Numbered from the stretch's first letter, positions 1 through 64,000 are shown. The stretch is DNA of 64,000 nucleotides from Mayamaea pseudoterrestris (GCA_027923505.1 BROI01000019.1:62001-126000), one strand, 5' to 3'. The notes: generated by a model from the letters alone, not told the origin. Translations and numbers: made by a program.

Positions 1-22
1 GAACAAGTCACATGCTGCAGAA

Positions 23-2065
23 GTGACTCGACTTGGTCAAGAACTCGAGCGCATGTTTGCAGCAGTGCACCCGTCATCATTGCATGATCATTCCATGGAC
101 GTGACCACCATTGGAAATTCCGAGGATTCCTTTCGCAACCTTTGTCGCGCCCTGCAGGGGACGATTGAATCGTGCGCCGCGTTGGCCAAGTCATCTTCTG
201 CAGTCGACGCGGCGGCGGCGGAACTACAAGGCGACAACGTGAATGCTCCGCAGCACCAGTATGCGGAGGATGCCAGAGCGTACGTGCAACTGGCGGAGCA
301 AGCTTTATTGGCCTTGGCCAAGTTTCGCTCGGATCGTGCCGAGTTGATTGCCGTGGTTGTAGACCATGAGTCAGCTGCTGCTGCGTCGTCTCATGGCGAT
401 ACTGAAACTGATATTGCTCATTCACAGTCGTCGGCAAACAAGGGTTTTTTCCAAACGTTGGTCAGCTTTATACGTGGTGACAGTGGCAACGAGGTAAATT
501 CCTCTATCAAGGAAAATCCCTTGACGGCGAGACGATTTGCGCATGAGGATGCCAATCTTGGTGTCACGGAGGAACTATTGGGTTTAGTCTTGCGCTCCTT
601 GTATAGTTTAGTGGCAGAGGTGCCCAAGGATGGATTCGTGTTTTCGAACCATGCACACTCTGCGCAAAAGCAGCCACATGATTTGCACCAAGTGGCAGAT
701 CGCATGTGCAACTTGCTGGACGTCATGCCGCCGTCGTGGAAATGTACGAATGGAGAAACGCTGGATTTAGTGCTGGACATGCTCCGTCGGGTGGGGAGCT
801 TGGAGAGTGCTATAAACTCTTCTCAATTATTCCAACAACACTCAAATTTGGAGAACCAGGGTACATTTGCCCTCGTGTTGCAGGCATACTTGGCAGCTTG
901 CTTACAAGAGACGGATGATGAAATCCGGTTTAAGGTAGCCAAGATTGCGCTGACCGTCTTGCACGAGCAGTGGAGTGAATGCTATCCGGAACACCATGTG
1001 CAGCGTGTCTTGCATGCATCCATAATGCTTCATTGTGTCACCGTCGCCGATCGAGTGCGTGCACCTGGCACCGAAACATTCATGCGACAGCAGGGAGAAA
1101 ACCTTATTTTTCGAACTCTGGGCAAAAAGATGCATGCCAAGCTGATGCAAGAGTTGGAGACTACCAGTCCATCGTTAACTTACCTCTCGCTGCCACTGGC
1201 AAACTATCTTGCACAGTTGTATGCACATTCCGATGATCGCGACAAACTTGTCGTTGCCATGAGGACAGTTGGACCCATCCTCTCGCACTATCGCGTCAGA
1301 ATTGGAAAAATGATTGCATTTCCAGTCGTTGAGACAGTTAACGTAGTTCTTCGATCCGTGACACGCCAGTACCAGGGCGTGGCTAAAAAGAAATGGAAGA
1401 ATTTGAAGCCCGATGAGGATGTAAAGTTTGCGATGAAGGTGCTTGACGATATGCTGCGTCATCAGGACAGCACATGCTGGCCGGATGCCGACACTTTTGA
1501 TGTCATCTTTAGTCTTTTGTTGGCGGTGAAACCAGCAGATATTGGATTGCAGGCGGATCATCTACTAGCGAAGATGGAGATTCGTAACATCTTGTCCCCG
1601 TCGATACCAGTTCCTATCACCTTATCCACGTACCATCAGGTTCTGCAGTTTTGGTTGGAGGCGGCCAAGCGTGGGACCGCACCTGATGCATGTGATCGGG
1701 CTTTGGATATTTTGAACAAGCTTGAGCTACAGTCAAACCCGCTTTTGCTGAGCGATATTGAGTCGCGAATGCCTGTGGCGTTGCCATTGTACAACATATT
1801 CCTTCGTCCGACGCGGCATACATACAAGCTTATTCTCGAAATATGTTTGGCGACGAAAGCGGAAGAAAAGCTTGAAGGCGCTTTGCAGATTGCCTCTGAG
1901 GCTTATGCAAGAATGGAAAATAGTGGAATTATGTCGGACAAGAAGAATGCTACACTACTGGCTAAGATCAGGAACCACGGTGTAGCAGATAAAGGAGACG
2001 AGACGACGAATATTTCTAGCGAGACTTTCGACATGCTGAATAATGTAAAGCAGGATGCAATGTAA
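23..2065 (+). CDS. Helical-repeat (PPR-like) protein, probably 5'-truncated by the window edge
   Basis: 680-aa ORF starting at GTG near the window start. C-terminal half has PPR-like motifs (WPDADTFDVIF, ITLSTYHQVL, RPTRHTYKLILEIC). Confidence 0.5.
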   Translation: MTRLGQELERMFAAVHPSSLHDHSMDVTTIGNSEDSFRNLCRALQGTIESCAALAKSSSAVDAAAAELQGDNVNAPQHQYAEDARAYVQLAEQALLALAKFRSDRAELIAVVVDHESAAAASSHGDTETDIAHSQSSANKGFFQTLVSFIRGDSGNEVNSSIKENPLTARRFAHEDANLGVTEELLGLVLRSLYSLVAEVPKDGFVFSNHAHSAQKQPHDLHQVADRMCNLLDVMPPSWKCTNGETLDLVLDMLRRVGSLESAINSSQLFQQHSNLENQGTFALVLQAYLAACLQETDDEIRFKVAKIALTVLHEQWSECYPEHHVQRVLHASIMLHCVTVADRVRAPGTETFMRQQGENLIFRTLGKKMHAKLMQELETTSPSLTYLSLPLANYLAQLYAHSDDRDKLVVAMRTVGPILSHYRVRIGKMIAFPVVETVNVVLRSVTRQYQGVAKKKWKNLKPDEDVKFAMKVLDDMLRHQDSTCWPDADTFDVIFSLLLAVKPADIGLQADHLLAKMEIRNILSPSIPVPITLSTYHQVLQFWLEAAKRGTAPDACDRALDILNKLELQSNPLLLSDIESRMPVALPLYNIFLRPTRHTYKLILEICLATKAEEKLEGALQIASEAYARMENSGIMSDKKNATLLAKIRNHGVADKGDETTNISSETFDMLNNVKQDAM

Positions 2066-2222
2066 ACGTTAATGAACAACTATAGCCGCAAGTCCACGTA
2101 AAAGCCTTCCCAGTGTCAAAGTGCATCGTCATTGTTCGGATTTACAGGTGGAGTGAAAAACATTACTGTCCCATGATGCAGTCATCTCATCTTAAATTTC
2201 GCAGACTATTTAACATGCATAT

Positions 2223-4325
2223 CTATTTTGCCGATCCGCCCCACAGGCTTGTCTTGCCCTCGAATGCGAGTCCAGTTAAAGAGGAGCCGGTGCTCTCCGG
2301 ACTCGTCGATGTCATGCTTGGTTGATGCATCGTTATTGTTGCAACTGGTGGCGGCGGTTCATCGAGCGGATTACCCAAAATATCTACTTCCACATTTTCG
2401 TTCCAAAACCGCAGCCACGGAGGCGCTTCATACATTGGGTTGTGATCCATAGGGTGAGATGGTGGCGAGGACGAGGACGAGCAATTTTCATCCTCCTCCG
2501 TTGGCGTGGTCGACGCTCGCTGGGTTGGAGACGAATTTTGCGGCGGCGACAGCCCGCCTTGTTCCGCTTGACCGTGCAAAGCGGTTTGTTGTGGATCAAT
2601 GTTTTCCGCTGACTGCTGTCTTGATTGTGTTTGTGGCGCTGCTGATGGCGTTTCCCCTTGGAGCCGGGCCGGAGCACTTGGAGGTCGACCCGGCGTCGCC
2701 TTGACACTTTGCGGAGCAGACTTGAACGTTGCATATCGAATAACATTGCCTGGGGTTTCCGCTTTGTTTACCATCTCCTGCTGCCTCGCTCTTTGGTTTG
2801 TCATTTCGTCTCGCTGCTCGTTGATGTCCAGTTCGCGCGGCCGCTTCTTTTCAAACAAAGGAGTTTCGTTATTTTTTACATCACCAACTCTGTAGCGTAA
2901 TTGGTTATCTCTCTCATGAAGTTGTAGCGGAGTTTGTTCTTCAAACGGATCATGATGCTGTTCCGAGTCATGCGTGGATGCTGCGCTTTGACGAAGCATC
3001 GGGGGCGCGTTCTGCAATGGGGAGTTGCGTTTTCTCGTCAGATATGGATTCTCTATTGGCCGACCAAGGGGTGTCTGATGGTCATGCAGATCAAAAGATT
3101 CTTCGTCGATAGGTTGCTGCTGCAACGGCGGCGGCGGAGAATACTCGTAATGTGATTTGGGTTCGGCAATGAAAAATGGATCGTCAGTGACATCATCATC
3201 TCGAGCATCATCCAAAGCCCATGGCAACGGTTCTTCCCGAAACTGCGGCTGCTGCTGCGGACACTGCTGTCTCTGATAACTCATTTCCCGAGGCGGCAGT
3301 GGTGTTTCACGAGATACATTTGTGAAGTCCACTCCATGAAGCATTGTCGGCGCTTGATGCTGGGCGGGAAAGCCATGCCCGTCTAATAAACCTTGAGATG
3401 TCATTGGCGGAGGCGAAAACTGATCTGTTCTTGCCGCAAATTCTCGAGGCTCTGGTTGCTGAAACTCGAACGGATTGGCATCAATGTTGGGCTCGTATGC
3501 ATACGGCGGGTGGGAAGGTGCTTGTTGTTGCTGAAAGTACGACTGATGGTGTTCCGTTGCCTGCTGCTGTATTTGCTGCGGATGGACATCCTCCCGGGCA
3601 TCTGGCCAGACTTGCTCCTGCTCGTTTCCGTACGAACCATCTCGTCGTCGGTCCGTTAGCGCGGATCGTGACTGCCTTTTATTTGCAGGAACTGGACTCC
3701 AACTCTCCTCAAACATACCCGGGTGCGCGTGCGGGCGTTGGTAAGATCCTACACTTGGCAATGGAGCAGCGGTCGCTCTGTCATCTTGTCGCTCGTAGAA
3801 TGTTGATCCATCAAGAACTTGCTGATGATGATGATGATTGGAGCGATCACTAATGGTCGAGACGGAGGTTGGACGGTGCTGCGAATACTGCTGATGAGGT
3901 GACGCAGCTGGTATTGAAGTGTACTGTTGGTGCGGATAAGGTGCGGATGCATATTGCTGCGTTGGCGCGGCCAATAAAGGTTGCATCGGTGGTGCTGCTT
4001 GATGGTGTTGCAACGGCGGGTGATGATGTGCCAAAGGCGGATGGTGTCTCGGCTGCTGCTGCTGCTGCTGCTGCAAAGGCGGATGATGCATTAACGGCTG
4101 CTGCTGCTGCTGCTGCTGCTGCAAAGACGGATGATGCATTAACGGCGGCGGCTGCTGCAAATGTCTCGGAGGAGCCGTGATTGCATAATGCCTTGTCGTT
4201 GCGTCGCGTATCCGTCTCGTCGGCTGATGCTGAAATGGTCCAGGCTGATGAGACGAGAATGCGTAACGTCCGTTTCGTTGCGTCGGGGAAGGCGGACCGC
4301 CAGAGGCAATTCCTCGTCGCAACAT
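2223..4325 (-). CDS. Q/H/P-rich low-complexity hypothetical protein
   Basis: 700-aa ATG-initiated ORF with polyQ and repeated PLMHHPP blocks; no recognisable domain. Confidence 0.6.
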   Translation of the reverse strand: MLRRGIASGGPPSPTQRNGRYAFSSHQPGPFQHQPTRRIRDATTRHYAITAPPRHLQQPPPLMHHPSLQQQQQQQQPLMHHPPLQQQQQQQPRHHPPLAHHHPPLQHHQAAPPMQPLLAAPTQQYASAPYPHQQYTSIPAASPHQQYSQHRPTSVSTISDRSNHHHHQQVLDGSTFYERQDDRATAAPLPSVGSYQRPHAHPGMFEESWSPVPANKRQSRSALTDRRRDGSYGNEQEQVWPDAREDVHPQQIQQQATEHHQSYFQQQQAPSHPPYAYEPNIDANPFEFQQPEPREFAARTDQFSPPPMTSQGLLDGHGFPAQHQAPTMLHGVDFTNVSRETPLPPREMSYQRQQCPQQQPQFREEPLPWALDDARDDDVTDDPFFIAEPKSHYEYSPPPPLQQQPIDEESFDLHDHQTPLGRPIENPYLTRKRNSPLQNAPPMLRQSAASTHDSEQHHDPFEEQTPLQLHERDNQLRYRVGDVKNNETPLFEKKRPRELDINEQRDEMTNQRARQQEMVNKAETPGNVIRYATFKSAPQSVKATPGRPPSAPARLQGETPSAAPQTQSRQQSAENIDPQQTALHGQAEQGGLSPPQNSSPTQRASTTPTEEDENCSSSSSPPSHPMDHNPMYEAPPWLRFWNENVEVDILGNPLDEPPPPVATITMHQPSMTSTSPESTGSSLTGLAFEGKTSLWGGSAK
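4010..4160. repeat. Coding (CTG/CAG)n tracts within imperfect tandem repeats
   Basis: Repeated ggatgatgcattaacggc units separated by (ctg)n runs; encodes QQQQQQQPLMHHP on the minus strand. Confidence 0.8.
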
Positions 4326-4969
4326 GGGATCAGCTGCCGCCGAATATCCGACATTGACTAAAAAGTTTTAGAAGTATGTAATCATTAGGTGAATCATGCA
4401 GATAGCTGTTTTTTGCGACGCATGATGTTGTCGTCTGCCGATCGCTTCGTCGTTTAACGCGACGCAAATTTACGTATCACGTTAATGCCAAACGATGCTG
4501 CAATACCAGCTTTCTCCGTTTTCGTCATACATACATACATACCTCCCTGCGACCGTCCTCCGCGAACAATGCGTCGCTCTTGCCGTCGGTGCGCAAAGGC
4601 TGCCAGCGTCGGATCGAGTGCTGCTGCCGGTCCTTTCGTAGCGCCGAATTGGTTCGATCGGAGGCGGCGTCCTCCTGAGGTTTGCCAGTATGACATGACG
4701 AAAGACAATAGTTGACTCTTGATGAATAATATGGAGCAGTACGTCGGTATCGGGTCGTGGATTGGAAAAAATCTTCCGATGCTGTGATGTTTCGCCATGG
4801 TGTGATGGGCGTGACGCGCGCGAGCAATGCCGCCATTTGTGTGCCGGATCGACATGAACACGTTTCAAAGATCTTTTCCAGGAACCACCGAATTTTCACC
4901 ATGACGGAACGAGAGCATCTTTATGCTTTACAACGTTCACATTCATAGTTTTACATAGTTCTTTAGATC

Positions 4970-7777
4970 ATGGGTAAGAAGAAGAAGCCATCGACGCCTC
5001 AGTCAAAGACTAAAGATGGGAGACTATCAATTGATTCAGATGCACCGTCATCTCAGCCGCAGCATGCAACGCGGCAAGTCCGAGACTTATTATCTGTTCG
5101 ACTCGCTTCCAACGCAATCAAGCAGCGCTCGAACGAAATATATAAACCAACAATATGGATGCACGAGTCTGACATGCTAGCGATTGATGTCTTGGCGGGT
5201 GAATCAGTGATTGTACTGGCATACAAACGCCTCGAAGACGCCTCTGAAACAGCCGATGCAACTGACAGCAATCGCATTGTTGGAGCTGCAATCTGCAAAG
5301 TGGAAGCGTCTAGGTCTGGATTAAAGGATTCATTGTCGCAAGGAAAGGTTCAAATGGGACCGTCCTCCATACTGGAAGTTTTGCTGCCTCAAGACAATCA
5401 ATCTACGCTGGAAGGTGCCAGTTATCAGTCCCCTTCATCTAAAATTCCCTTGACACCTGCCCGCATGACGACTTTATCGCCAATGACCCCTTCATCATCG
5501 TCGTCGCGCTTTTCCTTCAAGACTGGTGGTGGAGGTGATCAGCTGTATTCATCGCCCGTGGCGAGTCCATCGCCTGGCAAACTGACAACCCCAAGCAAAA
5601 AGGTGGCGCCACAGTACCTACTCTATCTTGTACCAGTCGACTCGCAACTTGGGCGCAAACTTCATCAAAAGTTTGTTCGCATTGCCGACTCGATCCAGGT
5701 GCAAGTCTTGGACGAGTCGGTCAAAATAAAGGGTTGCGAAAGTATAGTGAAGCGTCTTGTACTAGCGCACTGCGTTGGACGGCATTTGCAGAAACAGGAG
5801 AAGTTTACCATTTCCTTTCGTGGACGACCACTTTCCTTGCTAGTCGCTGCGTGTGAGCCAGTGGACGATACGAAAGGTTTGGAAGAGTGCATGGAAACGC
5901 TGCAAGTGAATGATGACGAGGAGAAGAATGAAACGAGCCATCATGATTTAGAGATTGCAGAGATTGAACATGCACTTGAGCCTTCAGCGAGGGATAACTG
6001 CTTAATGAAAGTGTCTTACGCTACAACAATATGCTTATCTAGCGAGGCCAACAGTACAGACATTTCAAATAGATCTCTGGAAGCAATTCCAGAGCGTCAT
6101 GTCGCTGGTTTGTCATCGACATTGGACGAAGTCCGATCATTTCTCATGACACATATCGACTACCCGGAACTATTTGAAGGAACGTTGAAGCCTCCAAAGG
6201 GTATTCTCTTACATGGCTCCAGTGGAACGGGAAAGACCAGTCTGGCCAAGCAAATTGCGGTCGAGTTACAATCACATTACATTGTTGAATTTATCAATTG
6301 CGTATCGCTCCAATCCAAGACGTCCATTGTCGGGGAAGCCGAGCGCGAACTGTCCCGACTTTTCCATTTCGGGAGTGGCAAGAATTTGAAACCGAAACTA
6401 CTTATTATGGACGACATTCATCTCATCTGTCCCAAGCGCGGCGGTTACAGTCCAGGGACGGATCGATTGGCAGCAACGTTGTTGTCGCTCGTGGATGGAG
6501 TCGACAGCGGTAAGAGCAAAATAATACTGCTTGCAATCACGACCAACCCATCGTTGCTTGATCCGGCTTTGCGACGACCTGGAAGATTGGATACCGAAGT
6601 GGAAGTTCCATTGCCAGATGAGCCCGCGACTCGAGCAGAGATCTTGCGATTCCAATTGGATCGCATTGGTGCAAACAGTCCTTCATTATCCGATGGGGAA
6701 TGGAGCGATTTGGGCAAGCTTGCAAAAGGCTTTAATGGTGCCGACTGCATGCTTGCCGTGAAGGAAGCGGCACGATTTGCGATCTTGAGACAAGCACCGA
6801 CAATTGCCGACTCCCATCAGCATGCATCTGAGCTTGTCGTGTCTGTTGATGATCTGCGAAGCGGCATTAAAGCTACCAAACCATCTGCTATCAAGTCGAT
6901 CACGGTGGAGATTCCTCAGGTCAAGTGGACCGACATTGGAGGCATGGACGAGGTGAAGCGCCAGCTGCGCGATGCCATTGAGCTTCCATTGACGCACGCG
7001 GATACCTTGTCGCGGCTAGGCGTACCGGCTCCGCGAGGTATTCTTCTGTACGGGCCACCTGGTTGTTCCAAAACACTCATGGCGCGCGCCTTGGCAACTG
7101 AGGGGCAAATGAACTTTTTGGCTGTCAAGGGGCCCGAGCTACTGAGCAAGTGGCTTGGTGAGAGTGAGCGGGCACTTGCCTCCTTGTTCCGTCGCGCGAG
7201 AATGGCGTCGCCATCCTGCATCTTTTTTGACGAGTGCGACAGCATTGCTGTCAAGCGCGGAAGCAGTGACAGTGCCAGTAGCAGCCGCCTCTTGTCACAG
7301 CTGCTGACGGAGTTGGATGGCGTCAACCACACTGCAACGGACGGTAGGAAACAGCGGGTTGTTGTCATTGGAGCGACTAACCGGCCTGACCTTTTGGACC
7401 CTGCCTTGACGCGCCCGGGGCGAATAGATCGAATGATCTATGTTGGAGTACCTGATTATGAAAGTAGACGACAGATTTTTAGTCTGAGTTTGCGTAGCCG
7501 AGCTTGCAGTGATGACATTGATATTGACGCTTTGGCGCACGAAAGTGTTAGCGGCGGATTCTCTGGTGCCGAGGTTGTAGCCATTTGCCGCGACGCGGCG
7601 CTCTTGGCACTGGAGGAAGCAGATGATCTCATGGCAGAGCATTTGCCGGTGTTGGAGATGAAGCATTTGTTGTCTGCTGCCAAAGATACGAAGAAGCAGA
7701 TTACCCCGGAAATGTTGGAGTTTTACACGTCTTTTCGCAGATCCCGAGATACTTTTGGTGTGGAGTCGTTTTCGTGA
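4970..7777 (+). CDS. AFG2: Type II AAA+ ATPase, AFG2/Drg1/SPATA5 family
   Basis: Two AAA modules: Walker A GSSGTGKT and GPPGCSKT (the GCSKT variant is typical of AFG2/SPATA5), Walker B IFFDECD, second region of homology DPALRRPGRLD and DPALTRPGRID. Confidence 0.85.
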   Translation: MGKKKKPSTPQSKTKDGRLSIDSDAPSSQPQHATRQVRDLLSVRLASNAIKQRSNEIYKPTIWMHESDMLAIDVLAGESVIVLAYKRLEDASETADATDSNRIVGAAICKVEASRSGLKDSLSQGKVQMGPSSILEVLLPQDNQSTLEGASYQSPSSKIPLTPARMTTLSPMTPSSSSSRFSFKTGGGGDQLYSSPVASPSPGKLTTPSKKVAPQYLLYLVPVDSQLGRKLHQKFVRIADSIQVQVLDESVKIKGCESIVKRLVLAHCVGRHLQKQEKFTISFRGRPLSLLVAACEPVDDTKGLEECMETLQVNDDEEKNETSHHDLEIAEIEHALEPSARDNCLMKVSYATTICLSSEANSTDISNRSLEAIPERHVAGLSSTLDEVRSFLMTHIDYPELFEGTLKPPKGILLHGSSGTGKTSLAKQIAVELQSHYIVEFINCVSLQSKTSIVGEAERELSRLFHFGSGKNLKPKLLIMDDIHLICPKRGGYSPGTDRLAATLLSLVDGVDSGKSKIILLAITTNPSLLDPALRRPGRLDTEVEVPLPDEPATRAEILRFQLDRIGANSPSLSDGEWSDLGKLAKGFNGADCMLAVKEAARFAILRQAPTIADSHQHASELVVSVDDLRSGIKATKPSAIKSITVEIPQVKWTDIGGMDEVKRQLRDAIELPLTHADTLSRLGVPAPRGILLYGPPGCSKTLMARALATEGQMNFLAVKGPELLSKWLGESERALASLFRRARMASPSCIFFDECDSIAVKRGSSDSASSSRLLSQLLTELDGVNHTATDGRKQRVVVIGATNRPDLLDPALTRPGRIDRMIYVGVPDYESRRQIFSLSLRSRACSDDIDIDALAHESVSGGFSGAEVVAICRDAALLALEEADDLMAEHLPVLEMKHLLSAAKDTKKQITPEMLEFYTSFRRSRDTFGVESFS

Positions 7778-8124
7778 GTTAGATAATCTTTCCAGTCACT
7801 TATCGGCACGAAAAATCGCTTGAGGCTCAGGCAAACAAGCGAGCGAACGCATTAGAGGGCATTGGATGCAACATTCACTAAGTACATATTACAGACAGAG
7901 TGCAATTTAAGTAAGGTATGCATCCACGTGTGGCTTGGCTCACAGTAACTCGTTTTGTACCGTAGATCCGAACGTAATTTGCCCAGCTGCTTTTGATGAT
8001 ATTCGTGTCCGGCAAAATTGTAATTTAGCCTCAAGCCAGCAGCGGTATGCCTTGTATACAGCAGCAAAAGAGCAAGCCTGTTGAGGCAATCTACCCAAAA
8101 ATGCAATACAGTTTTACACCAGTG

Positions 8125-9593
8125 TCACAGTTGACGCTCAAGTGATAGCCATCGCTGACGATTCAGGTCCCGATTGATGGAATAAAGCTCAAACTTAAAT
8201 CGGTCACGCAATTCTGCATTTTTCCAAACGTAGTCAACTCGAAAATTTCCTCCGTTCTGCGCTCTCGTTTCGTTTGTATCAAGCCAGTAGGAACGGACGC
8301 GTTTGGCATTGCCTAATATTCCAGACCAGAAAAAGAACGTGGACAAGCCCGGGCCGATCAACTCCTTTTTGGCACTCATCAAAAAGCAAAAGTCTTGAAC
8401 ACCAGTTTGACCTTGAACAAAGCGAACTTGTAAGCCACGTTGTTCAAGTGCGTCAATGAATTGCTCCTCATGCTTGGATCGCTCAAACCGCGACACAATG
8501 GCCACCTTGTCACCCGCGTTCAAGTGACCAAACAAGTCGCGCGCCGTTTGGTGGGGACCCATTTCTTCGAAACCAAGGCGAACGCCGACGCGCGGCATTT
8601 CCGTCACAAAGTTGCGATGGTGCTATATTTGGTTATTGTGAGAGATTGTTTGTGAGTGCGACAAAAATATCATAATGTACAAGCATGCTTGCCTTTCGCA
8701 GCACTCACAAAGACAGATTCGTCTGGATATGGTGTGAGTGCACAACATGTCTCACGGTCAAACCTTAAAAGGCTTCGAATCTCGTAGTAGAACTCATCGA
8801 CAAACTCCACAAACGTTGGATGACCAACCATGGTTTCCGATAGTAGAAAGGGCAGGCTAATAAAAGGTGAATTGCTGCTGCTGCGATTGATATTGTTGCG
8901 ATTGTTTTGTCGTTCCAATGCTGCAATTTTCGTAAAGTTATCCAAAGTTTCTTGCACTTGGCTCGGATCCGTATTGACTCCTTGAAACAGCTCCATGTAC
9001 TTGCGTGTCACTTGCTGCTCCAGTAGTACATCAAAATCAGGTTGATTGCCGCGCGTAAAGTCGAATCGCCCGAGCGAACTTGAAAAGCAAAGCTTGGCAT
9101 CATCGCGGGCGCGTACCCACTTGCTATGAAGCTGATGACGGAGAATAATGTGATACTTCACATTCGAATCAGTGTTTTGCGCAGCTCTCGTCAGTTTGAG
9201 CCAAAGAACATAGGCGTGCACAAACTTGGCAATATTGTTTCCAAGCTCACCAGAGAGTTGACAGACAATCGATAACGATTCAGTGTCATTCTCGGATCCC
9301 ATCATGGATGACACTTGCTCAAGCATGTTCATCTCAACATACGCATTGTGATCGTCGTCGTCCGCCAGCAATGCGTCATCATGGAGCGTCTCATGCTTGC
9401 GCCGGACGCTTCCAGACCTCCAAACGTCTCCTCCAGTGTGACGACTCAATATATAATTCACAGAAAATGCTAGAATGACAAGAATGATGAGCAATACAAT
9501 CGTAAAAGCAACCTTTTGTAACTTGATCGTGACATGCCGTCGCTGCTTGTGGTGTCGAGTGATTTGCGGCGACGGCGGAAGCTCAATTTCCAT
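8125..9593 (-). CDS. Type II membrane GT11-like glycosyltransferase (alpha-1,2-fucosyltransferase-like), 2 exons
   Basis: Exons 9593-8709 and 8622-8125; GT-AG intron 8708-8623 joins VF|HHRNF in frame. N-terminal TM helix, GELGNN motif and DFCFLMSA..STFFFWSGIL motif resemble GT11. Confidence 0.6.
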
Positions 9594-9868
9594 CTATCTT
9601 TCAATCAAGCAGCTCCGTCATCAAGCTGATTCATAATATATTGAAAATATGAAAGGGTCGGCCGCAAGCGTCAAAAGTTGCCTCATGATGTGAGATGGAA
9701 ATGTGCCGTGAAGTTGAGCCGATTCTATCAGTGTCGCATACGACACGTTGTGACGTCACGTGCTCTGCAGCGCCGCCCGCACGTTTGTCCGAACGACTCT
9801 GTCGACCAAATCCGTTTCCTCATTCATCACAATCATCGTCTCTCCAGGCATAGTGTCCATCTACAGAT

Positions 9869-10691
9869 ATGGACCTATCACAGCTCATGGACGACCTGAA
9901 GAAGCCTGATTATCCAGAGAGTTTAGACGAGCCGCTGAAATCGTACTTGCAAACGGCGCTGGCGGCAAACGTTGCAGCAGCTGCCGACGAGTTGGAACTC
10001 GCACTACGTAAACATGCCGTCAATCTTTGCAGTAGCGGCACCACGTTGGCAAAATCTGCATTGGAACAGCTTGGACTATTTTGGCACCATTCACTCCATG
10101 TTTGCTTTCATGTGTCAGCGTTGGAAGATTCCAATGAAACGTACAAGTCGCTGCATGCTCGCAGAGCACCCTTTTTCATGCTGGAGGATGTGATTGATTC
10201 TCTCACTACCGCGGACGCGAAGGAACTTTGGGAGCAATACGTTGAATGCATGTTTCCAATCTTGTTTTCAGACTGCATTTGGAAGCCAGCTGGATCAAGT
10301 AGACCATGTTGGTTGCCATGTCTCAAGCTGTGCAATAGATTCATTCAGCGATTGGATTCAGTGTGGGCGGCCCGCATCATGATGACGCTGGCCCAAATCT
10401 TTCCACTCTCGGAAAAGTCGGCGAGTATGAAATGGGGAAGTCGAAACACCGAGACGGTTGCCATGTTTGAAACGGAGAAAGAGTTTGGCGAAGAAGCGAG
10501 TGTCGCGTTGCAAACACCACAAGCAGCAGCACCTCCAATATCAACCTACAGCTTTTACAAAACCTTTTGGAGCCTGCAGCAAGACTTTGCGTCATCATCC
10601 ATACAGGATTTGGCAAGCTTTCTGTCGCGACTAAAGACTGTCATGAATGTTCTTGAAACAATGCGACCAGATCAAGACGCAATAACAAGTT

Positions 10692-10722
<31 letters not shown>

Positions 10723-12148
10723 TACATCTATACTGGCCAACAAATATTTGATCAGTAGTCGCTTGCTTCCCATTCAGCTGGTGGATTCGCAGTTTCGTAC
10801 ATGCATACTGTCGCAGTTTCTCATTGTGGCGCACAATCTGGCACTGGAGGCTCCCAGCGTTGGCGCGCAACTGGAAAGTTTGCAGCAGCGCGCAAAAGGT
10901 TTACTGCCGGCAGACTTTTTAAGCATGCTGGAGTGCACGTTGCATACTTCCGAAATGCAGTGGCGTCAGTGGAAGAAGGACAAGTGTCCCGATCTCGAGA
11001 CGAACGTCAAGGCATTCATGGAAGCTTCTGGTGCTGTCAAGACGCGCAAGCGGCGTTTTGGGGATATGAATGGAAACGCCACATCCAACGAGTCTGTTTA
11101 CACTCGCATTGATCTTTGCAAGGACCTTCCTCAAATATGTCGCAACATGAAGCAGCTCGTTCCATCAGTCGATGACCATTTGGAGGAATATATGGAGGCT
11201 CTCGACCCTGACTCTGGAATCGAGGCCGAGTATCATCCCAAGAACAATGAGTTTTTCAACTGGCAGGCCTTACGACTCATGTCAATGAAATATCTTGCCG
11301 ATTTTGATAAAATACAACCCAATGGCGACTACGAACCATTGGTGCGTCACATATGGCAGCGCGACAAGAAAGTTACTGTTCCTGGAAGTGCACCCGAATA
11401 TATCGAGCATGAAGAGGTAGAGGAGGAACTTGACGAAGATCAGCCGCCGCAGGAGATGACTGGTGAAATGGATGTATCCATGGCTGACGATCCCACGGGA
11501 GAGCCTACTGGCAGTTTGCTTAAGGAGGACGCATCGGAGCAAGGTAGCCAGGCAGAACCGGACGCGCCAGGAAATGAGGATGTCGAAATGAATGGCGCTG
11601 CTGAGGATGTCGAAGACGCAGAGCTGGCAGCCTTAGTCAAGAAAGAGAGTTTGGTCACAGATGAGCAACCTTTGAACGAAAGTACGATGACAGAAGAAGT
11701 GAAGATTGCTTCGGAATCGTCGCAAGAAAAGCATGAGCATAGTACGAAGATAGAAAAGGTAAAAATTGCTTCGGAATCGTCGCAAGAAAGGCACGAGCGC
11801 GATGATTCTCAATCTACCGTAAAGCCGTCCGCAGTGGAGAGCGTTTCATTAAATCGCGATACAGGGCGAGACACTCAACGAAAGCCCACGCCTTCTTACC
11901 ATAATCATGAACGTAGCAGGGGCGATGTCCCAAGCCAAGGTAGTAGACGCAGTAGTAGCGCGGACAATCGTCGACCTGAGAATCACGAGCGAGGGCCACC
12001 TGGAGGAGGTAGATATGACGAAGCTCGGCGACCTTTGGAACGCCGATGGGAGCCAGCAGGACGGCGAGATGAACGCGGTGGACCGCGTCGAGATGATCGG
12101 GGACCAGGACCTAGTGGTGGTCGGGGGCCCCAGCGCGGGCGTCGCTAA
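9869..12148 (+). CDS. THOC1: THO complex subunit 1 (THOC1/Hpr1)
   Basis: RIMMTLAQIFPLSEKSA, FYKTFWSLQ, KYLISSRLLPIQLVD and WRQWKKDKC match THOC1 motifs; acidic then RG-rich C-terminal tail. Confidence 0.85.
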
Positions 12149-12295
12149 TTACTATACACACGATTGATCGAATGAGGTGATAAAGGTTGTGTTAGGCTGT
12201 GCTCCGTGCGAATCATTCTCTTAGATTGATGCTATGCAATACCTCTCTGTATGGCACATGATCTGACAGACATGGTGGGATCGTAGCATGTTTGT

Positions 12296-14602
12296 CTACT
12301 TCAAGTCCCCGTTAAAAATAGAGTTTCGCCGACCGAAAAGGGTGCGCAAATCCACCTTGCCATCAAAGAGGTTGCACCAAGCTTTCTTCAGTGTGGCCAA
12401 CACACTGGAAGAATCGCGGACAACAATGTACCGACCATCCCTTGTACTTCGGATTAGTCGCAAATCTTCCAAGTCATTGAAAGCGGCGTTAAGGTCCATA
12501 TCGTGGTGCAGCATTGTATTGTTTAAATCATGAGCCAAAGCCATCTTGATAACACGCATGAGCTCGGACCGCTCGACGGATTCCATTTCTTGGCCAGCAA
12601 ACTTTTGGGACAGCAGAGTGTGGAATAGCGACGCTCGTAGTGCGCGTTGCGACCCTGCTTCTGTTGCGACATACTTCAGAGCACCCATGTTTCGATGAGT
12701 GATCTTGGTCGTTAAGAACGTTTTGACAAGCAGGTCGTATCGAGCAAGCTTGTTGCTATACCGAAAGAACGTGCGAATTATCCACAATGTTCCTGTTACA
12801 AGTGCCAAAAGGTCAAGACGAGGATTGTCGAATTTAAAGGAACTAACGACAAGTGCAAGACTTAGCAACGTGACGGAATCAAAGACAAATGCATCCGCTG
12901 GTCGAAAGATGAGTCTCGTTTTCGGCAGTACAGCCGGCAAATTGGCCATGGGAACGTTGTTAAACGCTCGAATTTCCATTTGTTTGGGCACGGGCTCTGG
13001 TGGCTCCGAAGGTCGCGGCGGAAGACCACCAATATCAAACATATCAGCGACATCATACACCCAAGGAGGAAGTTGCAAAGCTGGTTTCTTTCGACTCTCC
13101 TTTGCCGGGAGCGGCCTCCAGACCACAACTACTTCTTTATATGTTGGCTCGACAAGCTTTGATTTTGATACAAGTGTTTCAAGCAGCTTTCTTCGCATAT
13201 CTTTGCGAAACAAATTCACCAGGTTGCCGATACTGACGCGCTTTAACAGTTGCATTGAAGGCTTCCTCGGCTTCGATTGCGAAATGGCTCCATTGACGTC
13301 ATCGTATGGGCATTTTAGCTCACCCTTGTTCAAAAGCTGATACATTTCTTCTTCGGCAACTTCGCGCGCATCCTTAACTAGATGCCCTATTTCCGTCGTT
13401 CCATTGGAATCACAACAATTAATGCCGTCTCGGCAGACGATGAATGGGTTCAAGGCATCGGCAGGATCTGGTGCGCCCATGAAGCGCATCTTTGATCCGC
13501 CATAGCGAGATAAGGTGAATAGTTTACCTCGTGAAGACGCAAGTGCAATAGACTGTATCTTATCCGCTGCGTTGTCGACAATTTTTAGCCGTAGATAACT
13601 GACGGCTGGTAGCTTGGGAAAACTATCAAGGAGTGACAAGAGAATCGACCGCCCACCTTGAACAATCCTGCGATATTTATCGGTGATCAGAATTACGATC
13701 CATCGTTCCAACACGTTCAGTCGCAGTCGTACAAAAGCTGCGGAACGTTGCACCAATGATGCCTGCAGGTAGTCAAGTTTTGGTAGCAAGAGTCGCCCTT
13801 GGCTCACCTCTGCCGAATAGTCCCTCCAGTAAACAAGGACACGGCCTTCAAATAATAGTTCGTCTTCATTACTCCGTAGCTTTCCATCTTCTCTAACAAG
13901 CTCAGGATAAAATTGGCCAAAGAGATCAGGATCAAGTTCCCTCGTATCTGGTTGCAGTGACAGTCGCAAAAGATACCCAGCGTTCAAGGCGTCGCACAAG
14001 TCAATGTCGCGTCGCGAAAGTCGCTGAAAGCCGGCATCCTCCAGTACGTTTCGAGTCAGTGCAACTAGCTTCTTTTCTTCCTCTTGGTCATGTATGTTGC
14101 CGTCTTGTGCATGTTGTTGCATGTATTGCAGCTGTCGCGTTTCCTCATGCGCCATGGCATGGTAAATCGAGTCGAGACTTGCGAGCAACGTTGAATTGGC
14201 ATCAACCTTAAGATTCGTCAAGCACGACATGTCAAGCTTTGAGTCGGACCGGGTCACCACTCGACATATTGGAGCATCATTTTGCTGTCGATCATTCTTT
14301 GTTTGGCCATCTTGATCTAGATTCATCGGGGGCTGATCGGTCTTTACGGAAGCGAACCTTGTTGGTGTCCGAGGCGGAAATGGTAGCACTAAAGGCTTCT
14401 CCGCATCACCGTTGACTGCTGGATAGTTTGCATTAAAATGCGAAAGTGGTTCTTTTGCGACTGGTAGGCAAGAAACGAGTTTCGGACGCAATGAGCTCGA
14501 CAGAAAAGCCATGCTGCAGCAGGAGAGTAACCAGATGGTCACTGCAATGACTCTCGCAGCTCGGAAGGGACTGGGATGTAATTTCGATGCTTGCTTCATC
14601 AT
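12296..14602 (-). CDS. DUF3754 (TMEM143-like) protein, likely plastid-targeted
   Basis: 768-aa ORF with signal peptide ending CSMA-F; motifs FNNVPMANLPAVLP, two TM helices, then RNMGALKYVATEA, as in DUF3754. Confidence 0.7.
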   Translation of the reverse strand: MMKQASKLHPSPFRAARVIAVTIWLLSCCSMAFLSSSLRPKLVSCLPVAKEPLSHFNANYPAVNGDAEKPLVLPFPPRTPTRFASVKTDQPPMNLDQDGQTKNDRQQNDAPICRVVTRSDSKLDMSCLTNLKVDANSTLLASLDSIYHAMAHEETRQLQYMQQHAQDGNIHDQEEEKKLVALTRNVLEDAGFQRLSRRDIDLCDALNAGYLLRLSLQPDTRELDPDLFGQFYPELVREDGKLRSNEDELLFEGRVLVYWRDYSAEVSQGRLLLPKLDYLQASLVQRSAAFVRLRLNVLERWIVILITDKYRRIVQGGRSILLSLLDSFPKLPAVSYLRLKIVDNAADKIQSIALASSRGKLFTLSRYGGSKMRFMGAPDPADALNPFIVCRDGINCCDSNGTTEIGHLVKDAREVAEEEMYQLLNKGELKCPYDDVNGAISQSKPRKPSMQLLKRVSIGNLVNLFRKDMRRKLLETLVSKSKLVEPTYKEVVVVWRPLPAKESRKKPALQLPPWVYDVADMFDIGGLPPRPSEPPEPVPKQMEIRAFNNVPMANLPAVLPKTRLIFRPADAFVFDSVTLLSLALVVSSFKFDNPRLDLLALVTGTLWIIRTFFRYSNKLARYDLLVKTFLTTKITHRNMGALKYVATEAGSQRALRASLFHTLLSQKFAGQEMESVERSELMRVIKMALAHDLNNTMLHHDMDLNAAFNDLEDLRLIRSTRDGRYIVVRDSSSVLATLKKAWCNLFDGKVDLRTLFGRRNSIFNGDLK

Positions 14603-14786
14603 ACTGAGGCCCGACTTTACGTATGATGCGTCTTTTTGTAAATGTTGCTGCTGTTACAGATGGAGTTGGCGGCAGGAATGATAGATTCGTGTTGTGGAGT
14701 GAAGTGGAGTGAGTTCGTTGTCACTTCGTCGAAACGCGCAACGACTTGATTCGCTCGTTTAAATTTGGTGACGTGGCATTCGCGCC

Positions 14787-14986
14787 ATGTTTAGCTACCG
14801 ATGCGGTATACTCATGACTGCATCGGTCGCCATTTGTCTCAATACTCTTTACACTACAACATATAGCTGATGCGAGTGTTTAAATTATGTTTAGCTACCG
14901 ATGCGGTATATTCATGACTGCATCGGTCGCCATTTGTCTCAATACTCTTTACACTACAACATATAGCTGATGGGAGTGTTTAAATT
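14787..14986. repeat. 100-bp direct tandem duplication (2 copies, 2 mismatches)
   Basis: 14787-14886 and 14887-14986 both begin atgtttagctaccgatgcgg and end gagtgtttaaatt. Confidence 0.95.
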
Positions 14987-15021
14987 TATCGGTTAAAGAA
15001 AATTTCGATTACTAATGCTGC

Positions 15022-16188
15022 TCATCGACTTGCTGGCACGGACCCAAACCCAAGCCAATCCAATGTTCGGCAAGTCACCATGACCAAACCAAACAACGTG
15101 ACAAACAGCATACGCCTCCAAGCCGGACTCTCCAAGGTTGATCGATCCAATGCCACTCGATCGAGTCGCTCGACGTCCTCCCTACTTAACTGCCAACCCA
15201 AGCAACCAATCGAATCTTGCGCTTGTTGGACGGTTCGACACCCAACTAAAGGAATCACATCATGCTGAATGCACCAGTTCAATGCAACCTGCGCCATGCT
15301 CTTTTCGTACTTTTCGCTAAGTTCCTTTACGGTTGTTCGCAGAATAGTCAAGTCATCATACTTTAGGCGAAGCATCTTGGCCGGTTTGTTCTTCTCCATG
15401 CTTGCCGGCGTCAACCCATCCGTCAGTAAACCTTGACCAATTGGCGAAAACCCAATCACTTTGACATTAAGTTCGCGACACACGGTATGCATGTCTTGCA
15501 ACGCCTTGGAATTGTAGTCGAGTAACGAGTAGTGCACCTGGTTGCAAACAACTGGAACGCCGTACCTTTTGCCAGCGGCGACGGCCCGACGGACTTGGTC
15601 GGCGTTGCTGTAGAAGCGACGAGAAAGTTAATGGTTAGCATGCGCCACGACGGTGACACACATTTAAAAAGACTGCAGTCGCAATAAACCAGAAGCTCAC
15701 CAATTACTCAGACCCATGGACTTGATTAGCCCCTTTCTATAGCAAATGCTGCAAGCTTCTACCCAGTACTCGATGGGTCGCCAGTGCACTGGAGAATGCA
15801 GCAAATACACATCAATGCAGTCAATCTGTAGTAGCCGACAACTTTGACGAACGGCTCGCTCGAGATCAATGTGAAAGCATCGCCATGGAGCTGGAAGGAA
15901 TTTTGTCATGAGCACGGCGTCACTGGACAATGACTGCAATCGGCCAAGTCGCTTCTCCGATGTTCCACCTCCGTACCCTTCCGCCGTGTCGTATAATGTA
16001 ATCTGCGCCTGCTGGCAAAGTTTGACAATGTCGCGGCACGTTGATTCACTCAAGACACCCTTGCCGTTGATGAGCTTGTCGTCAATCCATGTTGTGCCCC
16101 ATTGCAGTGTTCCAATGGCGAGCGGGACCTTGAGAGTGATTTCTTTGTCAATGAGGGAGAGGGAAGTAGATGCTGTTTGAATGCTCAT
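15022..16188 (-). CDS. Aldo-keto reductase, 2 exons
   Basis: Exons 16188-15701 and 15607-15022; GT-AG intron 15700-15608 gives GLSNCNADQVR. Catalytic tetrad present (DTAEGY, TKF, LLHSP), plus NQVHYSLL and SPIGQGLLT. Confidence 0.9.
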
Positions 16189-16458
16189 GGTGATGGATTG
16201 AGTTGTGAGCGGTTGCGAGGTAACTGCGGATGAGAAGCGGCGTGACCTCGGAAGATCGCGTTTTGAGCGAAGAATGCAATCATGGTGTGACACTCATGGC
16301 GATTCAGCTAGGTGCGTATAGATGGAGTCTATGGTGGCAGCACGGGTGGGCTTTCTTTGCATCACGATCCGATAGTTTGGACCTACCGTAGCCAATTAAG
16401 AGACTGAACATGTCTGGTTATCACCGTGGCGGGAAGAGTAGACGGTGTTCGCTCGCCG

Positions 16459-18191
16459 CAATGCCAGGCACCTATAACCATACAGATGTAACTATTAAGG
16501 AAATATCTTATATCGTTAGTAATTACAATAGACACACGTCTAGTTTTCCTTCTCATCCTTATCAGCCTCACGAATTGCTGCTGCTACTTCGCGAAGTCCC
16601 CATAAATTACTATGGAGCTTCAGAAAAAGCAAAACTTCAAATGAGTATGGCGTCATTCCAGCGCGCTCAACTGACAATATTTGCTTGGCATGGCTAAAGC
16701 ATTGCTCAACTGTATTATTGGTTCCAAGAATGAAGCGACAGTCCATGTACTTGCTTTTTCCATTTTGTGAATCACTTGCGTCGCCATCCAGGAAATCTTC
16801 CACCTTCTTGCGCCGCTTTGTGGCAGGACTAGCAACCTCATCGTCGAACCCCTTGTCATCCACTTCTTCCTCTTCGTCAGAGAGGAGCAAACATCGAACC
16901 GCACGTTTCTCTTCACGAGTAAGTTGCCGCTCCTTCCCTTTCTGGATCTTAATTACTCCCTGCTTAAAGTGTTTATACTTGACAACGTCAGAGGATGGCA
17001 CGCAGAGGTTGGTGACATTCTCCTCAATATTATTGCCAATATAATAGTCCTTCAACAAGCGATCAATGTGTTCCCTGTGGTGTTGTGCTGTGAAGTTGCT
17101 AACTTCCTCCTCCTCCTCTTCCTCCTCCTCCTCCTCGTCGCGCTCGATACTGTCGTCACCAAATATATCAGCCAATGCATCCGCAACAGCGCGGTCAACA
17201 CCTGCATGGTTGGCCAATGGGGAAATAGAAAGTAAGAGCTCCTTTAGCTCACCCCCTTGTAAAAAGGCAGCATATACAGCGAGATAGTGGACATTATGCG
17301 CCGTCCATCCGTCGAAATGACAAGCAAACTTATTTGGCAACATGTTGGATATCTTTTTCTCGACAATTGGAACCAATTTGAGCAAATACTTGCGCATTGT
17401 AGAAGACGACGGCCAGTGCTGTTGGTGAATGCTATTGGATTTGAACGATTGCTTGTCCAAGGTTGAAATAGGAAGGTCGTTGTCGACAAAAAACCAGCGC
17501 ATGATGGAATGTATGGCCTTGTCTCGGTCAGATGGGATCTGAAAGAAATTCTGCATCTGCCGTTGCTGCTTTGCGGTGCTGTTCGATTTTTGAAGCTCCT
17601 CAATCGCCTCGCGAACGCGTTTGTCAGTGCCAGCGACAGAAATGCAGGTGTCCATATGATTCTCAAGGTTCTTGAAGCCAGAATTAGCAATGATGTTGAA
17701 CTCTCTTTTGCATACATCATTCAAACACTGGAAGCGGTGGAAGAATCGTTGCTTTCCGGTCTCGTAGCGAGTTTCAATGTACTGGAAGCAAAACTTTGCG
17801 ATGCATGTAGGTCGCTTGCCCTTGTCGGATGGATCCCATTTCTCGCTGTAGGACGGAATTTTTGCCCCTGCAGGTGGTGCGCCCCAGACATAGGGCGCCA
17901 TTTAGCTGTAGCAGTCTTTTACTGAGAAATGGAAGGTATGGTGGCAGTCGACTGCTAGAAGAATGAATGGTATAAGAAGATGCTCCCTGCCGACCTTCTA
18001 CGGTACGTCGTCATTGTGCAAGCATGTTGAGTAGCGATGTGCGATGTCGTATCGATTTAGCTATCCACAATTAACTAATTGCATTGCTCAGTGTTGGCAA
18101 TCAATTATTGGAGTATAGCAAGCAAAGCAATAAATTCTTGTATTACAGTATTGCAGTATGTCGCAGTGACAATTATTTTTTCCCAGCATTG
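16459..18191 (-). mobile_element. Defective hAT DNA transposon (boundaries approximate)
   Basis: Transposase ORF plus AT-rich subterminal region. The candidate 5' end reads CAATGCTGGGAAAAAATAATTG on the minus strand from 18191. Only a weak partner (caatgccagg, 16459) and no 8-bp TSD were found. Confidence 0.5.
16540..17901 (-). CDS. hAT-family transposase, internally deleted
   Basis: BED-like Cys/His N-terminus, first catalytic Asp in FDGWT, C-terminal TNNTVEQCFS/hAT dimerisation motif. The central DN, CxxH and RW motifs are absent. Confidence 0.8.
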   Translation of the reverse strand: MAPYVWGAPPAGAKIPSYSEKWDPSDKGKRPTCIAKFCFQYIETRYETGKQRFFHRFQCLNDVCKREFNIIANSGFKNLENHMDTCISVAGTDKRVREAIEELQKSNSTAKQQRQMQNFFQIPSDRDKAIHSIMRWFFVDNDLPISTLDKQSFKSNSIHQQHWPSSSTMRKYLLKLVPIVEKKISNMLPNKFACHFDGWTAHNVHYLAVYAAFLQGGELKELLLSISPLANHAGVDRAVADALADIFGDDSIERDEEEEEEEEEEEVSNFTAQHHREHIDRLLKDYYIGNNIEENVTNLCVPSSDVVKYKHFKQGVIKIQKGKERQLTREEKRAVRCLLLSDEEEEVDDKGFDDEVASPATKRRKKVEDFLDGDASDSQNGKSKYMDCRFILGTNNTVEQCFSHAKQILSVERAGMTPYSFEVLLFLKLHSNLWGLREVAAAIREADKDEKEN

Positions 18192-18311
18192 TTACACCTT
18201 GCCTATCATCAAGCGCGTAGCATCTCCTGCCTTGCCGTTGCTCGTTTTCAAATTATCTAGCCAACAGTTGAAGTATATGTACATTTCTATATAGTCTTGA
18301 AGCGATACTCT

Positions 18312-18615
18312 TTATCTAGCTTCGAACTGGATCACTGCAGGTGCGAAAAAAGAAGTAGTTGAGCCAACTGTAATTTTGACGAATATATATCGAGAACAAC
18401 GCAAATATGAAGCATGACTCCTACTTACGTCGCTTTGTCCTTGTCTTGTACAAGATGCGGAACCCACATTGACGGCAGCGGACTGGATCGCCACCTTTGA
18501 TCAAGTTCTTTGCGCCGCAGTCGCCGCAGCGATACTCGACGCCTCGCATAAGTGGAACACTCGGAATTCCTGCAGATGTGTTTCCACCAGTCATTGGACT
18601 ACCAGGCGATGACAT
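18312..18615 (-). CDS. RPB12: RNA polymerases I/II/III shared subunit RPABC4 (Rpb12), 2 exons
   Basis: [20 protein letters not shown] zinc ribbon. Intron 18428-18335 (GTAAGT..CAG) restores the C-terminus KRLIQFEAR*. Confidence 0.95.
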
Positions 18616-19038
18616 ACTGATAGTTCTTGCTTAGTGAAGCTATGTTGTTTACTCAAAGTCGAAGATCAAAAGCCGTCGAAGTCGAAGTGTCGAAATTGAC
18701 TGCGAAACTGGATGGAACGCGACGAATGATGGTCAGCTCATCACCCAATGCATCGGCGACTGTGCTAAAGTCGAGCTACTCGAGAGATGTAAAGAACTTG
18801 GACAAGTTAAAGCCATTCGTCATTATCCTACCGGTAAGTAGACAGCAAGCCAAGGCTTTGTTGCCTTACAGTTACAGAAATTATAAGCCAAGCATGCGCG
18901 CGTACAATACTGATGAAATAAAAGTTATAGATATGAGAGACAGAGCTCATGCACCTTTGGTTGCTGTTACAAAGACACTCCATAATGTGTCGCCTTCGCG
19001 ACGCCTCCTGCTACTTGTACATTCCAGGTGCAAGCCGT

Positions 19039-20105
19039 TTACATAAAGTCTGTTGGAGGAATCGTTCGAAAGTCTTTAATGGAAAGTATTTCAAGAACTT
19101 CCTTGGTGCACAAATTGTGATGAATGGCACATGCCATCGGAGTGAGACCGTGCTTGTTCACCTCATGAATTACTTCGGGTTGAAGCTCTACGAGACTCTC
19201 GGCAACCCTGGGAGAGCAGCCATGCATAGCTGCAATGTGAATTGGCAGATTGTCCTCATCGTCGCGCAAAGTCGCCGCGCTATGATCATGTTGCAACAAG
19301 AGCATTGCCTGCTCGTCATTGCCAACACCCTTTTTCAGCGAAACATGTAGCGGCGTTTCGCCAAACTTGTTGCTCTTGACAAGTACTTCGGGTGCTTTTT
19401 GAATAAGGAGCTCGAGAGTTTGCAACGAAGCTCCCGACTGAACAGCAATGTGCAACGGAAATGCCCCGTCTCGTGTCTGCTGGCTTAGCAAGCCATAATG
19501 CAAATCCGTCGCATCCTTGTGCATGCCTCCCGTCGGATCGAAAATGGCATGGTTCTGGTTCTCGTCATGCCCAGTATGATTGTATGGAGCGGGGTCTCCC
19601 ATCTGGTCGAAAAAAGGTAGAAGTGTTAACAAAGTGCATGTCAAGATACCAAACTATTCAGCTTCCATACAGTACCACATGCCTTAATACACTTGTCCAG
19701 GGCCAACGAATAAGCCTTGACTAACAGGCGGATGACGTCGTCATTCAACGGTGCAAACCGCAGCGCCATGTGTAGCGGAAGAAGCCCCTCTCGATTCACC
19801 GTTGCGAGAGCGTCCGGATGCGCTTCCAGCAACAACTGCACCATTTCCGTTGTCATGACTTGCGAACACACGGCCACATGGAGCGGCGTGTTTCCATGAA
19901 CATCCTCGACAGACGCCGCCTCTGGACAAGCTTGTAAGAGCGACTTGATGGCGTCGACGTTTGGATTCCGCCAAACGGCGCAGTGCAGAGGCGTCCATCC
20001 GTGATCCTCCACGCTCAGAATCGATTCGGGATGCTCATGGGCTTCCTTGACAATGTCGTCGGGGCGCCCATTCTCGCAGGCTTCGTGGAGATTTGTCCAA
20101 GTCAT
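19039..20105 (-). CDS. Ankyrin-repeat protein, 2 exons
   Basis: Multiple TPLH/LPLH ankyrin repeats in two adjacent ORFs; acceptor CAG before 19602; donor at 19682 (GC) or 19670 (GT). Confidence 0.85.
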
Positions 20106-20269
20106 GATAAACAAACTTTCGTCTCGGTTGTTGCAATCTGAAGTGTTGCTTTGTGCAAGCAGAAGGGTGAATGGACGTCACGTGAAATCCGGTTCGCATC
20201 CCGTCGAATTCGAGGATCGCGTTTCGTCTTGTCGCACCATCACACCATAAACCGCTGCGACATTAAAAA

Positions 20270-21709
20270 ATGAGTCATGCCATTCGTTCCGTCGAGTACT
20301 CGTCGTCGGTCACCATGGAGATTCGATCGTTTGCACAGCGCGTAGTCACGGAAACCCGCAATCTCATTTGGCTAGTCATGGACGGCAATGACTATGATAA
20401 TCATAACGCTCAACAATACTGCTCATCTTGGTGGTGGAGTGGCATTCACCGTTCCCGACGCAAGTCTACAACGCAAACATTGCCATCAACATCATTTCCA
20501 TCGCGCAGTCACTGGATGGCCTTGCTGCTTGGTCAGGCGATTGCCCTCTTGGCAGCCTCCATGAATGCAGCATCATTTACGCTAGTGTCTAGATTCCATG
20601 TGCAGACGCAAATGTTTCAAATGTTCTTTCTTTATATACTGCTGTCCATGTTTCTTTTTCGACGGAAACCAATTGCATCAGGCAGCTGCATCTCTCAACA
20701 ACAGTCAGAGTCATACGCAATCCCTGGTTGCTCGCGCATCAAACTACGCGCTCCATGGTGGATATATCTCTTGTGCAGCATTCTCGACGTGTTTCCCAAT
20801 TTCCTCGCCCTCTTGTCTCTCAAATACACGTCACTGACGAGCGCCGTCATTTTGGGCTCGCTGACCATTCCTAGCACCATGTGTTTCGCCAAGCTCATTC
20901 TCAAAAAGTCCTTTCGACCTGCGCAGTATCTTGGTGTCTGTCTCTGCGTGATTGGAGGTGTCATGATTGTCTTTGCGGATTCGTCAGTGACGGAAACGAG
21001 TGTTGCGTCGAGCAACGACGGCGGCAACAACGATAACACTACGTTCGACGAACCACCAACATCAACTTCACTACTCGACACGTTTTGGGGCGACGCCATG
21101 GCGATTGGTGCCGCCGTTTGCTACGGACTCGGTGATACCGTTGCGGAATACTTTTGCAAGCACGTGGAACGAAACGAATACCTCGGCATGCTTGGGCTTT
21201 ATGGAATGCTCTTTACCGGAATCAGTTTTCCAATGTTGGAGCATGATGCCTTGCGCAGCATTGCGCTGCAGTCCACGTACACGCAGTGGTGCATTGCCGG
21301 CATTTTCATGTGGTACGTGGCATCCGTCTACTTTTACTACACGACGGTGGCCGTCTTTTTGATCTCGTCGGACGCCACCTTGCTCAATATGAGCATGCAG
21401 GCGGCCACTCTTTGGACGATTATATTTTCCATTGCCGTTGATCACCAGGCGACGCCGTCGAATCTCTTTTTTGCGGCAGCTGCTCTCATTGTTGGTGGCG
21501 TCTTTGTCTATGAAGTGGCGCAACGCCCGTATGATGGTGCGCTGGAGCATTTGCCGACAGTCGTGGCGCAGGACGAATCAATGGATGAGGAAATTGTTGA
21601 AGGCGATGACGATGATGAGTTTGGTGAAGTCGAAGAAGTAAATATACAAGAACAACGGAGAAAAACTGACAGCGTCGACATTCGGCTACCGGCTATACAG
21701 CTTGCTTGA
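20270..21709 (+). CDS. SLC35F1/F2-like (DUF914) drug/metabolite transporter
   Basis: About 10 TM helices; motifs LLLGQAIALL, KYTSLTSA, GDAMAIGAAVCYG, EYLGMLGLYG, SDATLLNMS. Confidence 0.8.
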   Translation: MSHAIRSVEYSSSVTMEIRSFAQRVVTETRNLIWLVMDGNDYDNHNAQQYCSSWWWSGIHRSRRKSTTQTLPSTSFPSRSHWMALLLGQAIALLAASMNAASFTLVSRFHVQTQMFQMFFLYILLSMFLFRRKPIASGSCISQQQSESYAIPGCSRIKLRAPWWIYLLCSILDVFPNFLALLSLKYTSLTSAVILGSLTIPSTMCFAKLILKKSFRPAQYLGVCLCVIGGVMIVFADSSVTETSVASSNDGGNNDNTTFDEPPTSTSLLDTFWGDAMAIGAAVCYGLGDTVAEYFCKHVERNEYLGMLGLYGMLFTGISFPMLEHDALRSIALQSTYTQWCIAGIFMWYVASVYFYYTTVAVFLISSDATLLNMSMQAATLWTIIFSIAVDHQATPSNLFFAAAALIVGGVFVYEVAQRPYDGALEHLPTVVAQDESMDEEIVEGDDDDEFGEVEEVNIQEQRRKTDSVDIRLPAIQLA

Positions 21710-21836
21710 AAGTTCATTCATAGCATTAGGCAATATTTATATTATTCAAAGGCGTCGTATAGTCGTTACAGTGCTTTACATTGCAAGTCCGGCGTCGCAT
21801 CCTCATGCAACCCTCGATTTCGTAAATATTACTTGC

Positions 21837-22457
21837 TCAGGACATTGCGTATCCCGAAAGGAACAAGATGAAGAAGAGTGCCAATCCTCCAAAGATAGCC
21901 AAATTCTTTTGTCCCGCCGACCACGAGTTGGTTCCAAATCCGTAGCCCTGATTGACCTCAAATCCAGGAATTTCTTCCACAACTTCAGCAAAGGAATCCT
22001 TGCTCGCTCGACAGACTGGACATCGCCAGTTGCTTGGCAAGTCCAAGAATACAGTTCCCGGCTTGACTAATCCACCAATCATCATGCTGTCACCCTTGTC
22101 TTGGTCGTACGTCCAATCGCAGTTGGTGCACTTGTGCTTGCCGGTGGATTTTTTCATAAAGACTTCCTGCGCGCGAAGCTCCTCGGCCTTGAGTTGCTTT
22201 TCGAGTGCCTTGCGACTTTCCTCGTCCATGGTTTCCATGGCGGCTGCCATTGGATCAATTTCTGCTTTTGATGGTGACGCTGCTTCTGACTCTTCCTTGG
22301 TGTCACTCATGTACAGCCAAGTAGTTTGTCGTAGTGTCGCAGCTGAGTGAAAGGCTACTCGAGTGCGAATGGATGGCTGTTGGAAAGCATTATTTACTGC
22401 TGCAGCGCATATCAGCAGCGCCAATGATAGTAAGCGAGAAGATTGCCTGGTCGTCAT
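21837..22457 (-). CDS. Plastid membrane-anchored rubredoxin (RubA/RBD1-like)
   Basis: Signal peptide ending NNA-F plus transit peptide; CTNC...DLPSNWRCPVC rubredoxin motif; C-terminal TM helix. Confidence 0.9.
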   Translation of the reverse strand: MTTRQSSRLLSLALLICAAAVNNAFQQPSIRTRVAFHSAATLRQTTWLYMSDTKEESEAASPSKAEIDPMAAAMETMDEESRKALEKQLKAEELRAQEVFMKKSTGKHKCTNCDWTYDQDKGDSMMIGGLVKPGTVFLDLPSNWRCPVCRASKDSFAEVVEEIPGFEVNQGYGFGTNSWSAGQKNLAIFGGLALFFILFLSGYAMS

Positions 22458-22929
22458 GGTCTTGTATGGGAATGTTTGTTATGGTTGGGAAGAGTATGGT
22501 GTCGAGCGAGTAACTTCTGATGCTGCAACATCGTCATCGTCGAGTTGGCAGCGATCAAAAGATTCGGCGCGCCATCACTGACGTTGCGAAATGTCGCACC
22601 AACACAAGATAGTTGGTCCGGTACCCAACGGTCTTCTTCATTCGTTCTGCGCTTCTTCGCTCTCCATTCTCAAAGGCTTGCTGCTTGCTGAGCAAGCGGC
22701 TCCACTATACAACACTTAAATCTGGACTTACTACAAACAAGTACTGTAAGTGTACAGCGGACCAAACAGCTTGGGAAAGTCTTGCCGTTGAGTAAATTGA
22801 TGTCGCACCGAAACACGTGTGACTCACTGTCGCGCCGGCCGCGCTCACAAGTTCCGTCCACTCGATTGGAACGCGCTCGCATCACGTGCTTCATAGTCAA
22901 CCAAGGCAATGCTTGTTATTTACAAATGA

Positions 22930-25764
22930 TTGAACGAAACCAAAGCTGCGAGAATGAGAGACTTGACGATAAGGAAGATATTGAGGCGACGCAAGGGCTG
23001 CTGGACCTTGATGGCGTCGCTGCTGCTGATTCTTCATGCGATTCCATCACGCTGCTTTCTCGCATTGCAACGTCCCTCGACGCGACATCTGTCTTTGCTA
23101 CAACAAAGACGAACTACATTGACTGCTACGCAATGCGATAATGATGCTTATCCCGCATCTTCAAGTAGCAGCAGCAATCGATACGACTTGAAACTGCTGC
23201 TTGTTGATCACTACGACAGTTTCACGTACAATCTTGTCGATTTATGCTCGCAGTACACGTTGCAACCACCAACTGTCGTTGCTTGGAATGTGTTACCCGA
23301 TTTGCAAAAGCTATTGGCATCAAAGTATGATGGCATCATTCTCAGTCCAGGTCCCGGCAAGCCGACTGAATACGCCACGACGCTGCAACTGTTACAGCAT
23401 TTGGTGTTGAATCAAAATGCTAGTAGTATTCCAGTACTCGGCGTTTGCTTGGGACATCAAATGCTTGGTCTCGCCTACAATGCTTCCGTCGTTTCAGCGC
23501 CAGAGCCAATTCACGGACAAGTTTGGGAATGCCGACTGGTAGAGCAGCATGACGAGACTGACGAGCAAGGTAAAGGTCAATTTGCGGCAAGAGCAGCAGG
23601 GGCAAACGACTTGACAATTAGCAGCCGCAACGTCTCTCGACTCTTTGAAAACGTTACAAAGACCTTTCATGCCACGCGATATCATTCATTGCAGGTTGTT
23701 TTGAACGAAGATTCGTCCTTGCTGAAAGCAACTGCAGTGGCGGATAGCCGCAATAACGCAACAACATCGGACGAGATGACGGTTGGCATGGCCATGGAAT
23801 CCGAGACGCATCCGCATTTTGGTGTACAGTTTCATCCCGAAAGTATTGGATCGCTTGACTCGGTGGGACGACGGTTGATTCAAAACTTTTTGAGCGTTTG
23901 CAACGAGTACCGTCGAGAGAGAAAGGTGGAGCAGCCATTGAGCGAGTCAACGGTAAAGAACTTTTACGATTTGCAACAATCAGCAAGTACACATTTATCT
24001 AGAACTGGTGCGTCGTCGGCAATGATGCGGAACAAGCCGACCGTTTACATTCATCAACTGTCCAACTGCAGCCTTTCGCCCGAGCAAGTCATGCTTGCCT
24101 TATATCGAAACGAACCATATGCATATTGGTTAGATCACGCATCGGAAATAGATAAGGACAGTAAAGCTGTATCTATACTGGGAGCGAGTCGAGAGCGCGT
24201 TGAATATTGGAATAATGGAAGTCGTCAAGGCACTGGAGCGCAGAAATACATTGTCGAGTATCATGGCTGCGATGAATCGCACAAAACGACTACCATTCAA
24301 GACATTGACATACTGGAATACTTATCATTACAGCACAGTGTGGAACGTCGAACCGATGCTGTAACCATGGTAAAGTTTGGTAATAAAGACGGCAGGGGCG
24401 AGCCAGTGTTTTCAGTGCAATCGGAGCAAGACTCTGATTTGCCGTTTGACTTTCGCGGCGGACATGTCGGATATCTTGGATACGAGGTGAGGTTTGATAC
24501 GCTACGATATCTACAGCTCGAGGAAGGGTTTCGAAATGATGACAGAAGTTATGATGCAGAGCAAAGCACCAAAGACGACCCGACCATTCCAACGGCTGCG
24601 TTCATGTTTGCGACAAAGAGTTGCGTTTATCATCATGCGACGCAGACGTGGTATCTGGTGACAGTTGTTCGCAACGAGCAAGAAGACCCAAAGGCTGTTG
24701 ATTGGATGCGAAAGACTACGGCCAAACTAGCAACTCTCCAAGCGAATAATTGCGTAAAGCGCGACCATTTGCCGTCGCACCAATCCACTTCCAGACCGCA
24801 GATGCACCCGAGGAAGCCAGCATTTGTTCCCAATCGATCGCGGGCGACGTATTCAGACAATTTTCGTAAGTGCATGGATCATATCTATCTGGGCGACTCC
24901 TATCAACTTTGCTTGACGAATCAACTTGAGGCAACTATACCATCGGACGCGACATTTTGTCCGCTGAACCTTTACCAAACGCTTCGACGAGCTAATCCGG
25001 CACCGCATGCGGCGTATCTAAACTGGAATTTTCATCAGTCTATTGTCGATCCGAAAGGATCTCTTGCCATTTGTTGCTCGTCGCCGGAACGCTTCGTTTC
25101 CGTCTCGCGACACACTTCGTTTGACAAGCTGTCAGTTGAAACTAAGCCCATTAAAGGCACGCGCGCTAGAGTGACGCCCTCCAGGAGTAGTATGCAACTT
25201 TCCTACGAGGAAAGTCGAGAGGACGCCAAGCGAGCAGACGATCTGCGCGCTTCAGTCAAAGATCGCGCTGAAAACTTGATGATTGTCGATTTGCTACGCA
25301 ACGACTTGAGTCGAGTCTGCGAAGCCGGATCGGTTCACGTGTCTAAAATGATGGACATTGAATCTTACACTACAGTGCATCAGATGGTGTCAACAATACG
25401 CGGGGTCTTGGACCCGAAGGCAACTGCGGCAGTCGACTTGCTAAAAGCATGCTTTCCGGGCGGCAGCATGACGGGTGCGCCCAAGATTCGCAGCATGGAG
25501 CTGCTCCATCAGATGGAGCAGCGTACTAATCGAGGTCCATACTCAGGATCGATGGGATACATTAGTGTGAATGGATGTGCGGATATGAATATCATTATTC
25601 GATCCGCAGTGCTCAGTTCCCAAATGCAAAACGAAACAAAACTTGCCATCGGCTCTGGGGGTGCCATTACGGCACTGAGCGACGACAATGACGAGTATGA
25701 TGAAATGATGCTCAAGGCAGCCGCTGTCATCCAGGCGATTGAGAAATGGCTGAGCAGCGATTAA
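22930..25764 (+). CDS. pabAB: Bifunctional aminodeoxychorismate synthase (PabA-PabB fusion); true start probably ATG 22954 or 23010
   Basis: GATase motifs SPGPG, GVCLGHQ, QFHPES; chorismate-binding motifs PIKGT (PabB type), ENLMIVDLLRND, FPGGSMTGAPK. Confidence 0.92.
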   Translation: MNETKAARMRDLTIRKILRRRKGCWTLMASLLLILHAIPSRCFLALQRPSTRHLSLLQQRRTTLTATQCDNDAYPASSSSSSNRYDLKLLLVDHYDSFTYNLVDLCSQYTLQPPTVVAWNVLPDLQKLLASKYDGIILSPGPGKPTEYATTLQLLQHLVLNQNASSIPVLGVCLGHQMLGLAYNASVVSAPEPIHGQVWECRLVEQHDETDEQGKGQFAARAAGANDLTISSRNVSRLFENVTKTFHATRYHSLQVVLNEDSSLLKATAVADSRNNATTSDEMTVGMAMESETHPHFGVQFHPESIGSLDSVGRRLIQNFLSVCNEYRRERKVEQPLSESTVKNFYDLQQSASTHLSRTGASSAMMRNKPTVYIHQLSNCSLSPEQVMLALYRNEPYAYWLDHASEIDKDSKAVSILGASRERVEYWNNGSRQGTGAQKYIVEYHGCDESHKTTTIQDIDILEYLSLQHSVERRTDAVTMVKFGNKDGRGEPVFSVQSEQDSDLPFDFRGGHVGYLGYEVRFDTLRYLQLEEGFRNDDRSYDAEQSTKDDPTIPTAAFMFATKSCVYHHATQTWYLVTVVRNEQEDPKAVDWMRKTTAKLATLQANNCVKRDHLPSHQSTSRPQMHPRKPAFVPNRSRATYSDNFRKCMDHIYLGDSYQLCLTNQLEATIPSDATFCPLNLYQTLRRANPAPHAAYLNWNFHQSIVDPKGSLAICCSSPERFVSVSRHTSFDKLSVETKPIKGTRARVTPSRSSMQLSYEESREDAKRADDLRASVKDRAENLMIVDLLRNDLSRVCEAGSVHVSKMMDIESYTTVHQMVSTIRGVLDPKATAAVDLLKACFPGGSMTGAPKIRSMELLHQMEQRTNRGPYSGSMGYISVNGCADMNIIIRSAVLSSQMQNETKLAIGSGGAITALSDDNDEYDEMMLKAAAVIQAIEKWLSSD

Positions 25765-26028
25765 CTTGAAAAGTTCTTGAAGCCGAACACCTTTTGTTCG
25801 AGCCCTTTCTGTGCAGACGATCGTTCATTGCGCCGAACAAGTGAATGTATCAAAAATTGGCATGCAATATAAATTAGAATATAGATTAGATTACGTATTG
25901 GGGAACTGTCCCAGAGTCATTGTCCTTAAATGGTTGACATGGCATCGCCATCAGGTTGATCGGTGCACGTCGCGCCAATGTGTTTTATCGGCATGCGATC
26001 GCTTTTAATATGAGGGCGCTATTCGAGC

Positions 26029-29000
26029 TTACGAGAATGCTTCGACCGGTACACCCAAAAGGAATGTAGCAACCCAATTTGTCAGCGCTTCGTCGGCAAG
26101 ATCAGAAACCTTGACCTGACATTTAAAAACGCATGGTTCGCTGTCATTTGTATTATCTTGACGGCCATCATGTTTCGGAAAGGCATCACTCGCATCCCAG
26201 CCCGCTTTCGCCCACGCGTCATTCGCAATTGACATGTTATCTTGGAGTGTTGAGAACTTGAGGACCTTTTGCTTAGACAAGGCATTCCAAACCGATTGTA
26301 TTTTAGAGACAGGTACCATTTCGAAGGTGCCAGCCTCAATTTCGTCCTGTATGCCACCTTTTGCTCCTTCTTTAGTCCAAGCGCTCACGCCAGTGACGAC
26401 AAGAAAGTCATCCATGGTTGCAAGTCCGCGCGTAAGTGCTCGCGTAACCTCCTCGGCTTTCACCTTCCATATGCCGCCCTTGACCGTGTTCATTGGAAAC
26501 CCGACATTTGCACGACGGAGTTTCTCACTGCAGTGAACCCACAACAGAGGCTCGTCGTTTTTCAAAGTGTACTGTCCACCAAAACGAAGTGGCATGGTGA
26601 ATTTTTGAGAGCAACAAAGACCTCTATTACGTGGTGCTGCTGGCAGATCCAGACCCTCAGCAGCCGGTCGATTGAGAATGGCGCCGACCGTAAGCTTGTC
26701 GTCGTCCATAACGATTAGTATAACTGACTTGTGGAGCTCTTGATCCTGAAGAAGAAACGGCGATCGACCATTTGCGGAAGCACGTACAAGACAGCCGGCC
26801 ATGTTACAATGAGCCACAAACGAGGCCGGTTTGGAATAGTTATCATGAGCAGGACTTTTGACGACCAAAGCAAGTTGGCCAGCAAGGCCATCCAGAATAC
26901 GCTTCTTTGGCCCGGCGCATCCTCCTCCAACATTGCTCAGGAGCTTGTGTAGCGACCATTCTTTAAGCATCATGTCGTCGAATCCACCATCATGTCTTTG
27001 TGCGACATCATCACGCCCGATCATGTTCATAAGCAAATACCAAGTTTCGAGTCCAGCCTCACGAGGATCTGAAGAGGCTATCTGGCCCAACTCCTTTATC
27101 AACGTATGCGAGTCCGTCGCCACTGTATACCAGAAACTGCGATCGACCTCGCTTCGTAAAACACTAGGTCCCCAGCCCGCGTAGCCGCAAAACACTTGGA
27201 AATCTTCGGCTCGCGCCACACCAGCCTTGACTAAACGTTTTGCGTTCTTAAACGTTGTCCACTGAAGCCCATTCATAATTGGGACGCTAGCCTTTTGGGC
27301 TTCCTTGGCATCGATTGAGTGAAGGCAGACGAGGTCAGGTCTTTCACTATGAATTCCTTGGACGTCGCCTCCAAACCAAACTCTGTATCGAACGCCTGGA
27401 TTAAGATCATCTTCCAACTCAAAGTCGGTGGGACGGTTGAGTATAATTCCCTTTGTAAATGTATCTTCCTGATGATCCAAAACGAGTATTGCTGCCTTAT
27501 GGAAATACTGCTGCCGAAGTGAAAATCCAAAGTCCTGCTCCACTCCGCCAAGAATCACCGTTCCCTTTTCAATATTTCGGCCGCTATCATACGCCCATTG
27601 TGACTGGTCCAAGGGTGTCATCTTTTCAAGCTTCGTCTTTGTCGTTGAACGATCGAAATACAAACCTCCAATGCCGTCGAGATCGTCGCATTCCTCAACC
27701 ATGGCATCGCACAGCATGTCTTCATCGTCCGTAACCTTTGGCTCGGACATGACAAGCTTGGCTCGAAAAGCTCGCCAATCAAGGCTATCAATGTCAAGAC
27801 TGACTTCCTCGTCACCAGTATCGCATTTGTTTGCTCTCTCATTCATGTCCGCAACCAAGTTGGAGCTGGTAAAGTCGGCGTCCAGTATTGCTGGTGATCT
27901 TGAGTCCAAAGACATCTTCAGCGAGGCAGCAATAGACTCTAAATCAATATTAGGTTTGATCACATACGAGACTTCTTCTGTTTCTGTTGGTGCCAACGAT
28001 GGTTTAGGAGCGGTCGAGAGAACAATAGCGCTATCACTGAAATCATTCCTTTTGTCCACCGAAGGCGGTATACGCGCATCGACTCGGTCCAATGATGCCT
28101 TGTGTTCTATTACATCAACGGGTTCATGCAGCTGCTTTGCCGGCTTTAGAACCGGAGGAGCTCGTGGATATGAAGGTGATGGTGCAGATAAGCCAACAAT
28201 TGCTTCAAGATATCCATTACCGATACCGGGGTTAGCCGCCTTGAGTTTCTTGCCGAAAGGACTATTCATCCATTTCGGAGTTGGAGGCGTCACAATGTCC
28301 TCTGCCACATTTGTTGCTGATGTGTTTGATGCAGAAGAAGGTCCGGCGTGCTGTTCTGATTTAATGGACTCGACTATGAGCGGAGCGGCTGTGACATTCA
28401 TCGCCGAAAAGGGTGCGATAGAAGGTTTGGCAATGGATTCGGACGATGACTTGCTTAGAATCAGACCTTCGTCATACTTCGACAGCGCATCAACAGTAGT
28501 GTGAGCTGTTTCGAGTATAGATGATTCTGCCTCCACCGACGAACTCGCCGCAAGTGACTTCAAACTTAGCGCGTCATGAGCGACAACAGATGTTGTTTTA
28601 TCGAAGACTGGTATCGCAGGCGATAGACTAGGCAAACCCGCTTCAGCACTTTTCTTGTTCGTCTCCCTCAGTGAAAAGGGCAAACCTTCCAGTGAAGCAT
28701 TAGTAGCAATTTCAAAAGTAGCGCTGGCCGAAGGCGCGGATCCTGCCGCTTCCGTCAGAGCATTTTGAATAGCGGGTTGTTTATTAGAAGTAATTGGAAC
28801 GGTCCTAAAATCGCTCTCCTTTTCCCATGCTTCAAAGTCAGTCGAGAGCGTCACAGGCGACAAGTCAGACGACGTAGCTGAAACATCCGCCAAAACAGCG
28901 TCCACTCCATGTGGGAACAATTGAGAGTGGCTTTTTGACGAAAGCTCATCATTTGGCGCGTCTGTCGGTAACGATCGCCGTAAGAGTGGTTGAGAGGGTT

Positions 29001-30723
29001 CGTTGTCTAACATATGTTCATTTTCGCCGCCTTTCAGCTCGGTCGCAACGTCTCTTGTGAATAAAGTTGTGGCGCTTCTTAATGCAGGGGAATTTGATGG
29101 AGATTGTATAGCTTCCTCGGCAGTCGGTTGGAGTATATTTTCGTTGACAATTGTCGATTCGTTTGCTGCGCTGGAAGGTGTGCGGGAAACTATATTCTCG
29201 TTATTGCTGACTGAAGCGAGCGGTATTGTAACATATGTAGCGTTGGCTTCCGCGTCCGCACTGTTTAGAGGCGTATCTTCCACTTCATTATCCATGACTA
29301 CAGTTGAGTTGACCACTGCATTGTTAACTGGCTTACTTGTTTGTGACACGGTCAGGGTGTCACTGAAATTGCTTGCTGCCATGAGCACGGCTGATACGGC
29401 GGTTGCGTTGAATTGGTTGGTCTTTGCTTCTATTTTTGCTGGCTGATGCGACGACCTTCCCTTCTTTTTGAGTGTCGCTAGTGGCATCCACTGGCCCTTT
29501 GCTGCACTTCTGACTTTTGTCTTGGCAAAGCCCTTGGCCGAAATAGTCTTTGCTTCACGCGATGACGATGCCTTTGGCGTTTTCATCCCATCCAAACTAT
29601 TCAGCAGTGGCAAGTATTGTTGCTTTGACTTGCTGCTACTGCGCACAACAACCTTTTTAGCAGCCTTTCTTTTTGTTGGTGGTTTGCTTTCAACTTGTTT
29701 AAGTGCTTCTGCTGCTGATTGTTGTCTTGATGACGACGTTGTAGATGCATCCAATTCAACCTTTTCTTCTAAGCGAGGCATGTACTTGTGAACCTTGGTC
29801 GGACTTTCGGTTGGCGTTGCAGCAATCACACGAGCGTCTGGTGCATTCAACAAGCTAGCCGCAACATTGATCGATGCTTGGTCGAGAGGATGATTCTCGT
29901 CGGGAGCAGCGTTTGCATCCTGACTCCTTTGTCTACTATTGACTGGTAGGTACTTGTTAATTCTGCGTACAGAAATCTTTTTAGCGCCAGTGGCTGCTGC
30001 TGTAGATTCTTCCATGGCTGGTGCCGCTGCCTTGGATGCATGCGACAACTTTGTTGTGCGATTACTAGTGTCAGTTGCTTTTGGTTCAAGCGCATTTGCA
30101 TCCAGAGGCGTAGAATCATTGTCTGCCACTTTTTCCGAGGCAACAATGGATTCTTGGGCTGACGAAAACGTTGCAGACGAACTGGAAGCTCGGTTTATTG
30201 TTATCTTGTCGCGGCTATCTTCCAGCTCTCGAGTGTCTTTTGTTTTGTCAAGAGTGGCTTTCGGAATCGTTTCTGCTGCTTCTGTGGCATCTGCTGCATG
30301 TGTTGCTTCCGTGTATATGTATGAGTTTGGTGTTGCATTTATCTTGTTTTCCTTTTGCAGCGACATGGCTTTGGTCATGATCTGCACGGCAAGATAGTGG
30401 GCCATGACTGGTATTGTACTTGAAGACGAGGATGAGGATGATGCCGTGTCCTTTTCGTTGGACAGTCTTGCTGGAGGAGGAGTAATTGCTGCTGCAGGCG
30501 TTGAACTTGCTTCATTCTTGTTGGTTGTAGTTTTCGCCAAGGGCATAGACGGAGACGCTTCATTTTCATGCGGCAAGTATAAATGTAGTCGAACTGCATG
30601 ATGATCTCGTTGCCTCGTCGATGCAGTGCCGTGCTGTTGGAACGAGTTTGATGGAATTCCAAGAAAGGCAGACGCAAAAGGTGCGAGTATGAGCGTCGCG
30701 GCGACTTGGATGATGCGTCTCAT
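26029..30723 (-). CDS. Plastid-targeted protein with two DUF179 (AlgH/YqgE-like) domains and a long low-complexity N-terminus
   Basis: Signal peptide APFASA-F. First domain GIILNRP..FGGDV..GYAGW; second domain GAILNRP..FGG..GVSAW. Confidence 0.8.
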   Translation of the reverse strand: MRRIIQVAATLILAPFASAFLGIPSNSFQQHGTASTRQRDHHAVRLHLYLPHENEASPSMPLAKTTTNKNEASSTPAAAITPPPARLSNEKDTASSSSSSSSTIPVMAHYLAVQIMTKAMSLQKENKINATPNSYIYTEATHAADATEAAETIPKATLDKTKDTRELEDSRDKITINRASSSSATFSSAQESIVASEKVADNDSTPLDANALEPKATDTSNRTTKLSHASKAAAPAMEESTAAATGAKKISVRRINKYLPVNSRQRSQDANAAPDENHPLDQASINVAASLLNAPDARVIAATPTESPTKVHKYMPRLEEKVELDASTTSSSRQQSAAEALKQVESKPPTKRKAAKKVVVRSSSKSKQQYLPLLNSLDGMKTPKASSSREAKTISAKGFAKTKVRSAAKGQWMPLATLKKKGRSSHQPAKIEAKTNQFNATAVSAVLMAASNFSDTLTVSQTSKPVNNAVVNSTVVMDNEVEDTPLNSADAEANATYVTIPLASVSNNENIVSRTPSSAANESTIVNENILQPTAEEAIQSPSNSPALRSATTLFTRDVATELKGGENEHMLDNEPSQPLLRRSLPTDAPNDELSSKSHSQLFPHGVDAVLADVSATSSDLSPVTLSTDFEAWEKESDFRTVPITSNKQPAIQNALTEAAGSAPSASATFEIATNASLEGLPFSLRETNKKSAEAGLPSLSPAIPVFDKTTSVVAHDALSLKSLAASSSVEAESSILETAHTTVDALSKYDEGLILSKSSSESIAKPSIAPFSAMNVTAAPLIVESIKSEQHAGPSSASNTSATNVAEDIVTPPTPKWMNSPFGKKLKAANPGIGNGYLEAIVGLSAPSPSYPRAPPVLKPAKQLHEPVDVIEHKASLDRVDARIPPSVDKRNDFSDSAIVLSTAPKPSLAPTETEEVSYVIKPNIDLESIAASLKMSLDSRSPAILDADFTSSNLVADMNERANKCDTGDEEVSLDIDSLDWRAFRAKLVMSEPKVTDDEDMLCDAMVEECDDLDGIGGLYFDRSTTKTKLEKMTPLDQSQWAYDSGRNIEKGTVILGGVEQDFGFSLRQQYFHKAAILVLDHQEDTFTKGIILNRPTDFELEDDLNPGVRYRVWFGGDVQGIHSERPDLVCLHSIDAKEAQKASVPIMNGLQWTTFKNAKRLVKAGVARAEDFQVFCGYAGWGPSVLRSEVDRSFWYTVATDSHTLIKELGQIASSDPREAGLETWYLLMNMIGRDDVAQRHDGGFDDMMLKEWSLHKLLSNVGGGCAGPKKRILDGLAGQLALVVKSPAHDNYSKPASFVAHCNMAGCLVRASANGRSPFLLQDQELHKSVILIVMDDDKLTVGAILNRPAAEGLDLPAAPRNRGLCCSQKFTMPLRFGGQYTLKNDEPLLWVHCSEKLRRANVGFPMNTVKGGIWKVKAEEVTRALTRGLATMDDFLVVTGVSAWTKEGAKGGIQDEIEAGTFEMVPVSKIQSVWNALSKQKVLKFSTLQDNMSIANDAWAKAGWDASDAFPKHDGRQDNTNDSEPCVFKCQVKVSDLADEALTNWVATFLLGVPVEAFS

Positions 30724-31841
30724 CCTTCGTTACTGTCGTTGCTTTGAATGAATGAAGCAATAGAATGGAGTCAAATGATGTAAAGTAATGAGACTCGGCA
30801 AGTCGGAGGCAGTAAACATCAAGTGGAGGGAGATGGAATCGCTCAAAGCAAGCGATTATAGAACAAACATCATGGTGGAGGGAAGGCCTCTATAGACTGA
30901 CGTCAACTGAGTATCGTGCTTTATGTACACAATTGATAAATGTATCATCATGAATAGATACGTCAGTGAAAGTGGTGCCAATCTTTGTGTACAACACTTG
31001 GTGACGTGAGTCATGCTGGCGTCAAGAGTGAGTTTTCACGAGCATTGCTGAACACGAGAGATCGATTCTTCACCATGGCACCATGATGGTGGGTGCCTAC
31101 GTATCTACGCTCCCATTGCGGCACCCAGAGCAAGCTAATTGACGGCTCGAGTCACAAAGTTTCTAGCTAAGTACGGCGTTAGGCTTAACTAACTGGAAAT
31201 TACGGCCGAGAACACCGAGCGAATCATCGCGCGTCAAAATACAACCAAGAAAACGCTGCATTGCTTTGAATTTCACATTTCATCTTTCGAAGTGACTTTT
31301 GTACTCCGGCTTAACGGTGAAAGAACAGTTGAAAGAGCATCGCCTTTGATGCGTCTTGTTTTTGTAAACGCAGGCTTTAAAGGCCAGCAACAAGTTTCGG
31401 GCTTATGCTTAGCTCGTGGGCTCTTGGGACAAAAGTCTTAACAGAATTCCATCCGAACGAGAAGACGAACCGAAATCATTTTGGATTGTCAAAATTCACG
31501 CCACCTAGAAAACTAATACAGCTGCAGGCGAAAACTAGAACGGTTAGTTACTACTGAATCGGGATCGGGACGGAATGGGACCGAGTAATTCGATGTTTGA
31601 ACGATGAATGTTAGCCGATCCAGTCTATGCTATTGCGCAACCTGGCTGAGTGCAATGGAGCTGCTACTTGTTGACCATGCGCGGAAAGAATATCTTCAAA
31701 CAGGCTCGGAGCTGGAGCTGACTACACGCACGCTCACGCTTGCTCGCGAATCGTAGAGTTCTCTAGTTAAGGCGGGCTTTTCAAGGATTCAATCTACGAC
31801 GCTGTTTGGCTTATTTGAGATCCTTTTACTACACTCAAGAG

Positions 31842-32798
31842 CTAGTCGTTCAACGGACAGTACTTACAAGGAACAGTTAGCCTCTGCTTCGCCTGCACTG
31901 GATGGTGCAGCAACGCTTTTGTTCGTCTCATGCTCGTCAATCCCATCTGTGGCTTTTCAATAAAGGTTATAAGCACGTCGCTGGCTCGCAAGTATTCGAA
32001 TGATAGTTCAACAAACTGCATTTTATCAGTCCAGTACTGACACAAGACGCGCCATTCATCTTCGCATTTGCGCATGGCCACAAGCACCATCCAAACGCGT
32101 CTACCCTTAGCAGGGACACTATTTAAATCAATGAAAGATGGCAGCTCATAGTCACCCGTCAAACTGCCTAGCAGTGGCTGCTTGTACTCGTTCATGCGTT
32201 TGTCCATGACAAGATGCGAGATCAAGCCCGGTCCATGCGTCTTAAGTTGTTCGCGCACATCATAATGATCCTTATTACTAGTAGGCTTCATGTCAATCAA
32301 TGTGTAAGTGACGACCTTCGGATCCGCCAGTAAGCGCTCCAAATGACAACGATTAATCTTGCTTTCCAATATCAAATCATGGAGTTCCTCACTGTCAAAG
32401 TGTTGTCGAATGTATTGAGCAAGATCAACCATGCGGCACAGGCGATCCGGCCGACTCTGCTGCACCTTGTAGCACTGCACGACTGCGCAAGCATGCAAGT
32501 AGGCGCATGCAAAGCGTTCGATGCCTCGAACAATGCGAATGGTCGAGTCGTGAAAGATGTTGACGCAATGCTCATCACTCTTGCCGTAATTTTGAGCATG
32601 GTCGATCCAGCATTTCATTTGAATTGTTTGCTGATAGTCGTCTTGACAGCCTGTGAAGATCAAATGATTGACAGTGAGGCGTTCGCCAGACTGTTTGCTT
32701 TTGTCAAGTAGCATGGCGATGGACGCCATTCGTTGATTCTTGTCATTTTCAAAGAACCTTCGGCCATACAAGAACACTAAAATTCGCTTCCGACGCAC
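31842..32798 (-). CDS. Papain-fold (peptidase C1-like) protein, apparently catalytically degenerate; 5' end unresolved
   Basis: AYLHACAVVQ, GPGLIS, WMVLVAMRK and QYWTDKMQFVE resemble protist C1-like motifs (recalled, not searched). The frame stays open upstream to about 32948. Confidence 0.45.
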   Translation of the reverse strand: MRRKRILVFLYGRRFFENDKNQRMASIAMLLDKSKQSGERLTVNHLIFTGCQDDYQQTIQMKCWIDHAQNYGKSDEHCVNIFHDSTIRIVRGIERFACAYLHACAVVQCYKVQQSRPDRLCRMVDLAQYIRQHFDSEELHDLILESKINRCHLERLLADPKVVTYTLIDMKPTSNKDHYDVREQLKTHGPGLISHLVMDKRMNEYKQPLLGSLTGDYELPSFIDLNSVPAKGRRVWMVLVAMRKCEDEWRVLCQYWTDKMQFVELSFEYLRASDVLITFIEKPQMGLTSMRRTKALLHHPVQAKQRLTVPCKYCPLND

Positions 32799-33275
32799 GG
32801 CTGAGGGGTCAATGTAAATGTCAGGAACTGTTAGCTCCTTGACATATCCATCAAGAATGATGCGCTGCTCCGTCTCAAAATAGTCGGCGACGCTTCCGTC
32901 GACAAGCTTGGGAGTTGGGAGGTTCCATTCGCAAAGTTTTCGCCATTTCTAGCATACGCTCCTGCCCTGGAGACAGCTGTTTGTCCCTACTTAGGTCTGC
33001 CGTCATGTCGTTTATCAAAGGACAGCTACAAAGACTCTGAATGGATATGATTACACTACTGCGAAGTGGCGTTTCACAGTTTCGACCCGCGCGGAACGTG
33101 AAAAATGGGAAGCCATCGAGAACCGCTGCGATGCTTGCCACACTTTTCTATATCAGGCGGGTGACTTATCATAGGTAGCGTAAGGCAAGAGCAGTTGCAT
33201 GCAGAATACGTGTATGTTCATTCCCTTTATAGTATCTAATGGTAGATACATTTCTGTCGATACGAAGCGCCATGG

Positions 33276-35606
33276 TCACTTTCCTCCCTTGCCTCGCTTG
33301 AATGGATTCGAAAATGCAGGCATGGAAAATGGCTGCGCTTGTTGCTTGGCCTTTTCCTTGAGCTGCTTGGCCAGGCTACCATATTCACTAGCTCCTTCAT
33401 TCATGACAGTGGCCTTGTCACTCATTTCGTTAATTTCTTCTCCTCGTTGTTGCATGAGACGCATATTCTCAGCCATTTGCGCTTGAACGCGCTCCGTCTT
33501 GATGCGCTCCACTTCGGCAGCACGCTCCACTTCCAAAGCCTTGGCTTCCTTCTTTTCTTTTATGGTATCCTCAGTTGCTGCAACTCGACCAAACAACTCA
33601 GTCTTGTCCTTGCGCGCTTCGCGCTTGGCACCAAACTCCAGCAGCAACTGCACAATATCGTCATCTTCAACATCTTGAGCCATGCTCATGGGCGATTGGC
33701 GATCATCGCCGCCGAGCAAATTGGCATTTGCGCCCGCTTCCAGCAGTAACTTCACCGCAGCAGTATTGCCTCGTCGAATGGCATAGTGAAGCGGCGCGTA
33801 CTGATTGTAAACATCCAAATGGTTTAGCAAATCACGGTTCCGAACAATACCTTCGTCCTCTGCACCGCAAATGGCCAATGTAAACCAAGGAACCTGCACC
33901 AACGCGTACTGCCAGCCAATGTCAGTGTGTGGACGGCTCGAGTGTAGCGTATTTTGCACCAGCACCGTATGAAAGGCATCGAGCCAAGATTGCCATTGCA
34001 TTTCAGGTACAATTAAAATGAGCGACGACGAGCCTGTAGCTAATGGTTGCCGCAAATGAATTTGTAGCGCATTCAGTGCCAGCAAGGGAGTCACGTGATG
34101 AATCTGCTTCCATTCAACAACTTGGTGCAGCGTGTAAACAGCATTGTTTGTTGATGCATCAAGCACTGCTGATGCACATGATTTCGTCGCCAAAGCAAAA
34201 CCATGTGTAAGCAAGTATAACTGCATTGGTATATTTGTACTGCTTTCATTGTCAGACATGTTCGTGATCGAAGATTCCACATGCGTCACTAGGACCGTTC
34301 CATGTTCTGCTACTTCCACTGCATCCTCCGCCTGCGTCGGCGCCGAAGAAGTATCGACAGCCCGTTCCATTTCAGATCCTGTCATTGCCACCATTAATTC
34401 CACTGGATCTTGCTTGAGTAAGATGCTACTCGTCGCAAACGACTTGCCGGCGTGAGCCAAATTTCGCCAGTTTTGCTTGATTGATTCATGCACTCGTGGT
34501 TTAGCAAATATCTTCCACGACTTTTGTTCTGTCACTCCAATCTGCAACTCCAAATCTATTATCGCAGCTTGTTCGGCTGGAGATGGCTTGTAGTGAACAC
34601 TATATATTTCTGGTCGAGTGCATGGCTCGACAGAATTGGTAGACGACGTGGAGGAGGAGCGACTTGCGGCAGCCGCATGTTCCATCTTGACACCATCGCC
34701 CTGCACCATGACGCTTGCATCCAAATCAAAGTCTTCATCAATGTTCAAGTCTCCTAATTCCGCGCTGAGATCCTTTGGAATGTCAGGAGGAATTTCGGTA
34801 AGGCCCTCGTCGTTATTTTCCTTCACTACCGCTGCCGCATCATCATTAGCGGCGTCCGTAGATTGCTCAACATTTGCAACGACATTTTCGACATGCGCAG
34901 CCTCGTCATGACGCACCGTATCCTCATATACTGCCGCCGTCTGCGGCTTGTTCTTTTGCTGCTTGAAAGACCAACGACCGAGTAACTTCTTCTTGGTTGA
35001 CGGCGAGGCCGCGTCGAGTTGCGAAAACGACTCCTCCGTTTGCTCAATGGCTTCTTCTTCTGTGGAATCATTAGCATTTGCAATGTGTTCAGCTTCATCC
35101 TTGTCTCCATAGTCGTCATGGCCCATGCCGGCATTTCCTTGTTCCAGTGCAACATTTTCCGTGGTGGATAAAGGAGAGGCAATGGTTTTCTCCTCTTCAG
35201 CAGCAGCAATATTCGATTCAACAAAAGCCTCCTCTTCTACTGTCGCCTCCAGTTCAGCAGCCGGCGACTCTTTCATATCAGGGACATTATCAGTCACTTG
35301 TGACTGCAGTATGTCACTGCCTGGTTCGCAGTCGTCCTTGACGTTTGCCGCATTCAAAGTGGTCGTCTCATCATGTTCGTCCTTTCCCATCGCTGCAGCT
35401 ACTCCATCATTTTCCTCACCAATCAAGTCTTCATTTCCACTGACAACTGTCACTTGGACATTCATGGATGGCTGATGCTTCTTCTTTTTGTGTTTCCTGT
35501 TTTGTTCGAGCTCCACGGCCGTCGCTTCGACGGCATCCTCAACGGACGTTGCTACCTGCTTCGAGTCGTCCACATTGACTGCTTCAGTCGCTTCGTCTTC
35601 TGACAT
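33276..35606 (-). CDS. Ankyrin-repeat protein with a C-terminal R-SNARE (synaptobrevin-like) motif and no TM anchor
   Basis: PLHYAIRRGNTAAVKLLLEAGANAN ankyrin repeat; MAENMRLMQQRGEEINEMSDKA R-SNARE helix; acidic N-terminus. Confidence 0.75.
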   Translation of the reverse strand: MSEDEATEAVNVDDSKQVATSVEDAVEATAVELEQNRKHKKKKHQPSMNVQVTVVSGNEDLIGEENDGVAAAMGKDEHDETTTLNAANVKDDCEPGSDILQSQVTDNVPDMKESPAAELEATVEEEAFVESNIAAAEEEKTIASPLSTTENVALEQGNAGMGHDDYGDKDEAEHIANANDSTEEEAIEQTEESFSQLDAASPSTKKKLLGRWSFKQQKNKPQTAAVYEDTVRHDEAAHVENVVANVEQSTDAANDDAAAVVKENNDEGLTEIPPDIPKDLSAELGDLNIDEDFDLDASVMVQGDGVKMEHAAAASRSSSTSSTNSVEPCTRPEIYSVHYKPSPAEQAAIIDLELQIGVTEQKSWKIFAKPRVHESIKQNWRNLAHAGKSFATSSILLKQDPVELMVAMTGSEMERAVDTSSAPTQAEDAVEVAEHGTVLVTHVESSITNMSDNESSTNIPMQLYLLTHGFALATKSCASAVLDASTNNAVYTLHQVVEWKQIHHVTPLLALNALQIHLRQPLATGSSSLILIVPEMQWQSWLDAFHTVLVQNTLHSSRPHTDIGWQYALVQVPWFTLAICGAEDEGIVRNRDLLNHLDVYNQYAPLHYAIRRGNTAAVKLLLEAGANANLLGGDDRQSPMSMAQDVEDDDIVQLLLEFGAKREARKDKTELFGRVAATEDTIKEKKEAKALEVERAAEVERIKTERVQAQMAENMRLMQQRGEEINEMSDKATVMNEGASEYGSLAKQLKEKAKQQAQPFSMPAFSNPFKRGKGGK

Positions 35607-36190
35607 GATATTGCGTAACAACTATATTTTGAGACGAGGGACTAGTGTGAATGTTCTCGCTGGACCATTTAGGATTAGTTGGCCTCCTTCGTCCGCTTGA
35701 CGTTGTTTCGTTCGATGGCTGAAAAAGCGAAACGGATCCCGGCGAAGGCGCGGCAAGCGAAACGGCTGCCAGCTATAACCGGTAAGACGCAATTTATAAC
35801 CGCTATGACACTAAGTAAGACAGCTCCGCGGGATGAGAGACCGTTCGCAAACTTGTACGAGTGAACCATATTATATTCCATGTAAAGCAGTTCAGCTACC
35901 GGTAGTGCTATTGCGCATTCAAACCGTGCCATGCTGCTTGTCATGCGCTGGTCAGCTGCTGGTAGCTAACATGTCCGTTGAAAATCACGATGCGACATTC
36001 AATCTTGCATGCGACGCCATCCGAGCCCGCGCCGCAACGTCGCGGTCCATGGCAGCGTCCATGAATCGAAACGAAGAAACTGCTTGACGACTTGATGCGT
36101 CCATTGACAACTAGAGTAATTGCCACAACAGCCGCATCCATCCATCCAATCGTTTAACGAACCCATTGATCCAAGGATCAGTAATTAAAA

Positions 36191-39100
36191 ATGGCGTCTA
36201 CCAATGATGGTATTCCGCAGCAACATGTGGCCGACGCCATGGCTGAGGTCGGACTCTATGATGATGCTGATCCCTCGACAACACGAAACAATCGCCGGCA
36301 GCCCCAAGTCGTTCCGGACATGGAAGCGACGGATGAGAGTGGCGAGTTGGTGCGGCAGCGGTTCTTGCAGTTTCTGAGCGACTAGTAAGTGTGTTGACGA
36401 ATGAAATTGTGCAGCGCATGACGAATGAAGAGTGTATATACTGAAGAGTGCAGGGAGCGACATGAATACGAGGAGAGCAAGGGAGATTTGAATGACGAGA
36501 GGATTAGTCGTGAGCCGAAAGAGAGGATGGATGAGTCGCTGGAGGCTACGAATGGAGGTCATCAACCCGGAGTCTGCTGTCGTTATTTTCGTTCGTTTGT
36601 TGATCAGCAAGGAGAGAAGAGAAGGACCGAGTAACGATTGAGCACTGAATGTTTAATGATGACTCGTATTGCTTCTTCTGCCTGATTGTCTTTATATTAC
36701 TCATCTCCCATCCTCGTTGCTTTTTTGCAGTCGCGAGCAAGTCCAAGCCGATGCAGCAGCAAGCAGCAACCAACGAGCCAACGACAATGCCAGTGACCCG
36801 CAGCAGCAGCAAGAGACGCGCTTTATCTACCCATACGTGGAGCAGGCGCAGCAAATGGCCAAGCGTCAGTTGCAGCGGCGTTCCATGAGTCCCGACGACG
36901 ACGAAGACAATGTCGAACATGCGCATGACATGAATGCTCCCAAACAATCCGTTTTTGCCAATACACTGTTCATTGACTTTACGCACGTGACGTTGCACGA
37001 CTTGGAACTGGCGGAAGCCTTGCAGTCCGACTATGCTCGCTTTGAACCATTCTTGAGACGCGCCATTGCTAGTTTTGTCGTGGAGCTCGTTCCACAGCTG
37101 GATCTCGTGCAAAATAGCGGAGGATCATTAGGCGATCAAAACAAGCACTACTACTTTTGCGCCATTTACAACGTTTCCTCCATGCTGCATGTGCGCAGTT
37201 TGCGGACCGATCGCATTGGCCAATTGGTCGGACTGACGGGAACAGTGACGCGAACCTCGGACGTTCGACCCGAGCTACTGGTGGGAAGCTTTCGCTGCCA
37301 GCTCTGCGGATTGGTGGCCGACTCCATTGTCCAGCAGTATCACTACACGCGTCCAACACTTTGTCGCAACCCTGGCTGCAAGCGACTGGCGAGTGCGAAA
37401 CAGTTTGTACTCGAGACGTCGCGATCCGAGTTTGTCGACTGGCAAAAATTGCGCGTGCAGGAACATTCCGATGATATTCCGCCTGGTAGCATGCCGAGAA
37501 GCATGGATGTTATCGTCAGAAACGAAATGGTGGAAAGAGCCAAGGCGGGTGACAAGTGCATCTTTGTCGGAAGCTTGGTGGTCATTCCGGATGGATCGGC
37601 CCTCGCAAGGTCGGGAGAGGCACCTCGATCCATGCGGCGTGGTGGCGGTGGAAATGATGCGGCAGCTGGAGGCGGTGGAGGAGTTGGTGGACTCAAGGCA
37701 CTTGGCGTCAGGGAGTTGACATATCGAACCTGTTTTGTGGCCAATTGCGTCTTGCCTATCGACGCCATGGCGCGCATTGCTGGGGCCAACTCGCAGGCGA
37801 TTGCCAGCATGCTCTTTGGCTCGCAGAGTTTGGAGAATCATGAACCAAGCTCGGAAGAAGTTGTCATGGAACTGACGCGAGAGCAGCGCGAAGATGTACG
37901 ACAAATGCGAGCAAACCCGAGGCTGTACGAGCAAATGGTTGAGTCTATTTGTCCGAGTACCTTTGGCCATCGCGAGGTCAAAAAGGGAATCTTGCTAATG
38001 CTGCTTGGCGGAGTGCACAAGACAACAATGGAAGGCATCAAATTGCGTGGGGACATTAACGTTTGCATCGTCGGTGACCCATCGGTTGCCAAGTCGCAGT
38101 TTTTAAAGTATGTGCATGGATTTTTGCCGAACCGTACCGTCTACACGTCGGGAAAGGCTTCTTCGGCTGCAGGTCTGACGGCGGCGGTCCAAAGAGACCG
38201 AGACACTGGCGAGTACTGCATTGAAGCTGGAGCTTTGATGCTTGCCGACAATGGAATTTGCTGCATTGACGAATTTGACAAGATGGATGTTCATGATCAA
38301 GTAGCAATTCACGAGGCCATGGAACAGCAAACCATTAGCATCACTAAGGCTGGTATTCAGGCCACACTGAATGCCCGAGCAAGTATTCTCGCCGCGGCAA
38401 ATCCAATCTACGGGCGCTACGACCGCACCAAGACACTCAAAGCAAATGTTGCACTCTCCGCGCCCATTCTTAGTCGGTTCGACTTGTTCTTTGTAGTTTT
38501 GGACGAATGCAACCCCGACTCGGACCGCCAAGTAGCTGCGCATATTCTCAAGGTACACGTTTGCGAGGATGAAGCTGTCAAGACCCCTTACACCAAGGAA
38601 CAAATGCAGCGGTACATTCGGTTTGCCCGGACAATTCATCCCAAAATTACTGAAGAAAGCCAGCGCGTTCTAGTTGACTGCTACCGCAAGCTTCGTCAAG
38701 GCGACACGCTTGGCCGGAGTCGAACAGCTTATCGCATCACTGTGCGCCAACTTGAGTCCATGATCCGTCTGTCGGAAGCGATTGCGAGACTGCACTGCGA
38801 CGAAACAATTCAGCCAGCTTACGTTCGCGAAGCATTTCGCCTGCTCAAAACAAGCATTATTCAAGTGGAAACATCGGACGTTGATGTGGACGACGAGGAA
38901 GATGGCGACAACGATGGACATGATGACGGCGGCGGCGATGATGGTAATGATGAGGATGGTGGAGCAGGCATGCCGGCTAGGGATCATCACCATCCAGGCG
39001 AGTACGATTACGAAATGCAGGAGAGCGATGCACAGCCACACCATGAATGTGATGAGCCAGTCAAAGACAGTGATAACAAGACCATGGGCGACAGCTCAGT

Positions 39101-39467
39101 TGCCAAGCCTGGTGGCGGCAAGAAGAAAAAGACCAAGGTTTCTTTTGAAGAATACGAGGCGATTGCAAATGCCTTGGCGACTCACTTGCGCTCGTTGGAG
39201 CGTGACGAGGAACTTAATGACCAAGGTGGCGATCAAGTTGCTTCACTACTGAAATGGAAGGATGTTGTAAATTGGTATTTGGAGCAAGTGGAGCAGGACA
39301 TTGGCGACTCTTTGGAACTTTTGGACGAGATGCGAAAAAAACTTAACCTGGTGATCCGTCGTTTGATCAACGTCGACAATATATTAGTCATTGTCGGTGA
39401 GCAACCCAAGAATAAACGTCATGAGCAAGAGGTGCTACTTGCCGTTCATCCCAATTATGAGCTATAA
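36191..39467 (+). CDS. MCM6: DNA replication licensing factor MCM6, 2 exons
   Basis: Exons 36191-36384 and 36731-39467 (intron GTAAGT..GCAG). Zn finger, Walker A GDPSVAKSQFL, IDEFDKM, SRFD arginine finger, YRITVRQLESMIRLSEA. Confidence 0.93.
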
Positions 39468-39970
39468 AGTACTGTTACAGAATGTGTAGCATTTCAGTAA
39501 CATACAATTTTGCAGTCAATGGCATTTCTGCCGCTACACGCTACCATCCAGCTATCCTTGAAAGAATGAAAAGGCAAGCTTTCTTTAGTTGAAAGCAGCC
39601 TTGAAAATTTTGAGAGCTTGATCAAGCTTCTTCGACGCGGGGATCTGTGATCCTGTCAATCCAGCATCGCCATCAGCAGATTGGAAGAAAACAACTACCA
39701 ATGGAGCGCCCACATACGCTTGTTACGTCGACAATGAATTTGTGAGCGCTGTGCAATTGCATCTCATTGTGGTGGTCAAGTTTATCATTTAGTACGTATG
39801 GTATGCACCGAAGCGAGTACGTTTAGCATGTTTCCCATCGATCTCCATTTTGGATCGGAAGCGGCAGCAAAGTTCGCAAACCGACACGACGATCGGCGAG
39901 CCGGCAGCAATACAATGTTTCTAGCGTGCTCGTTGTCGTGTTACTTGACTGCTTGTATGCAAGAAGATAA

Positions 39971-40993
39971 ATGGTTTACGTCGCGCGAGCAATGACCAAA
40001 TCCATGAGCATACGTTCAATTCATTATTCTTTTTTGCGAAAAATCAAATATTGTCGTGCGCGTTGGCACTACCACCATTCGGCTTCGTTTGGAAGCACAG
40101 CTCATTGTCAGTCCAAGTGTGCAGCCGACAATACTGCAGCGGAGATCAAGTCACATCGCGCTGAAATGGACCCGACTATCGCAGCCGCAGGAGAAGTATC
40201 GCCAAGAAGGGTATTCAGGAACCGTCCCGGCAGAAACAACTACCTAAAGGTCAATCTTGACGAGTCGACTATCAAACGACTGTATCAGATTATGAGGCAA
40301 CTATATGATGAGCTGAAAGCGCCCGCAGCGCAACAAGATATGCGTTCAGTAAATGTTGCAAGCGGTTCCGCAAGTGTCCAAAAATCATTGAGCATCAAGG
40401 TCAGATCGCCCAAGTCTCTTCATATGACGCTTCTTTTTGGTGGCGAGACCTTTGCCGAGCTGTCTCCAGGGGAGCTGCAAGACTTTTATAGCGGCGTCGC
40501 GATGGAAATGAATCGCCGCGGCCTGATGCAGGGAGATGGTGATTACAATGACGTTATTAGTAGCCATTTTAAATCTAAAAGCAACAATGACAATGCCATG
40601 TCAGTTCTACCAGTGACCAGAGCAAGCTCCTTTACGATTCAGGAGTTATGTTTATTTCCACCGCGACGAAACAATCTCATTGTGGCCATGCTCGTCGCGC
40701 CGCGGGAATGGATGCAACTTTACGACTCGTTGCGCAATGTGGCACTTTGCTCGAGCTCGCCGTTGCTCAAGGAACTTGCCAGTGATTACAACAAGCCAAT
40801 GTGGCTTCCACATGTCACCTTGGCGAATGTACATGGTGGGACAAGTGCAGATCGCGACGCACTGAGGCGAAAGCTAAAGCAAGTGAGTGACGAGCTGCAT
40901 GGCTTGCAGGCGACTCCATTTGGTGTCAGCTTGGGCGGTCCTGTGCCAGAGCAAGTCAAGCTGGATTGGGAGTTTAACATAAGGGCTACATAG
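39971..40993 (+). CDS. 2H phosphoesterase family protein (LigT/cyclic phosphodiesterase-like)
   Basis: Two HxT motifs, LHMTL and PHVTL, about 130 aa apart. Confidence 0.75.
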   Translation: MVYVARAMTKSMSIRSIHYSFLRKIKYCRARWHYHHSASFGSTAHCQSKCAADNTAAEIKSHRAEMDPTIAAAGEVSPRRVFRNRPGRNNYLKVNLDESTIKRLYQIMRQLYDELKAPAAQQDMRSVNVASGSASVQKSLSIKVRSPKSLHMTLLFGGETFAELSPGELQDFYSGVAMEMNRRGLMQGDGDYNDVISSHFKSKSNNDNAMSVLPVTRASSFTIQELCLFPPRRNNLIVAMLVAPREWMQLYDSLRNVALCSSSPLLKELASDYNKPMWLPHVTLANVHGGTSADRDALRRKLKQVSDELHGLQATPFGVSLGGPVPEQVKLDWEFNIRAT

Positions 40994-41104
40994 CTGTGGT
41001 TACATGATAATATGTCGGGTAAAGTAGTAGCTACGAACAACGAAAGGTAAATCCTACCGGTACTCGGCGCGGGAATTTGAGCCAAAATCGTACCGGTACT
41101 CAAG

Positions 41105-42400
41105 ATGTTTCGATGTCACGCTTCGTCCCACATCACCATGGCGGCAGCTTCCTTGGCAGCCTCGCAAAGGCATGCTATGCGCTTGGTTCCTTACTCTTTA
41201 CTCCAACGAAGCAAAGCAAGCTTTAGAAGTGCCAGAAGAGAAATGTCGGATGATGCGATGGTCGACGCTTCAAGTGACTATAGAAACAGCAGCAGCAGCA
41301 GCAGCAGCAGCATGATCATGACGGAACCAATCCACATTCTCGGCGCTGGAAGCATTGGCTTGCTGCTCGCAGCGTCAATTCGATTGGCCTATCCGAGTTA
41401 TCCAGTGCAGCTGCTAGTTCGAGACCGACAATTGTATCGCAGCATTTTGGAAAATAGCAAGACAGTTACCGTTTGTTTGCGGGGTGCTGCAGAATCAAAC
41501 AATACAAGCAAAGATGCAACTATGCGACATAGACGACCACAGCCTCGACTTGTTGACGTTCCAGCGCAAATCATTGAACCGCAATCACCAAGCGCACTGC
41601 AACGTCCATTGCGAAACTTGATCGTAGCGACCAAGGCGTGGCAAGCCGTTGATGCTGTCGCATCGGTGCGCCATCGGCTCAACTCGTCCTCCAAAGTCAT
41701 TATTTTGTGCAATGGCTCCTTGGCCGTCAAGGAGGAACTGCAACAAGCCATGCGTGAGTGGAGTCATGATGATACAGCTGCTAGTGCTTCGGCTCCATTT
41801 GCTGGAAACCAGCAGTTGCATTTGGCTTGGACTTCGCACGGAGCCTATCGCGAAGAACATGAACCAACTGATCCAGACGACTACATATTTCACGTAGTGC
41901 ATGCCGGTCACGGTCAGCTTGTTTTGGAAGACAACCTTGGCTTGGCCAATTTGCTGCATCAGACGGGTCTCAACGCGACGAGTGTATCGTTTGCCACAAT
42001 CGTCTCTCAACTGTGGGGCAAGCTGGCGGCCAATTGCGTCATTAATCCATTTACAGCTCTGCACAAGTGTCGGAACGGAGAGTTGCTGGAAATGAAGAAT
42101 CGCGGTGAGCATGGCATTGATAGGACGATGCGAAAATTGATTAGTGAAATTGCTCAAGTGGCGCAGGCTGCCCAAGTAAACGGAAGCGGCTTGTCCAGTG
42201 CGGAGCTCGAAGACTTTTGCCTGCAAGTCATGCGTGACACTGCCAACAACAAGTCGAGCATGCTACAGGATGTATTGGCGGGGCAGCCGACGGAAATTGA
42301 TTACATGAATGGATATATAGTGCAGCGAGGACAAGCGTTGGGGATTCCGTGTCCAGCAAACGAGCTGCTTGTCAAGCAAGTAGGCGAGTTGCTGCAATGA
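41105..42400 (+). CDS. panE: 2-dehydropantoate 2-reductase (ketopantoate reductase, PanE/ApbA)
   Basis: GAGSIG Rossmann motif, ATKAWQ, LCNG, KLAANCVINP, SSMLQD, EIDYMNG. Confidence 0.88.
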   Translation: MFRCHASSHITMAAASLAASQRHAMRLVPYSLLQRSKASFRSARREMSDDAMVDASSDYRNSSSSSSSSMIMTEPIHILGAGSIGLLLAASIRLAYPSYPVQLLVRDRQLYRSILENSKTVTVCLRGAAESNNTSKDATMRHRRPQPRLVDVPAQIIEPQSPSALQRPLRNLIVATKAWQAVDAVASVRHRLNSSSKVIILCNGSLAVKEELQQAMREWSHDDTAASASAPFAGNQQLHLAWTSHGAYREEHEPTDPDDYIFHVVHAGHGQLVLEDNLGLANLLHQTGLNATSVSFATIVSQLWGKLAANCVINPFTALHKCRNGELLEMKNRGEHGIDRTMRKLISEIAQVAQAAQVNGSGLSSAELEDFCLQVMRDTANNKSSMLQDVLAGQPTEIDYMNGYIVQRGQALGIPCPANELLVKQVGELLQ

Positions 42401-42874
42401 TGTAAAAATTTACGACGACTAAAATACAATGTAGAAGTAACAACGCACAACAGAACCAATTTAAAACATGATACTCTACTCCTACATAGGCGACTAGCCC
42501 GTACATCTTCTCATCTTGATTCGAATCTTCCATTACCACAATTACAACGGCGGTGGCGGCGTTGTACACATGATTCTCCAATTCAGTCTTTCAACCAAAC
42601 TAAAGAGTAATGACGCGGCTGCCAAAATAAGATAGGCAGCGACGACCAATTACCAGCCCGTACGGAACCGACCATAGATGCACATCCAACGCTATTATGA
42701 AACTAGCGCGACCGTGTCGCAACGCAGCAATAAAACAAACAGAAACAAGACAAGAAATGAAACAATACAAGAAACCAAACGCCAAAAGTAGATGCAAAGT
42801 CAAGAATCGGCAACGTAGTAACAAGAACACGCATTCTCCAACCAAACCAACATCAACCAAGCTCCTTTCGGAAC

Positions 42875-44676
42875 TTAGAATCCAAAGGCACCGACGCCGC
42901 CCTCCCTAGTCTCCTTGAGGAACGACTCGTAAAACTGGAAGATGATCGTGACACTCAACAAGATACCCGTTCCGGTTCCAATCGCTCCCATGAAATCAGC
43001 CATGACCGACAATGCGCCAATGCACATGCCTCCAAAGGCCGCCGCCGTGGGAATGTAACGGTTGAGTACGTGAATGAGGGCCGAGTCGCGGTGACCCTTC
43101 ATGACCATTTGGTTGTCGCGAAGCTGCTTGGCAACGTCGCGGGCCGAGGCACCGGAAACTTCAATCCACGTTTTGGAGAACAAGGCGCAGGCCGTCAAGA
43201 TGAAGGTCAAGTAAAAGACGGCATGGAATGGATCGTAAATGATCTCGGCAAACGAGAGTGGCGGCGAAATGTAGTAACTGTGAATTAATGGGGGTGTGAA
43301 TAATGGTATGAGATGAATGCGTTGCACCTTTAAAAAAAGTACGAAAGACAGCACACTTACGCAATGCCTCCCACTGGAACCTTTTGACCCGCCGATCCCT
43401 CCAAATCCTGCCACTTTCCAAGCAGTCGCACAAGCACATTGGTCGGAGCGCGATTGTACAAGAGCTGCGACACAAAGTACAAGTTGGAAACCAAGGCCGT
43501 CTGCAAGATAATGGGCATGTTGGACGTGTAAAAGAGCTTGATTGGGTAGTTGCCCTCCTGTCCGCGGTACTTTTGGTACTTGACCGGCAAATTGACGCGC
43601 CATCCTTGAAAGTAAATGACAATGACAAAGATCAAGACCGTCGCCATGAGATTGGTCAAGTTGGGCAAGTTTTGGCGATACAGTGCCTCCTTCAAGGCGC
43701 GCACCTTGTCGGTGCGCGTGATGAGCAAGTGAAAGAGGGCAATGACGGCGCCTTCAAACTCGGTACCACGACCAGTGTTGATGGTTGTTGGCGAAAAGGC
43801 CTTCCACACAATGGTTTCGCAAATGTTTGTCGCAATAAAGAGCGAAATACCCGATCCAAGACCATAACCCTTTTGAAGCAACTCATCGAGCGTCAAAACA
43901 ATGAGTCCCGAGCAAAAGAGCTGCATAATGATCAAAATGGCGTTACCCGCTCCAATGCTTCCAATGTCTCCATACATGCCCGAAACAACGTAGGCAATGG
44001 CTTCACCAACGGTGATCAAAATGCCAAACAGCTTTTGCGCCCCGCTAAAGAGAGCGCGATCCTCCTTGACATTGTAATCGACTTCAATAATTCTTGAACC
44101 AGCGAGCAACTGCATGACCATGCCCGATGTAACAATGGGACTGATACCGAGCTCCATCAAGGTGCCGCGGTTACTTGCCATGATCTGCGATGCGAAAAAA
44201 GGAGGTTACAGTCAGTCGAGGTTCAATGATGCATGCATACAAGTCTTGACCATGGCATTGCTAAAAAAGATGTAGCATTCAAACATACAATGCGACTCCT
44301 CAAACAATCTCAATCTTGATCATTTTATAACTATTACTTACAACTCTCATCCAGTAGAATGGGTCCGATGACTTGGCAGTCTGAACACCATACAATGGAA
44401 TCTGGCAGCACACCAAAAAGATAAAGAGGGTAATGCTCGTCCAAAGCAACTTTTCGCGAAAGGGAATCTGCGTATAAAGATAGACATATACGAGTGAGTG
44501 GCATGCTATTTCTCACAAGAAACAAGGGTTGCTTCATAGAGGAAATGACTCGCAATCCAATGACTGCATCGGCACTTGTGCTCGTTGTCTGCTATCATCA
44601 TGCGCACCTTGCGATCCGGACTGGCGACCTCGGGGAGGACGCACATGACGGGACGAATCAAGTGAAGGAACCTCAT
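42875..44676 (-). CDS. SEC61A: Protein transport protein Sec61 subunit alpha, 4 exons
   Basis: Exons 44676-44608, 44467-44342, 44184-43361 and 43277-42875, all joined by GT-AG introns in frame. Motifs [36 protein letters not shown]. Confidence 0.97.
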
Positions 44677-44964
44677 GGCTACTACTACAAAAACAACTGC
44701 AGTAACAACAGCAAGATCAATAAACAATCTGATGCGGACCGTTGCTCGTTGTGGATGATGAGTGTTTGGCTGCGCGAAACGTGAGGCTGGAAAATCGTCA
44801 AGTACCGAAGCGACGACAAGACTCGCCAAGTCACGAGTCGAGCGAAGCCGCGCGTTTCGTTGCACTTGGAGGATCGCGACGACCGCGATGGACGACGAAA
44901 CATCACGCATCGACCGACCTTCCAAGCCTCAGTTACTATATACCGCAATTGCTTCCTTATCACA

Positions 44965-46503
44965 ATGTCTCGTCCTCGGTGTCGATCGGTTACGCTCGCG
45001 GTGCTACTGCTGCAGACGTGTACAACATTCTCCGCTGCGTTTACACTGTCATCATCGCATGTTCGACGCCCCTCGACGCAACATCAATCATCATTGACAG
45101 CGCTACAAAGCAGCAATCAGAATACTCCAGACGACAATGAAATTAATAAACTGATTGGAAAGCGAGATCAAATCAAGCGCAAGCGGCAGGAGGACATGGA
45201 ACAAAAGGTGGAGCAGCTGGCGGAAAAGATTGGACCCGTGGTTGACTTTGACTTGGATTCACTGCCCGAGTTTCAAACGTTGCGAATCGCGAGAAATAAC
45301 AAGGAAAGTGATGATAGCAGCAGCAAGACTAGATCAAAGGAAACTGACGCTAAAAAGCAGCAAGATTTTGCCATTATCGATTTCCTAGCCGACTACTCCG
45401 ACGAAAATGACTTTCACGTTCCCAACCGCATGGGCATTTCCACCGTCGCATGGGGTGACGCTTCGCGCAACTTTGTGCTATCGAGTGGAGGCGGCAAGTC
45501 GAAATCCACAAAACTGTCCAAGCAAATGATGCAGGCTGGCAAGTTTGTTGCCGGCGACGTGTTGCTGGCGCATCGAACTTGCTTAATGGGCGGATTGAGT
45601 TTGATCGAAACAAGCTCCAGCTACGGCGCCAGTGCCGGCAAGCAGCAACAATCCTCCTGCGACTTGGTGCAGCAGTGCTTGAGTGCGGCGCAAGCTGATG
45701 GTTTGCCGGAAACGCTACTGGTGGCATCGGCGCAGTCAAACGCGCCGTGGAACAAAATAGTGGCGCCGTGGCGTCCCAACAAGGTAGTTTCTGATTTGGA
45801 ATCGACGCTGACGAGCATGAAGATGGAAATGCTGGAATTGTTCACACTGCCAAAGTCGCGTTTCGCGCCATCCGCAATGGTGGCCAAGTCTCTGGCGGCT
45901 GCCATTGAATCTGGACTCTGTCTCTACGTGGGAGTGGAAGGTGAGACCAGCGCCGGAACCTTGAAACGCATACAACGAAAACTGGAGGACCGAGACGTCA
46001 TATTGACGAGCAACACGTTTGAATTTTCACTGACCAATCGCAAGCACGCCAAAATGTTGGACGTTTGCAAGTCGCTTGGTGTCATTCCATTGATTCGCAA
46101 TCCACTCGACGGCGGACTAGCATCCGGTGTTTACACGGCCACGAATCCTTCCGGAGGCCAAGCTGGAACGGCGCGCGGCAAGTTTTCGTTCAAGCAGCTG
46201 GATAAACTCCAACCGCTGCATAGCGTTTTGGAGACGGTGGCTGAACGCGTGGAAACGCGAGTGCGACGAGAGGCGAACAACGTCAAGGAAAAGTTTCAGT
46301 CACGTGCTGGACCACCAAAGATCAATACGGATATAACAACGACGCAAGTGGCTCTTCACTATGTCATTGCCAAGGGTGGCGTGCCATTACCAGAAGTGAA
46401 TACGCTAAAGCAAGCTAATGAAGTGTTGGGCTGTTTAGGATGGACATTGACGGACGAAGAAGTCAGCATGTTGGATTCAGCAGCGGCCTTGTGTGAGCTA
46501 TAA
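44965..46503 (+). CDS. Plastid-targeted aldo-keto reductase-like protein
   Basis: Signal peptide ending FSAA-F; NPLDGGLASG, TQVALHYVIAKG and LGCLGWTLT AKR C-terminal motifs. Confidence 0.75.
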   Translation: MSRPRCRSVTLAVLLLQTCTTFSAAFTLSSSHVRRPSTQHQSSLTALQSSNQNTPDDNEINKLIGKRDQIKRKRQEDMEQKVEQLAEKIGPVVDFDLDSLPEFQTLRIARNNKESDDSSSKTRSKETDAKKQQDFAIIDFLADYSDENDFHVPNRMGISTVAWGDASRNFVLSSGGGKSKSTKLSKQMMQAGKFVAGDVLLAHRTCLMGGLSLIETSSSYGASAGKQQQSSCDLVQQCLSAAQADGLPETLLVASAQSNAPWNKIVAPWRPNKVVSDLESTLTSMKMEMLELFTLPKSRFAPSAMVAKSLAAAIESGLCLYVGVEGETSAGTLKRIQRKLEDRDVILTSNTFEFSLTNRKHAKMLDVCKSLGVIPLIRNPLDGGLASGVYTATNPSGGQAGTARGKFSFKQLDKLQPLHSVLETVAERVETRVRREANNVKEKFQSRAGPPKINTDITTTQVALHYVIAKGGVPLPEVNTLKQANEVLGCLGWTLTDEEVSMLDSAAALCEL

Positions 46504-46696
46504 CATGCAATATATGTAGACTAAATTTGTGTGGAGTTCATGCGCTAGCCTCCTAGCGATCCAAAGCGGTTATCGATTATTCGCATAAACGCGCATTGTG
46601 TAATGTAGCAGTAGTTTTAAAACAAACAGTTTGAAAATCGGAAACTCGATCAACATTAATTATTTTTGACCACTGCATGATACTCAGCAAATGGTA

Positions 46697-49192
46697 TTAC
46701 AAGACGCTGGAGAAGGGATTGAACGAGCAACCAGCGTGCTGTATAGCTTCCAAGGCGCGCCGAGCACGCTCCTCCTGTCGAGCCAATTCTGCAGATCGTT
46801 GATCCTTCAAGCGAGAGCGAACTTCCTGACTGTAGGCGGCACGCTCCTCGTTGGCCTTTTGAGATCGCCATTGAAAGTGACGACTCTTCTCCTTGGCGCG
46901 CAAGGCGAGGGACATGCGACGGCGCTGCTTACATTCGCGAATATATTCCTCAACATCTTGACGAGCTTGTGTTTCTAGCTCAAAGTTGGAATGGTTGTAT
47001 TGTTGTTCTTGCAGCTGCTGTTCCTTGGCTTCAATTCGACGGACATGCGCTTCTTTGCCACGATATTGGAGCGACGTTCGATCGCGGGCAGCACACTTGC
47101 TATTGTACTGGTCGACATCCTTTTGGGCACCAGCCTTCCACTCTTCGTCGGCAGATTGCTGCTGAAGCTCCTTCTCGCGCAACTCCTTTTCGACCTGGCG
47201 ATGATGCTGGGATTGCTCACCTCGAAGCTGGAGCGAGTTGCGGCGATCCTCCTCCAAACTAGCCAGATACTTCTTAGCATCCTCCTCGCCAGCCCACTTG
47301 AGAACCAATGACTCGCGTTCTTTTTCCAACGCCAGTGATTCAAGCTCCTTCATGACTTTTGCACGACGAAAGGCTTCTTTGTTGCGCCAAGCCAAGGATT
47401 CGCGATGCTCCGCCTCCAACTGGCGTTTGTATTCCGCCGCATCCTTTTCACCTGCCCACTTGAGCTCTAAATTTTCATGTTCGGCAGCAATGAGTTGATC
47501 GCGATGCTGATCTTGCTGCAGGCGCTGCCGTAAGGCGTAGTTGTTGCGTTGGGCAAGACTTTGGCGCCGTCGCGCATCCTCCTGACGACGGTACTCGTCG
47601 GCATCTCGCTCGCCATCAAGCTTGAGCTGAATACTCTTTGATTCAAGTGCTTGTTCCTTCTCTTGCTGCGTGCGAGTGAGCTCGCGTCGATGCTTTGCTT
47701 CCTTGTTGGCCAACGCAAGGTTTTCGCGCTCCGTTTGCTCTAACTGACGCTTGTACTCCTCTACATCTTTTTCGGCAGCCCACTTTAGTTGGTATGAATC
47801 ATGCTCAGCTGCAAGCTGTTCGCTTCGTTCCATCATTTCCTGCTTGCGAATCAATCGAGCATGCTCGTTGCGTTGCGCCAAACTCTGGCGCTGTTCCTTC
47901 TGCAACTGGCGTTGATAGTCGTCCGCATCCTTTTGCGCCTGCCACTTGAGCTCCAAAGAAGCATGTTCCGCTGCTGCCGCTTGATTCTGTCGTTGCTCCT
48001 CCTCCTGACGAATCATTCGCGCGTGTGCGTTGCGGTTTGCCAAACTGAGTCGTCGCTCCGCCTCCAATTTATGCTTTTCCTCGTCAACGTCACGCTCCGC
48101 TGCCAGTTTAAGCTGAATGCTCGCAGACTCTTGTTCAAGTCGCTCGGATTCCATTTGCTGGTGCAGCAGGCGAATGCGACGGGCATCACCGTTGCGAAAG
48201 GCAAAGCTTTGACGACGATTCTCCGCGTACTGCTGTTTGGCATTCATTTGCATGCGACTCGCTTCGTAACGCTCTTCGTAGAGAATCTCATCTTCCTGAA
48301 TCAGCTGCAGTTTGAGTTGCTCCTGACCTTGCTTGTTATTGTTTCGCAAACGTGTTCGCGCCGCAATGGACATGCGCCGACGGCTCTCTCGTTCGTCTTT
48401 CAAAGCTTGCTGGTGGTCGCGAAACACGGCTGACTTGAACTGAGATTCATGTTCCAGTTGCTCCAACTGCTGCGCTTTATTGTCTTGTTCCTTTTGCGCC
48501 TTTGTTTGACTCTTGTTGGATGACAATGTTTGCTGCAATCGCAAAAGACGAAGGCGCTGCTGGTTTGACTGCTGATGAAACGACTCTGCTTCCAATTTGT
48601 CATGCATCCATTCTTGTTTGAGTTGCATCGTTTGCTGAAACTTAATATGGTTTGTCTCCTGTTTCGCTTTACGAGCAGCATTCATTGTTGGATTGATACT
48701 CATGGCTGACTTTACCGACGCAGATGCTTGTTGAATGGCGTCTTGAGTCTTTTTGACGCGATCCTTGTCGAATCGCCGAAAGGTAGTAGCTGGACGTTGC
48801 TGCTGCTGCGGAATGCGCTTTGGAGCGACTGCTTTCGTAGTGGATGCAAGCGAGTTGACCGACAATGGAAACGGCGCATTTTCTTTTTCCTTGTGCGTGG
48901 TCGTTTGAATAATTTTGTCAAAGGGCAAGTTGTTCGTCACGTTGCGTCGCGTAGTTGTAGCAGTTGCTGCAATGGAAGTATCTGTCGATTTGTCGAGCAA
49001 GTCTGGCGACTGCATGTTCTTCTTCTTGTCTGATCCATGCGCAAGGGATTCATTTGGAGAGCTATGATGCTCGCGACTAAAATCGGGAGACGGCGAATAG
49101 ACGAGACTCAAATCGCTCACATCTCCGTCGTCCTCCTCCAAAATGACGTCTCCAAAAACACTGTAAGCCTTTTCCAGTTTACTGTTCGACAT
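46697..49192 (-). CDS. Coiled-coil protein with about ten 54-aa repeats
   Basis: 831-aa E/Q/R/K-rich ORF; recurring LKWxxxKDxxxY..RRxSLAxRN unit. Confidence 0.75.
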   Translation of the reverse strand: MSNSKLEKAYSVFGDVILEEDDGDVSDLSLVYSPSPDFSREHHSSPNESLAHGSDKKKNMQSPDLLDKSTDTSIAATATTTRRNVTNNLPFDKIIQTTTHKEKENAPFPLSVNSLASTTKAVAPKRIPQQQQRPATTFRRFDKDRVKKTQDAIQQASASVKSAMSINPTMNAARKAKQETNHIKFQQTMQLKQEWMHDKLEAESFHQQSNQQRLRLLRLQQTLSSNKSQTKAQKEQDNKAQQLEQLEHESQFKSAVFRDHQQALKDERESRRRMSIAARTRLRNNNKQGQEQLKLQLIQEDEILYEERYEASRMQMNAKQQYAENRRQSFAFRNGDARRIRLLHQQMESERLEQESASIQLKLAAERDVDEEKHKLEAERRLSLANRNAHARMIRQEEEQRQNQAAAAEHASLELKWQAQKDADDYQRQLQKEQRQSLAQRNEHARLIRKQEMMERSEQLAAEHDSYQLKWAAEKDVEEYKRQLEQTERENLALANKEAKHRRELTRTQQEKEQALESKSIQLKLDGERDADEYRRQEDARRRQSLAQRNNYALRQRLQQDQHRDQLIAAEHENLELKWAGEKDAAEYKRQLEAEHRESLAWRNKEAFRRAKVMKELESLALEKERESLVLKWAGEEDAKKYLASLEEDRRNSLQLRGEQSQHHRQVEKELREKELQQQSADEEWKAGAQKDVDQYNSKCAARDRTSLQYRGKEAHVRRIEAKEQQLQEQQYNHSNFELETQARQDVEEYIRECKQRRRMSLALRAKEKSRHFQWRSQKANEERAAYSQEVRSRLKDQRSAELARQEERARRALEAIQHAGCSFNPFSSVL

Positions 49193-49909
49193 GATGCAAA
49201 TCTAAATATCAGACTCTCGGCGTATGATTGATTGTCAGAATCGCTATTGTCGCTAATAAGCTGGAATTTGGTGCAGCAAAGTGCAGACGAATGCAAATTG
49301 GATGGCAGGCGCGATCAACAGGTCGTTACTTGCAAGTCAGAATTTTAAATCAGCTTGATACTAAAAACTCTTTGCTTTTAATTCTGGTAATAGTAGTAGG
49401 CAATCGAGACTGGCGGTGATAGTCTGTTGCAATTCCAAAGACGACGGATCGAGTGTCATCCATGGTCGACTGCATCCAGCAACGACATTTCAGTGGTGTT
49501 ACGACGTCAAACCGTTGCAGGCAAGGCTCGCTCGCCACGGGGCAGGCAGTTTCCGTGGGCTCATCTCACATTCTCAAGTTGCATGATCGTAAGCTATACC
49601 GCTATAATATTTCTATACCTCCCACATGTATGTATCGGCATGTTTGTAAGTGATAAACGAGTAGATATATCATTTTGGCAGTAGCAGCTTCTGAATCCTG
49701 GCGTGAACGAGTCGGTATCTTTGGACCCCTCCTTCACAATCCACGAACGCGATCCGACATGATGACGTTTGGGTTAGTCAGGAAGAATTTCCGTCGACCT
49801 CCCATCACAACATCAATCAAGGTGTTCCCGCATATTGTGCATGTAACAGTCAACAATATACATATATACATGACATAAGATAACAATCAGTCAACCACTT
49901 TCCATTTGG

Positions 49910-50878
49910 ATGCAACTTGGCAGCTTGTTCTTCACTCTGGGAGCCGTGCACGCCGACATTCTCGTCATTCGCTTCTTCATGGTGAGCGCCTATTCTTGCC
50001 TCTTTCTCCAAGCCGTCTTGGGTGGACCGCTCTGGCCGTATGCAGCAGATACAAGCAATGAAAGTTTAAAACTAGACGCGCTGCTATGGTCAATACTAAA
50101 CTTGTACTTGCATGGATTTTCCTTGGTTGTTTTGTTGACCGACGAAGCCAAAGTACAATTGACCGACGATCAAGCTGCACTCTGGCGACTCTTTTACCGA
50201 ACTGGTGGCATGTCGGAGCGAATTTTCTACGAAGTCATGGTTTCCAATGGGCATGTGCAAGTTGTCGAGTGCGACGCAGACACAACTCTGGACACAGACA
50301 ATCACTTTTACATTCTCTATCAAGGCAGCGTCACAATGCACATTCAGGATGCGCGTGGAGAATCCATTGACCGACAAGTAGGCAGGGGCGAAATTTTTGA
50401 TTTCAAGCATCTTGGGATGCTCAACCAAAGCAAATACTTCCAGGAAACGTTTATACGCTGCGAAACAAAGACCAAGGCCAAGTTCTTCCAATTCAGCAAA
50501 GATTCCATGTCGCAAATAGCTCACCACCCGCTTTCCAAGGTGGTTTGGCAGTCGCTTTTGATCAACAATCTGTCTAGAGCTGTGGCCAACGCTCGAAGAG
50601 GCAATTTGTTTGTGAGCGAGGAATGTGCCGACGACATTTTTGCGCCACTTGCAAGTTGGGAGCTGCCTGACGCTACAAAGGCTGGTTCGGGTCAAACGCT
50701 TCACCATCCATTCCAGTACATTTGGTTGTCCATGCGACGGTCCTGTTACTACCCGTGGCCATGTGGTCGGTCGACGCCTGGAATGCGGCAGACGCAGCTG
50801 GCGGCGCCAGTGTCATTGACAAACGTGTCGGCTGGATCCTCGCGTTCCGACATGGAACGCGCCGTATCATATCCGTGA
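49910..50878 (+). CDS. Popeye-domain-like membrane protein with a cyclic-nucleotide-binding fold
   Basis: Three N-terminal TM helices (DILVIRFF, DALLWSILN) followed by FYILYQGSV..GRGEIFD, a cNMP-like region. An upstream exon is possible. Confidence 0.6.
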   Translation: MQLGSLFFTLGAVHADILVIRFFMVSAYSCLFLQAVLGGPLWPYAADTSNESLKLDALLWSILNLYLHGFSLVVLLTDEAKVQLTDDQAALWRLFYRTGGMSERIFYEVMVSNGHVQVVECDADTTLDTDNHFYILYQGSVTMHIQDARGESIDRQVGRGEIFDFKHLGMLNQSKYFQETFIRCETKTKAKFFQFSKDSMSQIAHHPLSKVVWQSLLINNLSRAVANARRGNLFVSEECADDIFAPLASWELPDATKAGSGQTLHHPFQYIWLSMRRSCYYPWPCGRSTPGMRQTQLAAPVSLTNVSAGSSRSDMERAVSYP

Positions 50879-51321
50879 ATGTTTGCAGGTGCGCGATTCA
50901 AAGGGACCGATTGTGTTTGAACTGGAGCCTTTCATCGCAGCCAAAGTGAATCTAATCTTGATATGTTGGTGACAAAAAATAGCGCCAAGTTTTCGGCTCC
51001 ATTTTCGCCGTCTTCAAGCACTGCTACGCCACGCAACTTTTAAAATCTCCCAGTCTATTTGATCAGCTTCGTTGCAGCATTGCGTGTTGTCAGCTGCATT
51101 AAGATGGGGTCGAGTATAGAAGTAGTAGTAAAGCATCAAAAGCATCATTCAATTCCGCCGTTCACATAGCAAACCATGTCTTTTCAGTCCCGGAAGGATA
51201 CGCGCACGTTTGGAGTCGACGCTTTCGTGTCGTCGCATCGTCCGCTTTCCTCCTGCCACTTGCTATTCCTCGCTCTGTATTCTACAACCTTAATCCGATT
51301 TCAGCCTTATACATTAATTGT

Positions 51322-52857
51322 ATGCCTCTATTGACTTACTCGGGCCGTCCGCAAAACAAAAAGTGGGTTCGGTCAGCGGCCGCAACGTCCGCTGTTCCTC
51401 CTACATTTTCGACAAGTACTTCGGATGCTGTCACAACCATCAACAGCACAATCGAAACATTATATATGCAGCAATCAAATGAAACAATAGCCAAGAAGCA
51501 GCCTCGACTTTCTGGACCGCAGAATAGCAAATCGGTCCGACCTCATGCTGCGCCGTTGCTGAACAAACATGATTCTGCAGCACCTGCTACATCTGCTGCC
51601 AGTATTCGTGATGAGACTGCCACGAACGGAACGTCTCCGTTGCAAACTTTGATTGTAGAACCTGTCAAGAAGCGCCCGCAACTCTCTGGTCCACGTGTGA
51701 AGGATATAGCGGCTCGCCAAGGAAAGAGCTGGAAGCGGCCTAGAGACGACACTGCGGCTGCGTCTTCCGCTGCAACTCGTTTCGAAGCTTGTGTAAGTGA
51801 ACAAATTATTAGTTCTACTTGGAAACGTCCAATTGAAGTCACGCAACCACAAGCTGATGAAAAAATAGCGCAAGAAATGACTAGAGAAACAGAAAATGGT
51901 AGTCGTCATAACGGGCCAGCCAAACATCATTTGCGAACAAATTGCGTTGCATCATCTGCTGCGCAGACTTCACAGCAGCCCTTGATACGCCGCAATCACC
52001 ACTCGCTGCAAGTCGTCAAGCATGCTCTTCTATGCGATAATTCGAGAGCCTTGAACAAGGAAACTGTTTCCCTTGCAGGGTTGCAGCAGCAGCCTGCGGG
52101 GCCAAGTGCATCGTCACGCACTTGGAAAGGACCCAGGGTGGACCAAGAGAGTAAGGATGACGAAACGGATGAACGAGCCAAGAGCAGTGACATGAAGCCG
52201 CCGTTGACAAAGATTGCTCGCAACAAGTTGGTGACTAAAGTTCACGTACCGAGTACCGGACATGTACAAGCAACTCGTCAGAAAACGCGCGGCCCAACTG
52301 TGAAGCGCATCAAGCTATTATCGAAGCAAGAAAAAAACGAGTCGGCTGGATACTTGAAAGCAGATGAAGATGGCAGCGGGAGCGATGCCGGCGGCGGTGA
52401 CATGGAGCAGTCGCACGTTTCCAATGGTTGCGCACCCGCCTCGAACAAACAATATACCGACCATGCGTATCGCTCCATTGCGCCTCAACGCAAGCTCCAT
52501 GGCGACAAGTATCATGGACGCAACAATCAATTCCACAATGCGCTCGTGCGCGTCGATTCCTCCAAAACGGCCATTTGCCCCACCTTTTTGCGCGGGCGCG
52601 AGTGCACCAAGGAACGCTGCACCATGCGGCACGATGTTGCGCGCGAGCACTGTCGACCCATCTGCAGCTACTTTCAGCACCAGGGCATGTGCTTGCGTGA
52701 GAATTGTTTGTTTCGTCATGTCAAGTTGGAGCGAGATGCTCTTCCCTGTCCCAGTTTTGAAACGTATGGGTATTGCCTTGACGAAAAGTGTGTCATGATG
52801 CATAGCAGTCGTCCGTATAAGAAGAAGAAAGAAGCTGCGATGACAACTAAAAGGTAA
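51322..52857 (+). CDS. CCCH zinc-finger protein (ZC3H3/CPSF30-like fingers)
   Basis: Three C-terminal CCCH fingers (CPTF..C..C..H, CSYF.., CPSF..) after a disordered basic N-terminus. Confidence 0.75.
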   Translation: MPLLTYSGRPQNKKWVRSAAATSAVPPTFSTSTSDAVTTINSTIETLYMQQSNETIAKKQPRLSGPQNSKSVRPHAAPLLNKHDSAAPATSAASIRDETATNGTSPLQTLIVEPVKKRPQLSGPRVKDIAARQGKSWKRPRDDTAAASSAATRFEACVSEQIISSTWKRPIEVTQPQADEKIAQEMTRETENGSRHNGPAKHHLRTNCVASSAAQTSQQPLIRRNHHSLQVVKHALLCDNSRALNKETVSLAGLQQQPAGPSASSRTWKGPRVDQESKDDETDERAKSSDMKPPLTKIARNKLVTKVHVPSTGHVQATRQKTRGPTVKRIKLLSKQEKNESAGYLKADEDGSGSDAGGGDMEQSHVSNGCAPASNKQYTDHAYRSIAPQRKLHGDKYHGRNNQFHNALVRVDSSKTAICPTFLRGRECTKERCTMRHDVAREHCRPICSYFQHQGMCLRENCLFRHVKLERDALPCPSFETYGYCLDEKCVMMHSSRPYKKKKEAAMTTKR

Positions 52858-53082
52858 GAACAATGCGTGATTGCATGATAGAGTTGATTGAGTTGCTTGA
52901 AGCTGTTGCGTTACGAGTTGGAGGGTCTGGGAGATTGGCCGCTGCGTATATATTGTAAATACCGTAGCGATAATAGCAAAGTTATGAATATATTGCATCT
53001 ATGTGTAGCATAGCGTTGTAAGTAGCCTCCATGGATAAAGATGGAGAGAGGGCGAAGTGTAAGCAGCAGTAGCAGCCCTCCA

Positions 53083-54090
53083 TCACAAGAACGAGTCATC
53101 CCCCGACGACAAACTCGCCGAGTCTCCATAGTCAAGTAGCATTTCGCCTCCATCCAAGTATTCGTGATGGAGCGCCGCGTTCATGTATGCTTCTCCGCAA
53201 GTGCGAACGAGCAATATCTCAAAAGTCAGCAGGACGGACACAATGGCACTCGTCCAAACGACTATATCAATGCTTTCGTTGTCATCGTCTCCTTCATTCT
53301 TCTTTTCCATGATGCTAGTTACTACCATGTCAATGGCAATATATATACAAAAGGCCGCAAAGAGAATCATGGCAAGCACCATACATATCGTCGGCATGAC
53401 ATGGCTCCAGCGGCAGGCCCGATGCACCTGCTCCAACGGCAAACCGCTCCGTTTATGTTGCGGCAGCTGCAACACTTGTAGCTCCAGCAGTCCATCCAGC
53501 ATTGTCTCGTCGTGCGCCGGCACGGGGCCTTCAAAGGAAACTTGCGTCAAGTCGAATTGCATTGTGACGATTGGTAATCTTGTTGTTGGCGGCTTCCATC
53601 CCGACGTTTCCACAAAGTCAGACGCCAAGGTGCGGACGCGCTTGCGGACGCGCTTGTAAAAGGCTTGCGGACTCGCCTCGTCAAACGTCTTGTATTCAAT
53701 CACAACGTAGCATTCGGCTTCGGGACAGCAGTCGGTGTCGTTGCTGGTGCTGCTGCAGCATGAGGGACGACATTGCGTTTGCGATCCAAACTGCCGCGTG
53801 TATTGAATCGACCGACTGTCCACGGCGGCTCGAATCAAAATCCCGTCGCGCAGGTAGCGACGTAGCAGTAGATCCTCCTTGACGGAAAAGTAGCCAAGCA
53901 AGATTCCAAACAGGGAAAGTAGTAGCGCGCAAAGTAACGCAAAGGAAACGATAATGGCCGTGTCAAAGTCTGTCGTTGTCTCAATGACATCTTGCGTTAT
54001 GTCATCGCCCTCGGCGACATCTTCTGCAGTAGCTATTGTAATCGATGATATTATAACTGCCAACGTTACCAGTAGCCTTGTACGAAGCAT
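53083..54090 (-). CDS. Membrane protein with signal peptide and 3 TM helices, function unknown
   Basis: ATG at 54090 gives the signal peptide MLRTRLLVTLAVIISSITIATA; hydrophobic segments follow. Confidence 0.65.
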   Translation of the reverse strand: MLRTRLLVTLAVIISSITIATAEDVAEGDDITQDVIETTTDFDTAIIVSFALLCALLLSLFGILLGYFSVKEDLLLRRYLRDGILIRAAVDSRSIQYTRQFGSQTQCRPSCCSSTSNDTDCCPEAECYVVIEYKTFDEASPQAFYKRVRKRVRTLASDFVETSGWKPPTTRLPIVTMQFDLTQVSFEGPVPAHDETMLDGLLELQVLQLPQHKRSGLPLEQVHRACRWSHVMPTICMVLAMILFAAFCIYIAIDMVVTSIMEKKNEGDDDNESIDIVVWTSAIVSVLLTFEILLVRTCGEAYMNAALHHEYLDGGEMLLDYGDSASLSSGDDSFL

Positions 54091-54189
54091 GGTCCTGCTT
54101 ATGGTAACTGCATGACTCTCTTTCGCTCGCTCGTTCCAACTTGAACGCAACGGCTGATTACTGGCAGAGTTGTGATGGCGTTCCGTCAG

Positions 54190-54469
54190 CGATGGAACTT
54201 GGAATTCTCGTCCGTTGAAAACTGTTGAAAAACGTCGATGGCGCGGCGCGCGCTAGCGGCGCGGTCCCCTCACCTCATTCTTCGTTCAAGCAGTGAGCAC
54301 CATGATGGCGACTATGAACATGCTGCCGCCACCAAACCGAATATCTCGACAATTCCTGGCGTATTTAGCAGCTCTTTGGATAGTCTCTGATATTTATGGA
54401 AACGTAACAGCATTTTCCATCCAAACGTCGCGGCGAAACCGTGGCAGTGCCATGCAAATCATCAAGAGC
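54190..54469. repeat. 280-bp host-sequence direct repeat, left copy
   Basis: Matches 63548-63827 with one mismatch seen (A54412/G63770). Confidence 0.95.
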
Positions 54470-54826
54470 TTTTGGGATTCTGGATTGGTCGAAATGAGAG
54501 GTGGTGCTTTCAGGATTCCAAGTTCCTTCAAGCCACGCCAGCGGCGTTCGCAGCGAACAGCCTCTTCAATCTTTCCTTGTTCTTCGGTTCGGAGTGGCGC
54601 ATGTCCCGCGGGGCATTCACTGACAACTCCGAACTAGTCGTGGTCATCCGGAACAATGACCTTGATCGTGGATGACCATTTGGCCGCAAAGCACACGCAA
54701 CACACCAACAACGAACCAGTCTGCTCCTTTGATTGTTGTTGTTGCTGCAGCTCATAATTCCTGGATCACCCCGAGTCTCCCGTCGAGACCAGTAATTATA
54801 GATTTTTAAGTCTTCCTCCCATCAAG

Positions 54827-56957
54827 ATGTCTTCCAACTGGCTCTCCTACTACTCGGACCCGAGTCGCAATCGCCGCGTTCTTCCTCCGCTCTACAACGG
54901 ACTCGCTCAAACCATCATGACGTTCCAAGAGCACAAGGTCGAGAGCTCCTTGGAGAAGCTCTTTGCAACTCCCGCGACTCCAGTTGCTCTCATTTCTTTT
55001 GATGGAGACAAGATTGGAGTGCATGTGGCTCACCATTTCACGTTCGCTCCCAAGGATCAAAGCAACCCTCGCAACGCGTCAACGTTGTTTGCCTTCCTCG
55101 GTCACAAGGCCTCCGCTCCGGTCACTTTGATTGACGTCAAGACTCTTGAGCTTGTTACCAACAAGGCGACGCCAGTGTCTAAGCTCGGGCGAGTTTGTGT
55201 TCAAGTGGGAACCAAGATCCTCAGTTTCCCTTTCGCTCGTTCGCCCGCCTGCTTTCCCATCCGCCATTGCCATTGAGGCCATTGCCAAGAACTCCGCACT
55301 CCAGCGCTTATGTACCTAGAGTAGCCTAAGCCTAACTTAGTTGCTCGTGGCTGAGTAGAGCGTCTTACAACGTCCCCTTGCTCCAATCCTTTGGTGTGTT
55401 GCCATTTTGTGCCGACGCTTCAAGTCCATTCCAGCGGCAACCAAGACATTCCAGCGGCACGCAAGTTGGTCCAACATCCCCTTTATCCACGCGACCACGA
55501 AGACGACACAGCGCGTGCTCTCTGTTGACTCTGACTCTGACTCGGATGGCGAGCAATTAAAGAAGCTGAAGAACTTTGACTTTAAGAATCCCGACGCTAT
55601 GAATGAACTCGTCGGCAACTTGCTGGTCACCATGCATACGCTCACGAAGACGACGCTCAAGAAGGACAAGCAGGCAGCTCTCCAAGCCAAGCGCCACGCC
55701 GACGACCTTGACAAGCGCCATGAAGAGCGCAAGCGCAACGACGAGGCGCAGCGTCTTTTGATTGAAAAGACTTGCAAGTCTGGCGAGTCTTCATCATCCG
55801 GATTCTCCAAGCTCCTCGGCGACAACCAGCGCATGCTCCTTCGCCTCGCAACGCCCATCAGCGGAGTCACTCCCGAAGAGCCTTCCACATTCCAAACAAC
55901 CTTCTTTGCCGCCAAGAAAGATATTGCTCATTCGTTGTTGAAGCAAGCTTGCGAACGCTACAATGCTGAGTTTGTTGTTGGAAAAGGGGTGTCGCTGCGC
56001 ACGCTTTCAACGGACATCCCCGCGTCGAACCGGGACTCAACCATGAACATCTCCCTCCTCAACTTTACGGGCGCTCTTGTTGTCGTTCATTCTACTGATG
56101 ACCTTTGCGATCGCCAAGCTCTAGCCAACAATCAAGTTGAAGGATCTACCATGAAGAAGATTGCTGGCGACATTGTTTGGGAGTTTCCATCCGATGGCAA
56201 CGCGCTCGTCCGTGGCCTCTTCAAGTATGCCGTTTACTTTGACGTACTCGCTGGCCTCTCTCCAACCAGCGGCACATCCACCCTCATCGCTCAAAAGATT
56301 CGCTCCTTGGCTTCCACGTTAGCGAATCGCATTGACAAGATGCAAACGTTGCAGAATCAAGATCCTGACGCCATCGCTCAGTTTGCCAACACGATCGACA
56401 CCAAGATCAACATTTTCCTCAACCATTGTTTCAAGGACGCCATCTTCGACCCTACTCGCCTCGACGAGTTGGAAACCCTTGACAAGTACTTGGACTGTGG
56501 CTTTTCAAGCATCCTTTGCACCATTCCATCCTTCTTGCTCGAGCGCCTTCCATCGCATCGCATTGCCAAACGTGGCGCCGGCCAGCTGCCAGGAGGAGCC
56601 TCTCCTCCTGTAATCAAGCAAGCGAAGACTGGCGATGAAGGTGGCGCAGGAGCTCGCCAATTCCAAGCTCGCATCAATCCAAACAAGTTGGATATCCCAG
56701 CAGGGCATACGTATCAAAGCCTCTGTCCTCCAGGCAGCTTCCGTCGCAGTCCTCGGATCAAGATCGGCAACAAGGCAGGCCGCCCTTGCTTGAACTACTA
56801 CCTTCGCGGCGAATGCCGTTACCGCATCTGTCAAAACATGCATGGTCCATTGCGCCCTCAAGATAAAGTAAAACTCGAAGCGTTTATCGCTGCTCAAGCG
56901 GCCAATCCCAATGGAGACGCCAACCCACCAGCGGCCGCGGATGAGGACGAGTCCTGA
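54827..56957 (+). pseudogene. gag-like ORF1 with C-terminal CCCH knuckle, disrupted at 55174-55470
   Basis: The N-terminus is identical to the 62731 ORF. The 55407-56957 frame ends in CLNYYLRGECRYRICQNMH. A 756-aa gag can be rebuilt from 62731-63549 plus 55506-56954. Confidence 0.75.
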
Positions 56958-56999
56958 GGAGAATCCTCCACATGGTCAGCGGATGACCATGCTGGAGGA
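56955..56999 (+). promoter_or_regulatory. Candidate stop-codon readthrough signal: TGA + 6-nt spacer + 15-bp hairpin
   Basis: TGA GGAGAA TCCTCCA-CATGGTCA [GCGGA] TGACCATG-c-TGGAGGA, followed by an open in-frame pol. Confidence 0.7.
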
Positions 57000-59939
57000 G
57001 CCTCTACTAGTTACGGCAACAATAACTTAGTAGCACAAGGTTCCAATCCCTACCATAACGCTACTAGTCGACTCGTCAACAACAACATCAACGAACACGT
57101 CCATGCCCCACCGGCAGCCACTGCGACCTCTCCAAGGCTGCGTCATCTTCACAATCAATGGCAGCGTCTCCAACAACAAGTTGATTCACTCACTTCATCA
57201 ACAGCAACAGCAACCATCGAGGACGAGTCATCCTCCTCCGACGACGACTCTGCCACCTACAGTGTTCATTCCATTCATCACCAGTCCGCGGCATCAACAA
57301 GCCATGCTACAGACTCGACGGCAACCACGACAGCCGCCCCGACGCCCACCAAGCCAACGTTTGCAATCAACGCTCCAACAGTCGCTCCAGCCATCCTCGC
57401 ATCGCCATCACGCCAGCTCACACCAGCGCGCAAACATCAACTTGCCTGGACGGCGCGTCGCCTCGCTGCTCGTACCGAGCGAGACGACTCAGAGGAGGAG
57501 GCAGACGACGGCGACGCAAACGGATCGGCCGCCACAACAACAAAGAATGGACCAGCACTTAAACGGATTAAGCATAAGCATCCAATGTCCACATTCCTGC
57601 ATCCTTCTTCCATATCAAACGAAATGAGTAAGTACTCCTTTCAACAAGTCCTCAAATGGACTGTCCGAATCCCTTCGTCTGCCCAGGACGAGTCCGCAAC
57701 AAACCCACCCAACGTCCCAATTACCATCCACGTTAACGCCACATCCACTACACAATCAATTGGACTCGCTTTATCGACTGAACTAGTCGATCCAGGGATT
57801 GATTTGCCGCCTGCTCCTTGGCCGTCCAACGACGCCACCTGGCTGCAGTCCATCCTCCAAGCGCTCCAGTGGTTGCCACCGCCTTTACTTCCGTCGCCCT
57901 TCTGCTTTGAAATTACGCAAGAGGCAGCTGCCTACAATTTATCCATTCTTCAAGCCAACGACATGGATTTGCGCCACTTGCTCTTCTCCAACAAGGATTT
58001 GCCAACTTGTCCGGGCTCCAACTTTCGCCCAGTGGAACTACTCGATCCAATCTTCCTTGGCCACCCTAACTGGCCGCGTGTTCGCAGCACACTCAACAGG
58101 CGTGGCCTTTCCTCTCGATCCTCTCGAGGAGAAGACGCGCATTGAGGAGCTCAACGCCATGGTCGATTATGGGAATCACAAGTCAGCAAAAACGGAGCGA
58201 CACGCAGTCCTCGACACGTTGAAAGAAGAGACGGCAAAAGGATGGCATCTGCCTCTACCACTTGACGCTCTACATCTTATTCCCAACGTCTCTGTTGCTC
58301 CTTTTGGATATGTTAAACAACTCAAGCTACAAGCCGACGGATCCCGCAAGGAGGCTGGAAGGATTACGCACGATCAAACGTTCTGCCGTCTCCACGATGG
58401 CACCTCTGTTAATAAACGGGTCCGCAAGGCCGATCTACCACCCGTCTTCTACGGATTTGCTTTGCAACGCCTTCTTCATCGGATCATTGCTACAAGAGAC
58501 AAGTATAATGATCTTCCTATCTATCTTCCTAAATATGACTGGAAATCAGCCTACAAAAACTGTCACTTTGGCCTCGAAACACTTGTCCAATCGGCAACCA
58601 CGACAAAAGGTATCACGATCGACTCCACGCTGGCGCTCTTTGCCCTTCGCATGACTTTCGGTGGCTCTCCATGCCCCACAGTCTTCAGTGACCTCTCGGA
58701 ACTAGTCACTGACGCGGCCAACCAACTCGTCCGCGACGGCAACTGGCACCCTGCGACAATCCAATCCAGGTTCATTGCCAACATCAGCGTGGAACCAATC
58801 GTGTATCCTACGCCATCAACACCATTTGCAACATCTCGCCCCATGGCAGTTGGTGCTATGATCCCTGTTGATGGCAGCCCTTGTTTTGACGTCTTTCTTG
58901 ATGATCATCTTGGCGTCATTGTCCATACTAGTAACGACGCATTGATCCGTGGTGCTCATGCCATCCCATTATTACTTGATGTGCTTGGTCGCCCCGAGCG
59001 TGCCGACGAACCTCTACCGCGAAACGCTTTAATTGCAGTCTCCAAGTTGATTGCGGAAGGGTGTTTAACAGAGATTCAAGTGGTACTTGGTTGGGAGATT
59101 GATACTCGCACTCTTATCATCCGCCTCCCAGCCGACAAATTTCGCCTCTATACGACGAGTATTCGACCTCTCCAAAGTTTCTGCAACTCCACAATCAATA
59201 ACAACATCTCCACCAACAAGTTGATTCTTTATCATCATCATCATCAACAGCAACCATTGAGGCTGACTCATCCGCCTCTGACGACGACTCTGCTAGAAGG
59301 TGCGAAGTATTAGAAAGAGTGTCTATCTCGAGCAGAACGCCGCGATTTGATCACCTGCTTGGAGTACCTTACCACTGCTCACGCTGTGTGGACATCAACA
59401 CCATCTTTCGATACCCCGACGCCTTTGTCCTTATGGATGCTTGCATGTACCAAGTAAGCGGTTACAATTTGGATGGACGAGGATGGCACTGGCGCGTTCC
59501 AAAAGGTGCAACGCTGCAGCACATCAACTTTTATAAGTTCCTTGGCTTTGTTGTCGGCATTTGGCTCGCCGCCTTCGAAGGACGCCTCCATCAAGGAGAT
59601 TGCGTGCTCGCCATTGGTGACAACACTACAGCAGCAGGATGGCTGCATCGCTCCAACTTTTCAGATGAAACAGCCACTCCTCAAACGGTCTTGCTAGCGA
59701 GGCTGTTGTCCGCCATCTGTTTGGAATACGGAGTCTGCTGCAACTCGCAGTGGCATATGGGATTGGATAACGTGGTTCCTGATTTAATATCACATGATAT
59801 GGCCTGTTCTGATGCCAATCTCACCACCCACATCCTCTTCGTTCCTTCTTTGGCCTTAAAGGTACCGGCCTCCTTTTGCGTGGCTCGTCTACCGAGCAGG
59901 ATTTCATGCGCTCTCTCCTCCTTGATGCAGCTGACATGA
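56958..59939 (+). pseudogene. pol: reverse transcriptase-RNase H with lesions
   Basis: RT motifs GNHKSA, KYDWKSAY, MTFGGSPCP, FLDD, LGW; RNase H motifs DAC, HIN, GDNTTA, NVVPDLIS. Frameshifts near 58095 and 59385; in-frame TAG at 59311-59313. Confidence 0.88.
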
Positions 59940-61407
59940 GTTCCTCGGAGTCACACGCGCCACACACGCTAGAACATGGCTTGGGACCGTTGGATACGTT
60001 CTCTGAAAGAGCTGGTTTCTCGACCAATCCGTTCCTCCTTGAAGTCGACAGCCACCAACGCTTCCTTCTCTTCCTCGCCTTCATCCAGTCTGTCAGGAAC
60101 GACAACTATTCATCGCCACGCAACGGAAATCCCTTCTTGGTTGCCGGATCTGTCCAGTCCACCATCAATGGTGTGGCTAAGGCCTTTAAAGCCGCCGGCC
60201 ACCCCGACCCTCACAAAAATGACAGAGGAGACAACTTTCTAGTACTCGAGCGTCTCTACAAAGGCTACAAGAACTTGGATCCGTCTACGCGTCATCAAAT
60301 GGCGCTCCCGATGTATCTCTTGCGCAAGCTTATCATGGAGCGCTCTGACAATCCAGCCTACAGTCTATCTCGAGCAGAACGCCGCGATTTGATCACCTGC
60401 TTGGAGTACCTTACCACTGCTCACGCTGTGTGGACATCAACACCATCTTTCGATACCCCGACGCCTTTGTCCTTATGGATGCTTGCATGTACCAAGTAAG
60501 CGGTTACAATTTGGATGGACGAGGATGGCACTGGCGCGTTCCAAAAGGTGCAACGCTGCAGCACATCAACTTTTATAAGTTCCTTGGCTTTGTTGTCGGC
60601 ATTTGGCTCGCCGCCTTCGAAGGACGCCTCCATCAAGGAGATTGCGTGCTCGCCATTGGTGACAACACTACAGCAGCAGGATGGCTGCATCGCTCCAACT
60701 TTTCAGATGAAACAGCCACTCCTCAAACGGTCTTGCTAGCGAGGCTGTTGTCCGCCATCTGTTTGGAATACGGAGTCTGCTGCAACTCGCAGTGGCATAT
60801 GGGATTGGATAACGTGGTTCCTGATTTAATATCACATGATATGGCCTGTTCTGATGCCAATCTCACCACCCACATCCTCTTCGTTCCTTCTTTGGCCTTA
60901 AAGGTACCGGCCTCCTTTTGCGTGGCTCGTCTACCGAGCAGGATTTCATGCGCTCTCTCCTCCTTGATGCAGCTGACATGAGTTCCTCGGAGTCACACGC
61001 GCCACACACGCTAGAACATGGCTTGGGACCGTTGGATACGTTCTCTGAAAGAGCTGGTTTCTCGACCAATCCGTTCCTCCTTGAAGTCGACAGCCACCAA
61101 CGCTTCCTTCTCTTCCTCGCCTTCATCCAGTCTGTCAGGAACGACAACTATTCATCGCCACGCAACGGAAATCCCTTCTTGGTTGCCGGATCTGTCCAGT
61201 CCACCATCAATGGTGTGGCTAAGGCCTTTAAAGCCGCCGGCCACCCCGACCCTCACAAAAATGACAGAGGAGACAACTTTCTAGTACTCGAGCGTCTCTA
61301 CAAAGGCTACAAGAACTTGGATCCGTCTACGCGTCATCAAATGGCGCTCCCGATGTCCCTAATGCGCAAGCTTATCATGGAGCGCTCTGACAATCCAGCC
61401 TACAGTC
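59321..61407. repeat. 1042-bp-period tandem duplication (RNase H plus YR 5' part)
   Basis: 59321-60365 matches 60363-61407; 3-bp GTC overlap at the junction. Confidence 0.95.
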
Positions 61408-62306
61408 ATTTCCAGCTATTAGTCGGCCTCGCAGTCTTCTTTGCAATGCGCTCTTGCGAGTACCTTTGCATCCAAAAAGGCGACAGAGTTGAACGCCGCA
61501 CGCTGCCCATTCGAGCGTGCGATATAACGTTCTGGAAAGATGGCAAAAAGCTACCTCATAATAGCTCCTCCCTACACTTTGCCGACTCAGTTTCCATCAT
61601 CTTTCGCTTTCAAAAGAATCAATGGCGAGATGAAATTGTCACAATGGGACGCTCCGGACACTATTTCATGTGCCCCGTTGTCCTTGCGGCTTTGCTCGTC
61701 CGCTCGCTAAACAAGCTCGTCTCCAAGAAGCTTGTTAAGGAAGATGCCGAGCTCTACCATTACCTCGATTCTAATGGCAAAGTTGCTACTTGCAATACCA
61801 AGTTGGCGCTTCAATTCCTTCGCCAGTTTGTTTCCAGCAACGAGCCCGATTCCCTTGGCCTCGAAGTCGACCGCGTTGGCCTCCATTCCCTTCGCGCTAC
61901 TGCAGCAATGGCTATGTATCTTGCCAACGTTCAAGTCTGCACTATAATGCTTGTTGGACGATGGCGCAGCTTTGCCTTCTTATCTTATATTCGCAAGCAA
62001 GTGGAGCAGTTTACCGAGGGCGTTTCCGCCAAGATGCTTACCGTCGACTCCTTTCACACCGTCAACATTCAACGCCACCAACAACAACAACAACATCAAC
62101 AACCTCATTACATTTCCGATCAAACAGAACAACGGACGCTCCCATGCCATGGGACCACGTTGCCCATCGCCTTCAACGCGCCCGCCCACGCTCCCCCGCC
62201 ATCAATGGCACAGCAGCAGCTTCTGCAGCTGACGAGTGATCGCGCTTTACCGCCGATCAGTCACTGTGTTCAGTGGGGGAGGCTTTGGTTCCGACACATT
62301 AGCTAA
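60918..62306 (+). CDS. Tyrosine recombinase (phage-integrase fold) of the retrotransposon; first ATG 60948
   Basis: Catalytic residues all present: FFAMRSCEY (R), FQKN (K), HSLR (HxxR), GRWRS..SYIR (W, Y). Overlaps the RNase H 3' end in another frame. Confidence 0.92.
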   Translation: MRGSSTEQDFMRSLLLDAADMSSSESHAPHTLEHGLGPLDTFSERAGFSTNPFLLEVDSHQRFLLFLAFIQSVRNDNYSSPRNGNPFLVAGSVQSTINGVAKAFKAAGHPDPHKNDRGDNFLVLERLYKGYKNLDPSTRHQMALPMSLMRKLIMERSDNPAYSHFQLLVGLAVFFAMRSCEYLCIQKGDRVERRTLPIRACDITFWKDGKKLPHNSSSLHFADSVSIIFRFQKNQWRDEIVTMGRSGHYFMCPVVLAALLVRSLNKLVSKKLVKEDAELYHYLDSNGKVATCNTKLALQFLRQFVSSNEPDSLGLEVDRVGLHSLRATAAMAMYLANVQVCTIMLVGRWRSFAFLSYIRKQVEQFTEGVSAKMLTVDSFHTVNIQRHQQQQQHQQPHYISDQTEQRTLPCHGTTLPIAFNAPAHAPPPSMAQQQLLQLTSDRALPPISHCVQWGRLWFRHIS

Positions 62307-62730
62307 ACCAAAGTTTTCTGCAAGCGCCAGCTTCTTCATGTAGTTAATGAGGAATCTGTTTTGAGCCTGGTTCTTTTGGGATTCTGGATTGGTCGAAATG
62401 AGAGGTGGTGCTTTCAGGATTCCAAGTTCCTTCAAGCCACGCCAGCGGCGTTCGCAGCGAACAGCCTCTTCAATCTTTCCTTGTTCTTCGGTTCGGAGTG
62501 GCGCATGTCCCGCGGGGCATTCACTGACAACTCCGAACTAGTCGTGGTCATCCGGAACAATGACCTTGATCGTGGATGACCATTTGGCCGCAAAGCACAC
62601 GCAACACACCAACAACGAACCAGTCTGCTCCTTTGATTGTTGTTGTTGCTGCAGCTCATAATTCCTGGATCACCCCGAGTCTCCCGTCGAGACCAGTAAT
62701 TATAGATTTTTAAGTCTTCCTCCCATCAAG

Positions 62731-63576
62731 ATGTCTTCCAACTGGCTCTCCTACTACTCGGACCCGAGTCGCAATCGCCGCGTTCTTCCTCCGCTCTACA
62801 ACGGACTCGCTCAAACCATCATGACGTTCCAAGAGCACAAGGTCGAGAGCTCCTTGGAGAAGCTCTTTGCAACTCCCGCGACTCCAGTTGCTCTCATTTC
62901 TTTTGATGGAGACAAGATTGGAGTGCATGTGGCTCACCATTTCACGTTCGCTCCCAAGGATCAAAGCAACCCTCGCAACGCGTCAACGTTGTTTGCCTTC
63001 CTCGGTCACAAGGCCTCCGCTCCGGTCACTTTGATTGACGTCAAGACTCTTGAGCTTGTTACCAACAAGGCGACGCCTGTCTACACGCCTCTGGGCGAGG
63101 TTCTGTTCGATTTGAAGAACTTGGAGCGTCCAGTCCTCGAGGAATTGCTCAAGCTCGAAACCAACGTTTTGTCGCCTCTTGTTTCGCCCGCCTGCTTTCC
63201 CATCCCGCCACTTGCCATTGAGGCCATTGCCAAGCACGGTCCATACGATATTGAAGGCATCCTTTCAGCCTTTATGTCAACCTTGTGTACTTGGCCCACT
63301 CAGTATGCCTCTGTGGTCTCTACAGTCGACGTCTACCACAACGCCTTTCCCTTTGCTCAATTCCTTTGGTGGGCGTTGAAGGTGACCAGCAATTCGGACT
63401 TGTCTTCGGCCGACGAGGCGATACTTAAGTCCCTTCCTGGTTTGCCTACCATTTTGGACGCCGACTCCATTCCAGCGGCAACCCTCGAAGATCTTGCCGA
63501 GCACGCCAAGTTTGCCAACATCCCCTTTATCCACGCGACCACGAAGACGATGGAACTTGGAATTCTCGTCCGTTGA
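62731..63576 (+). pseudogene. 3'-truncated second gag copy fused to host sequence
   Basis: 273 gag codons, then the frame runs into the host repeat (MELGILVR*). Confidence 0.8.
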
Positions 63577-63827
63577 AAACTGTTGAAAAACGTCGATGGC
63601 GCGGCGCGCGCTAGCGGCGCGGTCCCCTCACCTCATTCTTCGTTCAAGCAGTGAGCACCATGATGGCGACTATGAACATGCTGCCGCCACCAAACCGAAT
63701 ATCTCGACAATTCCTGGCGTATTTAGCAGCTCTTTGGATAGTCTCTGATATTTATGGAAACGTAACAGCGTTTTCCATCCAAACGTCGCGGCGAAACCGT
63801 GGCAGTGCCATGCAAATCATCAAGAGC
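63548..63827. repeat. 280-bp host-sequence direct repeat, right copy
   Basis: Matches 54190-54469. Confidence 0.95.
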
Positions 63828-64000
63828 CAGTCTCTTCTGCATCATCGACGACGACTACTCATTACTCCTCTATATTCCACTCCCACCAATAATAATGACG
63901 ACGACAAAGACTCTAGAAAAAACAATAATGATAAAACTCAACAACAACAACCATCACCAATCGACGTTTCCGTGGACGCTCGCTTGACGCGCGTGCGACT
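63660..64000 (+). CDS. 5' part of a probably plastid-targeted host protein (runs off the window)
   Basis: Open frame MMATMNMLPPPNRISRQFLAYLAALWIVSDIYGNVTA-FSIQ...IDVSVDARLTRVR to the window end; absent from the ORF track because it has no stop. Confidence 0.7.
   Translation, partial: MMATMNMLPPPNRISRQFLAYLAALWIVSDIYGNVTAFSIQTSRRNRGSAMQIIKSQSLLHHRRRLLITPLYSTPTNNNDDDKDSRKNNNDKTQQQQPSPIDVSVDARLTRVR

Follow-up and report, generated by a model that had tools for sequence, protein, structure and literature searches.

The stretch of 64,000 nt analyzed here (the window) contains a diatom (Mayamaea-type) tyrosine-recombinase retrotransposon in a defective copy. From 5′ to 3′, the order is gag-like ORF1, UGA, pol (reverse transcriptase, RT, followed by an RNase H-like region), and Cre-like tyrosine recombinase (Table 1). 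In the 5′ repeat, the N-terminal part of ORF1 is present as a broken copy, and upstream of 54469 the contigs from other copies diverge (loose ends). The 3′ repeat has an intact ORF1 N-terminal part (ATG 62731..63576). The ORF that encodes the RT (57787..59313) sits in a frame other than that of gag and the post-stop region, a point missed by the first-pass annotation. Contigs of three sequencing runs (X1, X2, and X3) have two extra nucleotides behind 58095, and the intact Mayamaea protein P0002 is continuous across both frames of the window. It follows that pol truly continues in the post-stop frame and that 2 nt have been deleted from the window copy. After 59154, other copies (run contigs) continue differently, and residues 511–585 of P0002 lack a counterpart in the window; the segment found there instead includes a stretch (59164–59293) that is 81% identical to a linker segment (57124–57253). 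The tandem duplication further downstream spans the RNase H-like region (59388–59933 and 60430–60975) and the N-terminus of the recombinase. Because of the 2 nt deletion, the replaced RT-RNase H linker, and the 1-kb duplication, the window copy is unable to make Pol. It is a dead copy, and its value therefore lies in the signal rather than in the locus.

Table 1. Features of the retrotransposon copy, in coordinates of the window.
Feature	Position	Strand	Evidence or remark
5′ repeat	54469..55202	+	self-BLAST: 98.9% identity with 62373–63108
gag-like ORF1, C-terminal 532 codons	55359..56954	+	Cys/His knuckle; identity with P0001
in-frame UGA between gag and pol, candidate readthrough site	56955..56957	+	
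spacer GGAGAA, 6 nt	56958..56963	+	spacing of 6–7 nt in relatives, too
15-bp stem with one bulged C and 5-nt loop, presumed readthrough stimulator	56964..56999	+	
post-stop linker, open, low-complexity	56958..57764	+	first in-frame ATG at 57585
conserved N-terminal pol domain, in the gag frame	57765..58095	+	homologue comparison
2 nt deletion site, private to the window copy	58095..58096	+	run contigs, P0002
reverse transcriptase domain	58087..59154	+	AlphaFold2 and Foldseek
rearranged segment in place of the RT-RNase H linker	59155..59320	+	contigs, P0002
tandem duplication	59321..61416	+	59321–60375 = 60363–61416, 99.3% identical
tyrosine recombinase, conserved core of ORF 60855..62306	61032..62174	+	AlphaFold2 and Foldseek
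3′ repeat, or start of a second copy	62373..63550	+	self-BLAST, ORFs

Sequence profile searches against Pfam and PDB gave no RT match. The AlphaFold2 model of the RT (pLDDT 89.3), in contrast, had the RTs of HERV-K, MMLV, HIV-1, and Ty3 as its top Foldseek matches (E 2e-5 to 7e-5), and the modeled fold thus confirms a retroviral-type RT. For the recombinase model (pLDDT 84.9), the top match was Cre (E 6.9e-7), followed by XerH, XerA, Tn1549, and lambda Int. Across 32 sequences, five recombinase residues (R140, K195, R288, W311, and Y319) do not vary; the Pfam Phage_integrase matches of the relatives are weak only (E 0.003–0.06). The assignment as Cre-like is likewise confirmed at the level of the predicted structure, and the two models together uphold the initial classification of the element as a tyrosine-recombinase (DIRS-order) retrotransposon. 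All homologues share a conserved block after the RT, which, by its motifs, is putatively RNase H-like. Neither an aspartic protease nor a DDE integrase was found with Pfam, a weak absence given that Pfam missed the RT, too.

In the intact protein P0002, the RNase H-like block (586–742) abuts the recombinase block (723–984), and there is no methyltransferase domain between them, as in the Ngaro-like group. The published accounts of Ngaro/VIPER/PAT-like elements, as far as accessible, describe a gag-like ORF1, RT/RNase H, a tyrosine recombinase, direct terminal repeats, and frequent tandem copies (PMC6681497, PMC3783388). The window element has in common with them the gag-like ORF1, the RT, the RNase H-like block, the tyrosine recombinase, the direct repeats, and the tandem copies. 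The arrangement of the repeats is a different matter: those of the window are direct only, in the order X-Y … Y-X, which does not match the pattern A1 … B1-A2-B2 given in the accessible part of PMC6681497, although tandem copies confuse the picture. In one relative (L053), the order is b-a-b … a-b, again not exactly the published pattern. DIRS1-like elements are marked by inverted terminal repeats and an internal complementary region; inverted repeats of at least 100 nt were found neither in the window nor in five of the six relatives examined.

At the gag-pol junction of the window, a stop-to-stop ORF of 532 aa (55359..56957) is directly followed by a second one of 395 aa in the same frame (56958..58145), the first Met of which is residue 210 (ATG 57585). 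The first-pass annotation had read gag as ending at TGA 56955–57 with the same frame open into pol, and the ORFs agree with this reading. ORF1 has a Cys/His knuckle (C-x8-C-x4-C-x3-H) 37 residues upstream of the stop as well as a weak Pfam match to zf-CCCH_12 (E 0.002), and a similar Cys/His motif is present at the ORF1 C-termini of 25 of 25 relatives. The Mayamaea protein P0001 ends at the very residue of the gag stop, its last 290 aa being identical to those of the window. Contigs of X1–X3 bridge the junction, and positions 56955–56999 are unchanged among the best-supported differences listed; nor do these differences, for contigs from four public runs, include any variant of the stop or the stem. 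Copies with a sense codon, which would have pointed to a simple nonsense mutation, were thus found neither among these differences nor in the protein sets, and no protein of 408–1299 aa spanning the junction occurs in a set of 5.8 billion proteins. Judged from these sequences, TGA 56955–57 is not a private nonsense mutation. Counting against readthrough, one Mayamaea gene model (P0004) represents a fused gag-pol-recombinase protein.

The 209 codons after the stop have no stop codon in frame 0, compared with two and nine in the other two frames. Only a fraction of 0.0004 of 5,000 mononucleotide shuffles stayed open, so that the open frame is more than an effect of composition. Two copies of a linker segment differ at 25 positions, 14 of them third codon positions, which is weak coding evidence for the lineage of the window. 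A motif common to the Mayamaea subfamilies starts upstream of ATG 57585. On the other side, conservation at the protein level outside the species is lacking for the first ~212 post-stop residues, which counts against readthrough; residues 1–212 were covered by none of the matches listed (best 150 of 304).

The hairpin that the initial annotation had noticed 6 nt past the stop, with a stem of 15 bp, one bulged C, and the loop GCGGA, was recovered as described. Its 5′ arm (56964–78) and 3′ arm (56984–99, with one extra C) enclose the loop at 56979–83, and all pair probabilities are at least 0.97. The minimum free energy of the 81 nt region is −34.6 kcal/mol (z −4.18, and also −4.88), and none of 200 shuffles was as stable. 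Within the whole 64-kb window, the hairpin ranks as the second most stable of 12,791 overlapping 45-nt windows. A competing hairpin, GAGGA-gaa-TCCTC, that had been proposed to act as a switch is negligible, its pair probability being about zero (−4.3 vs. −24.3 kcal/mol). The base most prone to readthrough 3′ of a stop codon is C. In the window this base is G, and it is variable among the relatives, which counts against readthrough.

A single metagenome scan yielded 368 relatives of the window element. The junction was analyzed for 80 metagenome relatives with 33–43% RT identity, 33 of which were evaluable. For 19 of these 33 loci, the pol frame runs upstream to one stop codon directly after a same-frame ORF of 515–870 codons. 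Together with six partial junctions, two small ones, and two second junctions, this results in 29 in-frame junctions. The stop codon is TGA at all 29, while the pol ORFs of the same loci end with TAG (8), TGA (6), or TAA (3). Downstream of the junction stop, 210–470 codons are open; across 24 loci, 7,332 post-stop codons contain no in-frame stop, compared with 266 and 293 stops in the other frames. The first Met lies anywhere from 14 to 329 codons past the stop, and a conserved peptide starts directly after the stop. In the post-stop region pN is lower than pS, with omega values of 0.17–0.39 where computable. By these comparisons, the post-stop frame of the relatives is open and under purifying selection, and it lacks a conserved start codon. 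Almost every clade of the RT tree has members with the in-frame TGA layout. In two relatives (L005 and L007), gag and pol form a single uninterrupted ORF, and a fusion protein is therefore viable in this retrotransposon family. In one clade, gag and pol lie in overlapping −1 frames. Counting against readthrough, gag and pol of eight of the 33 evaluable relatives are separated by additional stops or by a change of frame.

A conserved stem-loop is located 6–7 nt past the TGA in 17 junctions. In an alignment of 12 sequences, 97.5% of the cells are paired, compared with at most 52.5% in slid registers. Compensatory changes were observed at six of the ten stem pairs, a value matched by none of 500 shuffles of this alignment, and RNAalifold recovers the same stem-loop structure in the relatives. 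A covariance model had 19 matches in 486,841 nt, seven of which lay outside the training set; all were on the plus strand, and all followed a gag-terminal TGA. Again counting against readthrough, the first 60 nt of 12 of the 29 in-frame junctions lack significant local structure (z −1.23 to +1.32). The expectation that the stem would be conserved was borne out in part: the relatives have a covarying stem-loop with the same spacing, but the stem of the window differs from it in sequence, and the covariance model has no match to the window hairpin. The latter is not homologous in sequence to the motif of the relatives, and its support is thermodynamic and positional only.

Taken together, programmed UGA readthrough is, with good confidence, the best explanation of the gag-pol junction. 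As distant relatives keep the same layout of UGA and hairpin, pol is probably made by stop readthrough. The proposal that Gag-Pol is made by UGA recoding is thus strongly supported for the family by the conserved TGA, the open and selected frame, and the covarying stem of the relatives, whereas the defective window copy is itself unable to make Pol. Where a copy is functional, the majority of ribosomes would terminate at the UGA, releasing Gag, and in a minority the UGA would be decoded by a near-cognate tRNA. The stable stem-loop 6 nt downstream, placed at the mRNA entrance of the ribosome, would aid this decoding. Ribosomes that have passed the UGA would cross the long, disordered linker into the RT, and a Gag-Pol fusion would result at a fixed low ratio. 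From the layout we infer the readthrough by ribosomes itself, the role of the hairpin as a stimulator, and the Gag:Gag-Pol ratio.

Such a junction would be a new variant of a known mechanism, namely programmed UGA readthrough in a tyrosine-recombinase retrotransposon. MuLV is described in the accessible text of PMC3159437 as having gag and pol in one frame, a single stop, a short spacer, and a stable RNA structure, with a Gag-Pol fusion made at a low ratio. The window element shares with this gammaretrovirus the common frame, the single stop, the spacer, and the structure. However, MuLV has a UAG, an 8-nt spacer, and a compact H-type pseudoknot, compared with a UGA, a 6-nt spacer, and a predicted bulged hairpin in the window; furthermore, the window element has a tyrosine recombinase, and neither a protease nor a DDE integrase was detected with Pfam. 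The resemblance to MLV suggested earlier is thus a loose one. Alphaviruses, furoviruses, and Drosophila kelch have a UGA, a spacer of 7–12 nt, and a stem of 10–14 bp with a 1-nt bulge and compensatory changes (Firth et al., 2011, PMC3159437, seen in part). The relatives resemble them in having a UGA and a bulged stem of 10 bp with six covarying pairs. The stems of those systems enclose "loops" of 100–270 nt, according to the same source, while the loops here comprise 4–5 nt and the spacers 6–7 nt. The geometry of the window hairpin is nearly identical to that of SEPN1, for which the accessible text reports a 16-bp stem with a 1-nt bulge and a 5-nt loop 6 nt past the UGA that stimulates readthrough without the SECIS (PMC3159437). 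SEPN1, however, is a cellular selenoprotein mRNA with a SECIS, and none was found in the window element. In the open, searchable papers on the DIRS order, ORFs are separate, overlapping, or frameshifted and readthrough is not mentioned, in line with the first-pass annotation, which was not aware of any such description.

Several other explanations have to be weighed. Expression of pol independently of gag seems unlikely; Pol synthesis would then depend on an internal promoter, on a subgenomic or spliced RNA, or on internal initiation at AUG 57585 or a non-AUG codon, the in-frame layout would be incidental, and the hairpin would have another RNA role (packaging, dimerization, or cDNA priming). 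A precedent is Tca2, an LTR retrotransposon of Candida albicans that shares with the window element gag-UGA-pol in one frame and a 3′ structure, in its case a pseudoknot; according to the abstract (PMC2194720), the junction alone gave no readthrough in a yeast reporter, and the element has a minor internal promoter. Tca2 has an integrase, and this abstract does not mention family-wide covariation, unlike what is observed here. Independent expression would also suit the lack of protein conservation of the window linker and the gene models P0002, P0003, and P0005, which begin at internal Mets. Yet the long stop-free runs after an invariant TGA would be unexpected for an untranslated spacer, and the first Met varies in position and is preceded by conserved peptide in the relatives, while P0006 has a Leu at the position of the window's first Met. 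In addition, the hairpin keeps a fixed distance from the stop, and relatives with fused gag-pol ORFs exist.

The notion of a dead copy inactivated by a simple nonsense mutation to TGA, with a hairpin there by chance, is already largely refuted and has hardly any credit left. The copy is indeed decayed (deletion at 58095, replacement of 59155–59320, 1-kb duplication, broken ORF1 N-terminus), but P0001 ends at the same residue, the multi-copy contigs have no variant at the stop among the differences listed, the stop is conserved family-wide, and a hairpin of such rank in stability is situated exactly 6 nt past it. Decoding of the UGA as selenocysteine, or its use as a sense codon in the hosts, is very improbable. 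The stem spaced 6 nt from the UGA does resemble the SEPN1 element in the accessible text of PMC3159437. However, no SECIS or other Rfam family was detected in the element at E ≤ 1, and six relatives gave just one weak lncRNA match. Exactly one in-frame TGA occurs per ~1,600–2,000 codons, and TGA ends six of 17 pol ORFs and is therefore a working stop in these hosts. Sites of recombinases are inverted repeats around a core of 6–8 bp, and the element encodes a Cre-like recombinase; the palindrome might thus be a DNA site for this enzyme, with inverted arms and a short core, instead of an RNA signal. This is about as improbable as selenocysteine decoding, as the relatives conserve pairing rather than sequence and the palindrome keeps its place with respect to the stop codon rather than to the ends of the element. 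Furthermore, G-U pairs at one position (seven of 12 sequences) and the bulge fit an RNA rather than a protein-bound DNA duplex.

Readthrough thus remains our preferred reading of the junction. For the family as a whole, we lean, with some reserve, toward the following picture. Diatoms and other protists would harbor a large family of Ngaro-like tyrosine-recombinase retrotransposons that is essentially without annotation, with UGA readthrough as its ancestral gag-pol strategy. The stimulator would be a compact stem-loop of a new type (6–7 nt spacer, 7 bp, bulge, 3 bp, UAGC-type tetraloop). In some lineages, this signal would have been replaced by a different hairpin (the Mayamaea element of the window being an example), by a −1 frameshift at GGAUUUU-stop plus hairpin, or by fusion into a single ORF. 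If true, this picture would give the DIRS order its first described recoding system, together with a natural series for the study of how recoding signals are exchanged. Since a single RT tree comprises putative readthrough, −1 frameshift, and fused forms, the family represents a natural experiment in the evolution of recoding. The compact new stem-loop motif of the relatives would extend the small set of stimulators of readthrough in eukaryotes. For annotation, it follows that pol ORFs of such elements should not be started at the first ATG and that the junction stop should not be taken for decay. For one large family of protist elements, the conserved UGA together with the covarying stem-loop provides a specific answer that can be put to the test on how the ratio of structural protein to enzyme may be set.

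The gag-like ORF1 of the element is closed by a TGA that is followed by a short spacer and a bulged stem, all of which are read directly from the sequence as the first-pass annotation had described them. ORF analysis confirmed, in addition, that the same frame reopens after the TGA and has no methionine codon before the ATG at 57585. The 209 post-stop codons contain no stop in this frame, compared with two and nine in the other two frames, and the frame remained open in a fraction of only 0.0004 of 5,000 shuffled sequences; the open frame is not an effect of composition alone.

Features of the element and its flanks (positions within the window)
Feature	Position	Strand	Remarks
Repeat X	54190-54469 / 63548-63827		flanking repeat
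Repeat Y	54469-55202 / 62373-63108		carries the 5' part of ORF1
Gag-like ORF (stop to stop)	55359..56957	+	532 codons, closed by TGA
In-frame stop TGA	56955-57	+	read from sequence
Spacer GGAGAA	directly 3' of the TGA, 6 nt	+	read from sequence
Hairpin	5' arm 56964-78, 3' arm 56984-99	+	15-nt 5' arm, loop GCGGA, one extra C in the 3' arm
Post-stop ORF, same frame as gag	56958..58145	+	395 codons; first Met is residue 210 (ATG 57585)
RT ORF	57787..59313	+	frame differs from the post-stop ORF; fold match
Recombinase ORF	60855..62306	+	483 codons; fold match

The minimum free energy (MFE) of the hairpin is −34.6 kcal/mol (81 nt; z −4.18), none of 200 shuffles was equally stable, and the pair probabilities are at least 0.97. 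In an MFE scan of 12,791 overlapping 45-nt windows of the 64 kb, the hairpin ranks second in stability; a gapless inverted-repeat search misses it, as it is bulged. First in stability is 53733-53775, which folds into a 71-nt hairpin (−35.2 kcal/mol, z −4.10) outside the element; a minus-strand ORF of 355 codons (53083..54150) spans it. Elsewhere, at 14787-14986, a 100-nt unit occurs twice in tandem, with 98% identity. The stimulators described in excerpts of Firth et al. (2011; PMC3159437) are stems of 10–16 bp with a 1-nt bulge, located 6–12 nt after the stop, and the closest to the window hairpin is that of SEPN1, whose 16-bp stem has a loop of 5 nt and follows the stop after 6 nt. By analogy, the geometry of stop and stem matches known cases of readthrough.

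The identity of the element was established by fold comparison. The RT model (pLDDT 89.3) matches the reverse transcriptases of HERV-K, MMLV, HIV-1 and Ty3, and the model of the last ORF (pLDDT 84.9) matches Cre, XerH, XerA, Tn1549 and lambda integrases; the R, K, R, W and Y residues of the recombinase do not vary among 32 sequences. Pfam, NCBIfam and PDB sequence profiles left both proteins unassigned, with matches limited to weak zf-CCCH, weak Phage_integrase and low-complexity noise. All homologues have a conserved block 3' of the RT, which those profiles likewise left unnamed and which, from its motifs, we take to be RNase H-like. In P0002, an intact Mayamaea protein, this block adjoins the recombinase and therefore leaves no space for a methyltransferase domain, and the terminal repeats of the window are direct, not inverted. 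Taken together, the two folds, the lack of room for a methyltransferase and the direct repeats identify a tyrosine-recombinase retrotransposon with Ngaro-like gene order. The repeats are arranged as X-Y ... Y-X, an order that fits neither LTRs nor the published split direct repeats, given as A1 ... B1-A2-B2 in excerpts of PMC6681497; they may represent a truncated tandem second copy and a duplicated flank. On the RT tree, the window clusters with Mayamaea proteins. One Mayamaea gene model, P0004 (2173 aa), fuses ORF1, pol and recombinase, either because its DNA lacks the stop or because the model skips it; it is 29% identical to the window in gag and 77% in RT, a contrast that points to modular exchange between subfamilies.

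The search for the RT yielded about 40 long homologues. For the best 80 of 368 metagenome stretches encoding a relative (33–43% identity), the pol frame was walked upstream in each locus, and 33 loci had enough upstream sequence. Of these 33, 19 have a single in-frame stop directly after a same-frame ORF of 515–870 codons, 8 have a changed frame or additional stops, 3 have overlapping −1 frames, 2 (L005 and L007) have continuous gag-pol with no stop, and 1 (L061) has a 1-nt offset near the TGA. Eight partial junctions, and two second ones from contigs that are permuted or tandem, raise the in-frame set to 29, and the stop was TGA in all 29. At the pol ORF ends of the same loci, TAG (8), TGA (6) and TAA (3) were all used, and 12 ORFs run off the contig. 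Between the TGA and the RT, 7,332 codons from 24 loci contain no in-frame stop, whereas the other two frames hold 266 and 293. The first methionine is found 14–329 codons after the TGA, and a conserved peptide starts directly after the stop. After the stop, pN is well below pS (omega 0.17–0.39 where computable), with less constraint in the first 60 codons (0.38–0.88 where computable). A Cys/His knuckle was found with a looser pattern in all 25 ORF1 C-termini examined, and the window has one too; a strict CCCH regular expression matched only 2 of 27 relatives. The in-frame TGA layout is present in nearly every major clade of the RT tree. A scan of viral contigs found no relatives.

A structure is also predicted at this position in part of the relatives. 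In a gap-free alignment of twelve junctions, the fold begins 7 nt downstream of the TGA with a stem of 7 bp, continues through a bulge into a further 3 bp and closes with a loop of 4 nt. Altogether, 97.5% of the cells are paired, and compensatory changes occur in 6 of 10 pairs; none of 500 shuffles reached the observed pairing and covariation, slid registers gave at most 52.5% pairing, and RNAalifold independently predicted the same structure. In 486,841 nt, a covariance model built from this alignment had 19 matches, seven of them outside the training set, all on the plus strand and each after a gag-terminal TGA. Three further loci (L023, L055, L057) have another hairpin 6 nt after the TGA, and no significant local structure was found within the 60 nt examined in 12 of the 29 in-frame junctions. 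Homology of the window and relatives' hairpins was rejected because the covariance model does not match the window; position and geometry are common to them, the sequence is not.

Several loci depart from this organization. L005 and L007, together with the protein P0010, have no stop after the Cys/His knuckle and are nested beside TGA lineages in the RT tree. In one RT clade (L008, L028, L032, L039, L056, L071), gag ends with GGAUUUU and a TAG, TGA or TAA stop, followed by a G-rich hairpin, and pol overlaps in the −1 frame in three loci; in L009, the gag frame contains a canonical UUUAAAU heptamer (position 6452) with a hairpin behind it. To judge by these sequences, readthrough appears to have been exchanged for −1 frameshifting in this part of the family. 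Several contigs (L025:6283-6353, L058:6034-6104, L009:1218-2501, L026:1-882) place a recombinase ORF 5' of gag or have another gag-TGA-hairpin junction 3' of the recombinase, an arrangement consistent with tandem arrays or with assembled circles. Tandem repeats in the post-stop linker (66 nt, L052:4886-5432; 90 nt, L053:3083-3262) suggest a repeat-prone, poorly constrained spacer, and 101-nt repeats are located close to the 3' end of L007 (7262-7564).

Could the TGA be a private nonsense mutation? The first-pass annotation had named a sense codon in other copies as the sign of this, and none was seen in the protein set or among the contig differences listed. The last 290 residues of P0001, a hypothetical protein of M. 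pseudoterrestris, are identical to the window gag and end at the same residue; P0001 was the only homologue in gag and junction searches of the protein set (292-931 and 408-1299 aa), the latter of which found no junction-spanning protein. Runs of two coded organisms supplied contigs that span the site, and the 40 best supported of 304 contig differences include no change at 56955-56999. Judged by these copies, the stop is not private to the window, and a private mutation is extremely unlikely.

Decoding of the UGA as selenocysteine or by a variant genetic code is very improbable: an Rfam search returned nothing relevant and no SECIS, each polyprotein has one TGA, and TGA also closes pol ORFs. 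That the palindrome is a DNA recombination site is likewise very unlikely, since G-U pairs and covariation speak for RNA. Expression of pol independently of gag is unlikely, to a lesser degree; in its favour, a similar junction in Tca2 gave no readthrough in a reporter (PMC2194720). The best reading is programmed readthrough, in which the UGA would be read through to yield a Gag-Pol fusion and the 3' stem would act as stimulator. The comparison with relatives backs the UGA recoding with a stem proposed initially, while the competing hairpin proposed as a switch has negligible pairing probability and is rejected.

The window locus itself is a dead, defective copy. Contigs of three runs have 2 extra nt after 58095, and P0002 is continuous across both window frames at this site; therefore, the post-stop frame is the true pol frame, and the window carries a 2-nt deletion. 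Beyond 59154, contigs of other copies part from the window. At 59155-59320, the window has, in place of the RT-RNase H linker, a second version of its own post-stop linker segment (59164-59293 is 81% identical to 57124-57253). Junctions of 57046 with 59164 and of 57044 with 58223 occur in contigs of two runs and suggest deletion derivatives that retain gag, stop and hairpin. Next comes a tandem duplication of 1,055 bp (59321-61416; 99.3% identical), either genuine or produced by the assembly, which takes in the RNase H-like region together with the N-terminus of the recombinase. ORF1 has a broken N-terminal part in the left repeat and an intact one in the right.

No description of readthrough with DIRS, Ngaro or tyrosine recombinase was found in the literature searched; earlier notice, in the founding Goodwin and Poulter papers or the Poulter and Butler review, is possible. 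Excerpts of PMC8547959, PMC6681497, PMC3783388 and PMC3266345 contain no translational readthrough, and those of PMC8226300 treat it as a general annotation feature only, not for these elements. Readthrough is a known kind of mechanism; within the literature covered, what appears to be new is its presence in this class of elements, along with a conserved stem-loop motif of compact form.
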